NCBI GenBank assembly: GCA_965208125.1
Contig: OZ242320.1
Span: forward strand, 1,216,001-1,280,000
Length of the DNA: 64,000 bases
Source: Candidatus Latescibacterota bacterium
GTDB taxonomy: Bacteria; Latescibacterota; UBA2968
Direction of reading: 5' to 3'
Shown here piece after piece: positions 1 to 64,000 of this stretch. The notes under the pieces are model-generated. The model did not search any database and had not been told where the DNA came from. It saw nothing but the letters and a program-made list of their open reading frames with translations. Each line of letters begins with the position of its first letter. The stretch's first letter is position 1. Position numbers and translations under genes: made by a program.

Positions 1-26
1 TAAAGTCACACATCGCGTATAATTTT

Positions 27-407
27 CTAACAAATATACTCTCTCAACCATTCGACAAGTTGCTCGCGGGAAACTTCTCCTGATGCGACGCCCAAAATAA
101 TTTGCTCTTGAATATCTTCTTCAATAGTATCAATTCTATATCCATTGGAACGCAAGAATACTTGCATTGCGGCATGCCCCACCCGTTTATTCCCATCGAC
201 AAAGGGATGATTCTGAATCAAAGAAAAGCACAAGGCTGCCGCCTTTTCTATAACAGTAGGATAGGGATCCAGTCCCTCAAACGCCATATGGGGTTGTGCA
301 ATGGCCGATTCCAGTCCACCAAGATCGCGCATCCCCGCAGATCCGCCACTTGTTTGAATAATATGATTGTGAAGTGCTAATATTTGATCTAAATTGATAT
401 AATTCAT
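27..407 (-). CDS. doc: Death-on-curing (Doc/Fic family) toxin
   Basis: Doc-type motif HPFVDGNKR and typical N-terminus (GG..G.RDLGGLESAIAQP). ATG at 407 overlaps the upstream TGA (TGATG). Confidence 0.92.
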   Translation of the reverse strand: MNYINLDQILALHNHIIQTSGGSAGMRDLGGLESAIAQPHMAFEGLDPYPTVIEKAAALCFSLIQNHPFVDGNKRVGHAAMQVFLRSNGYRIDTIEEDIQEQIILGVASGEVSREQLVEWLREYIC

Positions 408-1534
408 CAACTTAGCCTTTTGTATAGTTCTCTATTTTTCTTGAGTACTTGTTCACAGATATCCTTAAATCTCTGTTTCTCAAAAGATTTAATAGGCTCA
501 TCAAAACTCTGTCCTCGAAATACACCGTTTTGAAAAAAATTGATCGTGTCATCTTTTATTTGACAATACGATCCACGGCCACCTCTTCTAAATCCCAAAT
601 GATGGCCTATAACAATGCGTATGATCTCGGGAACTACGGCAGCAACTATGTTGAAGGTGTACTTTTTGGACTTCTCACCATCAAGTCCTTTTAGCTCTGG
701 TATTCGACCCGTGTGTGTCAGGAAATTACGCACCCGGTCAACATATTGAACGCGAGTCTTTTGATCAGGGGTTGGCGACGGATCTATAATTTCCAGTGAT
801 TGCAGAAGCGAAAATAATTTATCTAACAAAGATGGGCCACGATCAATCTGACCATGTAGCAAATTTCTATACCGTTCCACCTGATCTGGTTGAAGTTCTG
901 TTGTTTTTTCGAGAATATTACTGATCTCATTTTTAAGTTTCTTACGAATAGGCTTGCTGACTCTTTCATAGGTCATCTCATGCTGGTCGAGAACAATGTT
1001 GAGTGCCGTGCAGTAAGAAGCCGCACGTAATTGCAGGATGTTGGTATTCATTGCCTGATTGTACAATAGCAAAGCAAAGTGCAAATTTTTCGATACTAAG
1101 GATTCCCTATTTTGCCAGGCAAGTGCTGCCGCGCGCAAAGTCTCAATTTGAGCCACAGCATAGTCACCATATCCATCTGGGCGAACCCTCTCACAGTATT
1201 CTGCTGTTGCTACATTTCTACCCGTCAGAAACGTGAGCAAATTGCATAAATCCCACAGTCCTCCATCGTCGGCTACCTTGTCGAGAAGAATACTTTTTTC
1301 TCCTGCCCCTTTCCAGGACACAGTTGCTGTGGCTTGCCAGGTACCTTCGCGCGATGGTAAGAGTTGTTCCCCTGTTTCATTTAGGGTCCACATTGGAGGT
1401 TGAGGCAGTTGAGAAACTCTGGCATTGTAATCATCTGTGAGACGCACCTTAAGACAGCCAATACTACTCTCTGACCATGAGGGGCCGGGACGTGAATCGC
1501 CCATATAGAGATTGAAGATGTCAACTGTTTTCAT
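407..1534 (-). CDS. Putative HEPN-domain protein (ApeA-like) with C-terminal Phd-like antitoxin helix
   Basis: 375-aa ORF with AGGAG RBS. RxxxxH motif RNFLTH in the helical C-terminal half. Ends FKDICEQVLKKNRELYKRLS. Confidence 0.6.
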   Translation of the reverse strand: MKTVDIFNLYMGDSRPGPSWSESSIGCLKVRLTDDYNARVSQLPQPPMWTLNETGEQLLPSREGTWQATATVSWKGAGEKSILLDKVADDGGLWDLCNLLTFLTGRNVATAEYCERVRPDGYGDYAVAQIETLRAAALAWQNRESLVSKNLHFALLLYNQAMNTNILQLRAASYCTALNIVLDQHEMTYERVSKPIRKKLKNEISNILEKTTELQPDQVERYRNLLHGQIDRGPSLLDKLFSLLQSLEIIDPSPTPDQKTRVQYVDRVRNFLTHTGRIPELKGLDGEKSKKYTFNIVAAVVPEIIRIVIGHHLGFRRGGRGSYCQIKDDTINFFQNGVFRGQSFDEPIKSFEKQRFKDICEQVLKKNRELYKRLS

Positions 1535-1667
1535 TTGTTTTTTCTCCTATTAGATCGTGTCGAATACTTACTTACGCTTCTGCGTCAAGGGCACAACCGC
1601 CAACTTATCGGCATTCTGTGAACAGCTCCTGCGTCGGGATGCTACATATTACCTGTTAGCGATTGCG

Positions 1668-2216
1668 CTAACGAAACTTAGGTCCTTTCGCATAGGCGAA
1701 GGCTTCTTTTTGACTCATGCCCAATGTTATCGCGGTAGCATACGTGTTGGCTTCTTTTTCACTCATGCCCAGTGTGATCGCGGTATCATAGGCTTGGGCA
1801 AAGGTTCGGGCTGCTTCTTCGGTCTCACCTCTACTTATCCCTAAGGCATACTTGTGGGCTGCGGCTTCACTCATGCCCAGTGTGATCGCGGTATCATAGG
1901 CTTGGGCCGAGGTTCGGGCTGCTTCTTCGGTCTCCACACCTCCACTTATCCTTGAGGCATACAGGCTGGCTGCAGCTTCACTCATGCCCAGTGTGATCGC
2001 GGTATTATAGTATTGGGCAAAGGTTCGGGCTGCTTCTTCGGTCGAAAAAAATTGCCAGCGGGCTACATCTTCACTCACGCCCTGTGCTATTGCTACGGCA
2101 TAGGCTCTGGCGTGTTCATAGCTCCAGCCCGCTTCCCTCGCGGAGCGATAATTAACGGAACGAGTGATTTCGTCAACGATTATTCCTTTTTCTAGCAAAA
2201 AGTCTTTGACAGACAT
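1668..2216 (-). CDS. Hypothetical alpha-helical tandem-repeat protein
   Basis: AAGGAG RBS. About 36-aa repeat EEAARTFAQAYDTAITLGMSEAAA..YA..IS.G three times plus partial units. Confidence 0.75.
   Translation of the reverse strand: MSVKDFLLEKGIIVDEITRSVNYRSAREAGWSYEHARAYAVAIAQGVSEDVARWQFFSTEEAARTFAQYYNTAITLGMSEAAASLYASRISGGVETEEAARTSAQAYDTAITLGMSEAAAHKYALGISRGETEEAARTFAQAYDTAITLGMSEKEANTYATAITLGMSQKEAFAYAKGPKFR
1700..2045. repeat. Intragenic tandem repeats (108-111 bp period)
   Basis: cactcatgcccagtgtgatcgcggtat at ~1760, ~1868 and ~1979; degenerate copy at ~1712. Confidence 0.9.
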
Positions 2217-2237
2217 AACAATCTCCTTAATGATATG

Positions 2238-2300
2238 GAGTGCCGTGCAGTACGAAGTGACACAAAATTACAGGATGATGGTATTCATTGCTTTATTGTA
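2238..2300. repeat. Degenerate 63-bp copy of an internal segment (1001-1063) of the HEPN gene
   Basis: Ungapped alignment with about 10 mismatches in 63 nt, same orientation. Confidence 0.85.
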
Positions 2301-2323
2301 TAAATGATGTTACACAGCTTCAA
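2295..2323 (-). promoter_or_regulatory. Putative sigma70 promoter of the repeat-protein gene
   Basis: TTGAAG-N17-TACAAT on the minus strand. Confidence 0.5.
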
Positions 2324-2367
2324 AAGAGGGTATAATAACAGCTAATGAAGATGTAAATGCCGATCTT

Positions 2368-2452
2368 TCTGGATTGCGGCTTACACCATAGCCTGCCCCT
2401 ATATGCTTTAAGCAGGGGCCGCAATGACGGGCGAGGCCTGCCTCGCCCCTAC
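2368..2452. repeat. REP-like palindrome cluster
   Basis: ctggattgcggc...gccgcaatgac plus gggcgaggcctgcctcgcccctac; related elements at 40.3, 51.8, 52.7 and 55.4 kb. Confidence 0.75.
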
Positions 2453-2483
2453 AATGGATAACTGACCGCCTGCCTGCTGATTG

Positions 2484-3281
2484 CTACAAATTATCAACCG
2501 CATAAACAGCTTTCTCTATCTGTTCCTCTCCGACGGTTTTGACCTTCGCATCAGAACCGAGCAACAGGGCAATATCGCAAATATTGTTTATATCTCGTGG
2601 AATACCATTGGACGCTTGATAGAGCGCGTCGAGCGCGTCCTCGTCGAACAAGGACCGATCGGCTCCCGCTTTTTCCAGACGTGTTTGCACATAAGATAGG
2701 GTTTCTTCGCGCTTGAGCGGTGCGAGGTGATATTGCCGCGAGACCTGTTGTCCCAATGCCTCAACGCCCGCGACCCGTTCCACGAGGTCTGCCTGTCCAA
2801 CGAGGAGAAGGGTGAGAAAAAAACGCCCGTTGCGTTGAAAGCTGAACAGAGATTGCAACTCTTCAAATGTATTGTCGTCTTCTATTGCATGGGCATCATC
2901 GACAATGACGACCGTATATTTGCCTGCATTGGCACTCTTGACAGCCTGAACCTCAAGTGCGCGTTGCAATTTTCCGTTCGATTGGTCCTCAACGCCCAAT
3001 TGCCCGAGCATATCCCGTAGAAAGTCTTCCGGCGAAAGACCAGGTCCATTCATAAATGCGATCTTATACCTGTCAGATGACAGTTCCTGGACGAGCATGC
3101 GACTCACAGTGGTTTTGCCACAGCCCGTGTCGCCCGTGAGCACGGCAGCCCCCATGCGAGTATTGATCGCGTAAAACATTTGCAACAGTGCTCTCTGGTG
3201 ATCTGCTGAAGAATAAAAAAAACGCGGATCCGGCACACTTTCAAACGGCAATTCTGTCAGATTCCAATATTCCTGGTACAC
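2484..3281 (-). CDS. ExeA/GspA-family AAA ATPase
   Basis: N-terminal Y..YW.L...PF..VPDP.FFY, Walker A GDTGCGKT, Walker B VVIVDD, C-terminal SNGIPRDIN. Confidence 0.9.
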   Translation of the reverse strand: MYQEYWNLTELPFESVPDPRFFYSSADHQRALLQMFYAINTRMGAAVLTGDTGCGKTTVSRMLVQELSSDRYKIAFMNGPGLSPEDFLRDMLGQLGVEDQSNGKLQRALEVQAVKSANAGKYTVVIVDDAHAIEDDNTFEELQSLFSFQRNGRFFLTLLLVGQADLVERVAGVEALGQQVSRQYHLAPLKREETLSYVQTRLEKAGADRSLFDEDALDALYQASNGIPRDINNICDIALLLGSDAKVKTVGEEQIEKAVYAVDNL

Positions 3282-3558
3282 GGTTTTAATCCTTTATTTT
3301 AAGTCCGACTATGGACTTAAAAGCCCAATCGGAGTCGTGGTTTAACGCTGCTTATTGCACCTGTTTTATCGCAATCCAATATAGTTACCTCAAACGGTCT
3401 GTGTCAAGTAATCGGCAAAGCGATTTGAGGACTTTCCGATATTTTATACAACACGGAGACATTGGCACAAAATACTTTGACGGAACGTATCCAAACCCTA
3501 TATTTTGCTGCACTGCGCTGGTGATACATCTGTTTTGACTTTCATTTTGGAGATCTGT

Positions 3559-5055
3559 ATGGCCTGGTGGCAATCCGTTTTGCTGGCCACTTACAGCCTG
3601 GTGTTTGCATTGCTGATGCTCGTAAGCCTGCATCGACACTTGATGGTACACCTCTATTACAAGCACCGTCGCAAACAACACATTCCCCGCGGCACCTTTG
3701 ATGAATTACCCGTTGTGACAGTGCAATTGCCCGTATTCAATGAACGCTATGTGGTCGAACGGCTGATTCGCGCGGTCGCCAAGATGGATTATCCAACCGA
3801 CCGCCTCGAAATTCAGGTTTTAGACGACTCGACTGATGAAACAACCGCCATTGCCAGGCGGTGCGTAGATGAACTCCGGCGTTCGGGATTGGATATCGCG
3901 CTGATACACCGCAACACGCGCACCGGGTATAAAGCCGGTGCGCTCGCAGAGGGATTGCGGGTTGCACGCGGTGAATTAATCGCAATTTTTGACGCCGATT
4001 TTCTACCGCCACCGGATTTCTTGAACAAAACCATCCCGCATTTCGTCGAACCGCAGGTCGGCATGGTTCAGACGCGCTGGGGACATTTGAATCGGGATTA
4101 TTCCATTTTAACACGCGTACAGGCCATTTATCTCGACGGTCATTTTGTCATGGAACACGGTGCGCGTAGCCGCTCGGGTTTGTTCTTCAATTTTAACGGC
4201 ACAGCGGGCGTCTGGCGCCGAGCTTGTATCGAAGAAGCCGGCGGTTGGCAGCACGACACCTTGACCGAAGACCTCGATTTGAGCTATCGCGCGCAATTGG
4301 CGGGCTGGAGATTTGTCTATCTCGCGGATACCGTAACACCGGCGGAAATCCCCGTGGAAGTAAATGCCTGGAAATCACAGCAATTTCGGTGGGCAAAAGG
4401 CTCAGTTCAAACCGCAAAAAAAACACTAAAGACCCTGTTGAAAAGCCATCTTTCCTGGCGCGTGAAGGGCGAAGCCGCTTTTCATCTGGTAACCAATTTC
4501 GCATATTGTTTGATGGCAATGATCGCCATTCTCATTTTTCCCGCAATTGTCCTGCGGGAAGACCTGGGATGGCTCAGAGTGGTAATAATCGATTTTCCTC
4601 TATTTTTAGGCGCGACGGGCGTAATCTCGAGATACTACATCCACTCGCAACGAGAAATTTATTCGGATTGGAAATCGCGCATCCTGTATTTGCCATTCGT
4701 ACTCGCCCTGGGCATGGGGATTTCATTGAACAACGCGCGCGGAGTGATTCAGGCTCTGCGAGGACACGAGACCGCATTTAACCGCACCCCTAAATATCGC
4801 GTTATCGGCAGGAATGGAAATTGGTATCGCAAAAAGTACGCCCTGAAAAAAAATATAACTGCATTTTTGGAAATTGGACTCGGTCTTTATCTGCTGGTCG
4901 CCATGGCGTATTCAATTGCGAAAGGGCTGTATTTCCCCGTGCCATTCCTGATCTTGTTTGCCTCCGGCTTTTTTTTCGTAGGGGGCATGTCTTTGTTCCA
5001 GGGTATCTGGGCGAAAATGCATGCGCAATCAATTGAAGTCGCGGAGGCAAACTAA
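3559..5055 (+). CDS. Membrane glycosyltransferase family 2 (cellulose synthase-like, CslA-type)
   Basis: VTVQLPVFNE, DDSTD, KAG, FDADF, TEDLD and QQFRW motifs; several TM helices; GGAG RBS before ATG 3559. Confidence 0.92.
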   Translation: MAWWQSVLLATYSLVFALLMLVSLHRHLMVHLYYKHRRKQHIPRGTFDELPVVTVQLPVFNERYVVERLIRAVAKMDYPTDRLEIQVLDDSTDETTAIARRCVDELRRSGLDIALIHRNTRTGYKAGALAEGLRVARGELIAIFDADFLPPPDFLNKTIPHFVEPQVGMVQTRWGHLNRDYSILTRVQAIYLDGHFVMEHGARSRSGLFFNFNGTAGVWRRACIEEAGGWQHDTLTEDLDLSYRAQLAGWRFVYLADTVTPAEIPVEVNAWKSQQFRWAKGSVQTAKKTLKTLLKSHLSWRVKGEAAFHLVTNFAYCLMAMIAILIFPAIVLREDLGWLRVVIIDFPLFLGATGVISRYYIHSQREIYSDWKSRILYLPFVLALGMGISLNNARGVIQALRGHETAFNRTPKYRVIGRNGNWYRKKYALKKNITAFLEIGLGLYLLVAMAYSIAKGLYFPVPFLILFASGFFFVGGMSLFQGIWAKMHAQSIEVAEAN

Positions 5056-5081
5056 AAAACAATTAAAGGTAGAACGGGTAC

Positions 5082-5936
5082 ATGGCAACGCGACTCAACA
5101 ATCCATACCTCTGGGCTTATACCGCAGCCATTCTGCTGCACATTCTATTCCTGCTCGTAGAGAACCCGCTGTCTGCGATCATTGCGCCGCAGCCAGAAAA
5201 AATACCCGTATCACCACCCCTGACATTTGAATTTGTCGATGTGCCCCAAAATCGAGACGAGGTCCCGCCCGAAGAAACCCCGTTGCTCGCAGAGCGCGAT
5301 AACATCTCTCGCGATCAACAAACGGCTCCCTTGCCCGAAAGCCACTTGCCATTTTCCGATGGCATATCGCGGGCAAAGAACACAGCGGCACCAGCGCAGG
5401 GGAAGTCGCGCAGTGAGACACAGAGCGCAGACCGCTCATCGGAAACTGAAACTACTGACAATTCCTTTAGCTTTGTGGAGGTATTGCAGAAAAATCCCGA
5501 TGCAGCGCAAAAAGAGCGAGAACGCGCGGTACTGGGTGGGGAAGTACTGCCCCAATTGCGCATAGATATGGACAATAGCAAAACCCGTGCACTCGAACAC
5601 GGCGGATTGCAACTGAGCACGTATGCCTGGAACTATGCGCCCTATATGAAATATCTCCAGCGACGCATTGACCGCCATATTTATCCACCCCGCGCATTCG
5701 AGTTGGGTATGATCGACGGCAGGACCGTGGTGAAGTTTAGAATCTGGCGCGATGGTCGGCTCGAAGGTCCCGAACTGATCGACTATGAGGGCAGTGATTT
5801 GTTGCGCGATACGAGCCTGAAGGCTGTTGAACTCTCGGCACCATTCAGGGCATTACCACCAGATTTTCCGGAGGAGTACCTCGACATTACGGGTACTTTT
5901 GAATATATAATTTTTGGAAGAGGGCAAAGGCGATAA
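5082..5936 (+). CDS. tonB: TonB/TolA-family energy transducer
   Basis: N-terminal TM with His (AILLHILF), Pro-rich linker, C-terminal YP..A...G..G...V.F.I..DG domain; directly upstream of exbBD. Confidence 0.75.
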   Translation: MATRLNNPYLWAYTAAILLHILFLLVENPLSAIIAPQPEKIPVSPPLTFEFVDVPQNRDEVPPEETPLLAERDNISRDQQTAPLPESHLPFSDGISRAKNTAAPAQGKSRSETQSADRSSETETTDNSFSFVEVLQKNPDAAQKERERAVLGGEVLPQLRIDMDNSKTRALEHGGLQLSTYAWNYAPYMKYLQRRIDRHIYPPRAFELGMIDGRTVVKFRIWRDGRLEGPELIDYEGSDLLRDTSLKAVELSAPFRALPPDFPEEYLDITGTFEYIIFGRGQRR

Positions 5937-5940
5937 TAAT

Positions 5941-6564
5941 ATGGGCTGGGCACTATTTGAACAGGGTGGTCTCATCATGTATCCTCTGACTTTGTGCTCA
6001 GTACTGGCTTTGGGCATTGCAATTGAGCGCGGGTTTGCACTGCGCCGTCGCGCCATCATTCGGCCCGAGATTGTCAGTGTAATCGACAATATTCAAGGAC
6101 CAGAAGACATTGGGTTGGCCCTGAGCGTCTGTCGGCAGCACAAAGGTCCTTTCTCTGCGGTGATGCGTGCGGGATTAGACAATCGACATTTGTCCTTAGA
6201 AGAAATCCGAGAAAGTATTCTGGATCAGGGCCGTCAGGAGATGGGGATATTGCAAAAGGGACTGGTAGTTCTGGAAACCGTAGCGGGAGTTTCGCCGCTT
6301 TTGGGACTTTTGGGCACTGTTCTGGGCATGATTAAAGTTTTTCAACAGGTTTCAGAAGTGGGCGTAGGACAGGCCAATCTCCTGGCGGGGGGCATTTCCG
6401 AAGCGATTCTAACGACTGCCGCCGGACTTTTTATTGCAATTCCATCACTTGTATTTTACAATCTATACAGCAGTCGGGCAGAAAGCCTGATTTTGGAAAT
6501 TGAGAAATACGCCAACACCCTGCTAAAAAAACTCCGGGGGTTTCAAGGCTCCGAAGGTGGATAG
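5941..6564 (+). CDS. exbB: MotA/TolQ/ExbB proton channel protein
   Basis: SPLLGLLGTVLGMI and GISEAILTTAAGL motifs. Confidence 0.92.
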   Translation: MGWALFEQGGLIMYPLTLCSVLALGIAIERGFALRRRAIIRPEIVSVIDNIQGPEDIGLALSVCRQHKGPFSAVMRAGLDNRHLSLEEIRESILDQGRQEMGILQKGLVVLETVAGVSPLLGLLGTVLGMIKVFQQVSEVGVGQANLLAGGISEAILTTAAGLFIAIPSLVFYNLYSSRAESLILEIEKYANTLLKKLRGFQGSEGG

Positions 6565-6566
6565 CG

Positions 6567-6977
6567 ATGCGATTGCAAATGCCCGGCAAACGCCGCCCGG
6601 CCATCAATGTGACCTCTTTGATCGACGTCCTGTTTTTATTGCTCACATTTTTTCTCGTAACCACGCAATTTGTCGATCAATCTGCGCTCAAAGTCGAACT
6701 GCCCGCCATGGCACACGCGGAAAAAACGCAGCACGCGAGACGTTATATTCTCAACATATCGGCAGATGGTCAAATGGCATTAGATGGTCAGATCGTCGAT
6801 CAACCGACATTGCGTGAATTATTAAAACAACACGCGGCGGACATCGATGAAAGCGGGGGCCTGATTTTGCGGGCAGACCGCCAATTGTCTTATGGCGATG
6901 TAATGTCGATTCTGGACCTCGTCAGAGGTGTGGGAATCAGACGGATCACCAATGCCACAGCGGAAACCGATAAATAG
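6567..6977 (+). CDS. exbD: ExbD/TolR biopolymer transport protein
   Basis: INVTSLIDVLFLLLTFFLV and LILRAD..L.YG motifs. Confidence 0.92.
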   Translation: MRLQMPGKRRPAINVTSLIDVLFLLLTFFLVTTQFVDQSALKVELPAMAHAEKTQHARRYILNISADGQMALDGQIVDQPTLRELLKQHAADIDESGGLILRADRQLSYGDVMSILDLVRGVGIRRITNATAETDK

Positions 6978-7003
6978 CGGTTTCTGTCTCAGAGGTCGGA
7001 ACA

Positions 7004-7612
7004 ATGCGCGATTCCAAATCGTCCAATTTTTCACACATTGAAGATATCCAAATCGTCGCCCGGGTCTTAGAAGGCAACACAGAGGCTTTTTCTGTGCTGG
7101 TACAGCGACACCATGAACGCGTGTACAATACGGTTTACAGCTTCATTGGCGATCTCGACGAAGCCGACGATTTGGCGCAAGAAGCATTTCTCAAAGCATT
7201 TCGCGCCCTGAATCGATTTCGGGGACAATCGCTATTTTCAACATGGGTACACCGCATCGCTGTCAATTGCTGCTTAGACCATCTCAAATCCAGACATCGG
7301 CGCAGCTTTGTTTCTCTGGATGAACATCGAGAAAATTGGGACACATCGCGCATCTGGACGGACCAGCCCCAAAGTGCAGATGTGCGCGTTGAACGGCGGG
7401 AGCTTCAAGAAATTCTCGAACGCGCCCTGGACGATCTATCGGAAGAATATCGCGTGACCTTCGTTTTGAGAGAAATTGAAGGCCTGGCCTATGAAGAAAT
7501 TGCCGAATTGCTCAAATGCTCGATAGGAACTGTTAAATCTCGCCTGTTTCGCGGGCGGACAAAGCTCCGCGAAATTTTGCAAGTGCAATACGACAACTGG
7601 ATCGAGGCGTAA
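7004..7612 (+). CDS. ECF RNA polymerase sigma factor (RpoE/SigW-like)
   Basis: Region 2 DLAQEAFLKAF...FSTWVHRIAVN; region 4 YEEIAE.L..SIGTVKSRLFRGR. Confidence 0.95.
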   Translation: MRDSKSSNFSHIEDIQIVARVLEGNTEAFSVLVQRHHERVYNTVYSFIGDLDEADDLAQEAFLKAFRALNRFRGQSLFSTWVHRIAVNCCLDHLKSRHRRSFVSLDEHRENWDTSRIWTDQPQSADVRVERRELQEILERALDDLSEEYRVTFVLREIEGLAYEEIAELLKCSIGTVKSRLFRGRTKLREILQVQYDNWIEA

Positions 7613-7614
7613 AT

Positions 7615-8088
7615 ATGGACGCAGATAATACCATTGATATCAACCGCGAATTGTTGTCGGCTTATCTCGACGATGCGCTTACAGAAGCAGAACGGACCAG
7701 AGTTGAGAAGCTATTGCGCGTATCCGACAGTCTCAGGCGTGAACTGGCCGAGATGGTGCGGGTGCGACAGCTATTTGCTGCCTGGTCTCCACCTGCACCC
7801 GATCGTTTTTTTGTGCGGCGTGTAGATATAAAAGTCCGGGAGGAAATGGCGCGAATGAAGAACAGATGGGGGCTTCAAAAATTCGCCACTGCCGCAATAC
7901 TGCTGATTTCTATTGGCTCTCTGGCATTCTTAACCCAACGTCTGGAAAGAACTGTTGAACCTGTCACGCTGGATGCTTTCTTGCAAAGTTCGCTCGACCG
8001 CGAGGTTCGAGAAGTTGTGAGTTTGACCGAAGATGATTTCTCCAAAGACCGCGTACTCGACCTCGTCTTATCAGACAACACGCGTTAG
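7615..8088 (+). CDS. Transmembrane anti-sigma factor
   Basis: ELLSAYLD..L...E...VE..L N-terminus, single TM; directly after the ECF sigma. Confidence 0.8.
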   Translation: MDADNTIDINRELLSAYLDDALTEAERTRVEKLLRVSDSLRRELAEMVRVRQLFAAWSPPAPDRFFVRRVDIKVREEMARMKNRWGLQKFATAAILLISIGSLAFLTQRLERTVEPVTLDAFLQSSLDREVREVVSLTEDDFSKDRVLDLVLSDNTR

Positions 8089-8100
8089 AAGGTTTTTGTT

Positions 8101-8487
8101 ATGTTTATCTCGCGTTTTCGCTTTATATGCCTGCTCATCTTGTGTTTATTACTCGGCGCAGTGATAGGGACCGTTTACGAAAGTCTCGCGTCTGGTGATT
8201 CTGAAAAAAGGCGGGGGCGCCTGTCTGAAATGGTGGCAAAGCTCGACCTGTCAGATGAACAGAAAGCGCAACTGGACACCATCCTTGAGGAAGGGCGCAA
8301 ATGCATGGTCGATATCAACACGACCTATCGCGCTGAATTTGGAAAAGTGAGAAACACGACCCGCGCTCAAATTCAGAAAATTTTGACGCCTGATCAGCAA
8401 AAACAGTTTGATGAGATGATAGCTGAACAAGATGCCCGTCGGCGTCATCAGCGCAAAAGCAGGACCCCCGGCAATCAGGCCGAGTGA
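8101..8487 (+). CDS. Periplasmic Spy/CpxP-like (LTxxQ) protein
   Basis: Signal/TM segment, LDLSDEQ and ILTPDQQKQF motifs. Confidence 0.8.
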   Translation: MFISRFRFICLLILCLLLGAVIGTVYESLASGDSEKRRGRLSEMVAKLDLSDEQKAQLDTILEEGRKCMVDINTTYRAEFGKVRNTTRAQIQKILTPDQQKQFDEMIAEQDARRRHQRKSRTPGNQAE

Positions 8488-8557
8488 TAAAAAGAATTTT
8501 GTAAAAAAATAAGTGAGTAATTATTTACTTTCTTTAAAGATTTGAGAGGACGGAAGA

Positions 8558-10243
8558 ATGACAAAAAAAATAGCTAATTGCCGATGGTTCGTGCTGCTTT
8601 TTCTCGCGCTCTTTGCCTGTGGCGAAGAAGAAGCACAACAGGCAGAGGGCGGACGTGCTGGACGCGGCGGACGTGCTGGACGCGGTGGTGGTGCTGCGGC
8701 ACCCGTCAAGGTCGAGACTGTACAACGAGGGGATATTTCTGCATATATTCTCAAAAACACGACACTCGAAGCCGAAAGATGGGTTGACGTTCGAGCGCGC
8801 AGAGCCGGGCAGGTCATCGCATTACTAAAAGAAGAAGGCGACCCCGTACGCGCGGGTACCATCATGGCGCGGCTCGACGCCGACGCTGCCCAAATTAGTG
8901 TTGCACAGCGAGAAGTTGCGCATCTTGAAGCCAAACAGCGATATGAACGCGAAGATGCCTTATTTCAACGCAATCTGGGTAGCAAGCAGTCTTATGAAAA
9001 TGCCAAGACCCAATTCGAATCGTCCAAAGCGCAACTCGAACAGGCCAAACTCGATTTGAGTTACACGGCGATTAGATCACCCATTGAAGGCATTATGACG
9101 CTGAGAAATATCGAGGTCGGCAACATGGTCACCAACAATCAGGTGGTCGCCTCTGTAGCCAAATTCGATCCCCTGCTTGCGCGCATTCAGGTAACCGAAA
9201 AGGACTTTGGTAAAATCACCATAGGACAGATAGCACGCGTTACGGTTGAAGCTGCACCTGAAAAAGAATTTACGGGCACAGTCAAAATGATCAGCCCCGT
9301 GGTGGATCCCGAAAGCGGCACGGTCAAAGTAACCGTCGAGATCCCCCGAACAGATAAAACTCTGTTGCGGCCCGGGATGTTTGCCTCGGTTTATATTATC
9401 ACGGAAACGCGAAGAAACACCCTGGTTATTCCGAAAAAGGCCCTCGTACTCGAAGGAGAAGGCAACCAGGTATTCACCTTTGAAACCGACCCCGAAAGCG
9501 GGCGCGGGCAGGCACAACGCAGACGCATTGAAATTGGCTTTACAGACAGTGACCGTTTAGAGATTCTCTCGGGCCTTTCCTCGGGAGAGCAAGTCATTAC
9601 CGTAGGGCAGGAAGGATTGCGGCCCGGTTCTCCCGTGCGCCTCGTAGGCGAGGCAGCACCTCCCGCATTTGCCGGACGCGGTGGACAGGGACGCGCTGGA
9701 CGCGGACAGATGGGACAAGGTGGACAGGGCAGGCAGGGACGTGGACAAATGGGTGAAGGTGGACAGGGTAGGCAGGGACGCGGACAAATGGGACAGGGAG
9801 AAGGACGCGCTGGACGTGGACAGATGGGGCAAGGCGGACAGGGCAGGCAGGGACGTGGACAGATGGGACAAGGAGAAGGACGCGCTGGACGCGGGCAAAT
9901 GGGACAGGGCGGACAAGGTGGACAGGGCAGAGGATTTGCAGGTGGTGATGGACAAGGCAGGCAGGGACGCGGACAGATGGGGCAAGGAGAAGGACGCGCT
10001 GGACGCGGGCAAATGGGACAGGGCGGACAACGAGGTGGCGGTTTTGCCGGTGGGCAAGGCGGCGGTGATCCCACAGATCGCATAAAACGCATGATCGAGC
10101 GCTTCCCCGAAGTCAAAGCCGAATACGAAAAGCGCGTAAAAGACGACTCCGAACTCGCAACAAATATGGAAAAACTCCGCGCTTTTATAGCTGAGATGCA
10201 AGAAAAAGGATTGATGCCATCACGAGGCAGACGAGGTAATTAA
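8558..10243 (+). CDS. RND efflux periplasmic adaptor (MFP) lipoprotein with Gly/Arg/Gln-rich C-terminal extension
   Basis: Lipobox LFAC; IRSPIEG, ISPVVDPESGTVKV, LRPGMF and GL..GE.VIT.G motifs. Confidence 0.92.
   Translation: MTKKIANCRWFVLLFLALFACGEEEAQQAEGGRAGRGGRAGRGGGAAAPVKVETVQRGDISAYILKNTTLEAERWVDVRARRAGQVIALLKEEGDPVRAGTIMARLDADAAQISVAQREVAHLEAKQRYEREDALFQRNLGSKQSYENAKTQFESSKAQLEQAKLDLSYTAIRSPIEGIMTLRNIEVGNMVTNNQVVASVAKFDPLLARIQVTEKDFGKITIGQIARVTVEAAPEKEFTGTVKMISPVVDPESGTVKVTVEIPRTDKTLLRPGMFASVYIITETRRNTLVIPKKALVLEGEGNQVFTFETDPESGRGQAQRRRIEIGFTDSDRLEILSGLSSGEQVITVGQEGLRPGSPVRLVGEAAPPAFAGRGGQGRAGRGQMGQGGQGRQGRGQMGEGGQGRQGRGQMGQGEGRAGRGQMGQGGQGRQGRGQMGQGEGRAGRGQMGQGGQGGQGRGFAGGDGQGRQGRGQMGQGEGRAGRGQMGQGGQRGGGFAGGQGGGDPTDRIKRMIERFPEVKAEYEKRVKDDSELATNMEKLRAFIAEMQEKGLMPSRGRRGN
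9670..10065 (+). repeat. Low-complexity tandem repeats encoding GRGQMGQG(GQGRQ/EGRA)
   Basis: About 8 GRGQMG units at 36-39 bp spacing. Confidence 0.9.
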
Positions 10244-10248
10244 AATCT

Positions 10249-13200
10249 ATGAAACTCATTGAATTTTCGACCCGGCGACGAGTAACAGTAACGATGTTTG
10301 TGGCTGCGGCAGTGCTATTCGGCATGGTGGCTTTTCAACGCCTATCGATTAACCTGCTCCCCGACATCACCTATCCCACCCTGACGGTACGCACAGAATA
10401 CGAAGGCACAGCACCCTCAGAGATGGAACGCTTAATCACCGAACCGATTGAGGGATCTGTGGGTGTGGTAAACGGAGTTATCCGGGTAACCTCGGCCTCG
10501 CGTCCTGGCATATCGGATGTGGTTGTGGAATTCGCCTGGGGCACGGACATGGATTTTGCTTCACTCGATATTCGGGAAAAGCTCGATCAAGTGCGCCTGC
10601 CACAGGACGTGAGAAAACCCGTATTGCTGAGATTTGATCCTTCGCTCGACCCAATCATGCGCATCGGTCTCTACGGCGAAGAAAGTTTGATTTCGTTGCG
10701 TCTCCTGGCCGAAGAAGAAATCAAGCCTGAGTTGGAAAGCCTCGAGGGAGTCGCATCTGTGCGCGTCAATGGCGGTCTGGAAGAAGAAATACAAGTTGAG
10801 ATCGACCAACCCAAACTGGCTGTATTGCGCATTCCACTCGCTCAGGTCGTCAACCGCTTAGCCCAGGAAAATGTGAACTTAACGGGCGGAGAACTCAAAG
10901 ATGGCGAAGCGGAATACCTGGTTCGCACATTCAACGAATTTAAAACAATAGAAGAAATTCAGGATATTGTGGTGGGCCAGCGTCAGGGCACAGTTATCAC
11001 ATTAGCCGATGTAGGACTGGTGACCCGAGGACATCGCGAACGCACGGTAATCACGCGTATTGACGGGCAAGAAAGCGTCGAACTGGCCATATATAAAGAG
11101 GGCGACGCCAACACGGTAACAGTTGCACAAGCCGTTAAAGAAGCCATCGCGCAATTCCGCCGCACATCCGGCGATTTGCTCGGTAATTCGCGTATGGAGG
11201 TCGTCTCCGATCAATCGACATTCATTCGAGACTCGGTCTCCGAGGTCCTCAACACCGCTATTTTGGGCGGTTTTTTGGCCATCATCGTTCTCTACCTATT
11301 TTTGCAAAGCCCCAAAAGCACGGGCATCATCAGCGTATCTATTCCCATTTCAGTTGTTGCCACATTTTTCCTCATGTACGCATCGGATGTGAGTCTCAAC
11401 ATCATGTCATTGGGTGGACTCGCCCTTGGAATAGGCATGCTGGTTGACAACTCCATCGTCGTACTCGAAAGCGTACAGCGTTACCAGGAAAGCGGCATGA
11501 GTCCGCGTGAAGCCACCAACAAAGGGGGGTCTGAAGTGGGGCAGGCTGTGGTGGCATCTACAATGACGACAATATGTGTATTTGTCCCCATTGTCTTTGT
11601 AGAAGGCATTGCCGGACAGCTCTTCCGGGATCAGGCACTCACCGTGACCTATTCGCTCGTCGCTTCCCTCCTCGTCGCACTCACAGTTATTCCCATGCTG
11701 GCATCGTTGGAATTTTCATGGATCGGCGAATTTGCCGCCGTAGAGCAGCGAAAAAAGGAAAGCGGACACAAGGGTGGTGTAGAAGCACCAGCCCGTGCTA
11801 TGGGATTGTTGGGCACAGTTATAGGATGGATTGGACGTGGTATTCTGGCCTGTCTGGCACCCTTATTCTGGCTTTTCGACAGAGTGATTGGGCGAGCTTA
11901 TCTCATCTATCCGCACATTATCAGGTGGGCACTCAGGCATCGCCTGTATGTAATTGGGCTGGCAATAGCCCTCCTGGGCGGCACTATAACACTTGGCAAT
12001 AGACTGGGCAGTGAACTGATCCCCGAAATGAGTCAGGGAGCGTTCTCTATTGCAGTCGAGATGCCGCTGGGCACACCCCTTGCCGCCACCACACAAACCA
12101 TTCAAGCCATTGAGAGGATTGTGCGCAGTCAACCCGAAGTGCGCCTGGTGTACAGCATTGTCGGCACGCAATCCGCATCTGGAGGTAGCGGTGGAGAAGA
12201 AAGGGAAAATGTAGGCGAAGTCAATGTCGTACTCCACGAGGGCATTATTCGGGATCGCGAAATTGCCGTGATGGATCGCCTGCGCCAGATGATCCTGGAA
12301 ATTCCCGCCGTGGATACAAAATTTGCCCGCCCATCGCTATTTTCTTCCCGCACGCCAATCGAAGTAGAAGTCGCCGGTTATAATTTGCAGTCGCTACAGA
12401 TGATCGCCGGGGAAATGATGGCGCGCATGCAAACCATTCCGGGACTGACAGATATTAAAACCACGAGCGAGGGCGGTACACCCGAAGTGCAAATTCGGTT
12501 TGACCGCAAGCGCGTGGCGCAAATGGGCACGACGATTAATGCCATTGGCGAGATTATCCGCAATCAGGTTCAAGGGGAGGTCGCCACACAATTTACCCGA
12601 GGAGATCGGCGGGTCGATATTCGCGTTCGCGCCGAGGAGGAACATCGAAGTACAGTAGATGATCTGAGGCGATTGATCATCAGCCCCAACAATGCCCCAT
12701 CGCCAGTTCCTTTGAGTGTGGTCGCCGATTTACAGGTGGAAATGGGACCTGCTGAAATTCGCAGAATTGACCAGGAGCGCGTGGCATTGATTTCAGCCAA
12801 CCTGGTGGGACGAAGTCTGAGTGCTGTCGTCGCAGACCTCGAACGCGAAATCGATCGGATGGAATTGCCCGCCGATTTTGCAATCAAAGTGGGTGGACAA
12901 AATGAAGAGCAACAGCGGTCGTTTGAAAGTATGCAATTGGCGATTGGATTGGCGATCTTTCTCGTTTATCTGGTCATGGCATCGCAGTTTGAATCGCTCG
13001 TTCATCCCTTCGTGATCATGTTTGCCATCCCTTTTGCGCTGGTAGGTGTTTTTGCCCTGCTCCTCATTACCGGGCAGACCATCAGTGTGGTCGTGCTCAT
13101 CGGTTTGATTATGCTCGCCGGCATTGTCGTCAACAATGCCATCGTGCTCATCGATTATATCAACACGCTTCGCCGAGATGAGGGCATGCCCAAAATGGAA

Positions 13201-13524
13201 GCGATTGCACAAGGGGGCAGAGTGCGTCTGCGTCCCATTTTGATGACCACCTCGACAACCGTGCTCGGTTTGTTGCCCATGGCACTGGGCATTTTCAATT
13301 TCCAGCCCCTTGTCAAAAGCATCGAAGGTGCGCTGGACGGCATATTGTCCGGGCAGGTATTCATCGCAGTCATGACTGTGGTGGGTATGATATTCCCTGT
13401 GGGACAGGGCGCTGAGATACGCGCGCCTATGGCCATTACCGTTATTGGTGGCCTGGTCGTATCAACACTGGTAACCCTGGTACTGATCCCAACGCTATAT
13501 TCGCTAACCGACCGCAAGGAATAA
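10249..13524 (+). CDS. AcrB/AcrD/AcrF-family RND permease
   Basis: GMLVDNSIVVLE, GIVVNNAIVLID and RLRPILMT motifs; 12-TM pattern. Confidence 0.96.
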   Translation: MKLIEFSTRRRVTVTMFVAAAVLFGMVAFQRLSINLLPDITYPTLTVRTEYEGTAPSEMERLITEPIEGSVGVVNGVIRVTSASRPGISDVVVEFAWGTDMDFASLDIREKLDQVRLPQDVRKPVLLRFDPSLDPIMRIGLYGEESLISLRLLAEEEIKPELESLEGVASVRVNGGLEEEIQVEIDQPKLAVLRIPLAQVVNRLAQENVNLTGGELKDGEAEYLVRTFNEFKTIEEIQDIVVGQRQGTVITLADVGLVTRGHRERTVITRIDGQESVELAIYKEGDANTVTVAQAVKEAIAQFRRTSGDLLGNSRMEVVSDQSTFIRDSVSEVLNTAILGGFLAIIVLYLFLQSPKSTGIISVSIPISVVATFFLMYASDVSLNIMSLGGLALGIGMLVDNSIVVLESVQRYQESGMSPREATNKGGSEVGQAVVASTMTTICVFVPIVFVEGIAGQLFRDQALTVTYSLVASLLVALTVIPMLASLEFSWIGEFAAVEQRKKESGHKGGVEAPARAMGLLGTVIGWIGRGILACLAPLFWLFDRVIGRAYLIYPHIIRWALRHRLYVIGLAIALLGGTITLGNRLGSELIPEMSQGAFSIAVEMPLGTPLAATTQTIQAIERIVRSQPEVRLVYSIVGTQSASGGSGGEERENVGEVNVVLHEGIIRDREIAVMDRLRQMILEIPAVDTKFARPSLFSSRTPIEVEVAGYNLQSLQMIAGEMMARMQTIPGLTDIKTTSEGGTPEVQIRFDRKRVAQMGTTINAIGEIIRNQVQGEVATQFTRGDRRVDIRVRAEEEHRSTVDDLRRLIISPNNAPSPVPLSVVADLQVEMGPAEIRRIDQERVALISANLVGRSLSAVVADLEREIDRMELPADFAIKVGGQNEEQQRSFESMQLAIGLAIFLVYLVMASQFESLVHPFVIMFAIPFALVGVFALLLITGQTISVVVLIGLIMLAGIVVNNAIVLIDYINTLRRDEGMPKMEAIAQGGRVRLRPILMTTSTTVLGLLPMALGIFNFQPLVKSIEGALDGILSGQVFIAVMTVVGMIFPVGQGAEIRAPMAITVIGGLVVSTLVTLVLIPTLYSLTDRKE

Positions 13525-13525
13525 C

Positions 13526-14347
13526 ATGGAGCAGAGCCGAAATGAAGCGTTTGTCGAATCGCTTCAGAACTATTCGCTTTCGGAACTCGAAGATATTTAT
13601 TCACATCTGGATCGCGACCTGTTTCCAGAGCGATTCGATCAAGTCAGAGACGAAATTGAAGCGCGCTTAAAGGACTTTGATTCAAACGCTACGGGCATAA
13701 GTACACTAATTGAGCCACCCGGGTTTTTGAGACGCATTGCGTCGAGTGCGATTGATTTCTCCATGCAAGTGCTCGTTCCCTTTTTAATTTTTTTTCTACT
13801 CAAAAGCGTTCTTTTTCCAACCACCCCAACCGCAGGTGCTGGCGGCGGTGGACGCGGTGGCGGTGGACGCGGTGGACGTGGCGGGCGAGGTGGCGGTGGC
13901 GGAAATCAATCCGATGATCTCTGGTCAGACATCACGGGTTTTGTGGGAAGTGCGAAGGACATCGCTGTCGGATTGATTGAAGGGGATCCCGCAGTGCAGA
14001 GCAGGGCGATGCTTATCTGGAACGATTTTGGCATCATCCTGGTCATTTTACTCATTTTCCGGGTCTTCCTGACGCTATCGGGGTGGGCGCGTTCTGGGTT
14101 TACCCCTGGAATGCGCGAATTGGGCATTCGAGTTGAGCGCGTTGGAGGCGGTGTTCCAACCTGGTCACAAGCGGTGGGCAGATTTGTTCTACAGCCTCTG
14201 CTTTTTATCGCGACACTGGGTCTCAGTGGATTCTGGGCGCTATGGGATCGCGACAGTCGGGCACTTCACGATAAAATTCTCGGCACAAGGCTCGTTCGCA
14301 TGGTGCGTACCTGGGAAAAAACCGAAACCGAGAGAAGATTTGAATAG
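13526..14347 (+). CDS. RDD-family membrane protein with Gly/Arg-rich loop
   Basis: GFLRRIASSAID, G.TPGM...GIRV and RALHDKILGT RDD motifs. Confidence 0.85.
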   Translation: MEQSRNEAFVESLQNYSLSELEDIYSHLDRDLFPERFDQVRDEIEARLKDFDSNATGISTLIEPPGFLRRIASSAIDFSMQVLVPFLIFFLLKSVLFPTTPTAGAGGGGRGGGGRGGRGGRGGGGGNQSDDLWSDITGFVGSAKDIAVGLIEGDPAVQSRAMLIWNDFGIILVILLIFRVFLTLSGWARSGFTPGMRELGIRVERVGGGVPTWSQAVGRFVLQPLLFIATLGLSGFWALWDRDSRALHDKILGTRLVRMVRTWEKTETERRFE

Positions 14348-14426
14348 AATATACCAATTATCCGAAACTTTTGGTCATGTGCTCTCGTCTAAACCCTCGA
14401 AAATATTTAAAAGAGGAGTAAGTATT

Positions 14427-14864
14427 ATGTACAGGCGGATGTATAAAGTGTGTTGTGTCGTGCTGGCAACCGCATTTTTTCTGGGGTGTTTGGCCCCTGT
14501 TGCCGAAGCGCGGTCTTTTTTTACTGCACGGCGCACATTTGGTATCTTGTTTCTCGGTGGCAGTGCTTATATGGCCAAGCGCGCCATTGATTACAAGCGC
14601 GATGCAAACGACAATTACGAAGCTTACAAGGCGGCGACAGATACACGGGAAGCCGAACGGCTTTTTAACCGCACAAGTGATCGAGATACCAAGAGCCAGA
14701 TGAGTATTGGATTTTCCGCAATTTTGTTGATCAGTGGTTTGCGTTTGCTCATGCACAGCGGCGTGGATGATAAAATGCCCAAAATTGATCGACGAATCAA
14801 AATTAATCTCAACAGTGATATTCGCAAAAAGTCTGTTGGGATTGTATTAAAGAAAAAATTTTAA
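14427..14864 (+). CDS. Hypothetical secreted or membrane protein
   Basis: GAGGAG RBS before ATG 14427; signal peptide, hydrophobic segments flanking a YEAYKAAT helix. Confidence 0.75.
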   Translation: MYRRMYKVCCVVLATAFFLGCLAPVAEARSFFTARRTFGILFLGGSAYMAKRAIDYKRDANDNYEAYKAATDTREAERLFNRTSDRDTKSQMSIGFSAILLISGLRLLMHSGVDDKMPKIDRRIKINLNSDIRKKSVGIVLKKKF

Positions 14865-14894
14865 TCATCAATAATGGGCCATGAGGAGATTGTT

Positions 14895-17800
14895 ATGAAT
14901 CACTGGTGGACGCGCCGACTACAAGTCGGCCTTTTGGGGATTGCGATAATTTTAATAGCCATGTGGGGATGTGGACGCGAGCGCGTAAATCCAATTGACT
15001 CACAATATGAGGGTGAGGGAACCGTAGCTTTGAATTCGCCGGGCAATATTCGCGCCCAGGGTGATATTGGACGGATCATTTTGAACTGGAATCCGGTAAA
15101 CAGCACCAGCCTTGCGGGATACGGTATATGGCGATCAACATCGGCTACGGGAAGCTACGAGCTATTGCGCGGCGAATCATCTGTCCCCGACGTGACGACA
15201 GCACGGACGACTTATGTGGATTCAACAGTAGATGTTAGTGTATCAAAAATATACTTTTACAAACTCAGTAGCGTAGATGTAGAAGGGCAAGCGAGCGAAT
15301 TATCTACATTTGTGAGCGCGGAAGTCCTCGATGACACGCGCGCGCCGGCTATGCCGACAAATTTCGTCGCTATCACCGATGCCGATGGCAAACAGGTGAC
15401 ACTGGGCTGGTCAGCGCCAGAAACGGATGTGGGTAATCAGGAATTGACCGGCCTGTCCGGGTACAGAATTTTCAGGATCAAAGATTCGCAGGGCAAACTC
15501 CAGATACAAGGTGCGGAAACAGCACTGATTGCACTCGCAACAGAACTGGGCATTGACCTCGATAATCTGGGAGAAATATCCGAAGATTTGAAGGATATTT
15601 TCGTCGAACTTGGGACAGTGCCAGCCGGCCAGACTTATTTTCTCGATACCGATGGCCTCGAAGCTGGCGTACTTCACGTTTATGTGGTCATCGCTGTTGA
15701 TCCAGATGGCAACATTGGTCCTCCAGCACTTGCATTAGTGACCATAAGCGCACCGGGTGCAAACGTACCAGTGCCTGCTGGCTTGCGCGCAACACAAAAT
15801 GAACAGGCGCGCATTGTCATCTCCTGGAATCCCGTGAACGACCCCAATTTGCTGGGCTATCTGGTCTTGCGGTCACAATCGACGCAAGGTCCTTTCACAC
15901 CCGTCACAAGCGATACGCTCTTTACCACGGGGCAGACGACCTATGTCGATTCGCTTGTCGCCACCGATCAAGTGTATTTCTACAAAGTTCAAACCGTTGT
16001 GCAAGATCCCAATCTTGGACTATTGCACAGTGATCCTTCCACTTTTATCGACGGACAGGCACTCGCCGACCAGAGTGCGCCTGGTGCGCCATCGGATCTC
16101 ATTGTCAGTTTAGACGATGCGAATTTCCAGCGCGTGATGCTCAGCTGGACTGCACCTGTAACAGACAGAAATGGGAATGAGTTGACCGGATTGGCCTCCT
16201 TTGAGATCTACCGGTCACGCGACAACAACACATCCTTTGCGCTGATCGCTACAGTATCGAGCGATCAGGCGAGTTTTGTGGATACTTCTGTCGAATTGCT
16301 CACGACGTATTTCTACGCGATCAGAGCAGTGGATCAGGCAGGCAATGCTGGACCCCGGTCTCAGCCGATATCTGTGACCACGAAGGGCTTTGCCATTCCA
16401 CGCAACGTGCAAGCCGCTGGTGGTGAGCAGAAAATCACCTTGACCTGGGCGGCAAACACCGAGCCGGAATTGACTGGATATGAGATACTCCGCTATACAG
16501 ATCCCACACATGAAACACCTGACAAAACCTTCTCTTCTGTATTGACGACATATGTGGATACCCCCGTCACAGCAGATCAGCCCTTTGTCTATCGCGTGCG
16601 TGCGGTTGGCACCGCCAATGTGAAGAGCGAACTGTCGGCTCCCGTCTCTGCACAGGCCACTGAATCTGCGCCAGTTTTGGCAGCCCCGCGCAATGTGCAG
16701 GCAAGGGGTGGAATAGGACACATTACCATCACCTGGTCAGCCAATACAGAAGCAGAACTGACCGGGTATCGCGTAATGCGCTATACGGACCCGGCACAGA
16801 CAGTGGCCGAAGCGACCTTTACCACTGTGCAGACGACTTATGTCGATTCGCCGCTGGTAGCAGAACAGACCTATGTGTATCGCGTGCAGGCGGTTGGTAC
16901 CAACAACGAAGAAAGCGAAACTTCGCTGTATGCTTCTGCAACCGTCTCAGCCGATCAGAGCGCTCCTGGTGCTCCCTCAGATCTCATCCTCAGCTTAGAC
17001 GATGCGAATTTCCAACGCGTGATGCTCAGCTGGACGGCTCCCACAAGAGACAGCAATAACAATGAGTTGACTGGTCTGGCCTCCTTTGAGATCTATCGCT
17101 CACGCGGGAACAACACATCCTTTGCACTGATCGCTACAGTATCGAGCGACCAGGCGAGTTATGAGGACACATCTGTCGAATTGCTCACGACGTATTTCTA
17201 CGCAGTCAGAGCAGTGGATCAGTCAGGCAACGCTGGACCTCGTTCACAGTCGGTTTCCGTGACCACGAAGGGCTTTGCCGTTCCACGCAACGTGCAAGCC
17301 GCTGGTGGTGAGCAGAAAATCACCCTGACCTGGGCAGCAAACACCGAGCCAGAACTGACTGGATACGAGATATTGCGCTATACAGATCCCACGCAAGAAA
17401 CACCTGACCAGACCTTCTCTTCTGTATTGACGACGTATGTGGATACCCCCGTCACAGCAGATCAGCCCTTTGTCTATCGCGTGCGTGCGGTTGGTCCTTC
17501 CAACGTGAAGAGTGAACTATCGGCCTTTGTCTCTGCCCAGGCCACTGAATCTGCGCCAGTTTTGGCAGCACCGCGCAATGTGCAGGCAAGAGGTGGAATA
17601 GGACACATTACCATCACCTGGTCAGCCAATACAGAAGCAGAACTGACCGGATATCGCGTGTTGCGCTATACAGACCCTGCTCAAACCGAAGCTGAAGCGA
17701 CCTTCACAACCGTACAGACGACTTATGTTGACTCTCCGCTGGTAGCAGAACAGACCTATGTGTATCGCGTACAGGCGGTTGGTACCAACAACGAAGAAAG

Positions 17801-20800
17801 CGAACTCTCGCTGTATGCTTCTGCGACAGTCTCTGCTGATCAGAGTGCGCCTGGTGCGCCTTCGGATCTCATCCTCAGCTTAGACGATGCGAATTTCCAG
17901 CGTGTGATGCTTAGCTGGACGGCTCCCACGAGAGACAGCAATAACAATGAATTGACTGGACTGGCCTCCTTTGAGATCTACCGGTCACGCGGGAACAACA
18001 CATCCTTTGCGTTGATCGCTACAGTATCGAGTGATCAGGCGAGTTATGAGGACACATCTGTCGAATTGCTCACGACGTATTTCTACGCAGTCAGAGCAGT
18101 GGATCAGGCAGGCAACGCTGGACCTCGTTCACAGTCGGTTTCCGTGACCACGAAGGGCTTTGCCATTCCACGCAACGTGCAAGCCGCTGGTGGTGAGCAG
18201 AAAATCACCTTGACCTGGGCTGCAAACACCGAGCCGGAATTGGTGGGCTATGAGATACTCCGCTATACAGATCCCACGCACGAAACACCCGACAAGATCT
18301 TCTCTTCTGTGTTGACGACATATGTGGATACCCCCGTTACAGCAGATCAGCCCTTTGTCTATCGCGTGCGTGCGGTTGGCACCGCCAATGTGAAGAGCGA
18401 ACTGTCGGCTCCCGTCTCTGCACAGGCCACTGAATCTGCGCCTGTATTGGTAGCCCCGCGCAATGTGCAGGCAAGGGGTGGAATCAATCAGATTACCATC
18501 ACCTGGACTGCCAACACAGAAGCAGAACTGACCGGGTATCGCGTAATGCGCTATACAGACCCGGCACAGACAGTGGCTAAAGCGACCTTTACCACTGTGC
18601 AGACGACCTATGTCGATTCGCCACTGGTATCAGGACAGACCTATGTCTATCGCGTACAGGCGGTTGGCACCAATAACGAAAAGAGTGAACTGTCGCTGTA
18701 TGCTTCTGCGACAGTTGCAACCGATCAGAGTGCGCCTGGTGCTCCCTCAGATCTCATTGTCAGCTTAGACGATGCGAATTTCCAGCGCGTGATGCTCAGC
18801 TGGACGGCTCCCACAAGAGACAGCAATAACAATGAGTTGACTGGTCTGGCCTCCTTTGAAATTTATCGCTCACGCGGGAACAACACATCCTTTGCACTGC
18901 TCACTACAGTATCGAGCGATCAAGCGAGTTATGAGGACACATCTGTCGAATTGCTCACGACGTATTTCTACGCAGTCAGAGCAGTGGATCAGTCAGGCAA
19001 TGCCGGACCTCGTTCACAGTCGGTTTCCGTGACCACGAAGGGCTTTGCCGTTCCACGCAACGTGCAAGCCGCTGGTGGTGAGCAGAAAATCACCCTGACC
19101 TGGGCAGCAAACACCGAGCCAGAACTGACTGGATACGAGATCTTGCGCTATACAGATCTCACCCAAGCTACACCTGACCGGACCTTCTCTTCTATATTGA
19201 CGACGTATGTGGATACACCTGTCACAGCAGATCAGCCCTTTGTCTATCGCGTGCGTGCGGTTGGTCCTTCCAATGTCAAGAGTGAACTCTCGGCTCCCGT
19301 CTCTGCCCAGGCCCTGGAATCTGCGCCAGTTTTGGCAGCCCCGCGCAATGTGCAGGCAAGGGGTGGAATAGGACACATTACCATCACCTGGTCAGCCAAT
19401 ACAGAAGCAGAACTGACCGGGTATCGCGTAATGCGCTATACGGACCCTGCTCAAACCGAGGCCGATGCGACCTTTACCACTGTGCAGACGACTTATGTCG
19501 ATTCGCCGCTGGTAGCAGAACAGACCTATGTGTATCGCGTACAGGCTGTTGGCACCAATAACGAAGAAAGCGAAACTTCGCTGTATGCCTCTGCGACAGT
19601 TGCAACCGATCAGAGCGCGCCTGGCGCCCCCTCAGATCTCATCCTCAGCTTAGACGAGGCGAATTTCCAACGCGTGATGCTCAGTTGGACTGCACCTGTA
19701 ACAGACAGAAATGGCAATGAGTTGACAGGTCTGGCCTCCTTTGAAATCTACCGGTCACGCGACAACAACGCCTCCTTTGCACTGATCGCCACAGTATCGA
19801 GTGATCGGGTGAGTTACGTAGATTCTTCTGTCGAATTGCTCACCACGTATTTCTATACCGTCAGAGCAGTGGATCAGGCAGGCAACGCTGGACCCCGGTC
19901 ACAGCCAGTATCTGTGACCACGAAGGGCTTTGCCATCCCGCGCAATGTGCAAGCCGCTGGTGGTGAGCAGAAAATCACCTTGACCTGGGCTGCAAACACC
20001 GAGCCAGAACTGACCGGATATGAGATATTGCGCTATACAGATCTCACACAAGCAACACCTGACCGGACCTTCTCTTCCATATTGACGACGTATGTGGATA
20101 CGCCTGTCACAGCAGATCAGCCCTTTGTCTATCGCGTGCGTGCGGTTGGTCCTTCCAACGTGAAGAGTGAACTCTCGGCTCCCGTCTCTGCCCAGGCCAC
20201 TGCGCCTGCGCCTGTATTGGCAGCCCCGCGCAATGTGCAGGCAATTGATGGAATTGAGTACATTGCCATCACCTGGTTAGCCAATACAGAAGCAGAACTG
20301 ATCGGATATCGCGTGTTGCGCTATACAGACCCGGCGCAAACCGAAGCCGAAGCGACCTTTACCACTGTGCAGACGACTTATATCGATGCGGAGGTGGTAG
20401 TGGGGCGGACCTACGTGTATCGCGTGCAGGCGATTGGTTCTAATAACGAAGAAAGTGAACTCTCGCTATTTGCCTCTGCAGAGGTACTGCCTGATAACAG
20501 CCCACCTGCTACCCCCAGCAATTTTGAAGCTGCTCTGGCAAGTAGCGGCACATCAATTGAGTTGAGTTGGGATGCACCCACAAGGGATAGGGATATCAAC
20601 ATTCTGACTGGACTCGCTGGCTTTGTGATCTATCGTTTGGAAGTATCCAGTACGGACGCATCGAATGTTGCATTAACTAGGATAGCAACCATAGATGATC
20701 CGACGCAGGAAATGTATCGGGATACCAATCTGCGAAGCCAAACGGAGTACAGGTATCGGATCTCTGCCATTGACCACCGTGGCAATGAGAGCCCTCCCTC

Positions 20801-21134
20801 GTCCATCAAGACGGTGACCACAACTGATTTGATCGTCGTGCCGCCAACAAATCTGCAGGCTGAGTACAATGACAGTGGTCCCGCGGTCGTTTTGAACTGG
20901 ACAGCCCCTGACGAGTTTGACAGTTTTACGATTCAACGTGCAGTACTCGCCGCAGGTACTTCCAGTCAAGCCTTAACAGACGCAGATTATACGACTTTGG
21001 CCTCCGCAATTCAGAGCGATTTTTATAGCGATACAAATATTCAAAGTGGCACCATCTATGTTTACCGGGTCCACACAAATCTTTCCGGACGGATCAGTGT
21101 TCCTTCAGATACTGTGCTTATGCCGGTTCCATAG
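14895..21134 (+). CDS. Giant fibronectin type III repeat lipoprotein (~20 FN3 domains)
   Basis: GAGGAG RBS, lipobox-like AMWGC, repeated I.L.W....Y.I.R....YVD......Y.YRV.AV FN3 pattern. Confidence 0.93.
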   Translation: MNHWWTRRLQVGLLGIAIILIAMWGCGRERVNPIDSQYEGEGTVALNSPGNIRAQGDIGRIILNWNPVNSTSLAGYGIWRSTSATGSYELLRGESSVPDVTTARTTYVDSTVDVSVSKIYFYKLSSVDVEGQASELSTFVSAEVLDDTRAPAMPTNFVAITDADGKQVTLGWSAPETDVGNQELTGLSGYRIFRIKDSQGKLQIQGAETALIALATELGIDLDNLGEISEDLKDIFVELGTVPAGQTYFLDTDGLEAGVLHVYVVIAVDPDGNIGPPALALVTISAPGANVPVPAGLRATQNEQARIVISWNPVNDPNLLGYLVLRSQSTQGPFTPVTSDTLFTTGQTTYVDSLVATDQVYFYKVQTVVQDPNLGLLHSDPSTFIDGQALADQSAPGAPSDLIVSLDDANFQRVMLSWTAPVTDRNGNELTGLASFEIYRSRDNNTSFALIATVSSDQASFVDTSVELLTTYFYAIRAVDQAGNAGPRSQPISVTTKGFAIPRNVQAAGGEQKITLTWAANTEPELTGYEILRYTDPTHETPDKTFSSVLTTYVDTPVTADQPFVYRVRAVGTANVKSELSAPVSAQATESAPVLAAPRNVQARGGIGHITITWSANTEAELTGYRVMRYTDPAQTVAEATFTTVQTTYVDSPLVAEQTYVYRVQAVGTNNEESETSLYASATVSADQSAPGAPSDLILSLDDANFQRVMLSWTAPTRDSNNNELTGLASFEIYRSRGNNTSFALIATVSSDQASYEDTSVELLTTYFYAVRAVDQSGNAGPRSQSVSVTTKGFAVPRNVQAAGGEQKITLTWAANTEPELTGYEILRYTDPTQETPDQTFSSVLTTYVDTPVTADQPFVYRVRAVGPSNVKSELSAFVSAQATESAPVLAAPRNVQARGGIGHITITWSANTEAELTGYRVLRYTDPAQTEAEATFTTVQTTYVDSPLVAEQTYVYRVQAVGTNNEESELSLYASATVSADQSAPGAPSDLILSLDDANFQRVMLSWTAPTRDSNNNELTGLASFEIYRSRGNNTSFALIATVSSDQASYEDTSVELLTTYFYAVRAVDQAGNAGPRSQSVSVTTKGFAIPRNVQAAGGEQKITLTWAANTEPELVGYEILRYTDPTHETPDKIFSSVLTTYVDTPVTADQPFVYRVRAVGTANVKSELSAPVSAQATESAPVLVAPRNVQARGGINQITITWTANTEAELTGYRVMRYTDPAQTVAKATFTTVQTTYVDSPLVSGQTYVYRVQAVGTNNEKSELSLYASATVATDQSAPGAPSDLIVSLDDANFQRVMLSWTAPTRDSNNNELTGLASFEIYRSRGNNTSFALLTTVSSDQASYEDTSVELLTTYFYAVRAVDQSGNAGPRSQSVSVTTKGFAVPRNVQAAGGEQKITLTWAANTEPELTGYEILRYTDLTQATPDRTFSSILTTYVDTPVTADQPFVYRVRAVGPSNVKSELSAPVSAQALESAPVLAAPRNVQARGGIGHITITWSANTEAELTGYRVMRYTDPAQTEADATFTTVQTTYVDSPLVAEQTYVYRVQAVGTNNEESETSLYASATVATDQSAPGAPSDLILSLDEANFQRVMLSWTAPVTDRNGNELTGLASFEIYRSRDNNASFALIATVSSDRVSYVDSSVELLTTYFYTVRAVDQAGNAGPRSQPVSVTTKGFAIPRNVQAAGGEQKITLTWAANTEPELTGYEILRYTDLTQATPDRTFSSILTTYVDTPVTADQPFVYRVRAVGPSNVKSELSAPVSAQATAPAPVLAAPRNVQAIDGIEYIAITWLANTEAELIGYRVLRYTDPAQTEAEATFTTVQTTYIDAEVVVGRTYVYRVQAIGSNNEESELSLFASAEVLPDNSPPATPSNFEAALASSGTSIELSWDAPTRDRDINILTGLAGFVIYRLEVSSTDASNVALTRIATIDDPTQEMYRDTNLRSQTEYRYRISAIDHRGNESPPSSIKTVTTTDLIVVPPTNLQAEYNDSGPAVVLNWTAPDEFDSFTIQRAVLAAGTSSQALTDADYTTLASAIQSDFYSDTNIQSGTIYVYRVHTNLSGRISVPSDTVLMPVP
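16066..20490 (+). repeat. Five tandem 885-bp repeats (295 aa, 3 FN3 domains each)
   Basis: Anchor ctgg(t/c)gc at 16081, 16966, 17851, 18736 and 19621. Confidence 0.95.
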
Positions 21135-21149
21135 AAGTCCGCAAGAAAG

Positions 21150-21191
21150 GAAAAAAATGGCGTCCTTCAAAAGAAGGACGCTATTTTTTTT
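21150..21191 (+). terminator. Intrinsic terminator after the FN3 gene, probably bidirectional
   Basis: A-tract, hairpin atggcgtccttc-aaaa-gaaggacgctat, T-tract. Confidence 0.88.
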
Positions 21192-21273
21192 ATATAAATA
21201 GAAGCCAAACTGTCGCCTTTTATGCGTCAGATGTACGAGTCAAAAATTTTCATAATATCTTTAACTGATTTTT

Positions 21274-21318
21274 TATCAACATGTTATAAATTTTATTACT
21301 CCTGGCACACATTATGCA
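21274..21318 (+). promoter_or_regulatory. Sigma54 -24/-12 promoter with upstream IHF site
   Basis: TGGCACACATTATGCA (GG-N10-GC) at 21303-21318; TATCAACATGTTA at 21274-21286 matches the IHF consensus WATCAAN4TTR. Confidence 0.7.
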
Positions 21319-21360
21319 TGATGTCTCTTGTAAAACAACTCATTACATACTGGAGGTTTT

Positions 21361-22710
21361 ATGGGAGACATACTGATTGTTGATGGAAACCCGCAACGCG
21401 CAATGCAATTGGCGCAACTGGTAGAAGAACTGGGTGCCAACACGCGCATAGCGGGTTCTTTTTTTTACTGCTTGAAACGCATTGAAGAAAGAAAGCCCGA
21501 TCTCGCCCTTGTCGCTGAAATCCTCCCCGACGGACGGGGCTTAAAACTACTTCCCGTATTTGATGGCCTGTGTCCCGTCGTAATTGTGGGTGAATATATG
21601 GCATCTGATAGAATACTCGAGGCTTTATCGTCGGGAGCGCGCGATTTTCTCGTACACCCCATTGACCGGCAGACGCTGGATATTCTGATCTCTCAATTGC
21701 AAGTTGAGGGCAAAATCGCACTGCACTATCTGTCTCAGAATCCCAGAGGCGAGTCGCCCACGGGGATGGTGATTGGATCGTGTCCAGACATGTTATTCGC
21801 ACTCAAGCGCGCGGGCCTGGCATCGCGAACATCAGCCACGGTCCTGATCTATGGTGAAAGTGGAACCGGAAAAGAGTTAATGGCGCGAGAAATCCATCGG
21901 GCATCGGGACGGGTGGGTGCATTTGTAGCACTCAATTGTGCGGCAATAGCGGAAAACATTGCCGAAAGCGAACTCTTTGGGCATGAGCGAGGTGCTTTTA
22001 CCGGCGCCATAACCCGTCGGGCAGGGTGTTTTGAACAAGCCGATGGTGGCACGCTCTTTCTCGACGAAATTGGCGAAGCTTCGCCTGCATTTCAGGCCAA
22101 GCTATTGCGGGTATTAGACCGCGGTGAATTTGTCAGAGTTGGCGGGCAATCCCCCATACAAACGCAGGTTCGGATCATTGCTGCCACCAACCGCGATCTC
22201 GACGCCATGATTGAACAAGGCGAATTTCGTCTGGATTTGTTTTACAGGCTCAGTGCCGTGACCATATCCCTCCCCCCTCTGCGAGAGCGCAGCGGAGATA
22301 TTCCACACATTGTTCAAGCAATGCTAACGCGATTGAAAACCGATACGGGCGTAGAGGTTCAAGGGGTATCTGAAGCGGCAGTTGCGTATCTGGCGAGATG
22401 TGAATGGCCAGGCAATTTAAGGGAATTGCAACACGCCATTTACCGCGCAGCCCTGGCCTGTCAGAAAGGGGTCATTCGACCCGAACATATCGATGTGCTC
22501 AGGCCCACACATGCCAGCGCACAGGACAAAATTGAAACCCTGAATGAAATCGAACAAGCGCATATTGAGCGGGTGTTACTCACGACCGATGGCAACCAGG
22601 GGCGTGCCTGTGAGTTGCTCGGGATATCGAGACCGACGCTGAGACGAAAAATACGCCGATACGCGGCTGAAAGAACAAAAAATGGTCAGGTGAGTTCGAC
22701 CTTGACTTGA
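21361..22710 (+). CDS. Sigma54-dependent transcriptional activator (NtrC-like, atypical receiver, Fis HTH)
   Basis: GESGTGKE, ESELFGHERGAFTGA, LFLDEIGE and WPGNLREL motifs; C-terminal HTH. Confidence 0.95.
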   Translation: MGDILIVDGNPQRAMQLAQLVEELGANTRIAGSFFYCLKRIEERKPDLALVAEILPDGRGLKLLPVFDGLCPVVIVGEYMASDRILEALSSGARDFLVHPIDRQTLDILISQLQVEGKIALHYLSQNPRGESPTGMVIGSCPDMLFALKRAGLASRTSATVLIYGESGTGKELMAREIHRASGRVGAFVALNCAAIAENIAESELFGHERGAFTGAITRRAGCFEQADGGTLFLDEIGEASPAFQAKLLRVLDRGEFVRVGGQSPIQTQVRIIAATNRDLDAMIEQGEFRLDLFYRLSAVTISLPPLRERSGDIPHIVQAMLTRLKTDTGVEVQGVSEAAVAYLARCEWPGNLRELQHAIYRAALACQKGVIRPEHIDVLRPTHASAQDKIETLNEIEQAHIERVLLTTDGNQGRACELLGISRPTLRRKIRRYAAERTKNGQVSSTLT

Positions 22711-22730
22711 AAAAGAGTGCGACTCATACT
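22702..22730 (+). promoter_or_regulatory. Putative sigma70 promoter of thrC
   Basis: TTGACT-N17-CATACT. Confidence 0.55.
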
Positions 22731-22764
22731 ATGGTGAGTTCTCAATCTTTTTCAGGAGGTATTT

Positions 22765-23931
22765 ATGGGATTTCTCATTGATCTAATTTGCACAAAAACG
22801 GGCAAAGCCTATTCCAAAGACCGGCTCTGGAATTTGAGCCCAGAGGCAGAGGCACCGTTCTTTGCCCGATATGATCTCGATGCAGTTGCAAAAGCCATGC
22901 GCCGGGAAAAACTCGCAGCACGAGTACCGACAATGTGGCGTTATGCCGAAGTTTTGCCGGTCGAAAACGAGCAATTTCAGGTGAGTCTCGGCGAAGGATT
23001 TACCCCATTGTTACAAGCAACATCGCTGGGGCGAAAAATCGGTATGCCAAAGCTGTACATCAAAGACGAAGGGTTAAACCCGACAGGGTCATTTAAAGCG
23101 CGAGGCATGTCGGCGGCAATTTCAAAAGCTGCAGAACTGGGCGCTCAGGCCATTGCCATACCCTCGGCAGGCAATGCAGGCGGTGCAACAGCCGCTTATG
23201 CTGCGCGAGCGGGCTTGCCAGCGCATATTTTTATGCCCAAAGATGTACCACAGGCCAATTACATCGAATGCAAGGTCCTGGGCGCACATGTCGAATTAAT
23301 CGACGGCCTGATTTCCGATTGTGGAAAAATTGTGGCATCGCGCAAAGAAGTCGAAGGCTGGTTCGATATCTCGACACTCAAAGAACCATACCGCGTGGAA
23401 GGCAAAAAAACAATGGGCTATGAATTGGCCGAACAATTTGATTGGGAATTGCCAGAAGTCGTCATCTATCCAACCGGAGGTGGCACGGGACTGATAGGCA
23501 TGTGGAAGGCATTTGACGAAATGGAACAAATGGGCTGGATTGGCTCAGAACGCCCCCGCATGATATCCGTACAAGCCGAGGGATGCGCGCCTATTGTCCG
23601 GGCTTATCGCGCAGGAGAAGAACACGCCGAACCGTGGACCGATGCCGAAACAATCGCCGCAGGTCTGCGCGTTCCCGCTGCGGTAGGCGACTTTTTGATG
23701 CTAAAAGCCATTCGCGACAGCGGTGGATGCGCGCTTTCCGTCACAGATGAAGAACTGATGGCATCCGCGTCAAAAATGGCTGCTGCCGTGGGTTCATTTC
23801 CCGCACCCGAAGGCGCGGCTACCCTCGCTGCGCTTGAGAAACTCATAGCACAAAATCTGGTTAACGAACGCGAGCGCGTCGTATTATTCAACACGGGAAC
23901 GGGCTTAAAATACATCGAACTATTTGAGTAA
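22765..23931 (+). CDS. thrC: Threonine synthase (PLP fold II)
   Basis: LGEGFTPL, NPTGSFKARG, SAGNAG, EGKKTMGYE and FNTGTGLKY motifs. Confidence 0.9.
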   Translation: MGFLIDLICTKTGKAYSKDRLWNLSPEAEAPFFARYDLDAVAKAMRREKLAARVPTMWRYAEVLPVENEQFQVSLGEGFTPLLQATSLGRKIGMPKLYIKDEGLNPTGSFKARGMSAAISKAAELGAQAIAIPSAGNAGGATAAYAARAGLPAHIFMPKDVPQANYIECKVLGAHVELIDGLISDCGKIVASRKEVEGWFDISTLKEPYRVEGKKTMGYELAEQFDWELPEVVIYPTGGGTGLIGMWKAFDEMEQMGWIGSERPRMISVQAEGCAPIVRAYRAGEEHAEPWTDAETIAAGLRVPAAVGDFLMLKAIRDSGGCALSVTDEELMASASKMAAAVGSFPAPEGAATLAALEKLIAQNLVNERERVVLFNTGTGLKYIELFE

Positions 23932-25239
23932 TACAGCATCTGCAGCCGCATACCCACTCCTGACAGCGCCTTCGATAGTCGGTGGCAATCCAGTGTCAGT
24001 CCAATCGCCCGCGAGAAACAGACGGGGGTGTGGCGTCTGGGTTTTGGGCACTGCACAAGAAAGTGGCAACGCGCAAGTCGCCGCGTGTTCGCATATCACT
24101 TTGGCGTGTAATATCTCGGCCTGTCGGCTTTCGGGAAAGACCTGATGGAGTTCTCTACAAGCCATGTCAATGAGATCATCATTTGACATGTGTAAAAGAT
24201 GATGCGCCGCACTTGCAACCATGGTGAGAAAGCCCTCAGAAGCGCAGTCATAGTTACCATAGAGCACGGACTTGTTAAAAACCCATTCCATTGTCGTACC
24301 GAGCAACCCGCACATAGGTTCCCGCATAATGGGTCGATCAAACCACAAGTTTACAGAAAGAATGGGTGATGGCTCGTATTGACAAAGCGTGTGATGGAGT
24401 TCGGCAAAGATTTTCCCACAAATCATCCTGGCGAGTTGTAGCGGAGGAACCGCCGCAATACACATATCTGTATCTATCACATCTCCCGAACGGGTATGGA
24501 TGCGAACGCCAGAAGAAGCAGGCACAATAGATGTCACGGCTTTTCCGCACAGAACCTCGCCATCCCGTTTTGAGATATATTCCCGTGCGCGATTCTCAAA
24601 CAAGCCGCTCAGACCCGTCCGCGCATATCCCAACCGCGCGCCATCTGGCTCGCCCCAAAAAGCTTCTCGCAGCACGGCTTGAAGATACCGCGCACTGGCA
24701 TTTTGAGGTCGTTGGTTAAGGGCGGCAATACAAAGCGGATCCCAGAAAGCCTCCCGCATACGCGGTTTCTGGCCGCAATCGTCGAGCCAGGCATCCACCG
24801 TAAGACCGATATCCAGATCCTTGTGCAACTCCGCCACAATTTTTCTCAACGGCGGGATATCTGTCCAGTGAACCGCACCAAATCGCAAAAAGCCCAACAA
24901 CAGATTCAGCGACACGGGTAAAAAGGATGGAAACCTCAATGTGTACGCGCCATCAACGGCGTGGCGAAAGTCTATTCTGAACTGAGGTTGAAACACCACA
25001 TCGTCGCGCGCACCAATCCGATCGAGAAAATCGAGCGTCTCCCGATAGCACTTCATCAACAGATGCTGCCCATTGTCAACAGTATCGCCCGTAACGGGAT
25101 CTGTAAACGAAAAGGTACGCCCTCCCAATTGCTGCCGCCGCTCCAAAAGTGTAACGGAATATCCGGCATCGCAAAGGCGAACAGCTGCTGCAAGACCCGC
25201 AAACCCTCCCCCGATTATGGTTACGCGTTTCACAATCAC
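23920..25239 (-). CDS. hpnE: Hydroxysqualene dehydroxylase HpnE (FAD amine-oxidase fold)
   Basis: GGGFAGLAAA, DNGQHLL and LAGDWTDTGLPPTIEGAVRSG motifs; follows hpnCD; GTG start overlaps the hpnD stop. Confidence 0.92.
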   Translation of the reverse strand: MIVKRVTIIGGGFAGLAAAVRLCDAGYSVTLLERRQQLGGRTFSFTDPVTGDTVDNGQHLLMKCYRETLDFLDRIGARDDVVFQPQFRIDFRHAVDGAYTLRFPSFLPVSLNLLLGFLRFGAVHWTDIPPLRKIVAELHKDLDIGLTVDAWLDDCGQKPRMREAFWDPLCIAALNQRPQNASARYLQAVLREAFWGEPDGARLGYARTGLSGLFENRAREYISKRDGEVLCGKAVTSIVPASSGVRIHTRSGDVIDTDMCIAAVPPLQLARMICGKIFAELHHTLCQYEPSPILSVNLWFDRPIMREPMCGLLGTTMEWVFNKSVLYGNYDCASEGFLTMVASAAHHLLHMSNDDLIDMACRELHQVFPESRQAEILHAKVICEHAATCALPLSCAVPKTQTPHPRLFLAGDWTDTGLPPTIEGAVRSGYAAADAVLLK

Positions 25240-26084
25240 CCCCAGGCGAAACGACTGCCCAGCCAATAGCGCAGTGCAATGCCCAGTTTGTGCAAATCGT
25301 TGAGGCGAATAGACGCGCCAAAAACATCGTAGTTGGCGCGCTGGATCTTCACGAGCAACTGGGCATAAATTTTACCCATAATCTGCGCCGAAAACATGGA
25401 AGCCCGGTCCTCGGCTGGAAGCAATTCTTCGGCTGTTTGATAGTAGGTCCACGCGCGCTGCGCTTGAAACCGCATCAAATCGATAAACGCCGCGTTATAA
25501 TCTCCACGAGCAAGAGCCTTTTCCGTATATCCAAACCGCGTCATCTCTTCCTGCGGAAGATAAATGCGGTCCTGTTGCCAATCCGTATGCACATCTCGCA
25601 AAATATTGGTCAGTTGAAGCGCGAGCCCCAGGTTGACGGCGTAGTCGCGGGTCTGCGGATTGCGGTACCCAAAAATTTCAATACAAATTAACCCCACAAC
25701 CGATGCGACCCGATAGCAGTATTCGCGCAACTCGTCAAACGTCGCATACCGATTCTTAGTCAAATCCATCTCAACACCCTCAATAAGCGCCAGAAAATGC
25801 GCTTTGGGAATGGGAAAATCCCGCAAAACGCCCTGCAGATTCTGCGCGATTGGATGGGTGGCATTGCCCTTATAGCAGGCGTGGAGTTGCTCGCGCCATG
25901 CATTGAGTCGGCACCGCGCCTCTTCTGGCGAAGCCGCATCATCCACGATATCATCTGTATGTCGGCTAAACGCATAAGCCGAAAAAATGGCCTCGCGTTT
26001 TTTGCGCGGCAAAAAAACAAAAGCGTAAAAAAAATTCGTTCGAGCGCCTCGCACGATCTTGGCAATGTGTTTTTTGAGGTTCAC
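25236..26084 (-). CDS. hpnD: Presqualene diphosphate synthase HpnD
   Basis: NFFYAF, DDIVD, YCYRVASVVG and LQLTNILRD motifs. Confidence 0.92.
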   Translation of the reverse strand: MNLKKHIAKIVRGARTNFFYAFVFLPRKKREAIFSAYAFSRHTDDIVDDAASPEEARCRLNAWREQLHACYKGNATHPIAQNLQGVLRDFPIPKAHFLALIEGVEMDLTKNRYATFDELREYCYRVASVVGLICIEIFGYRNPQTRDYAVNLGLALQLTNILRDVHTDWQQDRIYLPQEEMTRFGYTEKALARGDYNAAFIDLMRFQAQRAWTYYQTAEELLPAEDRASMFSAQIMGKIYAQLLVKIQRANYDVFGASIRLNDLHKLGIALRYWLGSRFAWG

Positions 26085-26965
26085 GATTGGACGCCTCGAA
26101 AAAAAAGCGTTTTCAACAAAAGCACGGGCAAATCGCGTTTTGTAATAGTGGGTCGTCGATGAAAAACATCACAATCGTTATCGCGAATCTTCTTTAGAAT
26201 ACGCATCCCCCCCAAACAGGTCAACCGCAGTTCAAAGCGCAACCGCCCTTTCACCATACCCAGCAGGGGATAACCCTCCACAAATAGATCCCGTGTGCGA
26301 TTGATGAGATAATCCATAAGCCTGCAAAATTGCGGCGTAACGCGCTGATCGCGCAAATCTGAAATCCCCACGCCAAACCGTTTGAGATCCTCCTGCGGGA
26401 GATAAATGCGCCCGCGCGAAAAATCAATTGCAATATCCTGCCAGAAATTGGCGAGTTGCAACGCGCTACATATCGCGTCAGAATACCGCGCATAGTCCTC
26501 GCCGCGATACCCAAACAGATGGAGAATAAGCCGCCCCACGGGATTGGCAGAAAAAGTGCAGTACGCCAGCAAATCCCGATACGTCTGATGCCGTTGCGTC
26601 GTCACATCCATGCGAAACGCCGTGAGCAAATCCCTGAGCAATTGCACGGGCAAATCGCGCGTGCGAATCGTCTCTGCAAGTGCCGTAAATATCGGACCAA
26701 CCGGATCTGAAAGACACGCATCGAGACGCGCTTCCCACTCAGCCAGATGATCGAGACGCTCATGCATCGTCAAACCCGGCTCATCGGCAAAATCATCCGC
26801 CGTGCGCGCAAACGCATAGATACTATACACATGGGGCCGCATCGATTTGGGGATAAGCACCGAACCAACCGGAAAATTCTCATAATGCGCACGGGTAAGT
26901 GCCTCGCAATGGGCATAAGCCTCTGCAATCGCAATCCCGCGGGTATTGTATGCGGTCTGTGACAT
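26081..26965 (-). CDS. hpnC: Squalene synthase HpnC
   Basis: HYENFPVGS, ADDFADE, SANPVGR and LQLANFWQD motifs. Confidence 0.93.
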   Translation of the reverse strand: MSQTAYNTRGIAIAEAYAHCEALTRAHYENFPVGSVLIPKSMRPHVYSIYAFARTADDFADEPGLTMHERLDHLAEWEARLDACLSDPVGPIFTALAETIRTRDLPVQLLRDLLTAFRMDVTTQRHQTYRDLLAYCTFSANPVGRLILHLFGYRGEDYARYSDAICSALQLANFWQDIAIDFSRGRIYLPQEDLKRFGVGISDLRDQRVTPQFCRLMDYLINRTRDLFVEGYPLLGMVKGRLRFELRLTCLGGMRILKKIRDNDCDVFHRRPTITKRDLPVLLLKTLFFRGVQS

Positions 26966-26971
26966 AAGGTG

Positions 26972-27000
26972 AAGATACGACAGGGATGTTGTAAAATCAA
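26972..27000 (-). promoter_or_regulatory. Putative promoter giving a leaderless hpnC mRNA
   Basis: TTGATT-N17-TATCTT ends 6 nt before the ATG; no SD sequence. Confidence 0.5.
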
Positions 27001-27020
27001 TATCTTGACTTCTACGGCAC

Positions 27021-27068
27021 AAAAAGAAAACACCCCAGCATCTTTGTGCCGGGGCGTTTTGTGTGTCA
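27021..27068 (-). terminator. Shared terminator element, copy T1
   Basis: Minus strand AAAACGCCCCGGCACAAAGATGCTGGGGTGTTTTCTTTTT. Confidence 0.8.
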
Positions 27069-27162
27069 TTTAAATTCAATACCAAAACGGTTATTTATTT
27101 TTTCACTTTTCACTGCGACCAGTGCACGGAATAAGCGTGTTATGTCTCGGAGGCTGAGAACA

Positions 27163-27387
27163 TCAATCAGAACGAGAACTGCATGCTTGTAAGATGAGAC
27201 GTTCTTTTTGTTCGCTTACCGTGACGGATTCCTCGCAATCTTTAATGATTTCGTCCAACTCCCGTGCAACTGCATGCATATTGTCACCATGGCAACCACC
27301 AAAGAACAATCTTGGACAGGTTCCGACATAACATTGATCAATTTCTGACCATTGTACTGTGCCACCATATTTTGTTGTCATTGCCAT
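27163..27387 (-). CDS. hicB: HicB-like antitoxin (short form)
   Basis: KY...VQWSE.DQCYVG.CP.LF.GGCHG pattern; lies downstream of a hicA remnant. Confidence 0.75.
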   Translation of the reverse strand: MAMTTKYGGTVQWSEIDQCYVGTCPRLFFGGCHGDNMHAVARELDEIIKDCEESVTVSEQKERLILQACSSRSD

Positions 27388-27389
27388 AT

Positions 27390-27476
27390 TTAAGCCCTCT
27401 TAATAGCGTCTTTTACAGCTTTTTCTTGATAAGGTTTTGCATCACTACCGAGGTCCCCTTGTCTTTTAACAGGCAT
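27390..27476 (-). pseudogene. hicA: Internally deleted hicA toxin remnant (28 codons)
   Basis: MPVKRQGDLGSDAKPYQEKAVKDAIKRA* with AGGAGG RBS. The HicA-like C-terminal DAKPYQEK is present; the central GSH core is missing. Confidence 0.65.
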
Positions 27477-27529
27477 CTCATGCCTCCTGAAATAAAAACT
27501 TTGCAATTCAATCCCATATACTTAAAACG

Positions 27530-27561
27530 AAAGTAGCCGATTTCTATGGACCTGTCAACAC
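27530..27561 (-). promoter_or_regulatory. Sigma70 promoter, identical 32-bp copy 1
   Basis: TTGACA-N17-TACTTT; identical to 37696-37727. Confidence 0.8.
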
Positions 27562-27725
27562 CTGCATCGCGTCACATAATGGGCGACCGTGGGCTTGCAT
27601 TAGCAAATGAATGCGACCTGGTCCAAACCAAAAAGGAAACCCACAATAATGTTGTCCATACCTGAAACCCGTATTGCCTTGAATCTGTTGTTCAAACAAT
27701 AGCCCTACATTAAATGCAACAGTAC

Positions 27726-27780
27726 AAAAGAGAACGCCACAGCATCGTTGTGCCGGGGTGCTTTTGTGTGTCAGATAACC
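27726..27780 (-). terminator. Shared terminator element, copy T2
   Basis: aaaagagaacgccacagcatcgttgtgccggggtgcttttgtgtgtcag. Confidence 0.75.
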
Positions 27781-27801
27781 AATTTCCAATATGTTTCATC
27801 T

Positions 27802-28851
27802 TTACGCGGAATCCAACGGGTGTTTATCCAAATACGCAAATAAATCATTCATAAAATCATTGGTAAGCCTGCCAATAACGTATGCTTTATCTTGTCCTGG
27901 TTTCCAAAAGGCTTCATGTATCGCACCGCTGCGATAGCCATAGATGAGGTCTAACGTTTCACGTTTTCGTTTATCAAAAAACTCGCTCTTATCAGCGCAT
28001 AGATGATCGCACATCTGCTTAAAATTTCGCTCTATTTGCTCTCCTTTCTTGTTTATGGTATAAATCTCATTTTTAGTCAGGGGTTTATAAACGTACTTAA
28101 TCAGTGTTTCAGTGACCTTTCCACAAAGCATGATCGTCGCCAGATAACACTGATTTATGTAGCATTCAGAAGCCTCTTCAAGCATGTGCTCTATGGCATC
28201 CACTATGTCTTTGTCAAAATCAGGTGAAGCAGATTCCAATGCATTAAATTGCAAGGGGTCCTCAGTGTTTTTATTTTGTAATTTGGTGTAAATTTTTTTT
28301 ATTAATTTTTTTATTTGATTGCTTAGGGATATTTGATTTGGAGTTATATACGATAGGTATGCTCCAAACGATTCTGAAAACTCGCGCCTCTTCAAATATT
28401 CGACATATTCTTTAACGACTTGCTCAACTTCCATATTTTTTTTAGCATCGTCTGTATTTAAATAAGTTAAATAGTCATTAAGAATTTCCATTGGCAGAGA
28501 TTCGGTCCGAAACTCTGCCCTGAGTGCTCGTATTGCCTGCATATCTATTTCTGTATATTTCGGTTCACATATCAACACCTGGAATATATCTAAAAACGAA
28601 CTCCCCGTACTCTCAAAATAAAATCTCCGTAAGCCCTCTTCTGGTCCTTCAAACCATTTTTCAGGAGGTGCGACCATCCCATAAAGTCGTTCAGCAATTA
28701 GTTCGTCATAGTCTGGAACTTCCAATTTAAGTGGCGAAACGATTTTACGAATAAGTTCATATACCTTTTTATCTGGTCTTAACGAGAACAGGATAAAAGC
28801 AATCGCAAGCCGAGAAAATGTCTTGGCGTTCAATTCGTTGACGTCGTCCAT
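27802..28851 (-). CDS. AT-rich protein with C-terminal HEPN (DUF4145-like) domain
   Basis: EA..CY....YLATIMLCGK..E helix and RxxxxH motif RSGAIH. Confidence 0.6.
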   Translation of the reverse strand: MDDVNELNAKTFSRLAIAFILFSLRPDKKVYELIRKIVSPLKLEVPDYDELIAERLYGMVAPPEKWFEGPEEGLRRFYFESTGSSFLDIFQVLICEPKYTEIDMQAIRALRAEFRTESLPMEILNDYLTYLNTDDAKKNMEVEQVVKEYVEYLKRREFSESFGAYLSYITPNQISLSNQIKKLIKKIYTKLQNKNTEDPLQFNALESASPDFDKDIVDAIEHMLEEASECYINQCYLATIMLCGKVTETLIKYVYKPLTKNEIYTINKKGEQIERNFKQMCDHLCADKSEFFDKRKRETLDLIYGYRSGAIHEAFWKPGQDKAYVIGRLTNDFMNDLFAYLDKHPLDSA

Positions 28852-28961
28852 ATTTGGTCATCTCCCAAGAGGGTGAACTGTCGTACTCTTATCAGGAACT
28901 AAATTAGCCTGCCACTGTCAAGCACGCAAGATTTTTGACTTGCACGGCGAAGCGACCGCAG

Positions 28962-29035
28962 AAAAATAGAACGCCCCAGCATCGTTGTGCCGGGGCGTTC
29001 TCTCCAGGTGAATTCATCCTATATTCATGCTATAT
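28962..29035 (-). terminator. Shared terminator element, copy T3
   Basis: aaaaatagaacgccccagcatcgttgtgccggggcgttct; flank similar to T5. Confidence 0.8.
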
Positions 29036-29064
29036 TTCCATAACATCACATTCCCCTCAATCTT

Positions 29065-31581
29065 TTAACGCGACAGAAGTGGCCGGTAAACCTTTTTGCC
29101 ATCTGAGATTAAATTTCCTCCGGAATTCCACGCTAAATCTGTAACTGTAGCACCTGTTCGAATCTGTTTTTCTCGTAGCCAACCATCTGTTCGCCAGAAG
29201 GTTATGATACCGTCTTCGTCTCCGACAGCGAGATACCGCCCATCAGGTCTAAAAGCAATGGCAAATACATTACCTGCATTCAGCCGTCGAACCTCTGCCC
29301 CGCTACTTACTCTCCATAAGACCACACTGGTATTACTCCCATCGTAGCCATCGGTAGCGAGATATTGTCCATCCGGACTGAACGCGACTGCACGGACATT
29401 GCCCCCAGGTGCCATAAATTGACTATTTACATCGTCTGTCCACCAACTGCTCACCTCCCAAAGAACCGCATAGCCAGCATCATCCCCCGTAGCGAGATAA
29501 CGTCCATTGGGACTAAACGCGACATCATAGACCTCAGAGGCGTCTCGTGCTCCCCACCCGGTCCGTCTGTCACTATTCAGATCCCAGAGCCACGCCCAGC
29601 GAAGATCAACCCCTATTGCGACATAATTCCCATTGGGGCTGAACGCGACTGAATTGACTCGATCTGCATCACTACTCGATGCACCAACCCCCGTTCGTTG
29701 GATCTCTGTGCCACTGCTCACATCTAACAGGACCACATGGGGTTCACTACTGCCTAAGCCATCGGCAGCGATATACCGCCCATCGGAGCTGAAGGCAACG
29801 GATGCGACTTCACCACCAAGACTCTTCCACCAGAGATTCGTGCCACTGCTCACCTCCCAAAGACCTATATCGCCTTCGTCATCTCCCGTTGCGATATATC
29901 TTCCATTGGGACTAAAAGCAACTGAAAGACTGCGACTATAAAGAGAATAGACCTCCTGGCTACCAAGTGCAAGCGTCCCCGTCTTTAAGGGATACTCAAA
30001 GAAGTTGAAATCCCAGGATACGGCGGCAAAATTTCCACCCAACCCAATTTTGTCGAAAATTGCAGCTTGTACACCAGCGTACCCATCTACACCCGCATGT
30101 AACGACCAATCAATCCGGCTCTGTGCTCGATTTGTCACCGCAGTAAAATCCAGGTAAGGTTTCAACCCAAAATAAGGTCCGGCTACAGCATACAAATTAA
30201 AATCTACTTGACCACGTATATAGCCGCGAATAGTCGCCGCGCCTTGTAGTTCTACGGTAGAATCCAGCACTTTGTAGGTCGCTTCGGAACCGTCCGTCAA
30301 TTTCTGCCACAAGCCATCTTTGTATATCGTCCCAACCTCAACAGGCTTTGTCATTGTTATACCCGAAATGATCCGCCCGTCAAATTCAGCACTGAAATCC
30401 GCCCCCACGCCAAATTCCACCCTCACCTCAACCACAACGGGAATCCCACCCACTACAAAGAAGGCGTAATTGGTCACTTGCGCCACGGGTTGGTCTGCAT
30501 TCAGAGTAAAAGCACGAAATGCTTCCAGAGACATTTCTAATGTGACAACGAGATCGCCATTTACTCCCACCTTTAGAGAATCCAACTTAGAACCTTCGAT
30601 ATTCATCTTAAACTCATACTCCGGCGAGAAAGAAATATCGCAAGTGGTCACGCGTAGCTTTGCAGAAGCATCGTTATACAGGGTAATGGGGTCCTGTATT
30701 GTTGGGTTTGCCAACGCGGGCTTTGTCGCTGGAAAACGAAAAGTCCGGCTTATCGAAGCATCTTCAATCACCTCCGTCAAGGCGGCATCTCTGGTCATCA
30801 CAACGACTTCACGGGCATCTTGTCGGCTCACGCTAACTACTTTCTTTAAAAAATAAGGCTCCACCGTATTGACCATGACATCACCGACTTTCACACGCGG
30901 CGCTGTTCCTTGCACAGAAAAGGTTATCTGATCGCCCGTTGTAGTCTGATACATCAAAGGCCCGTCCGGAACGCCCACCAGGACCGCAGCATCAGAGATA
31001 GAGACCACTTCCACTTTCACCGTATCGGGCCTGCTGGCATCCTGCCCGTCATGCACCACCAGTTGAAACAGGTAAGTGCCCGGCCTTTGTGCGCGAAAGG
31101 CCGGTTGGGCAACGGTCACCCCGGAAAGAGCGACGGATTCACCTCCAACTTGACGCCATTCGTAGGTCAATGTTTCGCCTTCAGGGTCGCTACTATTGGC
31201 CCCGTCCAATGTCACTGTTTCACGTTTATCGACGCTTTGGTCTTCGCCTGCCTGAGCTATGGGCAATTGATTTTGTCGTGCTGTTTGCCCAAAGAAATCG
31301 ACAAAGATGAGGAAGTCAGAAATCCCCACCACGCCATTGCTATCCAGATCGTACTTTGCATCATACGTCCCATCGCCGCGGCTTGACCCGAAATGATCGA
31401 CAAACAGCAAAAAATCGGGAATATCAACTATCCCATTGCCGTCAAAGTCAGCATCCGCCGCAGTTTGAGCAGCCACAGGGCACGCCAGACTCAACAGCAT
31501 CGCCGCAGCAACAAATAACCGATACAGAATAATTTCCTCCCAAAGATGATCCTTACGTGTCTTTAAATCACGACGATTCAC
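29065..31581 (-). CDS. Secreted dockerin/EF-hand + PKD + beta-rich domain + WD40 propeller protein
   Basis: Signal peptide, DFDGNG..D..DFL.F twice, PIAQAGEDQ...LDG.NSSDP (PKD), repeated VAFSPNG.Y.ATG WD40 units. Start codon uncertain. Confidence 0.85.
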   Translation of the reverse strand: MNRRDLKTRKDHLWEEIILYRLFVAAAMLLSLACPVAAQTAADADFDGNGIVDIPDFLLFVDHFGSSRGDGTYDAKYDLDSNGVVGISDFLIFVDFFGQTARQNQLPIAQAGEDQSVDKRETVTLDGANSSDPEGETLTYEWRQVGGESVALSGVTVAQPAFRAQRPGTYLFQLVVHDGQDASRPDTVKVEVVSISDAAVLVGVPDGPLMYQTTTGDQITFSVQGTAPRVKVGDVMVNTVEPYFLKKVVSVSRQDAREVVVMTRDAALTEVIEDASISRTFRFPATKPALANPTIQDPITLYNDASAKLRVTTCDISFSPEYEFKMNIEGSKLDSLKVGVNGDLVVTLEMSLEAFRAFTLNADQPVAQVTNYAFFVVGGIPVVVEVRVEFGVGADFSAEFDGRIISGITMTKPVEVGTIYKDGLWQKLTDGSEATYKVLDSTVELQGAATIRGYIRGQVDFNLYAVAGPYFGLKPYLDFTAVTNRAQSRIDWSLHAGVDGYAGVQAAIFDKIGLGGNFAAVSWDFNFFEYPLKTGTLALGSQEVYSLYSRSLSVAFSPNGRYIATGDDEGDIGLWEVSSGTNLWWKSLGGEVASVAFSSDGRYIAADGLGSSEPHVVLLDVSSGTEIQRTGVGASSSDADRVNSVAFSPNGNYVAIGVDLRWAWLWDLNSDRRTGWGARDASEVYDVAFSPNGRYLATGDDAGYAVLWEVSSWWTDDVNSQFMAPGGNVRAVAFSPDGQYLATDGYDGSNTSVVLWRVSSGAEVRRLNAGNVFAIAFRPDGRYLAVGDEDGIITFWRTDGWLREKQIRTGATVTDLAWNSGGNLISDGKKVYRPLLSR

Positions 31582-31594
31582 CTTTCAGCTAACT

Positions 31595-34251
31595 TCACTC
31601 TCCGATGATGTGGATAATACGACCCTTCTCATCCGACACGTAGATTGGCCCCTTCAGGCTACAGTCCCCCCACTCGTAGTTCTGGCGGCCAACGAGCTTA
31701 CCGCTTATGGGGTCGGGTAGTCTGTACGCATCGGCCTGACTAACGTCAACGCGGTAGCCGAGATCGGCCAAAGACTGGATCGTGATCGCGCTCAGGGGAT
31801 TGGCTTCGTAACTGTATATAGGAGTCATAAGTTCGGTACCCAACACGGACTCCCTCCAGTGGCTGCCATCACTCTCTGTTGGGACCTTTGCCCCGTTGTA
31901 GTTCCTACCACCCGCATTGTTGAACGCTTGAATCGATAGCGAGCCGGTGAAGTGCCTGTTGCTACTACTCCCGCGGAGCAAGTCCAATTCTTTCCAAAGT
32001 GTCCCAATCCCCAGAACGTGACCCATCTCATGTAATATCACTGTCCGCAGGGATCCTTCCTCTTCAATTTTCTGCAGGTCGGCCTTATCTAACCATATCT
32101 TTCCAAGGATTGGCAATCTGTTGTCCTCCCGTATCCAAAACGGGGCTCCCTTCCCTGCAGTATCGCCGAAGCCGTCAATCTCGACAGCCCGCACAAATAT
32201 CCTCAGGTCATCTACAATGTCATTAACGCGAATCCGCGTGCCCAAATCCGCGTCCCACTTGTTATACGGATTGGTCGAAAAGTCGGTATCCCTGAGGTCT
32301 TCTGTAATGATCGACATCCAGTGCCTTGCCGCCTGCTGGAATACCGCCTTTTGAGAGGAAGTGAAGTCATCGTCGTTGACGAAGACGAGTTCGATATTGA
32401 AGTCTCCGCGCGTACCCGACGTCGATTCCTGACCCGCCTCAAAACGCACATGCAAGTCATAGCTGCCAGTGTTATAGCCTTCCACTTCAATATAATAGGC
32501 CCCCGGAAAGACCTGGCTCATTATTCCGAAATTATTTCCGCTTCCACTGTCGTCATCACTTGTCCAAAGATAAGGCACATCTCCATTTCCAATATCATAT
32601 AGATAACCCCGAGTATCGATATTGCCTGTCGTGAAGACGGTCAACGCACCAGGCTTGCTTACCTGCACTTTGAAGTAATCTTTATCATTGAGGTTTTCTA
32701 TCCATCCTATGCGATCAATGCCCAAAGAACCCGAAGTATTTAAAACGACCCATGAAAGGGCAGTCGCACCGACCCATGTATTGCTATCATCCGAATAAAA
32801 AAGTGCATTCAAGGTATAGCTTCCGGTCTCTGATCCATAGCCTTCTACTTTGATGTAATAGGTGCCTGAATTTACGACATAATTTATTCCGAAATTATTT
32901 CCGCTTGCACCGTCGTCATCAGTTTCAAAGTAGAACCAGAACTATTTTGTAGCGCACCTTGAGTATCGAGGTTGCCTGTCGTATAAACCGTCAACACACC
33001 GTATCCGCTGACCTGCACGCTGAAGTAATCTACATCAGTGCCGGTTTCTATCTGTCCTGATTTCTCGGCTTCTACATATCCCAGATCATCTAAATAAGTC
33101 ACCTGAATTGAGTCTAAAAACCCCCACCTGAGCCTGGTTGCGCCAGACCTATTATTGCTATGGTCATCGCTTGATTCGGAAATCTGCCAGTTCGCCTGGC
33201 CGGTGTTTCCATCGTCACAAGTGTAGCTTAAAACACCTCCCGTAATTGAACTAAAGGTAAGTTGGTTTCTGCAGCTACCACCGGAGTATTGATTATCATC
33301 ATAGTTTTGCGTAAGCGTGCCAGTATTCGGACCGGTATTCGAATATGTATAACTCCCTGGATAGGTAGAGGTATCTCCATCAGAGATTATGATTTCCCTG
33401 AAACGGCCAGCAGACACAAACTCAATAATAAAATTAAAATTTGATATTACTAAGCGTTTGCCAACCAAAAGGCTGTTGAATGCCTGCTGATCTACTGGCG
33501 CAAAACCAGAAGACGGGTTTGGACTGCCACCTCCACCACCTCCGCTCGGGGGAGATACAGATTTACCGAAGTCGTTGGTGAAGATCAAAAAATCTGGAAA
33601 GCCAATCGCGCCATCGCTATCCAGATCGTACTTCGCTTGATATGTCCCATCACCTCGGCTTGCCCCATACACACCTGCAAACTGCAGAAAGTCGACAAAG
33701 CCCACCATACCATCGCCATCAAAGTCAGGAGAAAGTGTGGCATTAAACCTGATCACATCTCTTGTTGTAATCTCGTCGCGCAATGACGCACTTTCAGCAA
33801 GCGTAACCTGCTTAATGCCAATAGAAAATTCCCGACCCGTTACATCTACAGCCGTAGTAAACTCAGCGCGTGCCAGAAAACCAGATGATGGCAAGGTGAC
33901 AGGTGCAGTAGCGGCGAAGTTTATGCCAGTCGCTTCTGGAATCGCAAAGAGAAACGCACTGTTCTCCGCTTTTTCAAACTTCAAAACAGACGTATCAAAG
34001 TCAAATATGACTTTCACACCAACCAGCGGTGTAGTCACACCTGTTGCGAAAACTTCAACCGCAATTTTTGTGCCCTGTCCAGAGACCGTGCCCGAAACAA
34101 CGCCATTATCTCTCTGATTACCCGACCCGCCATCGGGAATAAGATCAAGCGACAGTGTCGCACCAGCATTTGAACCAGCAGAGGCTTGACCCACAAATAC
34201 CAGTAATGCAAGAATAACTATGACGACAAAATTAGTGATCCATTTATACAT
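31595..34251 (-). pseudogene. Cohesin-like + dockerin + 2x PPC + leishmanolysin-like zinc metalloprotease, split by a 1-nt frameshift near 32926
   Basis: ORFs 32884..34293 and 31595..32812 join in a shifted frame (GSTL/ETDDDGASGNNFGINY..GTYYIKVEGY). HEMGHVLG..SHW..ELMT motifs. Confidence 0.8.
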
Positions 34252-34292
34252 CTTTTTTGACGAATAGAGGAGGACCCTTTTGGGATCATACA

Positions 34293-34988
34293 CTATTTCC
34301 CGATAGGCAAGCCGATACCAACCTGAAGGGCAATAGACCGGTTCTTAACATCATCATTTTCTACTTTGCTAAACGATTGGACCCCCAAAGTGTACAGCAA
34401 TTCGACTAAGAATGTCATCCCTTCGGAAATCGCTATCTCAGTACCGATCCCTCCAGTAATGCCCAAGTCCACCGTCCTGGTCTTGACGAAGTCCCCACAA
34501 TCCACTGGTTTCCCTGTTGTTGACCCATCTGTACCCACGATTCCGCACTTGACATTGAACGCCACCGCCGGTCCAGCGAGCACATATATGGAAGTTGGGC
34601 CTCCGGGTGGGACGAGCGAGGCGATACCCAGGCCTGAAAATTCGATATAATCAAGGTTTGCACTGCCACTTAAATTATCAATGCCAAAAAAGTCCAAAAA
34701 GCCGTCTTCGACAACATCGGCTTGCCACCCTTTCTGCACATAGTTACCACTGAGTTGAAGGGCGAATCTATCCTGTATTGTGATAGTTGCAGAAGTACCG
34801 ACTTTGATGCCTGTACGCGCGCCCATGTCCAAGCCTTCTAGGGACGCGTCATCTCCGCCTATGGTCGCTCGACTCAAGCCTCCCCGAATAGCGATTGTTG
34901 TCTGCCCAAAAACAGGGATAGGATCGTGCAGGGCCGCCAAGGCTATTACACCCATGATAACGATGTAATGAAATGATAAGTGTTTCAT
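34293..34988 (-). CDS. Outer-membrane beta-barrel (PorT/OmpA-like porin family) protein
   Basis: Signal peptide, alternating beta strands, LDYIEF, C-terminal KNRSIALQVGIGL; AGGTGAGG RBS. Confidence 0.8.
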   Translation of the reverse strand: MKHLSFHYIVIMGVIALAALHDPIPVFGQTTIAIRGGLSRATIGGDDASLEGLDMGARTGIKVGTSATITIQDRFALQLSGNYVQKGWQADVVEDGFLDFFGIDNLSGSANLDYIEFSGLGIASLVPPGGPTSIYVLAGPAVAFNVKCGIVGTDGSTTGKPVDCGDFVKTRTVDLGITGGIGTEIAISEGMTFLVELLYTLGVQSFSKVENDDVKNRSIALQVGIGLPIGK

Positions 34989-35061
34989 ATCTATATACCT
35001 CACCTGTAAAAAAGATGATGCCAAAATGGTCTCTGATTGGTAGAATCGAAAAAAATGTAAC

Positions 35062-35213
35062 TTGATGTTGTGGTTGTGGAACTTTACATTTTGATACAGA
35101 GCGGGTTGCGGTTTGCAAGACCGTTTCCTCTCTGTATGTTGCGGCAGAAGGCCACAGGCAGCCAAACCGAGCGGCCTTCTGCCATTCCCGCAGACATCAT
35201 ACATGTTTGCGGT
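35062..35213 (+). ncRNA. Structured element B, copy 1 (promoter plus putative sRNA 35096-35213)
   Basis: TTGATG-N17-TACATT followed by two conserved hairpin domains; near-identical to the 36.1 and 44.4 kb copies. Confidence 0.6.
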
Positions 35214-35241
35214 ACAGATCTCTCTTTTTTCTTTCTACCTT

Positions 35242-35736
35242 CTATTCTGCCTTCTTTATCTTCTCTATTTTGATCTGTACGGGTTGTGTTGAAATAAATT
35301 TCACCGATGCATCGCCAGAAGGGACAATTTTAACGGGTATATCGACAGCACCTGTTTGTTGGCTCGTAAGAGTAACGCTGATTCTCTCTGGGTATAAATC
35401 ATATAATGATCCTGCCATGTAATCTACCATGAGACCCACACCGGACCCGAGAAGATCAAGAAGGACAACTCCAATGTCCACTTTTTTTCTGATTCTCACC
35501 TGACGTGTCTCGTATCCTTCTTTTGAAATTGTAACATTATAATTCTGATTACGTTCCAATTCTGCTTCTGCTGGTGTGGTATATGTCTCGCCTTCTATAT
35601 CAACGGTGCTTCCTGGTGGTGTCGATCTAATGCTAATAAGTTGAGTAGAGCCATTAAGAATCAATCCACATCCAGAAAAAGAAAACAAAGAGAAAGTACA
35701 CAGCAATGCTAATGATACGGACAGGCAATTTTTCAT
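35242..35736 (-). CDS. PEGA-domain lipoprotein
   Basis: Lipobox FSGC; S.PPG..V.I.G...TP...L......VTISKEGY PEGA pattern; AAGGAAGG RBS. Confidence 0.85.
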   Translation of the reverse strand: MKNCLSVSLALLCTFSLFSFSGCGLILNGSTQLISIRSTPPGSTVDIEGETYTTPAEAELERNQNYNVTISKEGYETRQVRIRKKVDIGVVLLDLLGSGVGLMVDYMAGSLYDLYPERISVTLTSQQTGAVDIPVKIVPSGDASVKFISTQPVQIKIEKIKKAE

Positions 35737-36048
35737 AACAACAATCCTTCCTTTTCTTAAAGGTCAAATACGTAACTAAATGTGAGTGATGTCTCATTGA
35801 TGGCGACTATAATCTATCACCCACATCAAATTCTTTTTTTGCACAAAACTAACACCGCGAAATTCTAAACTCAATGAGACGACATGCTTTCTGATCTTAT
35901 CCTCCTTTCAAAAGCAAATATTACTGATAGATTGAATTACCCTGCTCCGCATCTAGGTTAATACTTCTCGCCTAGTAACAGATCGGGCACAGACATAAGT
36001 TTTAAGCCTTCTCCTCCTTTCTCGTTGCATCAAACGGGAAAATGCAAC

Positions 36049-36210
36049 TTGCTTTTGTGATAGTGGCACTTTACATTGTGAACAGAGCGGGTTGCGGTTT
36101 GCAGAACCGTTTCCCCCTCTGTATGTTGCGGCAGAAGGCCACAGGCAGCCAAACCGAGCGGCCTTCTGCCATTCCCGCAGACATAATTACCTGTTTGCGG
36201 TTTTTTTTAT
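36049..36210 (+). ncRNA. Structured element B, copy 2 (promoter plus putative sRNA 36082-36210 with terminator)
   Basis: TTGCTT-N17-TACATT; 3' hairpin ccgcagaca...tgtttgcgg followed by T8. Confidence 0.65.
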
Positions 36211-36260
36211 AATAAGCGTTCAGCAGTCAGCAAAACAAGCTATTCGCTGATTTTCAGCAA

Positions 36261-36300
36261 TAAAAAAACCGCGTGTCCAGAACCAGATGACACGCGGTTG
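36261..36300 (-). terminator. Intrinsic terminator downstream of element A
   Basis: Minus strand AACCGCGTGTC-loop-GACACGCGGTT followed by a T-tract. Confidence 0.85.
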
Positions 36301-36319
36301 ATTATTGTGCTATAAATAA

Positions 36320-36544
36320 TACCGAATGCCATATCACCTATGGCATCCGGTTGCATTATAGAGCCGGTCAAATGCCACAGGCTGTTAGACTCTATCTATA
36401 GCCCAGATTGAGCTCGGCCCTTTCGGAAACCGAAACCATAGCATTTAACCGGCTGGAAGTTGCACAGTATATCCGGCCCCTCCAGCCGGTGCTATAAATA
36501 AAGCCTAACGGCCTTATATTACAACATAAAAGAATCGTTTGCAA
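36320..36544 (-). ncRNA. Structured element A, copy 1, with its promoter
   Basis: TTGCAA-N17-TAATAT (36544-36516); hairpin, three-way junction and terminator-like hairpin; homologous to 44581-44814. Confidence 0.62.
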
Positions 36545-36754
36545 GAAGAAATTGCTCATAAAATTTGCTGGCGCAGTCTGGTATAAAGCGGGCCAATCCA
36601 TAGATTGTACACCCCGCTTCAGTGTGGGGCAGGACCCAAAGTAAGACCACAATGTACATACACTCACAGGTACAGAGAGGTTTCAAATTTATTCATGCTG
36701 AGTCACCGAACAACACCAGTATCGCGTGATAAAGGAGCGTGGATTTGCGTTTTA

Positions 36755-36833
36755 ACGCGAAGCAACAGCACAAAAAGAGAACGCCCCAGCATCGTTGTGC
36801 CGGGGCGTTCTCTTTTTGTGTATCAGGTAAACC
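36755..36833 (-). terminator. Shared terminator element, copy T4 (longest stem)
   Basis: cacaaaaagagaacgccccagca-tcgttg-tgccggggcgttctctttttgtg. Confidence 0.85.
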
Positions 36834-36910
36834 AAAAAACGATTGTAAAAAAAGGCTTTTTCCAGACCCGTTCTCCGACCAGTTGCACCATTGCGCCTGT
36901 TCGTAACAAC

Positions 36911-37630
36911 TCAATGTACCAATTTGATGCCCCATTCAACACACCGCGTTTCGACTTCATCAAGCGGTGCCATGGTCACGATCACGCCATCGACTGTTTT
37001 ATCGGGGTGCAAAGTCCGCATCAACCCCACTTTATCGGCAAAGCGATCCACATCTTCCACCTCGCAAACAGACTTCACTTCAAACACCAGTAAAGTGCTG
37101 TTATAGACCAGAATATCGACTTCGTAGCGGCGCCCTGAAGGTCCAATCATGCCATCCTCATCTTCAAGAGGCTGTCGCAAACGCACATTTTCAGATACAA
37201 TATCGTCTCGCCCAAGAACCAATCTCATCGTGCCAGCAACAACATCCTCGAGTTTTCTGCCAGACCGCGTTTGGAAGCGTCCCACGATCATCTCAACCCA
37301 ATCTCTCAGATCGGAAAAACGCTGATCCATCTGGTCAAACCGTTCATCAACTTTCTCAAATCGCTCATCAACTTTCTCAAATCGCTCATCAACTTTCTCA
37401 AACCGTTCATTGACTTCCGACTGAAATGTATCCATGCCTGACCGAAATGTATCAAACTCGCCACGAAAATCGCGCAATTCAGAAAGGATTGCTGCGACTT
37501 CTTCCTTAGTAGCAAAAGTCCGCATAAAAGCCGTATAGACGCGCCGTTCCATCTCTGGATGGCGTGCAAGCAAAGCCGGCAACTGCTTCTCAAGCGTCTC
37601 TAATAATTCTTCATCTGTCAACAAGGCCAT
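36911..37630 (-). CDS. Coiled-coil + PD-(D/E)xK nuclease-fold protein (DUF3782-like)
   Basis: Heptad repeats ERFEKVD x3 (21-bp repeats at ~37344-37410); E..EVDI...VFEVKS motif. Confidence 0.75.
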   Translation of the reverse strand: MALLTDEELLETLEKQLPALLARHPEMERRVYTAFMRTFATKEEVAAILSELRDFRGEFDTFRSGMDTFQSEVNERFEKVDERFEKVDERFEKVDERFDQMDQRFSDLRDWVEMIVGRFQTRSGRKLEDVVAGTMRLVLGRDDIVSENVRLRQPLEDEDGMIGPSGRRYEVDILVYNSTLLVFEVKSVCEVEDVDRFADKVGLMRTLHPDKTVDGVIVTMAPLDEVETRCVEWGIKLVH

Positions 37631-37695
37631 CTCTCATTCCTCATTAGAATTTCCATAACGCAAGGCCAACTGTTCCAATGACCTTTATCAGATCA

Positions 37696-37727
37696 AAAGT
37701 AGCCGATTTCTATGGACCTGTCAACAC
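37696..37727 (-). promoter_or_regulatory. Sigma70 promoter, identical 32-bp copy 2
   Basis: Identical to 27530-27561. Confidence 0.8.
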
Positions 37728-37736
37728 TCCTCAATG

Positions 37737-37808
37737 AACTACGCCCCAGCATCGAAATGCCGGGGCGTTCTTATGTGTCAGGTAAACTCATCCTGAATTC
37801 ATACTATT
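37737..37808 (-). terminator. Shared terminator element, copy T5 (U-tract eroded)
   Basis: acgccccagcatcgaaatgccggggcgttc...caggtaaactcatcctgaattcatactat. Confidence 0.7.
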
Positions 37809-37884
37809 CGCCATAGGGATTTGAGTCAACGCCATCGTCCACCCAATCCGAAATCCAATATAGTCTCTGATCGCTCTGCGGTCA

Positions 37885-39897
37885 TCAAAACTGCACCGTA
37901 ACTCCTCTGCCTTGAAGGGCTGGAATATGCGTGTTGATTGATGCGTCACTCAGAGGATTATCCCGCACATCAACCCTGTCTCCACTACCCCATCCCGTAT
38001 TTGCTACCAATGGCGAAAGGTCCGTGATTGAGTTATTGCGAAGCCATAATGTTTCTATATTGGTCAAGTTAGACAGCGGCGAAATATCCACGATTGAGTT
38101 ATAGTTAAGAACCAGATATGTCAGATGGGTTAAATCTGACAGTGGTGACACATCCGAGATGGTGTTATTGTTAAGAATCAGACTTGTCAAACTGGTCAAA
38201 CCGGACAGCGGGGACACATCCGAGATGGTATTACTGTTAAGCACCAGACTTGTTAAACTGGTCAAACCGGACAGTCCAGATATGTCCGAGATGCTGTTGC
38301 TGTCAAGACGTAGCCTTGTCAGGCGGGTCAACTCTGACAGTGCTGACACGGCCGAAATGGAGTTGTTGTGAAGAGTCAGATACGTCAGACTGGTCAAGCC
38401 TGACAGTGGTGACACATCCGAGATGCTGTTGCTGGAAAGACTTAGACTGCTCAGACTGGTCAAGCCTGACAGTGGTGAAAGGTCTGTGATCGAGTTGTTG
38501 GAAAGCAATAGCCTTGTCAGAATGATTGCAAACTCCAGACCGGTCAAATCGCTAATGTTCGAGTTCGGTGCATCAAGGCGGGTTAGAGTTGACATATCGC
38601 TTCTGGTGATCGTCTCGCCGCTCGACTTATCCAAAGCGTCCTCAATGGCAACACGCAGATTCGTGTCTGGGATGCTCACAGGCGTTGGGTCGATAACGTT
38701 AAAAACCACCCTAACCCCTCTATCTTGAAGGGCTGGAATGTGTGTGTTGATTGATGTTGTACCCAGAGGATTATCCTTCACATTAACATCGTCACCACTG
38801 CCTAATCCCGTATTTGCCACCAATGGCGCGAGATCGGAGATAGAGTTGTTTTGAAGCCATAGAGTTTGCAGATTGGTCAAGCCTGACAGCGGTGTGAGGT
38901 CAGAAATTGAGTTGTTGATAAGAATCAGCCCTTGCAGATTGGTCAAGTTAGACAGCGGTGAAAGATCCGTAATTGAGTTGTTGACAAGCAACAGCCCTGT
39001 CAGATTGGTCGCAAACTCAAGCCCGGTCAAATCGCTAATATTCGCATTCACTGCGGCAAAGAGGGTTAAGGTTGCCATCTCATCTCTGGAAATCGGAGCA
39101 CCACTCGCCTTGTTCAGACTGTCCTCAACCACAGCGCGCAGATTCATATCTGGAATAGAAACCATCCCTTCATCGCCACCATCAGAAGGAGACACCGTTT
39201 GACCATATTTACCTATAAGAATCCTCAAATCGCCCGCTGCAATCACCCCATCCCTATCCAGATCGTATTTCGCAACATCATCAGCTCGCCGAGACCCATA
39301 CACGCTGATCAGAAGCAGAAGGTCGGATTTACCGACAACACCATCCCCATCAAAATCGGGGGAAGGTGCGACATTAAACCTGATCACCTCTGTTGTTGTA
39401 ATAACATCCTCCACAGGCCTCGCGTTCGTATCTCCAGCAAGCACAATCCTCTTAATGCCAATAGAAAACTCTCGCCCCGTTACATCCACTGCGGTAGTAA
39501 ACTCTGCCCGTGCTAAAAAACCAGACTCAGACAAAGTCGCAGGTGAACTTGCTAATGTTCCCAAGACTGTACCAGTCGCTTCATTTTGAAGTGTAATCAG
39601 AGATGCACTGCTCCTGGCTCCGACATAGGCCAAAACAGACGCATCAAAATCAAATTCAATTCGTACACCAAGCAACGGCGTGGTCACACCTTTTGCGAAA
39701 ACTTCAACCGCGATTTTTGTCCCCTGTCCAGACACTCTACCTGAAGTAACGCCATCATCTCTCTCATTACCTGCCCCTCCATCGGCAATCAAATCAAGCG
39801 ACAAAACCGCATTCGCATTGGGACCAGCAGTCGTTTCTCCTGTACATATCAACAACCCAAAAAGGGTAAAAAACAATAATCCTTTTCTCAAAAACAT
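37885..39897 (-). CDS. Secreted cohesin-like + dockerin + two internalin-type LRR modules
   Basis: Signal peptide; PDFDGDG/YDLDRDG pair; IPD.NLR cap; 22-aa L..L.L..N.ISD.SPLSGLT repeats. Confidence 0.9.
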   Translation of the reverse strand: MFLRKGLLFFTLFGLLICTGETTAGPNANAVLSLDLIADGGAGNERDDGVTSGRVSGQGTKIAVEVFAKGVTTPLLGVRIEFDFDASVLAYVGARSSASLITLQNEATGTVLGTLASSPATLSESGFLARAEFTTAVDVTGREFSIGIKRIVLAGDTNARPVEDVITTTEVIRFNVAPSPDFDGDGVVGKSDLLLLISVYGSRRADDVAKYDLDRDGVIAAGDLRILIGKYGQTVSPSDGGDEGMVSIPDMNLRAVVEDSLNKASGAPISRDEMATLTLFAAVNANISDLTGLEFATNLTGLLLVNNSITDLSPLSNLTNLQGLILINNSISDLTPLSGLTNLQTLWLQNNSISDLAPLVANTGLGSGDDVNVKDNPLGTTSINTHIPALQDRGVRVVFNVIDPTPVSIPDTNLRVAIEDALDKSSGETITRSDMSTLTRLDAPNSNISDLTGLEFAIILTRLLLSNNSITDLSPLSGLTSLSSLSLSSNSISDVSPLSGLTSLTYLTLHNNSISAVSALSELTRLTRLRLDSNSISDISGLSGLTSLTSLVLNSNTISDVSPLSGLTSLTSLILNNNTISDVSPLSDLTHLTYLVLNYNSIVDISPLSNLTNIETLWLRNNSITDLSPLVANTGWGSGDRVDVRDNPLSDASINTHIPALQGRGVTVQF

Positions 39898-39989
39898 TTA
39901 CAACTCTCCTCTCCTATGTAGTGATGTGGTTTACGCAGAACCTGCACCCGTTCTGCTTCTTGCCCTTTCGGGATCCGAACGCCATATAG

Positions 39990-40005
39990 TGCAAAAAGCG
40001 TGCCA
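39990..40005 (-). promoter_or_regulatory. Consensus sigma54 promoter of the LRR gene
   Basis: TGGCACGCTTTTTGCA on the minus strand, about 90 nt upstream of the ATG. Confidence 0.85.
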
Positions 40006-40341
40006 ATATGAGCGTTGTTATAGATCTATATTCGTAAAGCGTTGTTTTACAAAAAGAAAAAGAGCCAATCTAACTATATTATATCGTCGCAGAATAGTCG
40101 GATTGGCTCTTACACAAGACCCTATATCGTCTTAAAAGACGTAATAGGGTCTCAATAGTCCCGAGACCACAGTACATTCTTCATTATCATTTTTCGTTTG
40201 CAAGTGTGAGATGCAATGTATGAATTAGTTTTTTCCCATATCATAAGGTTCTCTATGACCAAACCACTTGATCCCACAGGCATCTAATGGCCGAGCGCAG
40301 GCTTGCATTTTGCGGTGTGTATATGTATCTTTGCACGCGAC

Positions 40342-40477
40342 AAAAACCTTCTGGATCGCGGCTCGACAGCACGCCCGATGACAGGCAAAAACCTCTGGAT
40401 TGCGGCTCGAAACCATGCCGCGATGACAGACGGGACGGCACAGGGGCCGTCCCCTACAACACCATACCGCAATGACA
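40342..40477. repeat. REP-like palindrome cluster
   Basis: Two ctggat(c/t)gcggctc...gatgac units plus gggacggcacaggggccgtcccctac. Confidence 0.8.
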
Positions 40478-40500
40478 ACTAAAACCAAAGGAAAAAAATA

Positions 40501-41697
40501 ATGTTTGAAACACTGACAATGGCACCTGCGGATCCCATTATAGGATTGACCGAAGCATTCAAAAATGACCCAAACCCCGACAAAATAAACCTCGGCGTTG
40601 GCGTGTACAAAGACGGCGACGGCAACACGCCGATATTTGCCTCTGTAAAAACAGCGGAAGAACGCCTTTTAACACACGAAGACACCAAAAATTATCTCGG
40701 CATAGAAGGCGACGAAGCGTATAACAAAGCCGTCCAAGAACTCCTCTGGGGAACAGATCACGAAATACTCACCAGTGGTCGCGCCGGAACAGCCCAGGCA
40801 CCGGGCGGTACTGGCGCATTGCGCATTGCCGGCGACTTTATTCATCAGCACTATCCCCATGCCCGCGTATGGCTGAGCGATCCCACCTGGGCAAACCACC
40901 CCAAAATTTTTGAATCTGCTGGCGTACCCACAGAAACCTACCGCTATTACAACCCCGCGTCTTTTGGCCTAGACTTTGACGCACTTATCCAGGACCTCGG
41001 GCAAATCCCCGCAGGCGATGTCGTCTTGCTACACGGATGTTGCCACAACCCCACCGGCGTCGATCCCTCCGCCGAACAATGGGCGCAAATAGCCGATATC
41101 ATCGCAGATCGCGGCATCATCCCACTCGTAGATTTTGCCTATCAGGGCCTGGGCAACGGCCTCGTCGAAGACGCAGTCGGACTCCTATCTCTCAGCCGGC
41201 CCGGCTGCGAACTCCTCGTCGCCAGTTCCTTCTCCAAAAACTTTGGCCTCTACCGCGAGCGCACGGGCGCATTGACCCTCGTCGGAAAAGACGCCACCGC
41301 CGTTGAAAAAGCGATGAGCCACATCAAAATCTGCATCCGCACAAATTATTCCAACCCGCCATCGCACGGCGCCCAGGCAGTCGCAACGGTTCTCAACGAC
41401 CCCGACTTGCGGGCACAATGGGACGGCGAAGTAAAAGCCATGCGCGACCGCATCAACAACATGCGCACCCTATTTGTGGATACCCTCGAAACAAAAGGCG
41501 TGCGGCGCGACTTTTCGTTTATCGCACACCAGAGGGGAATGTTCTCTTTCTCCGGATTGACTCCCGAGCAAGTAGAAGCATTGCGCGAGAAATTTTCAAT
41601 ATACATCGTCAATTCGGGACGGATTAACGTGGCGGGCATGACAAAGGACAACATCGGGCCATTGTGCGAAGCGATAGCGGAAGTGATGGACGAATAG
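40501..41697 (+). CDS. aspC: Aspartate/aromatic aminotransferase (class I)
   Basis: KINLGVGVY, GGTGAL, HGCCHNPTG, DFAYQG and SFSKNFGLYRER motifs. Confidence 0.95.
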   Translation: MFETLTMAPADPIIGLTEAFKNDPNPDKINLGVGVYKDGDGNTPIFASVKTAEERLLTHEDTKNYLGIEGDEAYNKAVQELLWGTDHEILTSGRAGTAQAPGGTGALRIAGDFIHQHYPHARVWLSDPTWANHPKIFESAGVPTETYRYYNPASFGLDFDALIQDLGQIPAGDVVLLHGCCHNPTGVDPSAEQWAQIADIIADRGIIPLVDFAYQGLGNGLVEDAVGLLSLSRPGCELLVASSFSKNFGLYRERTGALTLVGKDATAVEKAMSHIKICIRTNYSNPPSHGAQAVATVLNDPDLRAQWDGEVKAMRDRINNMRTLFVDTLETKGVRRDFSFIAHQRGMFSFSGLTPEQVEALREKFSIYIVNSGRINVAGMTKDNIGPLCEAIAEVMDE

Positions 41698-41850
41698 ACG
41701 GAGCGGTAACTGGTCGTTTCTCAGGCCAGTTCATCAACGGAGCGGGGTAACGCCAGACTGTACCATCGCTGTTGAGCGATGAAGGTTATACGACGGCGTG
41801 TGTGGGCAATTTAATCCTGTAAAGCGTGCAAAAAATTTCCCTTTTCAGTA

Positions 41851-44313
41851 CTATTGGTTCACAATAATCTGGTTGTGTTCGTTGTCACCAATGACCTCCC
41901 ACGGGGTTGGCGCATCCACTGTGCCTATGATGTTAATCAGCACCTTGCCAGAGGTTTTTACCCGGATTCCGACAGTATTCGCGCGAATAAAACCCGTGAC
42001 AATAATCGTGATGTCGCCAGTCTCACTCTCGGCACTGATGCCGATTCCGTGGCGGTTGCTGGCGATAATGGTGCCGTCGATGACAATCTCTATATCGCCG
42101 CTACCCGCCGGGCGCGAGGGGTCGTAGAGTACATTTTTACTTTCGGCTAAAATCCCGATAGCTCTGGGACCAGACACGACGATATCACCGCTGTTGTCGA
42201 TGACGATATCACCAGCTGAATACACGCGGGTTTCCCCGTCAACGGTGATGTCCCTGCCATACGCTTGGGCATATATCCCGTGAGAGCGGGCTCGGCTCGT
42301 CTCAATGCGACCCGAGTTGGCGATTTCGATCTTGCCGCCGAGGCCGTGATGTGCCCTCAGCCCGCTTGCATCCTCTCCGCGTGTTGTGATCTGACCGGTA
42401 TTCGCCGCGTAGGTCAGCCGAGTTTCTCCGATGGGATCAGGGGGCAACAATCTGAATTTTTCTCGGCTGCGCTGGTCGAGAAGATCGTGGAACGGCGTGA
42501 TATCAAACCCAGGAATCCAGAAGGCGAAAGCCAAAAGGCCCGAAGACCTCAAGCCAGTAGTTGAAACAGTTCCTTCATTGATGCCATAAGCTTGACCAGA
42601 CCTCTTCGCTGCGACCGCAATTCCAGGGCTGCGGCGCCCCGTTGTCTCGATGATGCCGGTGCGGTAGTTTCGCGCGTATGCAGCACCTGCGGCATTGGTT
42701 TTCGGCCGCGTTATGATTTCCTCTTGTATGTGGTGGCAACCCTCATTGTCAAAATAGGCAGCACAGGTCTCGGAATGAATACCATCGCTGAGTCTTCCCC
42801 TTGTCGTTACGCTGCCGGTATTATGCGTCTGCGTTGTGCCCCACAAGGTCTGCGCTGCCACTCCGCGGCTACTAACGCCCTCTACATCGATGGTTCCGTA
42901 GTTGATTGAGCGGGCAAGCTGGCCGCCGGTCTCGACGAATAGGCCATCTTGTCGGCCTTCGTCCCCAGTGATGAGAATACTGCCGCTCGACAGGTTGATG
43001 GACTCGGCAACATGTGTGTCGTCGTGTGGTGCGGCACTCTTGTGGATTTGGCTCGCGATGCCCCGTAGCGTTTTATCCGTCGAGTTATCGATTGTTACCG
43101 TACCGTAATTAGCTGTGTATACATTTCCACTGCCGCGCGAATATGTCCGCAGTCCTATACCCCATTCGAGTATTTGGATCATGCCCTTATTGACCAGCAT
43201 TAAATCGTCGGTATTTCCATACGTTATAATATTTATAGCAAACGCATTGGTCGCGTTGATCCCCGCTGTTTCTGTGAATGTGGCCGCGTATGCCTGCTTT
43301 TTTTCGTCTGAACTGTTGATGAAATTGAGGGCTGAGGTACCGGAGGGAACAGTGATCGTGCCTGCATCGTAATAGACATGGGTGGCGATGTCGGGATCAG
43401 AGGCTGTCGCTGGATTTAGCGGCGTTACCCTGTCGCCTTCGTAGCTATCGGTTATTGGGAGGGTAATTGTGTAATCCCTTACCGGGTATGGCGAAAAAGC
43501 TGGAGAAGGGTTGGACAGCGTGAGATGATCAAAGCGTACATTAACCCCTCTCTCAGATAGGGCGGGAATGTGCGTATTGAGCGACATGGCACTCAGCGGA
43601 TTATTATTCAGTAAAACCCAGTCGTCCTTGTCCAATCCCGTATTAGCTACCAATGGCGCGATATCCGAGATTGTATTGCCACGAAGATATAGATGTGTCA
43701 GGCCGGTCAGGTTGGCAACTGGCGCAATATCCGAGATCGCATTGCCATCGAGATTCAGCCATCTCAGGCTGGTCAACTCATCTATCGGTGCGATGGTAGA
43801 TATGTCGTTGCTGTTTACTTTTCGCCCCTCTATCCAATCATAGCCAAAATTTAGCCGTGTCAGATTCGTTGCATACTCGAGACCTGTCAAATTGCGAATG
43901 GCTTTGTTAGGTGCGTCAAGGCGCGTCAATTTTGACATATCGTCCGGGGTAATAGGTGCATCGCTTGTTTTGCCGAGAATTTTGGCAATGACCGCACGCA
44001 GGTTCTCATCTGGAATGTCAACAGTCGTTGTGCCGCCACTGCCTGACGGCGGAAATGTCTTGCCCCAATTGGAAATAAGGAGCCTTAAGTCCAATTCATC
44101 AACGATCTTATCACTTTTCAGATCAAACTTCGCATCCCAATTTGGTCCACCTGCTCGCGTTCCCCAATTGGAAATAAGGAGCCTTAAGTCCAATTCATCA
44201 ACGATCCCATCGTCGTTAAAGTCAGGAGAAGGCGTAGGGGTCTGAGATGCAAGAGACAGCGGATAGGCCAACACACATAAACAAATCATCAAAAACGCAA
44301 CACGAAACTTCAT
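41851..44313 (-). CDS. Secreted dockerin + LRR + autotransporter-passenger-like beta-helix protein
   Basis: Signal peptide, duplicated IVDELDLRLLISNWG, LRR module, N.G.I.T.G..S.GI.A repeats; no C-terminal beta-barrel. Confidence 0.82.
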   Translation of the reverse strand: MKFRVAFLMICLCVLAYPLSLASQTPTPSPDFNDDGIVDELDLRLLISNWGTRAGGPNWDAKFDLKSDKIVDELDLRLLISNWGKTFPPSGSGGTTTVDIPDENLRAVIAKILGKTSDAPITPDDMSKLTRLDAPNKAIRNLTGLEYATNLTRLNFGYDWIEGRKVNSNDISTIAPIDELTSLRWLNLDGNAISDIAPVANLTGLTHLYLRGNTISDIAPLVANTGLDKDDWVLLNNNPLSAMSLNTHIPALSERGVNVRFDHLTLSNPSPAFSPYPVRDYTITLPITDSYEGDRVTPLNPATASDPDIATHVYYDAGTITVPSGTSALNFINSSDEKKQAYAATFTETAGINATNAFAINIITYGNTDDLMLVNKGMIQILEWGIGLRTYSRGSGNVYTANYGTVTIDNSTDKTLRGIASQIHKSAAPHDDTHVAESINLSSGSILITGDEGRQDGLFVETGGQLARSINYGTIDVEGVSSRGVAAQTLWGTTQTHNTGSVTTRGRLSDGIHSETCAAYFDNEGCHHIQEEIITRPKTNAAGAAYARNYRTGIIETTGRRSPGIAVAAKRSGQAYGINEGTVSTTGLRSSGLLAFAFWIPGFDITPFHDLLDQRSREKFRLLPPDPIGETRLTYAANTGQITTRGEDASGLRAHHGLGGKIEIANSGRIETSRARSHGIYAQAYGRDITVDGETRVYSAGDIVIDNSGDIVVSGPRAIGILAESKNVLYDPSRPAGSGDIEIVIDGTIIASNRHGIGISAESETGDITIIVTGFIRANTVGIRVKTSGKVLINIIGTVDAPTPWEVIGDNEHNQIIVNQ
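44063..44206. repeat. Perfect 45-bp direct repeat (99-bp period) forming the two dockerin halves
   Basis: ccccaattggaaataaggagccttaagtccaattcatcaacgatc at 44063 and 44162. Confidence 0.9.
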
Positions 44314-44361
44314 GATCGCCCCTCCCTTTCTCGTCGCATTCCTCAACCGGAAAAATGCAAC

Positions 44362-44522
44362 TTGATTTTGTGGTGGTGGAACTTTACATTGTGCATAGAG
44401 CGGGTTGCGGTTTGCAAGACCGTTCCCCTCTCTGTATGTTGCGGCAGAAGGCCACAGGTGGCCAAACCGAGCGGCCTTCTGTCATTCCCGCAAACATAAC
44501 ACACGTTTGCAGGTTTTTATTT
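44362..44522 (+). ncRNA. Structured element B, copy 3
   Basis: TTGATT-N17-TACATT; same hairpins; gcaaac...gtttgc followed by a T-tract. Confidence 0.62.
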
Positions 44523-44580
44523 ACGACAATCGTTCTGTCAGGACTTTCTCATCTTCTCGATTTACAGTCTGGAATCAGAC

Positions 44581-44814
44581 AAAAAAACACCGAATGCCAT
44601 ATCACCTATGACATCCGGTTTCTCTATTGAATATGCCGATTAAATGCCACAGGCTACCTTCTTAATCTATAGCCTAGATTAAGTTCGGTTCCTTTAGTCC
44701 CCGAAGCCATAGCATTTAACCGGCTGGAAGTTGCACAGTATATCCGGCTCCCTCCAGCCGGTAGGCTATATTTAAGAAGGCACCTTATGATAAACATTAA
44801 TAAACTTTACGCAA
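44581..44814 (-). ncRNA. Structured element A, copy 2, ending in an intrinsic terminator
   Basis: TTGCGT-N16-TATCAT; compensatory changes relative to copy 1; hairpin followed by GTTTTTTT. Confidence 0.62.
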
Positions 44815-44847
44815 TAAAAAACGCATAAGCCTTTCCAAGGAGAAATC

Positions 44848-45621
44848 ATGACACTCAAAGACCGCGTGGCAATCGTCACTGGCGCAAGCTCTGGCATAGG
44901 GCGGGGCATAGCACTGGCACTGGCACGGGAAGGCGCGTGTGTAGCCGTGGCCGATATACAGGAAGCACCCAAACAGGGCATATATCACGACACCGACTTA
45001 ACCACTTCTACGGTAGAGGAAATAGAAAAACGCGGTAGAAAAGGAATCTTTGTACAGACCGACGTATCGGATGACGAAGCGGTACGCAACCTGATCGAAC
45101 GGACAGTCTCCGAATTTGGCAAACTGGACATCCTGGTAAACAACGCCGGCATCACAATACCCGGCGGCATTGAAGAAACAACCATCGCCGACTACGACAC
45201 CGTAATGGGCGTAAACCTCCGGGCACTATATGTAGCCAGCAAACTCGCCATGCCACACCTGAAAAAACCCTCCGGCAGAATCATCCACATCGCATCTGTA
45301 CAATCATTTGGCGGGGGTGGTGGACCTGCGTATGCCGCATCAAAAGCCGGCGTCGTCAACCTCACGCGAGACACCGCCCTGGAACTGGCCCCCTTTGGCG
45401 CAACCGTCAATGCAATATGCCCGGGCTACATCGAAACGCCCATACAGGACTATCTCACACCGCAGGACATTGAAGACTGCCGGGTAAAAACCCCCCTGCC
45501 GCGCCTGGGCTTGCCATCGGACATCGGCAACGCCGCGGTATTCTTCGCATCAGACGCCGCCGCCTGGATCACTGGCACAGCCCTACCTGTAGATGGCGGA
45601 TGGATGGCGTCTATTTTTTAA
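44848..45621 (+). CDS. SDR family NAD(P)-dependent oxidoreductase
   Basis: TGASSGIG, NNAG and YAASK motifs. Confidence 0.95.
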   Translation: MTLKDRVAIVTGASSGIGRGIALALAREGACVAVADIQEAPKQGIYHDTDLTTSTVEEIEKRGRKGIFVQTDVSDDEAVRNLIERTVSEFGKLDILVNNAGITIPGGIEETTIADYDTVMGVNLRALYVASKLAMPHLKKPSGRIIHIASVQSFGGGGGPAYAASKAGVVNLTRDTALELAPFGATVNAICPGYIETPIQDYLTPQDIEDCRVKTPLPRLGLPSDIGNAAVFFASDAAAWITGTALPVDGGWMASIF

Positions 45622-45627
45622 TTCGCA

Positions 45628-48102
45628 CTAATGCGGTATCCCCAACTGATGCATCCTTCGGTGAATCGCTGCACGGGCTTCGACAAAGGGACGTTCCAGG
45701 TACGCGAGATGGTCCAACTCGCCGTGATGGTGCGTCGCCGTACCGAGATCGTGCCGGGCAGCGGTCTGACGGATGTACGCCAGATCGCCATCGATAAGCG
45801 TCAGCATATACTGCGCAGCCTCCAGATCGAACATCCACCACTCGCCACCGCAAGCGATATAAATCGGCGACGTATGGGCGAAAATCCCCCGTCCCCAGCC
45901 ATCGTGATGGGGAACACTGGTATAATTGGGACCGGCACATCGGGCGGCAATCCACGTATGCCCATCCACCTTCACCTTCGCCTTCAACGCCAGTCGCCGC
46001 GCACCTTTATTATCTTCCGTCGAAGCAACAACGCGCCCTGCCTGAACGATCTCGAGCGTATGAATCGGGAAAATACTCTCCGCCCATGCTTCAACCTCCA
46101 CCGTACCAGCTCCCGACAACTGCATTGTATCGCCAACCTGGTGTCCATCCGCGGTGAGATGAATGATGGGACCACCGCTGTGAAATGTTCGCCCCTGCGA
46201 CACACTTTTGCACCAATTATCGTAGGTAAACTCCTCATCGGGCAAATAGGCATACGTGCGGTAAATACCAACGGGCACATCGCTACTCATCTTATCCGTC
46301 CCGCCAACCAGCGGCAAGCGGTAGCCGCAGTTGAGATAGCGGTAGTATTCCAGATGGTTAAACGGCGCATGACGCAGCATCTCCACGCCATCCACGCGAC
46401 CAGTAGCAATCAGTGCCGCAGGCTCACCATTCGGATTTGGAAGATGCGGAATAATAACCGAGCCACCCTGCGCGTGACACTGATCCGCCCAATCACTCAT
46501 CGTGATCTCCAGCGTACCACCCAGTTCGGACTCACCGGGACCATCACTGCACCACGGCATCACCGGCTCTTTGAGACCCCACAGAATGAGATGCCCCAAA
46601 AAGTGCTGCCTATTCTCCTGACCGACATAGACGATATTATTCCCATCTTGCGAGATACTCGGTCGTCCCGTAAAATCCTCCGTATTGGTAAAAAGATTGC
46701 CCCACTGCGACGGAAGCAAATTAACGATATTGAGATCCTCTCCCTGGGACTCCGTATGACTGCCCTGTGTCGAGAGAAAGTGAACGTGCGAATCCCCGCT
46801 GTACCATCCCCCCTCGTTCATGTGAATCCATCGCTTGAGACGCAAAGTCAGTTCGCGTTGACCCGGTTGGATCTTCACCCGCGTCCGCAACGGCTCATAC
46901 TCGAATCCCCGGGCGACATCCACGATAACCTCACCGCGCGGCAACCACCCCTGGCAACGACCGTCGATATACGCATAAGTGATTTGTCCAAGCCGAAGAT
47001 CTCCGCCAATATCAATATGCCAGCTATCGAGATTGGAATTGACCTGATTGTGATGCCCATAAGGCTGATAGGGAATCCCTTCCGGCGAGCGGAAATGAAC
47101 GCGGCAGGGGATGGGTTTACCCGTATCGTCATCGAGAACAGTAACGTGAACCCAGTTCCGTCCCCGGTCCAGGAGTTCCACACGCATGCGCGGGGTCTCA
47201 ACCACCTTCTTCTCCTCGACATCACCCCACTTGACCTCGCCCACCTTTTCCTCGCCCTGCTTCACCGTCATCGTAGCCGACGAAGTGGCAGCGACCTCGA
47301 CATAAGCCGGACTCGATTTGGGATTCTGCGCCTCTCCCCAGCCAGCGAAATCATCATTGATAAAATCATCGGCAGACGCTTCGGGCAGTGGATGAACATA
47401 AGTTGCCGTCCCCCGATCCACCTCCACGCTAAGATCAAACGCTTTTTCCGCATCTTCGGGATGGGTCAGGATCAGACGCGCTTCGCGCTTCCCGTGTCGC
47501 ACAAAGGGATACTCGTCCAGATGCGAAAGCGTAACACCCGCGATAATAAAACGCGGACCACCCGGGATAATCTCCAGCGACTCGACCGTGCGATCCGGTT
47601 GAGGATTCTCCCACGCCCACAAAAAATAACCGCGTGCCGACCCGCGCGACACCTCGGTCTGACGTCGCCCCATATCCGCCCATCTCCCTTCGTAACGCGG
47701 CAATAGCTGGTCGTTCTGGTCCGGAAGAGCGAGAAAGGGCGCACCGCCGCTGGATAAATGTGCAATCTCAAAACGCTCACGGACGGGAATACGAAATTCT
47801 TCACCCTCCGCCATCCGAAACAGATAATGCGCCACGGTCTCCCCCAACGGGCCGCCCTCCATCAGATCGGAATCCAACAGGCGATGGGCAATAATCACGC
47901 GGCGTGCCGACTCATTGATCGGAATCGTCACGCGACCAGAAGCCTCATCCAGCGCGATAAAACAATTCGAACCGTCGTCATTTACCAAAAACGGCAAACC
48001 GCGGAATAATTGTTTGCCTATAGGGGCATTCGCATTGGCGCCCAGAACTTCAAGCCCTGCATTGCACAACGCCGACAAATCGAGAGGTTGATAGTCTGCC
48101 AT
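45628..48102 (-). CDS. CehA/McbA-family metallohydrolase (PHP-like)
   Basis: GWYSGDSHVH, GQENRQH.LGH, LNCGYRLP..GGTD and FAHTSPIY motifs. Confidence 0.8.
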   Translation of the reverse strand: MADYQPLDLSALCNAGLEVLGANANAPIGKQLFRGLPFLVNDDGSNCFIALDEASGRVTIPINESARRVIIAHRLLDSDLMEGGPLGETVAHYLFRMAEGEEFRIPVRERFEIAHLSSGGAPFLALPDQNDQLLPRYEGRWADMGRRQTEVSRGSARGYFLWAWENPQPDRTVESLEIIPGGPRFIIAGVTLSHLDEYPFVRHGKREARLILTHPEDAEKAFDLSVEVDRGTATYVHPLPEASADDFINDDFAGWGEAQNPKSSPAYVEVAATSSATMTVKQGEEKVGEVKWGDVEEKKVVETPRMRVELLDRGRNWVHVTVLDDDTGKPIPCRVHFRSPEGIPYQPYGHHNQVNSNLDSWHIDIGGDLRLGQITYAYIDGRCQGWLPRGEVIVDVARGFEYEPLRTRVKIQPGQRELTLRLKRWIHMNEGGWYSGDSHVHFLSTQGSHTESQGEDLNIVNLLPSQWGNLFTNTEDFTGRPSISQDGNNIVYVGQENRQHFLGHLILWGLKEPVMPWCSDGPGESELGGTLEITMSDWADQCHAQGGSVIIPHLPNPNGEPAALIATGRVDGVEMLRHAPFNHLEYYRYLNCGYRLPLVGGTDKMSSDVPVGIYRTYAYLPDEEFTYDNWCKSVSQGRTFHSGGPIIHLTADGHQVGDTMQLSGAGTVEVEAWAESIFPIHTLEIVQAGRVVASTEDNKGARRLALKAKVKVDGHTWIAARCAGPNYTSVPHHDGWGRGIFAHTSPIYIACGGEWWMFDLEAAQYMLTLIDGDLAYIRQTAARHDLGTATHHHGELDHLAYLERPFVEARAAIHRRMHQLGIPH

Positions 48103-48135
48103 AACAGGTATCCTTTCTTTATGGGTGTCTATATC

Positions 48136-49824
48136 TCACAAAAAATCCAGATCCGCACCGAGGTGAGCGGGCAAAACGCATTTGGCATACAGGTGTCGCC
48201 ATCCGCGCTCTGGAATTGGCGCAGGAACAAAAGCCTCGCGGCGACGCGCAAGCTCTGCCTCATTGACCAGCAAATCAATGCGGCGTTCTCTTGCATTCAA
48301 CTCAACCATATCGCCATCGCGCACAAAAGCAAGCGGTCCCCCTGTCGCCGCCTCGGGAGAACAGTGCAACACCACCGTGCCATAAGACGTCCCACTCATA
48401 CGCGCATCGGAAATCCGCACCATATCTTTGACCCCTCTCTGCGCCAGATATTTGGGAATAGGCAAAGACCCCGCCTCCGGAAACCCATCGCCCACGGGCC
48501 CGGCATTCCGCAAAATCATCACATGATCCGGCGTAATATTGAGAGAGGGATCATCAATCCGCGCAGACGCATCCTCAGCAGAATCAAAAACAACCGCGGG
48601 ACCCCGGTGCGCGAGCAATTCAGGAGACGCCGCAGCAACCTTCAGCACAGCCCCATCCGGCGCCAGATTGCCGCGAACCACAATCAGCGCGCCCGTAGCA
48701 CCAAGAGGATCGTCCAGCGTGCGAATAGTACTTTGCCAAGACTGAGGGGGTTGAACCGTCTTCAAATAATCGCCCAACGCCTGCCCTGTAATCGTCGGCA
48801 CAGAACAATCCAGCAAAGACGCCAGCGCCTTGAGCAACGCAGGAACACCACCCGCATCGTGAAAATCCTCCATATAACCCACACCTGAGGGCTTGCAATC
48901 CACGAGCAAAGGCACCTGTTGCGACACCTCGTGCATATCCTCAAGAGTAAGCGCGGTCCCCGCCCGCCGTGCAATAGCCAGAAGATGCACAATCGCATTC
49001 GTAGAACCACCCAGCGCGTGGAGCACCGCAAGCGCATTGAGAAAAGACGCCCGCGTAAGCAATTGTACAGGACGCCGTCCCGCGCGGGCAAGAGCAACGG
49101 CCATGCGTCCAGACCGCACACCCACGCGCAATCGATCTCCCGTACCCGAAAGCGGTGTCGCCCCGCCAGAAACCATCAAACCCAGCGTCTCCACCACACT
49201 CGCCATCGTCGAAGCAGTCCCCATAACCATACACGTCCCCGGCGTACTGCAAAGCGACTGCGTCACACCTTCGATTTGCTGCTCATTCAATTCACCAGCG
49301 CGAAATTGCGCCCAATAACGGCGGCAATCTGTACACGCACCCAATCTCTCTCCCTGCCACGAACCGGTTCGCATCGCACCCGACACAACCTGAACAGCGG
49401 GAATATTAGCCGAAGCAGCAGCCATCAATTGCGCTGGCACAGTCTTATCGCACCCCCCCATCAGCACCACCGCATCCATAGGTTGCGCCCTGATCAGTTC
49501 CTCGGTCTCCATAGACAGCAAATTCCGAAAAAGCATCGTCGTAGGCGAAAAGAAAATTTCATTCAGCGAAATCGTGGGAAACACAAAAGGCAGGCCACCG
49601 CCTTCGAAAACCCCGCGTTTGACTGCCTCGATCAAATCCGACATATGCCCGTGGCAGGGATTATAATCAGAAGCCGTCGAAGCAATGCCAATAACGGGAC
49701 GATCCACATCCTCGCCATCATATCCCGCAGCCGCGAGAAACGCCCTGCGAATATATTTGCTAAATTCCGGATCGCCGTAACTCGTCAAATTCCGGTTAAT
49801 ACCTGTATCTGTCGATTGGGTCAT
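48136..49824 (-). CDS. IlvD/Edd-family dihydroxy-acid (sugar-acid) dehydratase
   Basis: NPCH, GCDKT, MGTASTM, GGSTNA and SDARMSGT motifs. Confidence 0.93.
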   Translation of the reverse strand: MTQSTDTGINRNLTSYGDPEFSKYIRRAFLAAAGYDGEDVDRPVIGIASTASDYNPCHGHMSDLIEAVKRGVFEGGGLPFVFPTISLNEIFFSPTTMLFRNLLSMETEELIRAQPMDAVVLMGGCDKTVPAQLMAAASANIPAVQVVSGAMRTGSWQGERLGACTDCRRYWAQFRAGELNEQQIEGVTQSLCSTPGTCMVMGTASTMASVVETLGLMVSGGATPLSGTGDRLRVGVRSGRMAVALARAGRRPVQLLTRASFLNALAVLHALGGSTNAIVHLLAIARRAGTALTLEDMHEVSQQVPLLVDCKPSGVGYMEDFHDAGGVPALLKALASLLDCSVPTITGQALGDYLKTVQPPQSWQSTIRTLDDPLGATGALIVVRGNLAPDGAVLKVAAASPELLAHRGPAVVFDSAEDASARIDDPSLNITPDHVMILRNAGPVGDGFPEAGSLPIPKYLAQRGVKDMVRISDARMSGTSYGTVVLHCSPEAATGGPLAFVRDGDMVELNARERRIDLLVNEAELARRREAFVPAPIPERGWRHLYAKCVLPAHLGADLDFL

Positions 49825-49831
49825 AGTAAAT

Positions 49832-49926
49832 GAAGTGTGAAGTGTGAAGGAGGAAGTGTGAAATGAGTAGAAGCATCAGCCTTTGGGCGGTTGGGCGGGG
49901 CCTTCTTACTTCTTACTTCTTACTTC
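49832..49926. repeat. Heptamer tandem repeats (GAAGTGT)n and (CTTCTTA)3
   Basis: Directly visible between the dehydratase start and the mutase stop. Confidence 0.75.
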
Positions 49927-51756
49927 CTTTAGCGCGCACTCCGCTGAATCGAGCATGCCATAGATAATCTCCTGGGCGAACTGATCGACATTTTTCCGCG
50001 TCTGAGTCAGATCCTCCCCAGCCAGATCCGCATAATCAGCCGAAGTCGCCGAAACGTAATACTTGATCTTCGGTTCTGTACCAGAAGGCCGAGCTGTTAC
50101 CCGCGTGTACCCTTTCTCCGACAAGGTAAACGCGAGAACATTGCCCGTACTCCCCTCAATTGTCCGCATAGTACCCGTCTGAACATTATGCACAGTATTC
50201 GTCTCGCGATCAATAACCTCAACCACCCTGTACCCACCAATTTCAGCAGGCGGATATTGGCGCAGACCATTCATAGTCTGGGCAATCTCCTCATTGCCCC
50301 GTGCGCCTTCTCGATACGTCGATTTCTGCACCTCGCAAAAATATCCGAATGCGCGATAAATATCATCCAAATAATCCCGCAACGTGCGACCTTGCCTCTT
50401 GAGTTGAGCCGCGCACTCCGCGAGCAAAACCGCAGCAACAGCGGCATCTTTATCGCGCACAAAATCCGTAAACAAATAACCGTGGCTCTCTTCCGTCCCA
50501 AACACAAAAGTCTCATCATCTGCCAGACTATTGATCACATCACCAATATATTTGAATCCAACGAGCAGATTGTCAACAGGTATCAGACCAAAATCCCTCG
50601 CAATAAGACTAATGAGATCTGTCGTAACAATCGTCTTGCACACAATTCCCCTATCGGGCAATTTATCCTGCTCCCTGAGCGAAGTCAAAATATAATAGCA
50701 CAAAATAGCGCCGATCTGATTGCCATTAATCGCGAGATCTTCAGGAGCGGCATCCCAACCCTTCTGCGGATCGGGCAGCGCACAACCCAGACGATCGGCA
50801 TCTGGATCGCTCGCCAGAACAACATCAGCCCGAACCTGTCTTGCCTCTTCAATAGCCAGAGAAAGCGCACCCGGATCTTCGGGATTTGCCACACCCCCTG
50901 CCACTGTAGGAAAATTGCCATCCGGAACATCTTGCGTCTCAACAACGCGCAAATGGGAATACCCCAGATTCTGAAGCGCGGGCACAACACTCGTTGAACC
51001 AACACCGTGTAATGGCGTATATACAACACGTATATCGCGGGCATCGCAAAGGGAAAGATCGACCAGCTTTTCAACATATTGTGCGTCGAGCTTCTCATCG
51101 AGCACCTCAATCAACTCCCGATCCACCCCGTCCGCATAGTCAATTCTATCGAGACGCTTAACAGCACCAACCTCGGCAATAATATTCTTATCGTGCGGCG
51201 GAACCACCTGCCCGCCATCAATCCAGCACGCCTTAAAACCATTATCCGAAGGCGGATTGTGACTCGCGCTAATAACCACACCAGCAACAGCCCCTGTCTG
51301 GCGCAGCGCAAAAGAAAGATGAGGCGTTGCGCGGGGACCGTCAAACAGACGCGCGACAATACCATTACCAGCAATAATCGCAGCCGTCTCCCGCGCGAAA
51401 ACATCCGAATTGTTCCGCGTATCGTACGCAATCACCACACCCATATCTCTGGCATCTTCAATACCCGACTTGAGTATGTACTGTGCCAAACCCTGCGCCG
51501 CCTCTCCAATCGTCCTCAAATTGATCCGATTGGGACCCGGACCCATCTTGCCCCGAATACCCCCCGTGCCAAACTCGATATGGGTGCGAAAAGCATCCTC
51601 AATCTCGTCTATATCTTCATCTTCAATAAGCAATTGAATTTCCGGAACAAAATCGGCAAATTCCGGATCAACAAGCCATTGTGAAAGTCCTTGAAATGCC
51701 GCGGCAGAAATCCTGTTCTCTGCCGCCCAATCTTTGATCTGCTGGTGTATCTTCAT
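49906..51756 (-). CDS. Phosphoglucomutase/phosphomannomutase
   Basis: FGTGGIRG, SASHNP, DPDADR, GTEES.G and RPSGTEPKIK motifs. Confidence 0.95.
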   Translation of the reverse strand: MKIHQQIKDWAAENRISAAAFQGLSQWLVDPEFADFVPEIQLLIEDEDIDEIEDAFRTHIEFGTGGIRGKMGPGPNRINLRTIGEAAQGLAQYILKSGIEDARDMGVVIAYDTRNNSDVFARETAAIIAGNGIVARLFDGPRATPHLSFALRQTGAVAGVVISASHNPPSDNGFKACWIDGGQVVPPHDKNIIAEVGAVKRLDRIDYADGVDRELIEVLDEKLDAQYVEKLVDLSLCDARDIRVVYTPLHGVGSTSVVPALQNLGYSHLRVVETQDVPDGNFPTVAGGVANPEDPGALSLAIEEARQVRADVVLASDPDADRLGCALPDPQKGWDAAPEDLAINGNQIGAILCYYILTSLREQDKLPDRGIVCKTIVTTDLISLIARDFGLIPVDNLLVGFKYIGDVINSLADDETFVFGTEESHGYLFTDFVRDKDAAVAAVLLAECAAQLKRQGRTLRDYLDDIYRAFGYFCEVQKSTYREGARGNEEIAQTMNGLRQYPPAEIGGYRVVEVIDRETNTVHNVQTGTMRTIEGSTGNVLAFTLSEKGYTRVTARPSGTEPKIKYYVSATSADYADLAGEDLTQTRKNVDQFAQEIIYGMLDSAECALKEVRSKK

Positions 51757-51791
51757 AAATACTCCTGTTTATCAGCGATCAGCAGTCAGCT

Positions 51792-51877
51792 AAAAACCTT
51801 CTGGATTGCGGCTCAAAACCCTGCCGCAATGACGATTAGTGCTCGTCACGCCTGCATGCTTAAAGCAGGCGTCCAGG
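51792..51877. repeat. REP-like palindrome pair
   Basis: ctggattgcggc..gccgcaatgac and gtcacgcctgc..gcaggcgtccag in inverted arrangement. Confidence 0.75.
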
Positions 51878-51992
51878 ATGGAGGGTATTTTAACTTTTCA
51901 TTTGTACCATATATTGTCATCTACGCGCCACCGTGTCAAGTGCATAGGCAAAACTACTTGACTTTAACGCTCATTTTTGCCCTATTTTGAAA

Positions 51993-52769
51993 ATGCTCAC
52001 AACAATCCTCATCGCCATTGGCCTTGTGCTGGGTATCCCCCTCGCGATTCTGGTACTCTTCATATTCTTGCCAATCCGCGCAGGTGCAACGGGATACTAC
52101 CGCGAAAATGACTATAACATATCCGGTTTCGCGCGCGGGTGTGCCGGACTATGCGGTATTATCTGCGACATCGACAAAAAGGGAATACAATTGCGCGTCG
52201 TTATCGGACGCTGGACCGCGTGGCGACCCAGAGAAAAACCGCCATCATCAGCCCCAACAACAGAACCCGAAAGAGATACCGCCACCGAACCAAAACGGGA
52301 TAGACCCAAAAAATCATATCCGACAACAAAACCCTCCTATTGGTCGCGTTTGCAAACCCTGCACGCAAAAACAAAACAATACCTGGACTACGCCGCGGAT
52401 GTGCGTCCCATTCTGACGCGATTTATGAAGCGCCTATCAAAAACAATAGCATTTCAACACGCAGAATTGAATCTGGAACTGGGAACAGACGACCCCGCTT
52501 TCACCGGGCGTCTATTTGGATATATCGAAGCGTTCAAGCGCATCTTTGGCAAACGCATCCACATCTCACTCACCCCTGATTTTTTGCAACCGCGCTTTGC
52601 CGGATCGGGAACCTTGAAACTCTCCATTTATCTTCACCGTTTGATATTCGCCGCACTCGCCCTAACTATACGCGGCGGACTCTGGCGCGCAAAAATCTGG
52701 TGGACAAAACGCAAAAACAGGCGCAAAGTTAGGACGGCACAGGGGCCGTCCCCTACGATGATATTGTGA
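51993..52769 (+). CDS. DUF2953-domain (YtfI-like) membrane protein
   Basis: N-terminal TM, LGTDDPAFTG.LFG and TPDF motifs; upstream of a ytfJ homologue. Confidence 0.75.
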   Translation: MLTTILIAIGLVLGIPLAILVLFIFLPIRAGATGYYRENDYNISGFARGCAGLCGIICDIDKKGIQLRVVIGRWTAWRPREKPPSSAPTTEPERDTATEPKRDRPKKSYPTTKPSYWSRLQTLHAKTKQYLDYAADVRPILTRFMKRLSKTIAFQHAELNLELGTDDPAFTGRLFGYIEAFKRIFGKRIHISLTPDFLQPRFAGSGTLKLSIYLHRLIFAALALTIRGGLWRAKIWWTKRKNRRKVRTAQGPSPTMIL

Positions 52770-52838
52770 TTTTTGTAGGGGCGACCCCCTGTGGTCGCCC
52801 GCTGACTGCTGGGACGGCACAGGGGCCGTCCCCTACGG
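52731..52838. repeat. GTAG-type REP/REPIN cluster (3 units)
   Basis: ggacggcacaggggccgtcccctac twice and gtaggggcgaccccctgtggtcgccc. Confidence 0.85.
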
Positions 52839-52872
52839 CTAATTACTGCGACTTTATTTATTGGGAGGCGAC

Positions 52873-53259
52873 ATGGCTATAGAAGACATGGTGCGAACAA
52901 TGTTAAACGAACTGCGTGAAATCGTAAAAACCGAAACCGTAGTAGGCGAACCCGTTGTCGTGGGCGAGGTCACCATCATACCCGTATCCAAAATCTCCTT
53001 TGGATTTGGTGCAGGAGGTGGACAGAGCGAAAAAGACGACGGAAGCAGTGGCACGGGCGGAGGTGGATCTGTGCAACCCGTGGCATTCATCGTCATACAA
53101 AAAGGCAAAGCACAGCTTCTACCCATAGAAGACAAAAGCATGTCCATCGCCGACCTGCTCAAATACGCGCCTGATTTAATTGAAAAAATCAAAGCATTTA
53201 AAGACAAACGAAAAAAACAGAAAGATGGCGAGGAAGGCGACAGCGAAGAAAAAAAATAG
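52873..53259 (+). CDS. YtfJ/GerW family protein
   Basis: TVVGEP....TIIPVSKISFGFGAGGG...GGGG...PVAFIV signature. Confidence 0.9.
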   Translation: MAIEDMVRTMLNELREIVKTETVVGEPVVVGEVTIIPVSKISFGFGAGGGQSEKDDGSSGTGGGGSVQPVAFIVIQKGKAQLLPIEDKSMSIADLLKYAPDLIEKIKAFKDKRKKQKDGEEGDSEEKK

Positions 53260-53265
53260 AACAAT

Positions 53266-55359
53266 ATGCTCTCAAACTTAAACCAGCCCTTGCGAACACT
53301 GCCGGGCATTGGGCCAAAGCGCGAAAAAGTATTGGAAAACGCTGGCATCGCCACCGTGGGCGATCTGCTATTGTATTTGCCCTATCGGTACATAGATCGT
53401 TCTACCGAAGTCGGAATCGCACACCTGCCGCTGGAGCGAGAAGTCACCGCAGTCGGTGAAATCGTAAGCATGCAGACAATCCCCGGCAAGCGTCGGCGAT
53501 TCGTCATGACAGTCGAAGACCAGACCGGATCGGTCGCCTGTACGTGGTTCGGAGGCATTCAATACCTCAAAAACGCATATCGCGCGGGCGACATCGTGGC
53601 ACTCGGGGGAAAATTGACGCGATTCGGGCGCACCCTGCAAATAGTACACCCCGAAATAGAAGTTCTCGCAAACGAAGACGACGACAATCAGCGGCTACAT
53701 ACCGGACGCATCATCCCCCTGTATTCGACCACATCAAAAATGAAAGCAGACCGCCTCACAGCCCGCGCACTCCGCCGTCTCCTATTCGCCGCGCTACGAG
53801 CTATTGGAGATCAGATCGAAGACCCATTGGACAAAAACATACGCAAACGCTGTGGCCTGATGCGCCTGCGAGACGCAATTGAAAAAATCCATTTCCCAGA
53901 CACTACAACGGACATAGACACCGCGCGGCAACGCCTATCATTTGACGAAATCTTCTACATCCAGCTCTATCTGGGACAAGCAAAAAAGCTACGCCAGCGC
54001 ACACCCGGACGCGTACTGACATCCAGCGGTCCCCTGACGCAACAACTCGTGGCGAATCTACCCTTCAAACTAACGCATGCACAAACGCACGCCATTGTAG
54101 AAATCGGCCATGACTTACAACGCCCCGTAGCCATGCACCGCCTGTTGCAGGGCGACGTGGGATCCGGCAAAACCCTGGTCGCCCTCCACGCCATGTTGTG
54201 TGCCGCAGACAGCGGCGCGCAGGCCGCCCTGATGGCCCCCACAGAGATCCTGGCCGAGCAACACGCCCATACCATTCGGGAACTCATCGCACCACTGGGC
54301 TTAGACATAGCACTGGTAACAGGACGCATGCCAAAGGCTCAACGCACCAGAGTGCTGGACGGATTGCGTTCTGGAGAAATAAAAATAGCAGTCGGCACAC
54401 ATGCCCTGTTGCAAAACGACATCGCATTTGCCGACATCGCACTCATCGTCGTCGATGAACAACATCGTTTTGGCGTGGTACAGCGCGCCATGCTGCGTGA
54501 AAAAGGCAACACGCCCCATCTTCTGGTCATGACCGCCACCCCCATACCCAGATCCCTATCGCTGACCCTGTATGGCGATCTGGATGTCACCATCATCGAC
54601 GCCCTGCCGCCCGGTCGCATCCCTGTACGCACGGGATGGCGTTATGCACAGGACCGCGGCCGCGCACTGCAATTTCTGCGTAGCGAACTGCAACAGGGAC
54701 ATCAGGCATATATCGTCTATCCACTCGTATCCGAATCCGAAAAAAGCGACCTGCAAGCCGCCACCGCCGCCTTTGAAGACCTGCAACAAGGCGCACTCTC
54801 CAACTTCCAATTGGGCTTGCTTCACGGCCGCCTAAAACGCGACGAAAAAGAAACCACAATGTCTGCCTTCAGACGCGGCGACCTGGATGCGCTGGTCACG
54901 ACAACAGTCATAGAAGTCGGCGTCGATGTTCCCAATGCCACAGTCATGATGGTCGAACACGCCGAGCGTTTTGGACTATCGCAACTACACCAATTGCGCG
55001 GGCGCGTGGGCCGCGGTCAACATCAATCCTACTGCATCTTAATCGCAGATCCCCAGGAAGGATTATCGGATGACGCGCGTGAACGCCTCGACGCCATGGC
55101 GCGAACAACGGACGGATTCGAAATTTCAGAAGCCGACTTGTGCATCCGGGGACCCGGACATATTTTTGGCACACAACAAGCCGGCTTCCCCAAATTTCAC
55201 TTTGCCGACCTCGCCCGCGATGGCGCCTTAATCACCGCTGCACGCCGAGAAGCACAGACACTCCTGGACCGCAACCCCAATTTGACCGCGCACACTGTTT
55301 TAAGACGAGAATTAGACGCAACCGCGCTCCACGACAGGCAAATTGTGGAAGCGGGGTGA
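53266..55359 (+). CDS. recG: ATP-dependent DNA helicase RecG
   Basis: LQGDVGSGKT, DEQHRFG, MTATPIPR and QLHQLRGRVGRG motifs. Confidence 0.97.
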   Translation: MLSNLNQPLRTLPGIGPKREKVLENAGIATVGDLLLYLPYRYIDRSTEVGIAHLPLEREVTAVGEIVSMQTIPGKRRRFVMTVEDQTGSVACTWFGGIQYLKNAYRAGDIVALGGKLTRFGRTLQIVHPEIEVLANEDDDNQRLHTGRIIPLYSTTSKMKADRLTARALRRLLFAALRAIGDQIEDPLDKNIRKRCGLMRLRDAIEKIHFPDTTTDIDTARQRLSFDEIFYIQLYLGQAKKLRQRTPGRVLTSSGPLTQQLVANLPFKLTHAQTHAIVEIGHDLQRPVAMHRLLQGDVGSGKTLVALHAMLCAADSGAQAALMAPTEILAEQHAHTIRELIAPLGLDIALVTGRMPKAQRTRVLDGLRSGEIKIAVGTHALLQNDIAFADIALIVVDEQHRFGVVQRAMLREKGNTPHLLVMTATPIPRSLSLTLYGDLDVTIIDALPPGRIPVRTGWRYAQDRGRALQFLRSELQQGHQAYIVYPLVSESEKSDLQAATAAFEDLQQGALSNFQLGLLHGRLKRDEKETTMSAFRRGDLDALVTTTVIEVGVDVPNATVMMVEHAERFGLSQLHQLRGRVGRGQHQSYCILIADPQEGLSDDARERLDAMARTTDGFEISEADLCIRGPGHIFGTQQAGFPKFHFADLARDGALITAARREAQTLLDRNPNLTAHTVLRRELDATALHDRQIVEAG

Positions 55360-55364
55360 CTGAT

Positions 55365-55440
55365 CGGGACGGCACAGGGGCCGTCCCCTACGGCAGATTG
55401 TTACATGTGTTGTAGGGGCGACCCCCTGTGGTCGCCCGCT
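55365..55440. repeat. GTAG-type REPIN (2 units)
   Basis: Same two REP units as at 52.7 kb. Confidence 0.85.
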
Positions 55441-55452
55441 GACCGCTAATAG

Positions 55453-55481
55453 TTGACACCCCTATTGTATTATGGTAGATT
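55453..55481 (+). promoter_or_regulatory. Sigma70 promoter of the pfkB-hflKC operon
   Basis: TTGACA-N17-TAGATT. Confidence 0.7.
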
Positions 55482-55534
55482 GATTCGGTTTCATCTGCGG
55501 ATGATCTTTTTCACCATTACCCGGAAACTGACTG

Positions 55535-56545
55535 ATGAATCAAGAGCTGCGCATTGCGTTGCTTGGCACGATTAACCGCGACACGATTCACACCGCCGAT
55601 GGCGTGACAACCGAAAGCTACGGCGGTTTGTTGTACAGCATCCTGGCACTGGCCGAGATCGCATCTTCCCAGGTAGCGATTTACCCCATCTGCAATGTAG
55701 GCGCAGACATGGAAGCCGTAGTGCGCAAAAAACTCGCGCCATATCCACATGTCAAATTCGACGGCATTCAATTTGTATCGGGCAAAAATCCCCACTGCTT
55801 TTTGGATTACGACGCAAACGGACGCAAACGCGAAACCCTGCACAACGATGTCCCGAAAATCTCTTTTTTTCAAATTGAACCATTTTTAGACTGCGATGCA
55901 ATATGCTTTAATTTTATCACCGGAATGGAACTCGCCCTCAAAACCGCACAGCGCGTGCGTCGTTCCGCCACTGGCTTATTGTTAATGGATGTCCACAGTT
56001 TGACCCTGGGCATGGATGAAAAACGCCGCCGATTCTGGCGCGTGCCCCCGCAGTGGAAAAAATGGATGGGATGCGTAGATGTCGTACAAATGAATGAGCA
56101 AGAAGGCGCTTTGCTCGCTGGCGAAACACTCGATAGCAAAGATGCAACACGCCGTTTTGCAAAACAGGTACTGTGCGCGGGACCTTCAGTCTTGATGATC
56201 ACGCGCAGCAATCGCGGTTCTGAGACAATTTTTCAAAATGATCGCTCAGACATTGTAATCGACCCGTTCGGCCCCGCGCCCATAGCCGAACCCTGCGACG
56301 AAACCGGATGTGGCGACACCTTTTTAATGGGATATACCTGGGCCTTCTTGCAAACGGGCAATCGCGCATTTGCCAGTCGTTTTGCCAATCGAGTGGCGGG
56401 TATCAACGTGTGTTTGCGCGGCATTGAGGGCATTGCGAAAATAAGCCAATTCTTAAACCCCGAAGACCTGCCTGTGCAGGACACGCAGACAGGTCAATCT
56501 GCCGTATTAAACGGCATTCTCCCCGGTCCTGAAAGGAGGGCCTGA
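55535..56545 (+). CDS. PfkB-family carbohydrate kinase
   Basis: N..E and DETGCGDTF motifs. Confidence 0.85.
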   Translation: MNQELRIALLGTINRDTIHTADGVTTESYGGLLYSILALAEIASSQVAIYPICNVGADMEAVVRKKLAPYPHVKFDGIQFVSGKNPHCFLDYDANGRKRETLHNDVPKISFFQIEPFLDCDAICFNFITGMELALKTAQRVRRSATGLLLMDVHSLTLGMDEKRRRFWRVPPQWKKWMGCVDVVQMNEQEGALLAGETLDSKDATRRFAKQVLCAGPSVLMITRSNRGSETIFQNDRSDIVIDPFGPAPIAEPCDETGCGDTFLMGYTWAFLQTGNRAFASRFANRVAGINVCLRGIEGIAKISQFLNPEDLPVQDTQTGQSAVLNGILPGPERRA

Positions 56546-57519
56546 TGCAAGAATATCAATTTCCAAACCGTCCAAATTTCGACTTGCAATTCAACCCCAA
56601 GTTCATCTATTACGGGTTAATTGTACTGGCATTGCTCTGGTTGGCCAGTGGCATCTATACGGTGCGGCAAGATGAGCAAGCAGTCGTATTTCGATTCGGA
56701 CAAGCGGTAAGCCTGGAAGATCCCGGCATCCACTACCACTGGCCCACACCCATCGAGCGCATTGAAAAAGAGCGCGTATCAGAGGTAAAACGCCTCGAAG
56801 TCGGCTTTCGCACCATCAGCGTAACGCCCACGCCGAGATACCAGAAGGTCTCAGCCGAATCCGCCATGTTGACCGGCGATGAGAATATCGTCGATGTAGA
56901 ATTGATCGTTCAGTACCGCATCCGCGACTTGGAGAACTACTTGTTCCAGGTCAACGACCAGCGAAAAGCCATCAAAGATGTGACCGAGGCCGCATTGCGC
57001 CAGGTCGTTGGGCAGCGCACCATCGACGAGGCTCTCACAGAGGGCAAGCTGGAAATACAAGAAGAGATACTGAAACAGGTTCAGGAAGTCCTGGACCTCT
57101 ACCAAATTGGCGTGCGCGTCGATCAAGCAAAATTGCAAACCGTGTCTGTACCCCAGGAAGTCGATCACGCATTTAAGGACGTCGCCAACGCGCGAGAAGA
57201 CAAAGAACGTCTCCGCAACGAAGCCGAAGCCTATCGCAATGACATCATCCCAAAAACGCGCGGTGAAGCCGAAAGAATGATCCGCGAAGCCGAAGCCTAT
57301 AAAGTCGAGCGCGTCAAGCGCTCACAGGGCGATGCAGACCGCTTCGTCGAGGTGCTCAAAGAATATCGCAATGCAAAAGACGTGACCGAAACGCGAATGT
57401 ACCTCGAAACAATGGAAAAAATTCTGCCCGGCATACAAAAATACGTCGTCGAATCCGATGGCAAGGGCGGTATCCTCAACGTTCTCAATCTGCAAAAGCC
57501 ATTAGGAGGAGGAAATTGA
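56545..57519 (+). CDS. hflK: FtsH modulator HflK
   Basis: SPFH domain, MLTGDENIV, RMYLETMEKIL. Confidence 0.95.
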   Translation: MQEYQFPNRPNFDLQFNPKFIYYGLIVLALLWLASGIYTVRQDEQAVVFRFGQAVSLEDPGIHYHWPTPIERIEKERVSEVKRLEVGFRTISVTPTPRYQKVSAESAMLTGDENIVDVELIVQYRIRDLENYLFQVNDQRKAIKDVTEAALRQVVGQRTIDEALTEGKLEIQEEILKQVQEVLDLYQIGVRVDQAKLQTVSVPQEVDHAFKDVANAREDKERLRNEAEAYRNDIIPKTRGEAERMIREAEAYKVERVKRSQGDADRFVEVLKEYRNAKDVTETRMYLETMEKILPGIQKYVVESDGKGGILNVLNLQKPLGGGN

Positions 57520-57520
57520 C

Positions 57521-58381
57521 ATGCGCAACCTCGTAACTCTGGTGGTCATTTTGATCGCAGGGAGTATTTTACTGAATGCATCGTGTTATATCGTGGATGA
57601 ACGCGAACAGGTCGTCGTCACAGAATTTGGACAACCCGTACGCACCGTACAGTCCCCTGGTCTGCATTTTAAAATTCCGTTTATCCAACAATTGCACACC
57701 TTCGAAGATCGCCTGCTGTACAGCGATGCCGATCCCAGACAAATTTACACACAGGACAAGAAAAACCTCATCGTCGATAATTTCGCCCGCTGGCGCATCA
57801 CAGATCCACTCAAGTTTTTGGTATCTGTGCAAAATGTCTCTTATGCACAATCGCGCCTGGACGACATCATTTTTTCTGCTGTTCGAGAAGAACTCGGACA
57901 ACGCACGCTGGTCGAGATCGTAGTTACGCACCGCGAGGAAATCATGAAAAAAGTGACAGAGCGCTCCCACGAGGCAGCACTCGGACTGGGCATTGATATC
58001 CTCGATGTGCGGATTAAACGCGCAGACCTGCCGCGGGAAAACAAAAACAACGTATTTGAACGCATGCGTGCCGAGCGCGATCGGCAGGCCAAAGAATACC
58101 GCGCCGAGGGCGAAGAAGCGGCTCTGAAAATCCGCGCGGAAACCGACCTTGAAGTCGCGCGACTCAAATCCGAGGCCCTGCAAAAATCGCAGTTGATCCG
58201 CGGCGAGGGCGATGCCGAGGCATTGCGCATCTATGCCGATGCCTTTGAACAAGACCCCCGCTTTTTTCAATTCTGGCGCACCCTCGAAGCCTATGAAAAA
58301 ACCCTGGGCGAAGGAACAACCGTCGTGATGCCACCCACCAGCGATTTCTTTCAGTACCTGACCAAAAAGCGTCCACGGTAG
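57521..58381 (+). CDS. hflC: FtsH modulator HflC
   Basis: PGLHFKIPF, DKKNLIVD and RMRAER motifs. Confidence 0.95.
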   Translation: MRNLVTLVVILIAGSILLNASCYIVDEREQVVVTEFGQPVRTVQSPGLHFKIPFIQQLHTFEDRLLYSDADPRQIYTQDKKNLIVDNFARWRITDPLKFLVSVQNVSYAQSRLDDIIFSAVREELGQRTLVEIVVTHREEIMKKVTERSHEAALGLGIDILDVRIKRADLPRENKNNVFERMRAERDRQAKEYRAEGEEAALKIRAETDLEVARLKSEALQKSQLIRGEGDAEALRIYADAFEQDPRFFQFWRTLEAYEKTLGEGTTVVMPPTSDFFQYLTKKRPR

Positions 58382-58389
58382 AAATGGAC

Positions 58390-58420
58390 CGTAGGTGCGG
58401 GTTTTAAACCCGCACCTACG
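58390..58420. repeat. Perfect GTAG-type palindrome (REP-like)
   Basis: cgtaggtgcgggttt-t-aaacccgcacctacg. Confidence 0.8.
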
Positions 58421-58441
58421 CCTCAACGCAGAGGCAACCCC

Positions 58442-59374
58442 ATGTCTGCCCGTTCAACGAAAATCTCGTATCTCTGCTTTCTCCTCCTCTTCTCTTTTTC
58501 CGCAGCAAACGCGACAGAATGGCACAGATTTAAACGCGATGACCTCGCCTTATACCTCGCGCATACCGATACGGTTCGAGCACAGACATTCTTGAACGCG
58601 CTCCTTATTGGGCGCAATGAAATCCGGCGCAAACTGGGCGGTGCCCCCGAAATTCCCATAGCGGTTTATCTCGCGCCGAACGAAGCTGTTTTTCGAGAAT
58701 TGACACACGGGCGATTGCCGCACTGGAGCGCGGGGGTTGCATTCCTCGAATCGCGCACCATTGTTCTACAAGCCAGCGCCGACAACTTACTACAGGTTGC
58801 GCGGCACGAATTTGCCCATATATTTTTGCACGCCATCGCGCCATCACGCGTGCCCGTCTGGTTTCACGAAGGCGTGGCGATGTGGGCGTCGCACGAGTGG
58901 CGCTTGCGACAAAGCGCGGCTGTATTTTACGCGGTCTTTTCGGAAAACTTAATCCCGCTCTCCGAAATTGATGAAGTCCTTTCTTTCCCCTCGGCAAAAG
59001 CCGATCTGGCCTACACGGAAAGTTTGCTGGCAGTCTCGTTTTTGATCCGTCTGGGCGGTCCCAATGCCGTGGTCGTCATGCTCTCCGAACTGGAAGCAGG
59101 CGCACCCTTTGAAGTCGCACTATTTCGCGTAACTGGCGAAACACCCCGCGAATTTGAACGGCGATGGCGCGATGATGTACAGGCGCGATTCAGTCTGATG
59201 ACGTTGCTTTTTTCGCCCGATTTGATCTGGCTGTATCTCACCTTGCTCTTGCTACTCGCCTATATATGCGTAAGGCTGCGGAATCGCGCGACCTTGCGGC
59301 GGTGGGAAGCCGAAGACGCAGCCGAAGAATTGACCTTACAATTGCGCGTATATCGCCGAGAGGACGAGCAGTGA
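58442..59374 (+). CDS. Peptidase MA-like metallopeptidase domain membrane protein
   Basis: HEFAH and PVWFHEGVA motifs; signal peptide and C-terminal TM. Confidence 0.8.
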   Translation: MSARSTKISYLCFLLLFSFSAANATEWHRFKRDDLALYLAHTDTVRAQTFLNALLIGRNEIRRKLGGAPEIPIAVYLAPNEAVFRELTHGRLPHWSAGVAFLESRTIVLQASADNLLQVARHEFAHIFLHAIAPSRVPVWFHEGVAMWASHEWRLRQSAAVFYAVFSENLIPLSEIDEVLSFPSAKADLAYTESLLAVSFLIRLGGPNAVVVMLSELEAGAPFEVALFRVTGETPREFERRWRDDVQARFSLMTLLFSPDLIWLYLTLLLLLAYICVRLRNRATLRRWEAEDAAEELTLQLRVYRREDEQ

Positions 59375-59973
59375 TCATAGGCGTAACAGGAGGCATTGGC
59401 GCGGGAAAAAGCACCGTATGCGCTGTATTTGAAGAAGCTGGCGCGCGCGTAATCGACGCCGATGCAACAGGTCACGAAGTACTCCGCGACCCAATTGTAA
59501 TTCACAACCTGACCGACGTATTCGGACGAGAGATTCTGGATGCCGACGGACAAATCGCACGCCGGGAATTGGGCAAGCGAGCCTTTGCGTCTGACAAAAA
59601 TCGCGAAAAACTCAACGCCATCGTATGGCAACCGCTTCGGCAGTTATTGCTGGACAAAATTCATGCGGCTCTGGACAGAGAACCCACACGCCCCGTAGTC
59701 GTGGATGCGGCCCTGCTGGTCGAGCGCGGCGATCCGAAAAAAATCGTCGATATACTCGTAGTAGTAACAGCTCCCGAAGCCTTGCGGATTCAGCGGACAA
59801 TGGCGCGATTGGGCATATCCAGAGCCGAAGTTGCGGCGCGACTATCCGCACAATTGCCCGAAGAAGACAAAGTCGCGGTTGCGGATTTTGTCGTAGTCAA
59901 TGATAAAACACCCGCCGTGTGTCGCCAGCGCGCGCGGGCTATCTGGAACAAATTGCAATGTGAGGAACAATGA
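59371..59973 (+). CDS. coaE: Dephospho-CoA kinase
   Basis: IIGVTGGIGAGKS and IDAD motifs; GTG overlaps the upstream stop. Confidence 0.95.
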   Translation: MIIGVTGGIGAGKSTVCAVFEEAGARVIDADATGHEVLRDPIVIHNLTDVFGREILDADGQIARRELGKRAFASDKNREKLNAIVWQPLRQLLLDKIHAALDREPTRPVVVDAALLVERGDPKKIVDILVVVTAPEALRIQRTMARLGISRAEVAARLSAQLPEEDKVAVADFVVVNDKTPAVCRQRARAIWNKLQCEEQ

Positions 59974-61301
59974 ATTACACGCCACATACAGAACGCGATA
60001 TTCAGCACATGCTCAACGTGATCGGAGTAGCATCCACAGATGATCTGTTTGCACCCGTTCCCGAAACGCTGCGCCTGAACGCGCTCAATTTGCCCCCTGG
60101 AATCAGTGAAATGGAAGCGACGGCTTTTGTGCAATCGCTAACCGATTGCGGGAGCGAGACATCCCTATCGTTTTTGGGCGGAGGTGCTTACGATCACTTT
60201 TCGCCCAGCGTGGTCGATGCCATCATTTCACGAGGCGAATTTTTCACAGCCTACACGCCCTATCAGCCCGAAGTGAGCCAGGGAACCCTTCGGGCTATTT
60301 TTGAATTTCAATCCATGATTTGTGAACTGACCAACATGGAAGTCGCCAATGCGTCCATGTACGACGGTGCTTCTGCACTGGCTGAAGCCGTACTTATGTC
60401 GGTCCGGCTGAACAACCGCACGCGCGTCTTATTGCCGCGCAGCCTGCACCCATTTTACCGCCAGGTGGTGGCGACCTATGTGCGGGGGATAGATCTCGAA
60501 CTCGTGGATATCCCCTGGTCCGACTCCGGCGCACTGGATATCGCCGTTTTGAAGCGCGAATTGAACGACAACACTGCCGCCGTAGTCGTGCAAAATCCGA
60601 ATTTTTTGGGCGTGCTCGAACACCTACACGAAATTGGCGACCTGATCAACAATACCAGAACAGCTTTTATAGCCTGCGTCAACCCCATATCCCTGAGCGC
60701 GATTCGTCCGCCGGGCGACTTCGGCGCCGATATAGTCGTAGGCGATGGGCAGCCATTGGGCCTGCCCCTGTCTTACGGCGGACCTTATGTCGGCTTTTTT
60801 GCATCGCGGGACGCACACGTGCGAAAAATGCCTGGTCGCATCTGCGGCCAGACCACCGATGTAGATGGCAAGCGCGGCTTTGTACTGACATTGCAAACCC
60901 GCGAGCAACACATTCGACGCGAACGCGCCACATCAAACATCTGCACCAACCAGACCCTTTGCGCAACCGCAGCAACCGTGTACCTATCCTCTGTCGGACC
61001 GCAGGGCTTCCGCGAAGTTGGCGAATTGAACTGGCATCAAAGCCATCGCGCATTGCAGGCCTTGACCGCATTAGACGGCGTGCGCCAGAAATTCTCCGGT
61101 CCAATATTTAACGAATTCGTTCTGGAAACAGACCGCAAAGCATCCGATGTCCTGACGGCATTGCGGCATCGTGGCATCGAAGCCGGCATAGACCTGGGCA
61201 GATTTTATCCCGCACTCGAAAATTGTATTCTCACATGTGTCACAGAAAAATGCACAGACGCCGACATTGATCGCCTGATCGATGCATGGAGGACATTGTA
61301 A
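59970..61301 (+). CDS. gcvPA: Glycine dehydrogenase subunit 1
   Basis: TAYTPYQPEVSQG and REQHIRRERATSNICTNQ motifs. Confidence 0.96.
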   Translation: MNYTPHTERDIQHMLNVIGVASTDDLFAPVPETLRLNALNLPPGISEMEATAFVQSLTDCGSETSLSFLGGGAYDHFSPSVVDAIISRGEFFTAYTPYQPEVSQGTLRAIFEFQSMICELTNMEVANASMYDGASALAEAVLMSVRLNNRTRVLLPRSLHPFYRQVVATYVRGIDLELVDIPWSDSGALDIAVLKRELNDNTAAVVVQNPNFLGVLEHLHEIGDLINNTRTAFIACVNPISLSAIRPPGDFGADIVVGDGQPLGLPLSYGGPYVGFFASRDAHVRKMPGRICGQTTDVDGKRGFVLTLQTREQHIRRERATSNICTNQTLCATAATVYLSSVGPQGFREVGELNWHQSHRALQALTALDGVRQKFSGPIFNEFVLETDRKASDVLTALRHRGIEAGIDLGRFYPALENCILTCVTEKCTDADIDRLIDAWRTL

Positions 61302-62740
61302 TGGATCGCGATATATTGATCTTTGAACGCGGCGCACCAGACAGACGCTGTGTCGCATTTCCCGCTGCCGTGGATTCCGGAACAGCGATACCCGAAACCA
61401 TGCGCCGCGACATCCCACCCGGTCTCCCCGAAGTGAGCGAACTGGAACTCGTGCGCCACTACACCGCGCTCTCACAGATGAATTTCAGCATCGATACGCA
61501 TTTTTATCCCCTGGGATCCTGCACGATGAAATACAATCCCAGAGTACATGAAAAAGCGGCGCGTATCCCACAGATCGCGGGATTGCATCCCCTATCGGAA
61601 AATACCCAACCCGCCCTGCAAGTCATCTGGGAAATGGAACAAGTGCTCAAAGCCGTCAGCGGAATGGATGGATTCACCTTTCAACCCACAGCCGGAGCGC
61701 AGGGCGAATTTGTGGGCATCTCACTGATCGCCGCCTATCACAGGGCACAGGACAACGCCAAAAAAATAGTCCTTATCCCCGACTCTGCCCACGGCACAAA
61801 CCCGGCAACCGCGGCAATCTGCGGATATGCAGTACAGGCGATAAAATCAACAGAACGCGGCACAGTTGACGTAGAGGACCTCAAAACGCACTTGACAGAA
61901 GACGTAGCCGGATTGATGTTGACCAATCCCAACACATTTGGCGTATTTGAAGACGAAATTGAAGACATCGCCACGTTGGTACACGACGCGGGTGGCCTCT
62001 TGTATTACGATGGCGCGAACCTGAATGCCTTTCTGGGCCAGTGTCGCCCCGGCGACATGGGCTTTGACGTCGTACACATCAACCTGCACAAAACATTTAC
62101 CACGCCTCACGGAGGCGGGGGACCCGGCTCTGGTCCGGTAGGCGTAAAAAAAGCACTCTTGCCATTCTTACCCCTGCCCGTAGTCCTGAAAGAAGGGGAT
62201 ACATTCAAGCTCGACTTTGACCGCCCGGAATCCATCGGCAAAGTGAGTTCATTCTACGGCAATTTTGGCATGGTCATACGCGCGCTGGTCTATGCCAAAA
62301 TGCTCGGCGCAGAAGGCATGCGCCGCACCAGTGAAATGGCCGTCTTGAATGCCAATTATATCGCGGCAAAACTCGACCCCCACTACGACCGCCCAAAAAA
62401 TGCACAACCCATGCACGAAATGGTATTCTCGGCATCGCGACAAAAAAAGGCGAACGGAATCACCGCAACCGACATCGCCAAACGGCTGATCGATTACGGC
62501 GTCCATCCGCCCACGATCTACTTTCCCCTGCCCAATGTCGCGCCCGAAACCATGCTAATCGAACCGACCGAAACCGAAAGCCTCGAACAGGTCAACGACT
62601 TTATCGAAGCCATGATTCAAATTGCAAAAGAAGCCGAAGAAAATCCCGACCTCCTCAGAGAAGCTCCCCACGCAACGCCCGTGCGAAGACTGGACGAAGC
62701 AACCGCCGCGCGAAAACCCATCCTGCGCTGGAAACTGTAA
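61301..62740 (+). CDS. gcvPB: Glycine dehydrogenase subunit 2
   Basis: PLGSCTMKYNP, NLHKTFTTPHGGGGPG and EPTETE motifs. Confidence 0.96.
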   Translation: MDRDILIFERGAPDRRCVAFPAAVDSGTAIPETMRRDIPPGLPEVSELELVRHYTALSQMNFSIDTHFYPLGSCTMKYNPRVHEKAARIPQIAGLHPLSENTQPALQVIWEMEQVLKAVSGMDGFTFQPTAGAQGEFVGISLIAAYHRAQDNAKKIVLIPDSAHGTNPATAAICGYAVQAIKSTERGTVDVEDLKTHLTEDVAGLMLTNPNTFGVFEDEIEDIATLVHDAGGLLYYDGANLNAFLGQCRPGDMGFDVVHINLHKTFTTPHGGGGPGSGPVGVKKALLPFLPLPVVLKEGDTFKLDFDRPESIGKVSSFYGNFGMVIRALVYAKMLGAEGMRRTSEMAVLNANYIAAKLDPHYDRPKNAQPMHEMVFSASRQKKANGITATDIAKRLIDYGVHPPTIYFPLPNVAPETMLIEPTETESLEQVNDFIEAMIQIAKEAEENPDLLREAPHATPVRRLDEATAARKPILRWKL

Positions 62741-62768
62741 AACACCACACCAAAAAGCAGGTGTTATC

Positions 62769-63587
62769 ATGTCCTTCCAATTCACAGAAAAACACATCGC
62801 CGATTACCACACCCTCGGCTACACCATTTTCCAGGACATCATACCCACATCCCTGGTCACAGACCTGCGCCGCGTCACTGACAAAGCCAGAGAAATAGCG
62901 CGCAAAGTCACCGGACCACAGGCGCAGCGTCTCCAGCCCATAGCCAAATACGACCTCGACCAGCACCCCTTCAAAGACTACGGCGCGTTACCAGAACTCA
63001 ACGACGCCATCCATCGCGTCCTCACCCCGCATCACTACCACGCCGACCTCAACCGCACCGGCATCCTGCTCGAACCCGCCCAATACCCCTGGTGTACGGA
63101 CTGGCACCGCGACTGGCGTGATCACATGCCCCGGGAAGTATTCGAATCTGAATTTCGCGAAGAATGGCAATGGCAATCCTTCCACATCGACTACCAGAAC
63201 CAGGTCAACTGCGCCCTATACGAAGACCCCTCCACCTGGATCGTACCCGGCAGCCACTATCGCCAGCGCAACCTCCCCGGCGAAACCGCCGCCAAAAACG
63301 CCTATGACCGCGACAAATTCCGCAATCAGAAACCCGTATCCAACGAACAACAAGAACGCGACTGCCTCGACTACACGCGCAACATGCCCGGTGCAGTGCA
63401 ACTGCGCCTCAACGCGGGCGACTTCGCCCTCTACCGCTCCAGCGCCTGGCACCTCGGCAACTACGTCCCCTACAGAAAACGCGCCACCATCCACGACTTC
63501 TGCGGCACACCTGAATATTCCCAACACATCAACGAACGCGTTGAAAGAAAAGAAACCGCCATCAAACGCCTTGCATCTGCGACATAA
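62769..63587 (+). CDS. Phytanoyl-CoA dioxygenase (PhyH) family Fe(II)/2OG oxygenase
   Basis: Y...GY, WHRD, VPGSH and L.AGD...WH motifs. Confidence 0.8.
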   Translation: MSFQFTEKHIADYHTLGYTIFQDIIPTSLVTDLRRVTDKAREIARKVTGPQAQRLQPIAKYDLDQHPFKDYGALPELNDAIHRVLTPHHYHADLNRTGILLEPAQYPWCTDWHRDWRDHMPREVFESEFREEWQWQSFHIDYQNQVNCALYEDPSTWIVPGSHYRQRNLPGETAAKNAYDRDKFRNQKPVSNEQQERDCLDYTRNMPGAVQLRLNAGDFALYRSSAWHLGNYVPYRKRATIHDFCGTPEYSQHINERVERKETAIKRLASAT

Positions 63588-63689
63588 ATACATCCGACGT
63601 CATGCACATAACTATTGTCTCTGAATTTTTCTATTCGTAAATTTAGCAACAATTATACAAATCACACGTTCACCTACAGGAGCCATGTC

Positions 63690-64000
63690 ATGCAACTCAC
63701 ACCCGAACAAATCCGCGAATTTTACGACCGCGGTTACGTCAAAATACCTGGAGCCATATCAAAAGCCATGGTCGATACCGCGCGTCAGGCCGTCAACCAT
63801 TCCATCGGCACCCTGGGCCCAAATGGCGAAGACATGTCCAAACATCGCGCAGCGCAATTCTGCCGCGACTTGAATGGTGCCCCGGTTATCATGAACCTCT
63901 TCAACGCCAGCCCGGTCATCTCCCTCGCCGAATCCCTCATGGGAGAAGGCAACTTGCAAAAACCCATCAGAGGCGCGCAAGTCGCCCCGCGCTTTCCCAC
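63690..64000 (+). CDS. Second PhyH-like dioxygenase (partial, runs off the window)
   Basis: AGGAG RBS; MQLTPEQIREFYDRGYVKIPGAI, open to the window end. Confidence 0.65.
   Translation, partial: MQLTPEQIREFYDRGYVKIPGAISKAMVDTARQAVNHSIGTLGPNGEDMSKHRAAQFCRDLNGAPVIMNLFNASPVISLAESLMGEGNLQKPIRGAQVAPRFP

Follow-up and report, generated by a model that had tools for sequence, protein, structure and literature searches.

The window analysed here, a 64,000-nucleotide stretch of contig OZ242320.1 from a Candidatus Latescibacterota bacterium, carries two copies of a module in which two small structured RNA genes, referred to as A and B, face each other. Two conserved blocks at 36020-36545 and 44320-44815 share their arrangement and orientation, with B on the plus strand and A, convergently, on the minus strand, and with a promoter and a terminator predicted for each from consensus matches and folding. 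As the preliminary description had proposed for 36.0-36.5 kb and 44.3-44.8 kb, both blocks align between the two copies and the spacer separating them does not. A and B are kept apart by this non-conserved spacer, 65-160 nt long, and also by terminators. A third copy of B, overlooked in the preliminary description, was found at 35043-35221 without A, bringing the window counts to three B and two A; an nhmmer scan of the window for further diverged copies found none beyond these.

RNA B of the 36-kb copy (36084..36208, plus strand) is ~125 nt long and, judging from its fold (z-score -6.9) and an alignment of 16 copies, forms three hairpins, the last of which (36175-36200) is the predicted terminator and is followed by a T-run. 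Its putative promoter, sigma-70-like as read from the sequence, consists of TTGCTT (36049-36054) and TACATT (36072-36077) separated by a 17-nt spacer. Sequence, alignment and fold likewise place the B gene of the 44-kb copy at 44397..44520 on the plus strand, behind candidate boxes TTGATT (44362-44367) and TACATT (44385-44390) with the same 17-nt spacer, and ending in a terminator hairpin (44488-44513) with a T-run directly after it. The third B (35097..35212, plus strand), recognized by sequence match and fold, is preceded by TTGATG (35062-35067) and TACATT (35085-35090), again 17 nt apart; its last hairpin is not directly followed by a T-run. This copy sits between two genes of one minus-strand operon, from the stop codon of the PEGA gene (35242) to the start codon of the beta-barrel gene (34988), and is thus antisense to that intergenic stretch, in which no minus-strand terminator was predicted. 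Fold z-scores of the three window copies range from -5.0 to -6.9. In the alignment, the stem cells of B comprise 509 Watson-Crick, 54 G-U and 12 A-C combinations, two neighbouring positions of the terminator stem alternate between A-U, G-U and G-C, and a T-run read by eye lies directly 3' of the terminator hairpin in nine of the 16 copies. The -35 and -10 boxes of B hold their 17-nt spacing across subgroups whose left flanks are otherwise unrelated.

RNA A of the 36-kb copy, delimited by fold, alignment and terminator prediction, occupies 36311..36510 on the minus strand and would be transcribed from TTGCAA (36544->36539) and TAATAT (36521->36516), with a 17-nt spacer. In plus-strand coordinates, its predicted elements are a long outer stem P1 (~36492-36512 with 36384-36403), which encloses a conserved hairpin P2 (36447-36491), a segment 1 (~36434-36454) and a hairpin P3 (~36404-36433), followed by a hub segment 2 (~36362-36383) and by T1, a terminator with a 13-bp hairpin (36351-36321). 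The 44-kb copy (44580..44780, minus strand), recognized by sequence, fold and alignment, has the candidate promoter TTGCGT (44814->44809), 17-nt spacer, ATCATA (44791->44786), hairpin P2 at 44719-44762 and a 13-bp T1 hairpin at 44619-44589 with a U7 tail; its P1 arms are unlike those of the 36-kb copy in sequence and retain their pairing. Across all ten copies of A gathered here, whose lengths range from ~190 to 250 nt, P1 is 19-22 bp long, and it figures in the best single-sequence fold of nine. Six of the 18 P1 pairs are altered on both sides in the A alignment, and 89.2% of P1 cells are paired, vs 33-46% with the partners slid. The core inside this covarying stem is highly conserved; the promoter hexamers of A are conserved as well, with a variable spacer between them. 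G-U combinations greatly exceed A-C ones on the assigned strands of both RNAs (110 to 16 in the stems of A) and the terminator stems covary, which bears out the earlier claim that A and B form a convergent RNA pair. As predictions, both have what an independent small RNA gene calls for, namely a promoter, a stable fold and an intrinsic terminator on the same strand, and both are probably expressed, the promoters and terminators being consensus matches. Coding potential was rejected for either RNA: one-base indels in the B copies L004, L010b and L001a disrupt every reading frame, and A carries ORFs of unlike length and sequence in its two window copies. For the same reasons, A and B do not make a type I toxin-antitoxin pair, which calls for a conserved short ORF.

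Relatives in other assemblies were gathered by a genome scan with a 19-nt stretch of B, which returned 14 loci. Eleven of these, including three overlapping locus pairs, came from six assemblies that are either Latescibacterota or unassigned; the other three belong to other phyla and gave no nhmmer match, ~4 chance matches being expected. Over the fetched loci, nhmmer recovered 14 further copies of B, plus one 48-nt fragment left uncounted, and eight further copies of A, so that the window and fetched loci together hold 17 B, of which 16 were aligned, and ten A. In all ten cases A stands beside B, in a survey confined to the surroundings of B. The one apparent exception, in L004, is an A-B pair interrupted by two transposase ORFs, which are bordered on either side by CAGATTGAT. 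Seven of the 17 copies of B have no A, and the copies in each genome are clustered within a few kb to 46 kb. Since A is always accompanied by B and B often dispenses with A, A is an accessory of a portable cassette built around B. The A-B pairs all trace back to a single ancestral module, and their constant order and orientation therefore count as one event. No terminal inverted repeats or mobile-element ends were found around the module; with such repeats missing and the copies clustered, a MITE or REP-type dispersed repeat was rejected.

To the left of B in the 36-kb copy, the cassette continues on the minus strand (36009..36048) with a 7-bp hairpin (36048-36024), which abuts the -35 box of B with a 1-nt overlap, and a Shine-Dalgarno-like GAGAAAGGAGG (36023-36009); this left part is kept in a subgroup of B copies. 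The conserved ribosome-binding site had been described as leading only to a 12-codon ORF. Such an ORF (MSVPDLLLGEKY, 35996->35958) is present on the minus strand, but it is not conserved: its ATG reads ATC in four of five related copies (L002, L013, L010b and L014b), and in the fifth, L004, an ATG occurs one codon further downstream. It is incidental and lies within a conserved non-coding leader, ~300 nt in extent, in front of the PEGA lipoprotein gene (35736->35242, minus strand). Left of B in the 44-kb copy, a minus-strand gene for an 820-aa dockerin/LRR protein begins, with its Shine-Dalgarno sequence and its ATG at 44313. Of the accompanying proposal that cargo genes are exchanged behind a fixed module, the portability of the module was supported, in that it precedes unrelated genes, encoding the PEGA lipoprotein with its beta-barrel operon, LRR/dockerin, WD40/CARDB and ankyrin proteins and small exported proteins. 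In some copies homology extends into the signal peptide (e.g. YPLSLASQ, YPLSLSSQ), and the two WD40 genes that follow B in L010 are paralogous to each other.

The promoter of B lies ~25-90 nt from the start codon of its neighbour, so near that the leader of the neighbour must overlap B or its promoter. Searches for a promoter of the downstream minus-strand genes (by eye inside B, for sigma-54-type and minus-strand sigma-70 sequences) gave none that convinced; a weak candidate, TTGCAA/CTGCAA and CAnAAT separated by 18-19 nt, overlaps the -10 box of B and falls below the scan threshold. With no clear promoter of their own, these genes might depend on read-through from the promoter of A. A gene follows in the direction of A in ten of ten cases, behind T1, sometimes T2 (a second terminator described below), and the convergent B gene. 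In the six valid of eight cases, no recurrent target site of B was found in adjacent 5' leaders or early coding regions.

No Rfam family reached its gathering score anywhere in the window. Permissive Rfam scans yielded sub-threshold, mostly terminator-driven matches and a weak one to c4-2 (RF02944), scoring 21.5 bits in A of the 36-kb copy and 23.5 bits in L013 against a gathering score of 41; A of the 44-kb copy gave no c4-2 match at E up to 10. A blastn search of the 526-nt module against plasmid and phage collections gave no match. The c4 RNAs are defined by a phage or prophage context and by two short target repeats matching two loops. With a score below the gathering value, chromosomal neighbours and a second complementary stretch in one of ten pairs, membership in c4-2 or in the c4 antisense RNA clan (CL00128) was rejected. 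A and B are new small structured RNA genes in Latescibacterota.

The link proposed between the two RNAs was a short complementarity, and the motif itself was recovered: in B of the 36-kb copy, the top of hairpin 2 contains GCCACAGGC (36138-36146), GCCACAGGT takes its place in the 44-kb copy at 44451-44459, and the DNA of both A copies contains GCCACAGGC on the plus strand, at 36374 and 44646. In A this corresponds to GCCUGUGGC, located in hub segment 2 (plus strand 36374-36382 and 44646-44654, respectively). It had been assigned to the closing stem of A, and one of two competing folds does place it there, but the covarying P1 fold leaves the segment outside. AAACCGA and UCGGUUU provide a second match in the 36-kb pair, and in no other of the ten. 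An 8-nt complementary core is kept in ten of ten pairs (CCACAGG/CCUGUGG in all ten), and the run reaches 11 nt in three related pairs. This core being invariant in the 16 full copies of B and the ten copies of A, covariation is impossible there, and the single variable flanking position is uncompensated, with a U-G wobble in W44, L004 and L014c and a C-A mismatch in L005b; the covariation suggested as a check was accordingly not found. In length, the match is no better than chance, as the preliminary description had cautioned it might be. Over 500 mononucleotide and 500 dinucleotide shuffles, a longest complementary run of at least 9 nt arose in 6.2% and 7.4%, respectively, and one of at least 8 nt in 22-27%. 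The fivefold occurrence of GCCACAGGC in the window, vs 0.49 expected, reflects the repetition of A and B, four of the five sites lying inside their copies.

The complementary site is buried in the predicted folds of both RNAs, the GCC of the motif being within the stem of hairpin 2 of B. When binding was scored by a seed-helix model with opening energies, the A-B duplex came out unfavourable in nine of ten pairs (+1.4 to +6.2 kcal/mol), the proposed duplex ranked 2nd to 26th among candidate helices, and, of 40 shuffles of B for each pair, 10 to 40 did as well as the best genuine site or better. Unrestricted RNAduplex runs of A with B were set aside, as they returned full-length meaningless duplexes, mostly no better than shuffles. 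Independent occurrence of A and B, together with complementary segments that neither covary nor bind, had been named beforehand as grounds for giving up the module, and half of this is borne out by the occurrence of B without A in seven of 17 copies. The short complementarity may let A pair with B, but nothing here requires it.

A has the full helix set of a transcription attenuator. Alternative helices between consecutive segments (1:2, 2:3 and 3:4, the last being T1) can be drawn in ten of ten copies. Helix 1:2 is 20 bp long with 199 of 200 cells paired; helix 2:3 is 13-15 bp long, with predicted energies of -18.5 to -24 kcal/mol in ten of ten copies, and is at least as stable as T1 in most. 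Hub segment 2 (AGCCUGUGGCAUUUGACCGGC), which follows P1, thus has two possible partners, an internal segment upstream of it and the 5' arm of T1. When transcripts of A were cut after segment 3, the best fold put segment 2 on segment 3 in all ten, an outcome that one would not expect of a simple free-standing RNA and that suits conditional termination. A second, GC-rich terminator, T2, lies behind A of the 36-kb copy (36260..36300, minus strand; hairpin 36299-36267, then a U-run) and is absent from the 44-kb copy. It occurs in six of ten A copies, those in which T1 is weak (-7 to -15 kcal/mol) or has a poor U-tract (W36), T1 being strong in the other four (W44, L013, L014c and L004x; -19 to -23 kcal/mol, with a U-tract). 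Every A copy therefore has at least one strong predicted terminator, T1 or T2, ahead of B, which argues against regulated read-through to the downstream genes. The earlier idea that B sets this read-through is, on the modelled folds, structurally coherent, because the B-complementary site sits in the very segment able to pair with the 5' arm of T1, and B-controlled read-through of A is possible; the terminator that always precedes B speaks against it.

The reading we favour, with an even measure of confidence and no more, is that A and B are two separate small RNA genes, convergent and self-terminated, that act as base-pairing regulators of the cassette-bearing genes. B forms the core of a portable 5' cassette made up of the B promoter, the 7-bp hairpin and the Shine-Dalgarno sequence, in a head-to-head arrangement at the 5' end of genes that encode exported, outer-membrane or repeat proteins. 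It would act as an antisense RNA against transcripts that cross a B copy from the opposite side, its likely target at 35.1 kb being the PEGA-to-beta-barrel operon RNA. For A, this reading foresees a free-standing RNA that is kept terminating efficiently, and so does not run on into B. A small RNA gene transcribed divergently from its neighbour is familiar from micF next to ompC. Like micF, B points away from an adjacent gene start, often that of an outer-membrane or exported protein, within a compact shared control region; it differs in the nearness of its promoter to the neighbouring start codon, at ~25-90 nt, in being multi-copy and in travelling with a fixed hairpin and Shine-Dalgarno sequence, and no sequence relation between the two was found.

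An alternative, which sharpens the earlier proposal and which we regard as unlikely, makes A the 5' leader of the minus-strand genes, with a conditional terminator on which B restores termination. By default, segment 2 on the 5' arm of T1 would be an antiterminator, and polymerase would cross B antisense into the gene; B, through GCCACAGG in hairpin 2, or else segment 1 of A, would capture segment 2, T1 would form and transcription would stop. Read-through would in turn hamper B, giving a two-state switch. Much in the layout suits this scheme: the 8-11 nt complementary to B fall exactly in the hub segment, the core is retained in ten of ten pairs, helix 2:3 recurs in every copy and wins in all cut transcripts, A was never seen apart from B and, read in the minus sense, precedes both B and the gene in every case, and a separate promoter for the downstream gene was not convincingly found. 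However, T2 is present in exactly the six copies with a deficient T1, where any read-through would still be halted before B; the match stays within chance length, without covariation and with an uncompensated flanking change; the duplex is unfavourable in nine of ten pairs, with shuffled B as good and the GCC of the motif locked in the stem of hairpin 2; and seven of 17 cassettes function, if at all, without A. In its extended form, an RNA-only portable switch in which default read-through silences B and activates the gene until pairing with B restores termination and so shields the expression of B itself, the scheme seems quite improbable to us. Were it true, an uncultured phylum would use a portable two-state switch to vary how far its ankyrin, LRR, WD40 and outer-membrane proteins are expressed.

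The scheme has well-known counterparts. Short structured RNAs with short complementary stretches near a termination decision are represented by the phage P1 c4 and P4 CI immunity RNAs, which the A-B proposal resembles in these respects, the part of A comprising segment 1, P3 and segment 2 being weakly c4-2-like; here, in contrast, there is no phage context and there is one conserved stretch instead of two. The Gram-positive plasmids pT181 and pIP501 use transcription attenuation mediated by antisense RNA. The same mode of control is described for Anti-Q and prgQ of pCF10 in a paper devoted to that pair (PMC3181467). Shared with these plasmids are the convergent promoters, a target whose helices offer antiterminator and terminator alternatives, and, in the proposal, a small RNA that would drive the nascent leader into its terminator form. 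Their regulators, however, lie opposite the leader and are fully complementary to it, whereas A and B do not overlap, share 8-11 nt at most and are separated by a 65-160-nt spacer, so that the opposite-strand definition of this type does not apply; further, those systems are plasmid-borne, whereas A and B are chromosomal, with a second terminator after A in six of ten copies. If the link between A and B is true, it would represent a chromosomal, non-overlapping version of antisense-driven attenuation.

Two further explanations appear very unlikely. A could be an attenuator, either riboswitch-like or under protein control, that uses P1-P2-P3 to sense a ligand or factor, with B unrelated to its control; the conserved core within a covarying closing stem and the three alternative helices are in keeping with this, but the nearest gene in the same direction lies 250-800 nt away beyond the terminators and a convergent RNA gene, T2 is present in six of ten copies, the downstream genes have no metabolic theme in common and no Rfam riboswitch matched. 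Equally doubtful is a promoter/leader DNA cassette duplicated jointly with the beginnings of exported-protein genes that are paralogous, B being non-functional as RNA and its hairpins by-products or mRNA-leader elements: the clustering of copies, the homology reaching into signal peptides and the paralogous L010 WD40 genes would be explained, but the G-U/A-C asymmetry assigns the helices of B to the plus strand rather than to a minus-strand leader, its terminator stem covaries with a T-run on the plus strand only, its promoter spacing stays at 17 nt beside unrelated left flanks, and terminal inverted repeats are absent.

To our knowledge, almost nothing has been established about RNA regulation in Latescibacterota; a literature search for 'Latescibacteria' with 'small RNA' found no work on it, the sole co-mention being on another subject. 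A and B add two families of structured RNA that are conserved, well supported and defined at their ends, arranged in a compact cassette before exported, ankyrin, LRR and WD40 genes. In Latescibacterota associated with sponges, repeat proteins of this kind are discussed as eukaryote-like (PMC12993501). Should the cassette control the genes that carry it, as the favoured reading of A and B would have it, it would offer a handle on the switching of such proteins. Some of the lone B copies may be decaying, since three of the seven are truncated and one is without a U-tract.

Alignment of the 36-kb and 44-kb stretches of the window resolved two alignable blocks separated by an unalignable spacer, namely block B on the plus strand (36030-36208 and 44343-44521) and block A, facing it on the minus strand (about 36315-36550 and 44583-44815). 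The promoter predicted for B reads TTGCTT or TTGATT, 17 nt, TACATT, and B ends in a hairpin followed by a T-run, placed at 36175-36200 in the 36-kb copy by a terminator scan. The predicted promoters of A are TTGCAA-17-TAATAT (36544 to 36516) and TTGCGT-17-ATCATA (44814 to 44786), and its terminator T1 is a hairpin of 13 bp that runs into a U-rich tail (36351-36321 and 44619-44589). On the minus strand, the left flank of B carries a 7-bp hairpin followed by GAGAAAGGAGG, which at 44313 leads straight into an 820-aa dockerin/LRR protein. The convergent layout proposed in the preliminary description was thus correct. A third copy of B had been overlooked (W35, 35043-35221); it has no adjoining A and occupies the gap between two minus-strand genes, a PEGA-domain lipoprotein gene that stops at 35242 and an outer-membrane beta-barrel gene that starts at 34988. 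An nhmmer search of the whole window yielded no copies beyond these three of B and two of A.

Relatives were collected by scanning genome contigs with a 19-nt stretch of B that ends just before CCACAGG, so that this motif was not fixed by the search. Eleven of the 14 resulting loci came from six assemblies, four of them labelled Latescibacterota or Latescibacteria and the sixth represented by two contigs labelled 'uncultured bacterium'; the other three, from other phyla (L003, L007 and L009), gave no nhmmer match to the A or B model. By our own arithmetic, about four matches to 19 specified bases are expected by chance in the collection scanned. None of the fetched loci was identical to the window. 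With each overlapping pair (L001/L008, L005/L006, L010/L011) counted once and a 48-nt fragment in L001 left out of the B count, nhmmer retrieved 14 more copies of B and eight more of A. The window included, A was present at 10 of 17 B copies and all 10 A copies were paired with B, a proportion that may miss distant A copies since the loci were gathered through B. Three of the lone B copies (W35, L012, three in L010, L014b and L001b) are truncated and W35 has no direct U-tract; L012 and two from L010 show no sign of damage. The seemingly solitary A of L004 (13429-13659) lies 3.3 kb from its B, the two being separated by two transposase ORFs (10131-13304; DDE_Tnp_1, 619 aa, and Mutator family, 412 aa). 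The same nine bases, CAGATTGAT, occur at both edges of this insertion (10161-10169 and 13405-13413), the flanks of which match the intact spacer of L013; A and B themselves are undamaged.

B folds into three hairpins (fold z-scores of -5.0 to -6.9), the stems of which comprise 509 Watson-Crick, 54 G-U and 12 A-C cells over 16 aligned copies. A G-U pair on the plus strand would be an A-C mismatch on the minus strand, which assigns these helices to the plus-strand RNA. In the terminator stem, two neighboring positions alternate among A-U, G-U and G-C, and by our reading of the alignment a T-run directly follows the terminator in 9/16 copies. The outer stem of A, P1, is formable over 19-22 bp in every copy and features in the best single-sequence fold of nine of the ten. 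Its arms occur in five sequence versions plus a degraded one, with two-sided changes in 6/18 aligned pairs, and 89.2% of its cells are paired versus 33-46% when partners are slid; the stems of A contain 110 G-U versus 16 A-C cells. Neither A nor B harbors a conserved peptide: the two window copies of A contain different ORFs, and any reading frame in B is broken by single-base indels among copies. No Rfam family reached its gathering score in the window, the sole recurrent weak match being c4-2 (21.5 and 23.5 bits versus a gathering score of 41), which was absent from the 44-kb copy. At the level of sequence, A and B are thus shown to be two convergent, structured and conserved RNA genes with predicted promoters and terminators of their own.

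P1 is not the only fold open to A. RNAalifold favored a helix between segment 1 (GCCGGUUAAAUGCUAUGGUU, within the P1 domain) and segment 2 (AGCCUGUGGCAUUUGACCGGC, just 3′ of P1), spanning 20 bp with 199/200 cells paired, 46 of them G-U; seven pairs vary one-sidedly, each change still giving a standard or wobble pair, and two-sided changes number zero. This helix crosses P1 and overlaps bases of hairpins P2 and P3, and is therefore an alternative to the P1 fold. It corresponds to the closing stem of the preliminary description and competes with the fold supported by covariation. A further potential partner of segment 2 is segment 3, the 5′ arm of T1, in a helix of 13-15 bp (-18.5 to -24 kcal/mol), compared to 9-13 bp and -7 to -23 kcal/mol for T1 itself. 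When A was cut after segment 3, the predicted folds contained P1 and the segment 2:3 helix in 10/10 copies. At full length, T1 prevailed in W36, W44, L013, L014c and L004x, the segment 2:3 helix was retained in L002, L014a, L001a and L005a, and L005b adopted the segment 1:2 form. The predicted helix set of A is that of a transcription attenuator, with the B-complementary bases inside the switching segment.

A second strong terminator behind A, T2 (36299-36262, minus strand, in the window), was present in W36, L002, L014a, L001a, L005a and L005b, i.e., in exactly those copies whose T1 is weak or, for W36, has a poor U-tract, and was missing wherever T1 was strong. Since T1 or T2 is efficient ahead of B in every copy, the pattern suggests to us that termination, not read-through, has been selected for. 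A portable control region carrying two separately terminated small RNAs is the reading we favor, at about an even chance.

The preliminary description had instead proposed that B controls attenuation of A, a model now rather unlikely. In its favor are the attenuator helices of A and the position of the B-complementary bases in the switching segment, the core of the match (CCACAGG in B, CCUGUGG in A) being invariant in 16/16 full B and 10/10 A copies. Against it, T2 backs up T1 wherever the latter is weak or poor in its U-tract, the stop ahead of B is kept in all copies, the A/B match is within chance and pairing is predicted to be unfavorable in 9/10 pairs. The longest Watson-Crick runs in the ten pairs measured 9, 8, 9, 9, 8, 11, 8, 11, 11 and 8 nt. 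When B of the 36-kb pair was shuffled 500 times per shuffle type, runs of at least 9 nt arose in 6.2% (mononucleotide) and 7.4% (dinucleotide) of cases, and runs of at least 8 nt in 22.2% and 26.8%. The invariant core shows no covariation, and the flanking position varied without compensation, a U of B facing G in W44, L004 and L014c, and an A of A facing C in L005b. In a seed-helix model that includes opening energies, the motif duplex gained -14 to -22 kcal/mol on hybridization at an opening cost of 6-14 kcal/mol per side, totalling +1.4 to +6.2 kcal/mol in nine pairs and -2.6 in L005b, and came 2nd to 26th when candidate helices were ranked. Shuffled B offered a best site as good as or better than the best real one in 10-40 of 40 shuffles in eight pairs, and in 12/40 and 10/40 in the other two. 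Within B, the GCC of the motif lies inside the hairpin 2 stem and the remainder is paired in an irregular stem extension; conservation of the motif is thus explained by the structure of each RNA itself. The second match, AAACCGA/UCGGUUU, was found as described in the 36-kb pair and was absent from all others. These tests do not support a functional antisense link, given run lengths within those of shuffles, the unfavorable duplex totals and the lack of compensation; pairing, for example by loop nucleation, may still occur. Separately, at the DNA level the single-stranded linker of B together with the hairpin 2 start (TATGTTGCGGCAGAAGGCC, 36122-36140) shows 74% complementarity with the -10/start region of A (36510-36528), meaning that B RNA resembles, rather than complements, the A 5′ end region, probably by chance.

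Control of A as an attenuator by a ligand or a protein, with B playing no part, would draw on the same helices in A and on the conserved core within P1, and would face the same termination ahead of B; we consider it improbable.

The closest mechanisms to A/B are antisense-RNA-driven attenuation, known from plasmids pT181 and pIP501, and that of the phage P1 c4 and P4 CI RNAs. In the plasmid type complementarity is full, by overlap, whereas A and B neither overlap nor are fully complementary; unlike the phage RNAs, A scores below threshold for c4-2, and phage context and a second conserved pairing are missing. A/B is therefore a member of neither family, even though the predicted helices of A would allow a similar way of working. 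A report on plasmid pCF10 describes antisense-driven attenuation as well (PMC3181467). Small RNA genes and attenuator-like leaders are already known as kinds of element; the two RNA families and the cassette arrangement appear to be new, a limited literature search having met no work on small RNAs of Latescibacterota, which does not show absence from print.

The genes left of B, on the minus strand, vary from copy to copy: a beta-barrel protein at W35, a conserved non-coding leader of ~300 nt and then a PEGA lipoprotein at W36 and its orthologue L013, the dockerin/LRR protein at W44, two paralogous WD40/CARDB proteins in L010, ankyrin-repeat proteins at L014a and L001a, and also small proteins without a Pfam family. 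Most have signal-peptide-like starts. These differences support the proposal that cargo genes are exchanged behind a constant regulatory module, the constant core being B with its hairpin and Shine-Dalgarno (SD) and A being optional. The 12-codon ORF behind the conserved SD of the 36-kb copy is not conserved: its ATG position is ATC in 4/5 related copies (L004 has ATT, with an ATG one codon downstream), and the stretch is part of a conserved leader ending in a second SD. This non-coding stretch of about 170-300 nt after the first SD (35740-36010, minus strand, in the window; also L002, L013, L010, L014 and L004) closes with the SD-like motif AUUUGCUUUUGAAGGGAGG, which starts a 151-aa lipoprotein gene in L004 and in the window is followed by a 4-codon ORF, the PEGA gene starting 150 nt beyond. 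Signal peptides are alike in unrelated cargo (...AYPLSLASQ in the LRR/dockerin protein, 44313, minus strand; ...IYPLSLSSQ in the WD40/CARDB proteins, L010 9890 and 13314), indicating that the duplicated unit reaches into the coding start in some copies. The module has no terminal inverted repeats and its copies are clustered within each genome, which favors an origin by local duplication over one by transposition. That the module is no more than duplicated leader DNA lacking any function is improbable.

We infer that B is expressed and acts by base pairing. No minus-strand terminator was predicted between the PEGA and beta-barrel genes at 35.1 kb, so an operon transcript would be exactly complementary to B, which would then act in cis as an antisense RNA at this site; with any transcript that traverses another B copy, B could pair almost perfectly in trans. 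The promoter of the genes adjoining B was not located, the sole candidate being weak and overlapping the -10 box of B.

Upstream of the A promoter (minus sense, 36545-36700), conservation extends past an A/T-rich stretch next to the -35 box, e.g. GGCGCAGTCTGGTATAAAGCGGGCC, in the window and L013, and over the first 40 nt only in L014 and L004; this region may bind a regulator or encode a further RNA. Between the promoter region of A and the next gene lies one of five copies of a GC-rich, terminator-like palindrome, AAAAGAGAACGCCCCAGCATCGTTGTGCCGGGGCGTTCTC (27022, 27726, 28963, 36773 and 37733). A short palindromic intergenic repeat, GGGACGGCACAGGGGCCGTCCCCTAC, occurs four times (40421, 52720, 52800 and 55355). 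Finally, 16065-20465 comprises five tandem 885-nt units, 86-88% identical and with internal 288/597-nt sub-repeats, presumably domain repeats within one very large protein.

Follow-up and report, generated by a model that had tools for sequence, protein, structure and literature searches.

Organization of the locus

The window, that is the whole stretch of 64,000 nt analysed here from a Candidatus Latescibacterota genome, contains two protein genes that each lie behind a copy of a repeated segment termed element A (Table 1). Copy 1 extends over ~36512-36307 and copy 2 over ~44784-44575, both on the minus strand, as the initial annotation had reported. The repeat finder matched the copies in two stretches, of 87 nt (85% identity) and 49 nt (86%), and their alignment (621/581 nt) showed 82% column identity. 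In the same genome, BLAST and a covariance model returned only these two full copies, a third match being an 86-nt 3' fragment. The description as a two-copy element is thus correct for this genome but not for relatives, which carry up to three full-length copies plus partial ones.

Table 1. Features of the two element A loci in the window.
Feature	Position	Strand	Evidence
Copy 1 promoter-like block, TTGCAA, 17 nt, TAATAT	36516..36544	-	Read from sequence; conserved in MAFFT alignment of homologues
Copy 1 leader L, first ~21-23 nt of predicted transcript	36490..36510	-	RNAduplex 21-23 bp, -27.0 to -31.8 kcal/mol, rank 1
Copy 1 P1 hairpin, CCGGCUGGAG ... CUUCCAGCCGG	36449..36489	-	Pairing and covariation
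Copy 1 P2 5' arm, GCCGGUUAAAUGCUAUGGUU	36434..36453	-	Helix 2 paired in 98.6-98.9%
Copy 1 P3 hairpin, GAAA loop	36414..36433	-	Helix alignments
Copy 1 P4 5' arm, GCUCAAUCU, rival of L for L'	36405..36413	-	P4 pairs covary
Copy 1 L' (P4 loop GGGCUAU, P4 3' arm, junction CUAAC)	36384..36405	-	Complementary to L
Copy 1 P2 3' arm, AGCCUGUGGCAUUUGACCGGC	36363..36383	-	Helix and antiterminator alignments
Copy 1 T1, 13-bp stem (36351-36321), then U-rich tail	36311..36351	-	-21.1 kcal/mol, z -7.0; covariation
Copy 1 second terminator T2, 5' arm like that of T1	36262..36299	-	Sequence reading, BLAST
Module B after copy 1, separate repeated 5'-UTR element	36025..36205	-	Repeat finder, BLAST
PEGA-domain protein, lipoprotein-like N-terminus; first intact gene after copy 1	35242..35736	-	
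Copy 2 promoter-like block, TTGCGT, 16 nt, TATCAT	44787..44814	-	Read and aligned with homologues
Copy 2 leader L	44761..44782	-	19-20 bp, -25.5 to -27.1 kcal/mol, rank 1
Copy 2 P1 hairpin	44720..44761	-	Sequence and P1 alignment
Copy 2 P2 5' arm	44705..44724	-	Helix alignment
Copy 2 P3 hairpin, variant UCGGGGACUAAAGGAACCGA	44685..44704	-	Sequence and helix alignment
Copy 2 P4 5' arm (44684-44676) and L' (44677-44656)	44656..44684	-	Helix alignment and RNAduplex
Copy 2 P2 3' arm, also antiterminator 5' arm	44635..44655	-	Helix and antiterminator alignments
Copy 2 T1, stem (44619-44589), then seven T	44579..44619	-	-18.5 kcal/mol, z -6.47
Module B after copy 2	44343..44518	-	Shine-Dalgarno at end, 7 nt before ATG
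Dockerin and leucine-rich-repeat protein, signal-like N-terminus; after copy 2	41851..44313	-	ATG at 44313 read by hand

The 29 members of element A that were collected come from one bacterial order and from metagenomes, and the named records are titled Latescibacterota. Full-length copies (19) occur in 11 of the 21 genomes of the genus, and diverged ones in two further genera and five metagenome contigs. The reading as an undescribed structured RNA of the minus strand agrees with the search of Rfam, in which no family scored above threshold and no known riboswitch class matched. Judged from sequence comparison, element A is a previously undescribed family of RNA leaders of ~200 nt.

The sigma70 promoter proposed ahead of each copy received mixed support. 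A TTGCAA...TGTnGTAT-TATAAG block is kept across the homologues aligned with MAFFT, but the consensus promoter scan called neither block, and the hexamers score 8/12 at both sites. In copy 2, the interval from T1 to the gene showed no promoter-like site. In two truncated copies the promoter, P1, the P2 5' arm and P3 are joined directly to a Shine-Dalgarno sequence and an ATG, so this promoter can serve as an mRNA promoter.

A co-oriented ORF follows all 19 full-length copies of the genus and is also found at L198, L201 and L202; two diverged copies have no such gene nearby, L194 being followed by an IS element and L195 by opposite-strand ORFs. The genes behind the 19 genus copies represent at least 12 unrelated protein families with no common metabolic theme; their products include ankyrin, LRR, WD40, cadherin and dockerin proteins, mostly with signal-like N-termini. 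With a co-oriented gene behind every full-length genus copy, the suggested cis-regulatory role upstream of surface-protein genes is probably right.

Structure of the junction

The hairpin P1 (ACCGGCTGGA/TCCAGCCGGT) is paired in 90.8% of cells among 19 sequences, with four pairs changed on both sides. The helix annotated as closing the junction (AAATGCTATGG/CTGTGGCATTT), P2, extends to 20 bp (GCCGG...CCGGC) and is paired in 98.6-98.9% of cells; in copy 1 GCCGG is common to the P2 5' arm and the P1 3' arm. The compensatory variation noticed between the two copies in the inner stems, P3 and P4, recurs in the alignments of 19 and 29 sequences. Using MAFFT only, 94.1% of cells pair in 19 sequences and nine pairs are changed on both sides. 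The annotated stems hold in the model-fitted alignment of 29 sequences: pairing is possible in 96.0% of the 1350 cells, and 17 of the 48 pairs show changes on both sides; none of 500 shuffles reached this pairing, and slid controls gave 25-48%. Conserved nucleotides lie almost entirely within helices; the strands of the junction itself are short or, like J4/2, variable. Even the diverged genera show high sequence conservation in P2 and P3; the P4 loop is retained only within the genus.

Two other proposals of the initial annotation did not survive the comparison with homologues. A pseudoknot between the GGCUAU loop and a downstream AGCC pairs in 82.7% of cells with no compensatory change, and its variation breaks the pairing; this candidate was rejected, because AGCC together with GGUU/GGCU makes up the top of P2. 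The three synonymous changes in the mini-ORF ending ELNLGYR are real, but the positions are explained by RNA pairing rather than by a conserved ORF: the column pair 113-131 in this region is CG in 14 sequences and UA in four. Moreover, the frame stops at ...GYR in copy 1 only and continues to ...GYRLRR in copy 2.

Pairing of the 5' leader

The first ~22 nt of the predicted transcript (L) are complementary over ~20 bp to a segment (L') made up of the P4 loop, the P4 3' arm and the junction. Duplexes were computed with RNAduplex for cognate and non-cognate partners, in 19- and 29-sequence versions, and the pairing spans 13-23 bp per sequence. Among 29 sequences the cognate duplexes average -27.0 kcal/mol versus -13.4 for non-cognate ones, none of 10,000 permutations was as good, and the cognate L' ranks first for its L in 21 of 29. 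Other genera keep the pairing with an entirely different sequence. The P4 5' arm in turn tracks L', with P4 pairs changing on both sides. Retention of L:L' together with covariation of the P4 5' arm indicates that both alternatives are under selection; as L varies between copies, no common sequence-specific factor can bind it.

The L:L' pairing makes the annotated junction only one of two competing folds. L:L' excludes P4 and crosses P2, and from this topology L:L' and P2 are expected to be mutually exclusive. The fold with L:L' is lower in energy in 17 of 19 sequences, and the MFE fold of copy 1 includes this helix (z -7.41). This pairing, the antiterminator described below and a weak likeness to c4-2 RNA were all missed by the initial annotation.

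Predicted terminators and antiterminator

The terminator hairpin with its T-run is present as annotated: T1 is a predicted canonical intrinsic terminator in both copies, nearly all members keep it, and its stem (helix 5) is paired in 94.3% of cells in the 29-sequence alignment. By eye, T2 stands behind T1 in 9 of the 19 full-length copies, copy 1 included; copy 2 is without it. An alternative partner for the T1 5' arm is CCUGUGGCAU, a segment of the P2 3' arm; the resulting hairpin would be an antiterminator, though one that leaves T2 uncovered. This alternative pairs in 97.4% of 266 cells versus 30-52% when slid; six pairs vary on one side yet stay paired, and only one changes on both sides. 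A conserved AGG in the loop of T1 takes no part in the T1 stem but pairs with an invariant CCU in the antiterminator. Much of the antiterminator pairing potential is nevertheless automatic because T1 resembles a shortened copy of P2.

In copy 1 the antiterminator hairpin (36383-36337; -21.3 kcal/mol, z -4.13) matches T1 in stability, and in copy 2 the corresponding hairpin (44655-44605) reaches -15.7 kcal/mol (z -3.21). With L:L' enforced, the T1 conformer beats the antiterminator conformer by 3-15 kcal/mol in 13 of 19 sequences. As modelled, L:L', P2, the antiterminator and T1 compete with one another in series, as the helices of an attenuator typically do. G.U pairs outnumber A.C mismatches 78:1 in P2, 43:4 in L:L' and 22:3 in T1, an excess that fixes the strand, as had been claimed, and points to RNA-level selection on the minus strand.

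Proposed function and alternatives

Element A could best be explained as a promoter-proximal leader of ~200 nt that serves the next gene as a cis-acting attenuator and terminates transcription conditionally; this reading is given a probability of about one half. In one fold, that of the initial annotation, the 20-bp P2 would close a three-way junction with P3 (GAAA loop) and P4; T1 would then form and transcription would stop. In the other, L would pair with L' and destroy P4, and P2 closure would presumably be prevented. The freed P2 3' arm segment would then pair with the T1 5' arm (AUGYCAUAGG), and RNA polymerase would read into the gene. A protein, RNA or ligand that holds the conserved junction closed, or blocks L, would favour termination. 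The leader thus probably decides transcription of the genes for exported or eukaryote-like proteins behind it; we infer that read-through is regulated, and in this direction. Overall, P1, the junction, T1, the strand and the idea of a structured cis-acting RNA leading to a terminator stand from the initial annotation, while the pseudoknot, the conservation of the mini-ORF and the leader peptide do not.

A c4-type antisense or processed small RNA is possible but rather doubtful. On this reading the primary transcript would end at T1, be trimmed on its 5' side and yield the core (P2/P3/P4) as a free RNA, whose P4 loop region would target the matching leader L of transcripts from its own locus (copy-specific self-regulation) or other targets. 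The c4-2 family (RF02944) is the top or only Rfam match for the core in 10 of 17 elements, and the features matched are UAUGG, a first hairpin capped by GAAA, a second hairpin and a junction with CCU. The c4 RNAs are described as three stem-loops that are cut from a longer transcript and use their loops to base-pair with the mRNA made along with them (PMC5320573). The copy-specific L/L' match would be expected of an antisense specificity determinant, and the terminators are strong and sometimes double. However, no score (21.5-33.3 bits) reaches the gathering score of 41, and copy 1 is the sole match at E<=1 in its genome. A search of the 700 nt downstream gave no cognate site, and no outstanding one was found elsewhere in the genome; because the complementary site is located upstream on the RNA itself, pairing in cis would prevail. 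The loci show no phage context, phage and plasmid records gave no similarity, and a free-standing small RNA would not need the constant co-orientation of the downstream gene. Less probable again is a constitutive leader that senses nothing, in which L:L' stacked on P1 would shield the mRNA 5' end from decay, or form an RNase III-type duplex, with a leaky or vestigial terminator. L:L' does start at the predicted first transcript nucleotides, belongs to the MFE fold and gives with P1 a helix of ~30 bp, and the module B elements suggest multi-part untranslated regions. This would, however, leave unexplained why P2, P4 and the antiterminator potential are conserved alongside L:L', and why a strong terminator directly follows the fold in nearly all members.

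A strict metabolite or second-messenger riboswitch, whose ligand would bind the three-way junction and fix the terminating fold, would be a special case of the conditional terminator; it is possible, if slightly less likely still. A conserved junction does adjoin a terminator/antiterminator platform, and P2 and P3 are well conserved in diverged genera, but the conserved nucleotides are mostly helical, J4/2 varies, the P4 loop is lost outside the genus, the downstream genes have no metabolic theme, no known class matches and nothing found here indicates a ligand. In addition, RNA polymerase would reach the competitor strand ahead of the putative aptamer, an unusual order for a riboswitch. Very improbable is a trp-type attenuator in which translation of the mini-ORF from the P2 5' arm would choose between antiterminator and terminator. 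The helices do have the 1:2 / 2:3 / 3:4 layout of classical attenuators, and 21 of 22 sequences read have an ATG within the P2 5' arm. Yet this ATG is lost in one member and otherwise buried in a 20-bp helix; the frame in these 22 homologues varies between 10 and 44 codons and lacks both a fixed stop and an upstream Shine-Dalgarno sequence, while genes here have strong ones; and its residues shift with helix compensation (e.g., VSVSERA, VSGTKVT, ASGTKGT). Finally, it is barely conceivable that L and L' are not RNA arms but a DNA-level site, such as the inverted repeats of an invertible (phase-variable) segment. Locus-specific matched inverted repeats before surface-protein genes recall invertible promoters, but the L:L' mismatches are strand-specific, the repeats do not include the promoter and enclose no more than ~95 bp, and no recombinase gene was noted beside the loci.

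Comparison with known systems

The core of the junction weakly resembles the c4-2 antisense RNA motif (at most 33.3 bits against a threshold of 41), itself a likely distant homologue of a known RNA according to PMC5737381. With c4-2 (clan CL00128) element A has in common the closing stem, the inner stem starting from UAUGG, the GAAA-looped first hairpin, the second hairpin and the CCU-ended junction. Going by the description of c4 RNAs in PMC5320573, both also lie at the 5' side of a transcript carrying protein genes, and in both a short stretch elsewhere on this transcript complements the second-hairpin region. Element A differs in that its scores stay below the gathering score, its complementary site is continuous (~20 bp) and at the extreme 5' end rather than at a downstream ribosome-binding site, its core precedes a terminator that has an antiterminator pairing as its alternative, and its host genomes are Latescibacterota-labelled, with no phage context.

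In the Bacillus pyr (PyrR) and trp (TRAP) leaders, a mutually exclusive anti-antiterminator, antiterminator and intrinsic terminator decide the outcome during transcription of the 5' leader. Element A has a similar chain of exclusive helices with P2 in the place of the anti-antiterminator. Unlike these leaders, which precede biosynthetic operons, it precedes genes for exported or eukaryote-like proteins, has no sequence likeness to them and no known binding protein, and has an additional upstream pairing, L:L', that competes with the anti-antiterminator. With terminator-controlling riboswitches it shares a conserved structured domain before a terminator and an alternative pairing involving the closing helix, but it matches no known class, has no conserved unpaired pocket or metabolic gene theme, and carries its competitor strand 5' of the domain. 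The processive antitermination RNAs, such as put of phage HK022 and EAR of Bacillus, are leader RNAs before surface-structure genes with terminators downstream, and element A is similarly placed. To our knowledge, an overlap with the terminator, as in element A, is not a feature of put or EAR RNAs. Processive antitermination of this type could nevertheless account for the loci with T1 and T2 in tandem.

Copies and distribution of Element A

The initial annotation described two copies of Element A, a leader RNA of about 200 nt, and BLAST finds no further full copy in the source genome (5.75 Mb, one contig). The repeat finder matched copy 1 to copy 2 in one stretch of 87 nt (85% identical) and another of 49 nt (86% identical). 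When both regions are aligned with their flanks, column identity is 82% and the likeness extends downstream into a second module. The covariance model also located an 86-nt fragment of the 3' part in this genome. It comprises the end of the 3' arm of P2 (the helix closing the junction), the linker and the terminator T1; a 190-aa ORF lies before it and a PIN-domain gene after it, and it looks like a truncated relic.

With the source genome counted, Element A was matched by BLAST in 14 of 61 genomes; with it excluded, in 12 of 20 genomes of the same genus and in one of two genomes of a second genus. Nineteen full-length copies from 11 genomes, with a mean column identity of 76%, make up the alignment A2, from which the covariance model R1 was built. 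Within the genus, R1 matched 15 of 21 genomes (E<=1e-3); in the family, 14 of 31 genomes and two of six genera (E<=1e-4); and in the order, 15 of 53 genomes and three of 11 genera (E<=1e-5). One match falls in the second family of the order (1/22 genomes there).

Scanning genome contigs with a 17-nt pattern returned at least 120 loci, the pattern being too short to be specific for Element A: among those listed, three carry the element and 117 have no model match. These three belong to records titled as Latescibacteria or Latescibacterota genomes, and for this reason the phylum of the relatives is named Latescibacterota. A longer pattern applied to metagenome contigs returned five loci, all of them Element A matches. 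No blastn match to the element was found in a phage collection (50,697 records) or in a plasmid collection.

Some copies are altered. At L196 the P4 loop region is interrupted by an insert of 129 nt and AGG is absent from the T1 loop; the gene behind this copy encodes a Bor-family lipoprotein. Two other genomes of the genus (loci L020 and L013) carry truncated copies with the promoter, P1, the P2 5' arm, P3 and part of P4. These are fused to AAAGGAGA and the ATG of a gene starting MLYKLGSTDGKF, so that the ribosome-binding site is joined on directly.

Location of Element A and of features in and around it (window coordinates unless a locus or contig is named)
Feature	Location	Strand	Remarks
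Element A, copy 1	about 36512-36307	minus	Leader RNA
Element A, copy 2	about 44784-44575	minus	Leader RNA
T2	36262-36299	minus	Second intrinsic terminator, 20 nt past T1
Module B	36025-36205; 44343-44518; 35038-35217	minus	Repeated untranslated element of about 180 nt
Terminator-like site	36175-36200	plus	First hairpin of module B with the preceding A-run, read on the opposite strand; could stop antisense transcription
Block GUCUGAU.CAGACUGUAAAUCGAGAAGA	44550-44582; also at L186, L188, L179		Conserved directly 3' of T1 or T2
Segment after module B of copy 1	35740-36020	minus	12-codon ORF, about 270 nt apparently non-coding, then the PEGA gene; a gene may have been lost here
Two large genes	37885-39897; 41851-44346	minus	66-nt (22-residue) leucine-rich repeats and a dockerin-type domain
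ORF of 239 aa	36911-37630		Only weak coiled-coil-type Pfam matches
Tandem repeats	37316-37420		Four 21-nt repeats within the 239-aa ORF
Element A fragment, source genome	G000:C1:4922907-4922992 (locus L197 1508-1593)		3' part only
Copy with insertion	L196 1523-1857
Transposase genes	L180 5693-6931 and 3758-5617; L194 1748-3025; L189 3452-4690		Mutator, DDE and ISL3 types, beside or inside leader-gene units

Junction fold and terminator

RNAalifold predicts five helices on A2, namely P1, P2, P3, P4 and T1. The hairpin described in the initial annotation is P1, and the closing helix described there is the core of P2, a 20-bp helix of GCCGGUUAAAUGCUAUGGUU with AGCCUGUGGCAUUUGACCGGC that closes a three-way junction with P3, whose loop is GAAA, and P4. 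The extended P1, in which GCCGG is common to P1 and the base of P2, is 90.8% paired. In the MAFFT alignment, 94.1% of 999 cells are paired and nine pairs have changed on both sides; none of 500 shuffles matched the paired fraction or the covariation score, and partners slid out of register were 27-47% paired. An alignment of 29 sequences fitted to the model gave 96.0% of 1350 cells paired, with both-side changes in 17 of 48 pairs (60 cells) and 0/500 shuffles as good; such an alignment is biased toward the structure of its own model, and the MAFFT figures are the more conservative. By either measure, the stems are kept in further homologues. The strand assigned earlier from G.U pairs holds as well, since G.U exceeds A.C by 78:1 in P2 and by 22:3 in T1.

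The terminator expected after the structure is T1, a G+C-rich hairpin of 13 bp directly followed by a U-rich tail in copies 1 and 2, which is the form of an intrinsic (factor-independent) terminator. Its stability is -21.1 kcal/mol (z -7.0) in copy 1 and -18.5 kcal/mol (z -6.47) in copy 2, and the helix is preserved in 94.3% of cells of the model-fitted alignment.

Pairing of the 5' end with the junction

The first ~22 nt of the transcript, from its predicted start to P1 (L), are complementary to a region (L') made up of the P4 loop, the 3' arm of P4 and the junction as far as P2. Across the 19 sequences, the best L:L' duplexes contain 16-21 bp and average -25.1 kcal/mol; non-cognate pairs average -12.9 and shuffled leaders -9.5 kcal/mol, and 0/5000 permutations were as good. 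With 29 sequences the means are -27.0 (cognate) and -13.4 (non-cognate), no permutation of 10,000 being as good, and the cognate partner ranks first in 21 of the 29. L and L' of the diverged copies, found in other genera and in metagenomes, have quite different sequences and match each other all the same. In raw MAFFT columns, where the leader is poorly aligned, L:L' is 70.6% paired with seven of 11 pairs changed on both sides. In L195, a copy without P1, L leads directly into the P2 5' arm and L' directly into the P2 3' arm.

The 5' arm of P4 tracks L', and P4 pairs have changed on both sides. Together with the L:L' match this indicates that L' has two selected partners and that P4 and L:L' are mutually exclusive. 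L:L' also crosses P2, and on topological grounds two helices of ~20 bp should not both be able to close during transcription. When single sequences are folded, the fold with L:L' is lower in energy than the fold with P2 in 17 of 19; in copy 1 it is the minimum free energy structure (-90.8 kcal/mol, z -7.41).

Three other readings were considered and rejected. An invertible DNA switch, or DNA inverted repeats of another kind, would also produce matching arms; the mismatches in L:L' are strand-asymmetric (43 G.U vs 4 A.C), which shows selection at the RNA level, and the DNA reading is rejected. The leader peptide considered in the initial annotation relied on a conserved mini-ORF. The three synonymous differences between the copies are real, and they sit at paired or L-pairing positions; the residues of the mini-ORF shift along with helix compensation. 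Its length varies from 10 to 44 codons, the stop is not fixed, a Shine-Dalgarno sequence is lacking, and the ATG is absent in one member. A leader-peptide attenuator is rejected, as no conserved short ORF has a ribosome-binding site and a stop fixed with respect to the hairpins. The GGCU/AGCC pseudoknot is likewise rejected: it is 82.7% paired with zero compensatory changes, and AGCC is taken up in P2, at whose top AGCC/AACC pairs with GGUU/GGCU. The earlier observation was largely right, and its pseudoknot and peptide were wrong. The structural claims for Element A are well supported.

Putative antiterminator

The 5' arm of T1 resembles a shortened 5' arm of P2, and CCUGUGGCAU of the P2 3' arm can therefore pair with AUGYCAUAGG of T1. 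This putative antiterminator is 98.4% paired in 19 sequences and, in 29 sequences, 97.4% paired over 266 cells (slid controls 30-52%), where six pairs vary on one side yet stay paired and one has changed on both sides. The AGG that closes it is conserved though unpaired in T1. Folded in isolation, the hairpin of copy 1 has -21.3 kcal/mol (z -4.13) and that of copy 2 has -15.7 kcal/mol (z -3.21). Against it stands the result that, with L:L' enforced, the T1 conformer is still 3-15 kcal/mol better in 13 of 19 sequences.

Module B, second terminator and downstream genes

In 13 of 19 loci, module B lies between Element A and the gene; it also occurs by itself between genes within a single cluster. 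The source genome has eight matches to it, and Rfam has none. Both of its hairpins, GGCAGAAGGCC...GGCCUUCUGCC and ACAGAG...CUCUGU, are conserved, and there is little covariation in the module because it is so conserved. After copies 1 and 2 it terminates in a Shine-Dalgarno sequence. T2, found after T1 in nine of 19 copies as read by eye, has a 5' arm (AACCGCGUGUCAU) similar to that of T1; ahead of it in copy 1 stands UUAUUUAUAGCAC, which repeats the 3' portion of L.

All 19 full-length genus copies are followed by an ORF in the same orientation, as are those at L198, L201 and L202. Exceptions among the diverged copies are L194, with an IS element downstream, and L195, with ORFs on the opposite strand. 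The first downstream genes are mutually unrelated: they encode ankyrin-repeat, cadherin/fn3, CARDB/dockerin and LDL-receptor-repeat proteins, an outer-membrane barrel, FGE-sulfatase pieces and several proteins without a family. Farther along, the same clusters carry additional LRR, WD40 and ankyrin genes. About 14 of the 19 first products have a signal-like N-terminus, according to a crude reading of hydrophobic runs. In the window, these genes are those of a PEGA lipoprotein, followed by an outer-membrane barrel, and of a dockerin/LRR protein. The PEGA gene has its own ribosome-binding site. The two large leucine-rich-repeat genes of the window have several repeat families in common. At L180, transposase genes split Element A from its module B.

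The promoter scan called no promoter-like site from T1 to the gene of copy 2, and from T1/T2 to the genes of both copies none except one 9-of-12 site inside T2. Read by eye, TTGCTG-N16-TATAAA stands upstream of module B in copy 1.

Proposed regulation and its meaning

The initial annotation proposed an undescribed cis-regulatory RNA, and this is still the best reading of Element A, its regulatory part being what we infer from sequence. A two-fold, multi-layer attenuator is the better description of the element, whose own 5' end would compete for the junction. A wider proposal, to which we give a probability of only about one in five, is a four-layer, self-addressed switch whose fold is c4-like. 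Every transcript would carry, in its first ~22 nt, a private key to the junction of its own copy, and the layers would set L:L' against P4/P2, against the antiterminator and against the terminator. The several copies of a genome would in this way act as insulated units, each controlling transcription of a single gene for a eukaryote-like or exported protein. Cores that have been terminated and processed could also act back in trans, solely on nascent leaders from their own copy.

If true, this wider proposal would amount to a new kind of regulatory logic for sets of host-interaction genes in a phylum without cultured members. The switch model, if it holds, would offer a compact natural multi-layer attenuator with copy-specific addressing. 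We know of no description of how expression of such Latescibacterota proteins is controlled. Element A precedes genes of ankyrin, leucine-rich-repeat, WD40, cadherin and dockerin proteins, classes that passages of PMC12993501 report as abundant in sponge Latescibacterota genomes. The switch model, if it holds, would also provide a handle on how such genes are switched on in organisms that cannot be grown. The general reach of Element A is limited by a narrow distribution, one order among the genomes searched.

Comparison with known RNAs

The family, which is absent from Rfam at threshold and whose competing folds are separately conserved, is well supported by covariation. Two such folds are rarer and more informative than one conserved fold. 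Such an RNA was not found in full-text literature on Latescibacterota searched for sponge, eukaryotic-like proteins and riboswitch. Weak Rfam matches such as SpF25, AaHKsRNA82 and ceN48 lie outside Element A or on T2, far below threshold, and were set aside.

The layout, a structured domain joined to a predicted platform of mutually exclusive terminator and antiterminator, is of the riboswitch type. No riboswitch family in Rfam matches Element A at E<=1, and the genes behind it (ankyrin, LRR, WD40, cadherin/fn3, CARDB/dockerin, OMP, PEGA, FGE-sulfatase and many without a family) have no common pathway or transport role that would tie them to a single ligand.

The main rival to the attenuator reading is a c4-like mode of action. 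The c4 antisense RNA is processed by RNase P to an RNA of ~77 nt. In an excerpt of PMC5320573, c4 RNAs are three stem-loops processed from a longer transcript, with loops that pair with the co-transcribed mRNA; part of PMC8198154 gives further background, and a passage of PMC5737381 considers c4-2 likely to be distantly homologous to an RNA already known. Element A has the same architecture, a closing stem around two hairpins, with helices backed by covariation. The c4-2 family (RF02944, clan CL00128) matches the junction core in 10 of 17 elements at 21.5-33.3 bits, the gathering score being 41; the other seven have no match at the E limits used. The element at L188 scores best, and the lowest E-value, from a search of 61.6 kb, is 0.0037; in the whole source genome at E<=1, only copy 1 is returned (21.5 bits, E 0.195). 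According to the cmscan alignments, UAUGG, a GAAA-capped hairpin, a second hairpin and the CCU junction are common to both.

The two differ in the position of the complementary site, which in c4 RNAs is at or near the downstream ribosome-binding site and in Element A is the upstream 5' leader, where the match to the second-hairpin region is strong and copy-specific; this leader site may be a counterpart of the a1/b1 sites of c4 systems. Within 700 nt downstream at 19 loci, the best duplexes with L' are no better than non-cognate ones, and an ungapped genome-wide scan for L' sites gave background-level matches only, its own locus apart, with no outstanding trans target. The phage or prophage immunity context of c4 is absent as well, the neighbours being repeat-protein, outer-membrane, dehydrogenase and aminotransferase genes. 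With scores below threshold, the site upstream and no trans target, Element A is therefore not filed as a member of c4-2. If Element A is distantly linked to the phage c4 antisense RNAs, as is possible, the range and uses of the c4 family would broaden.
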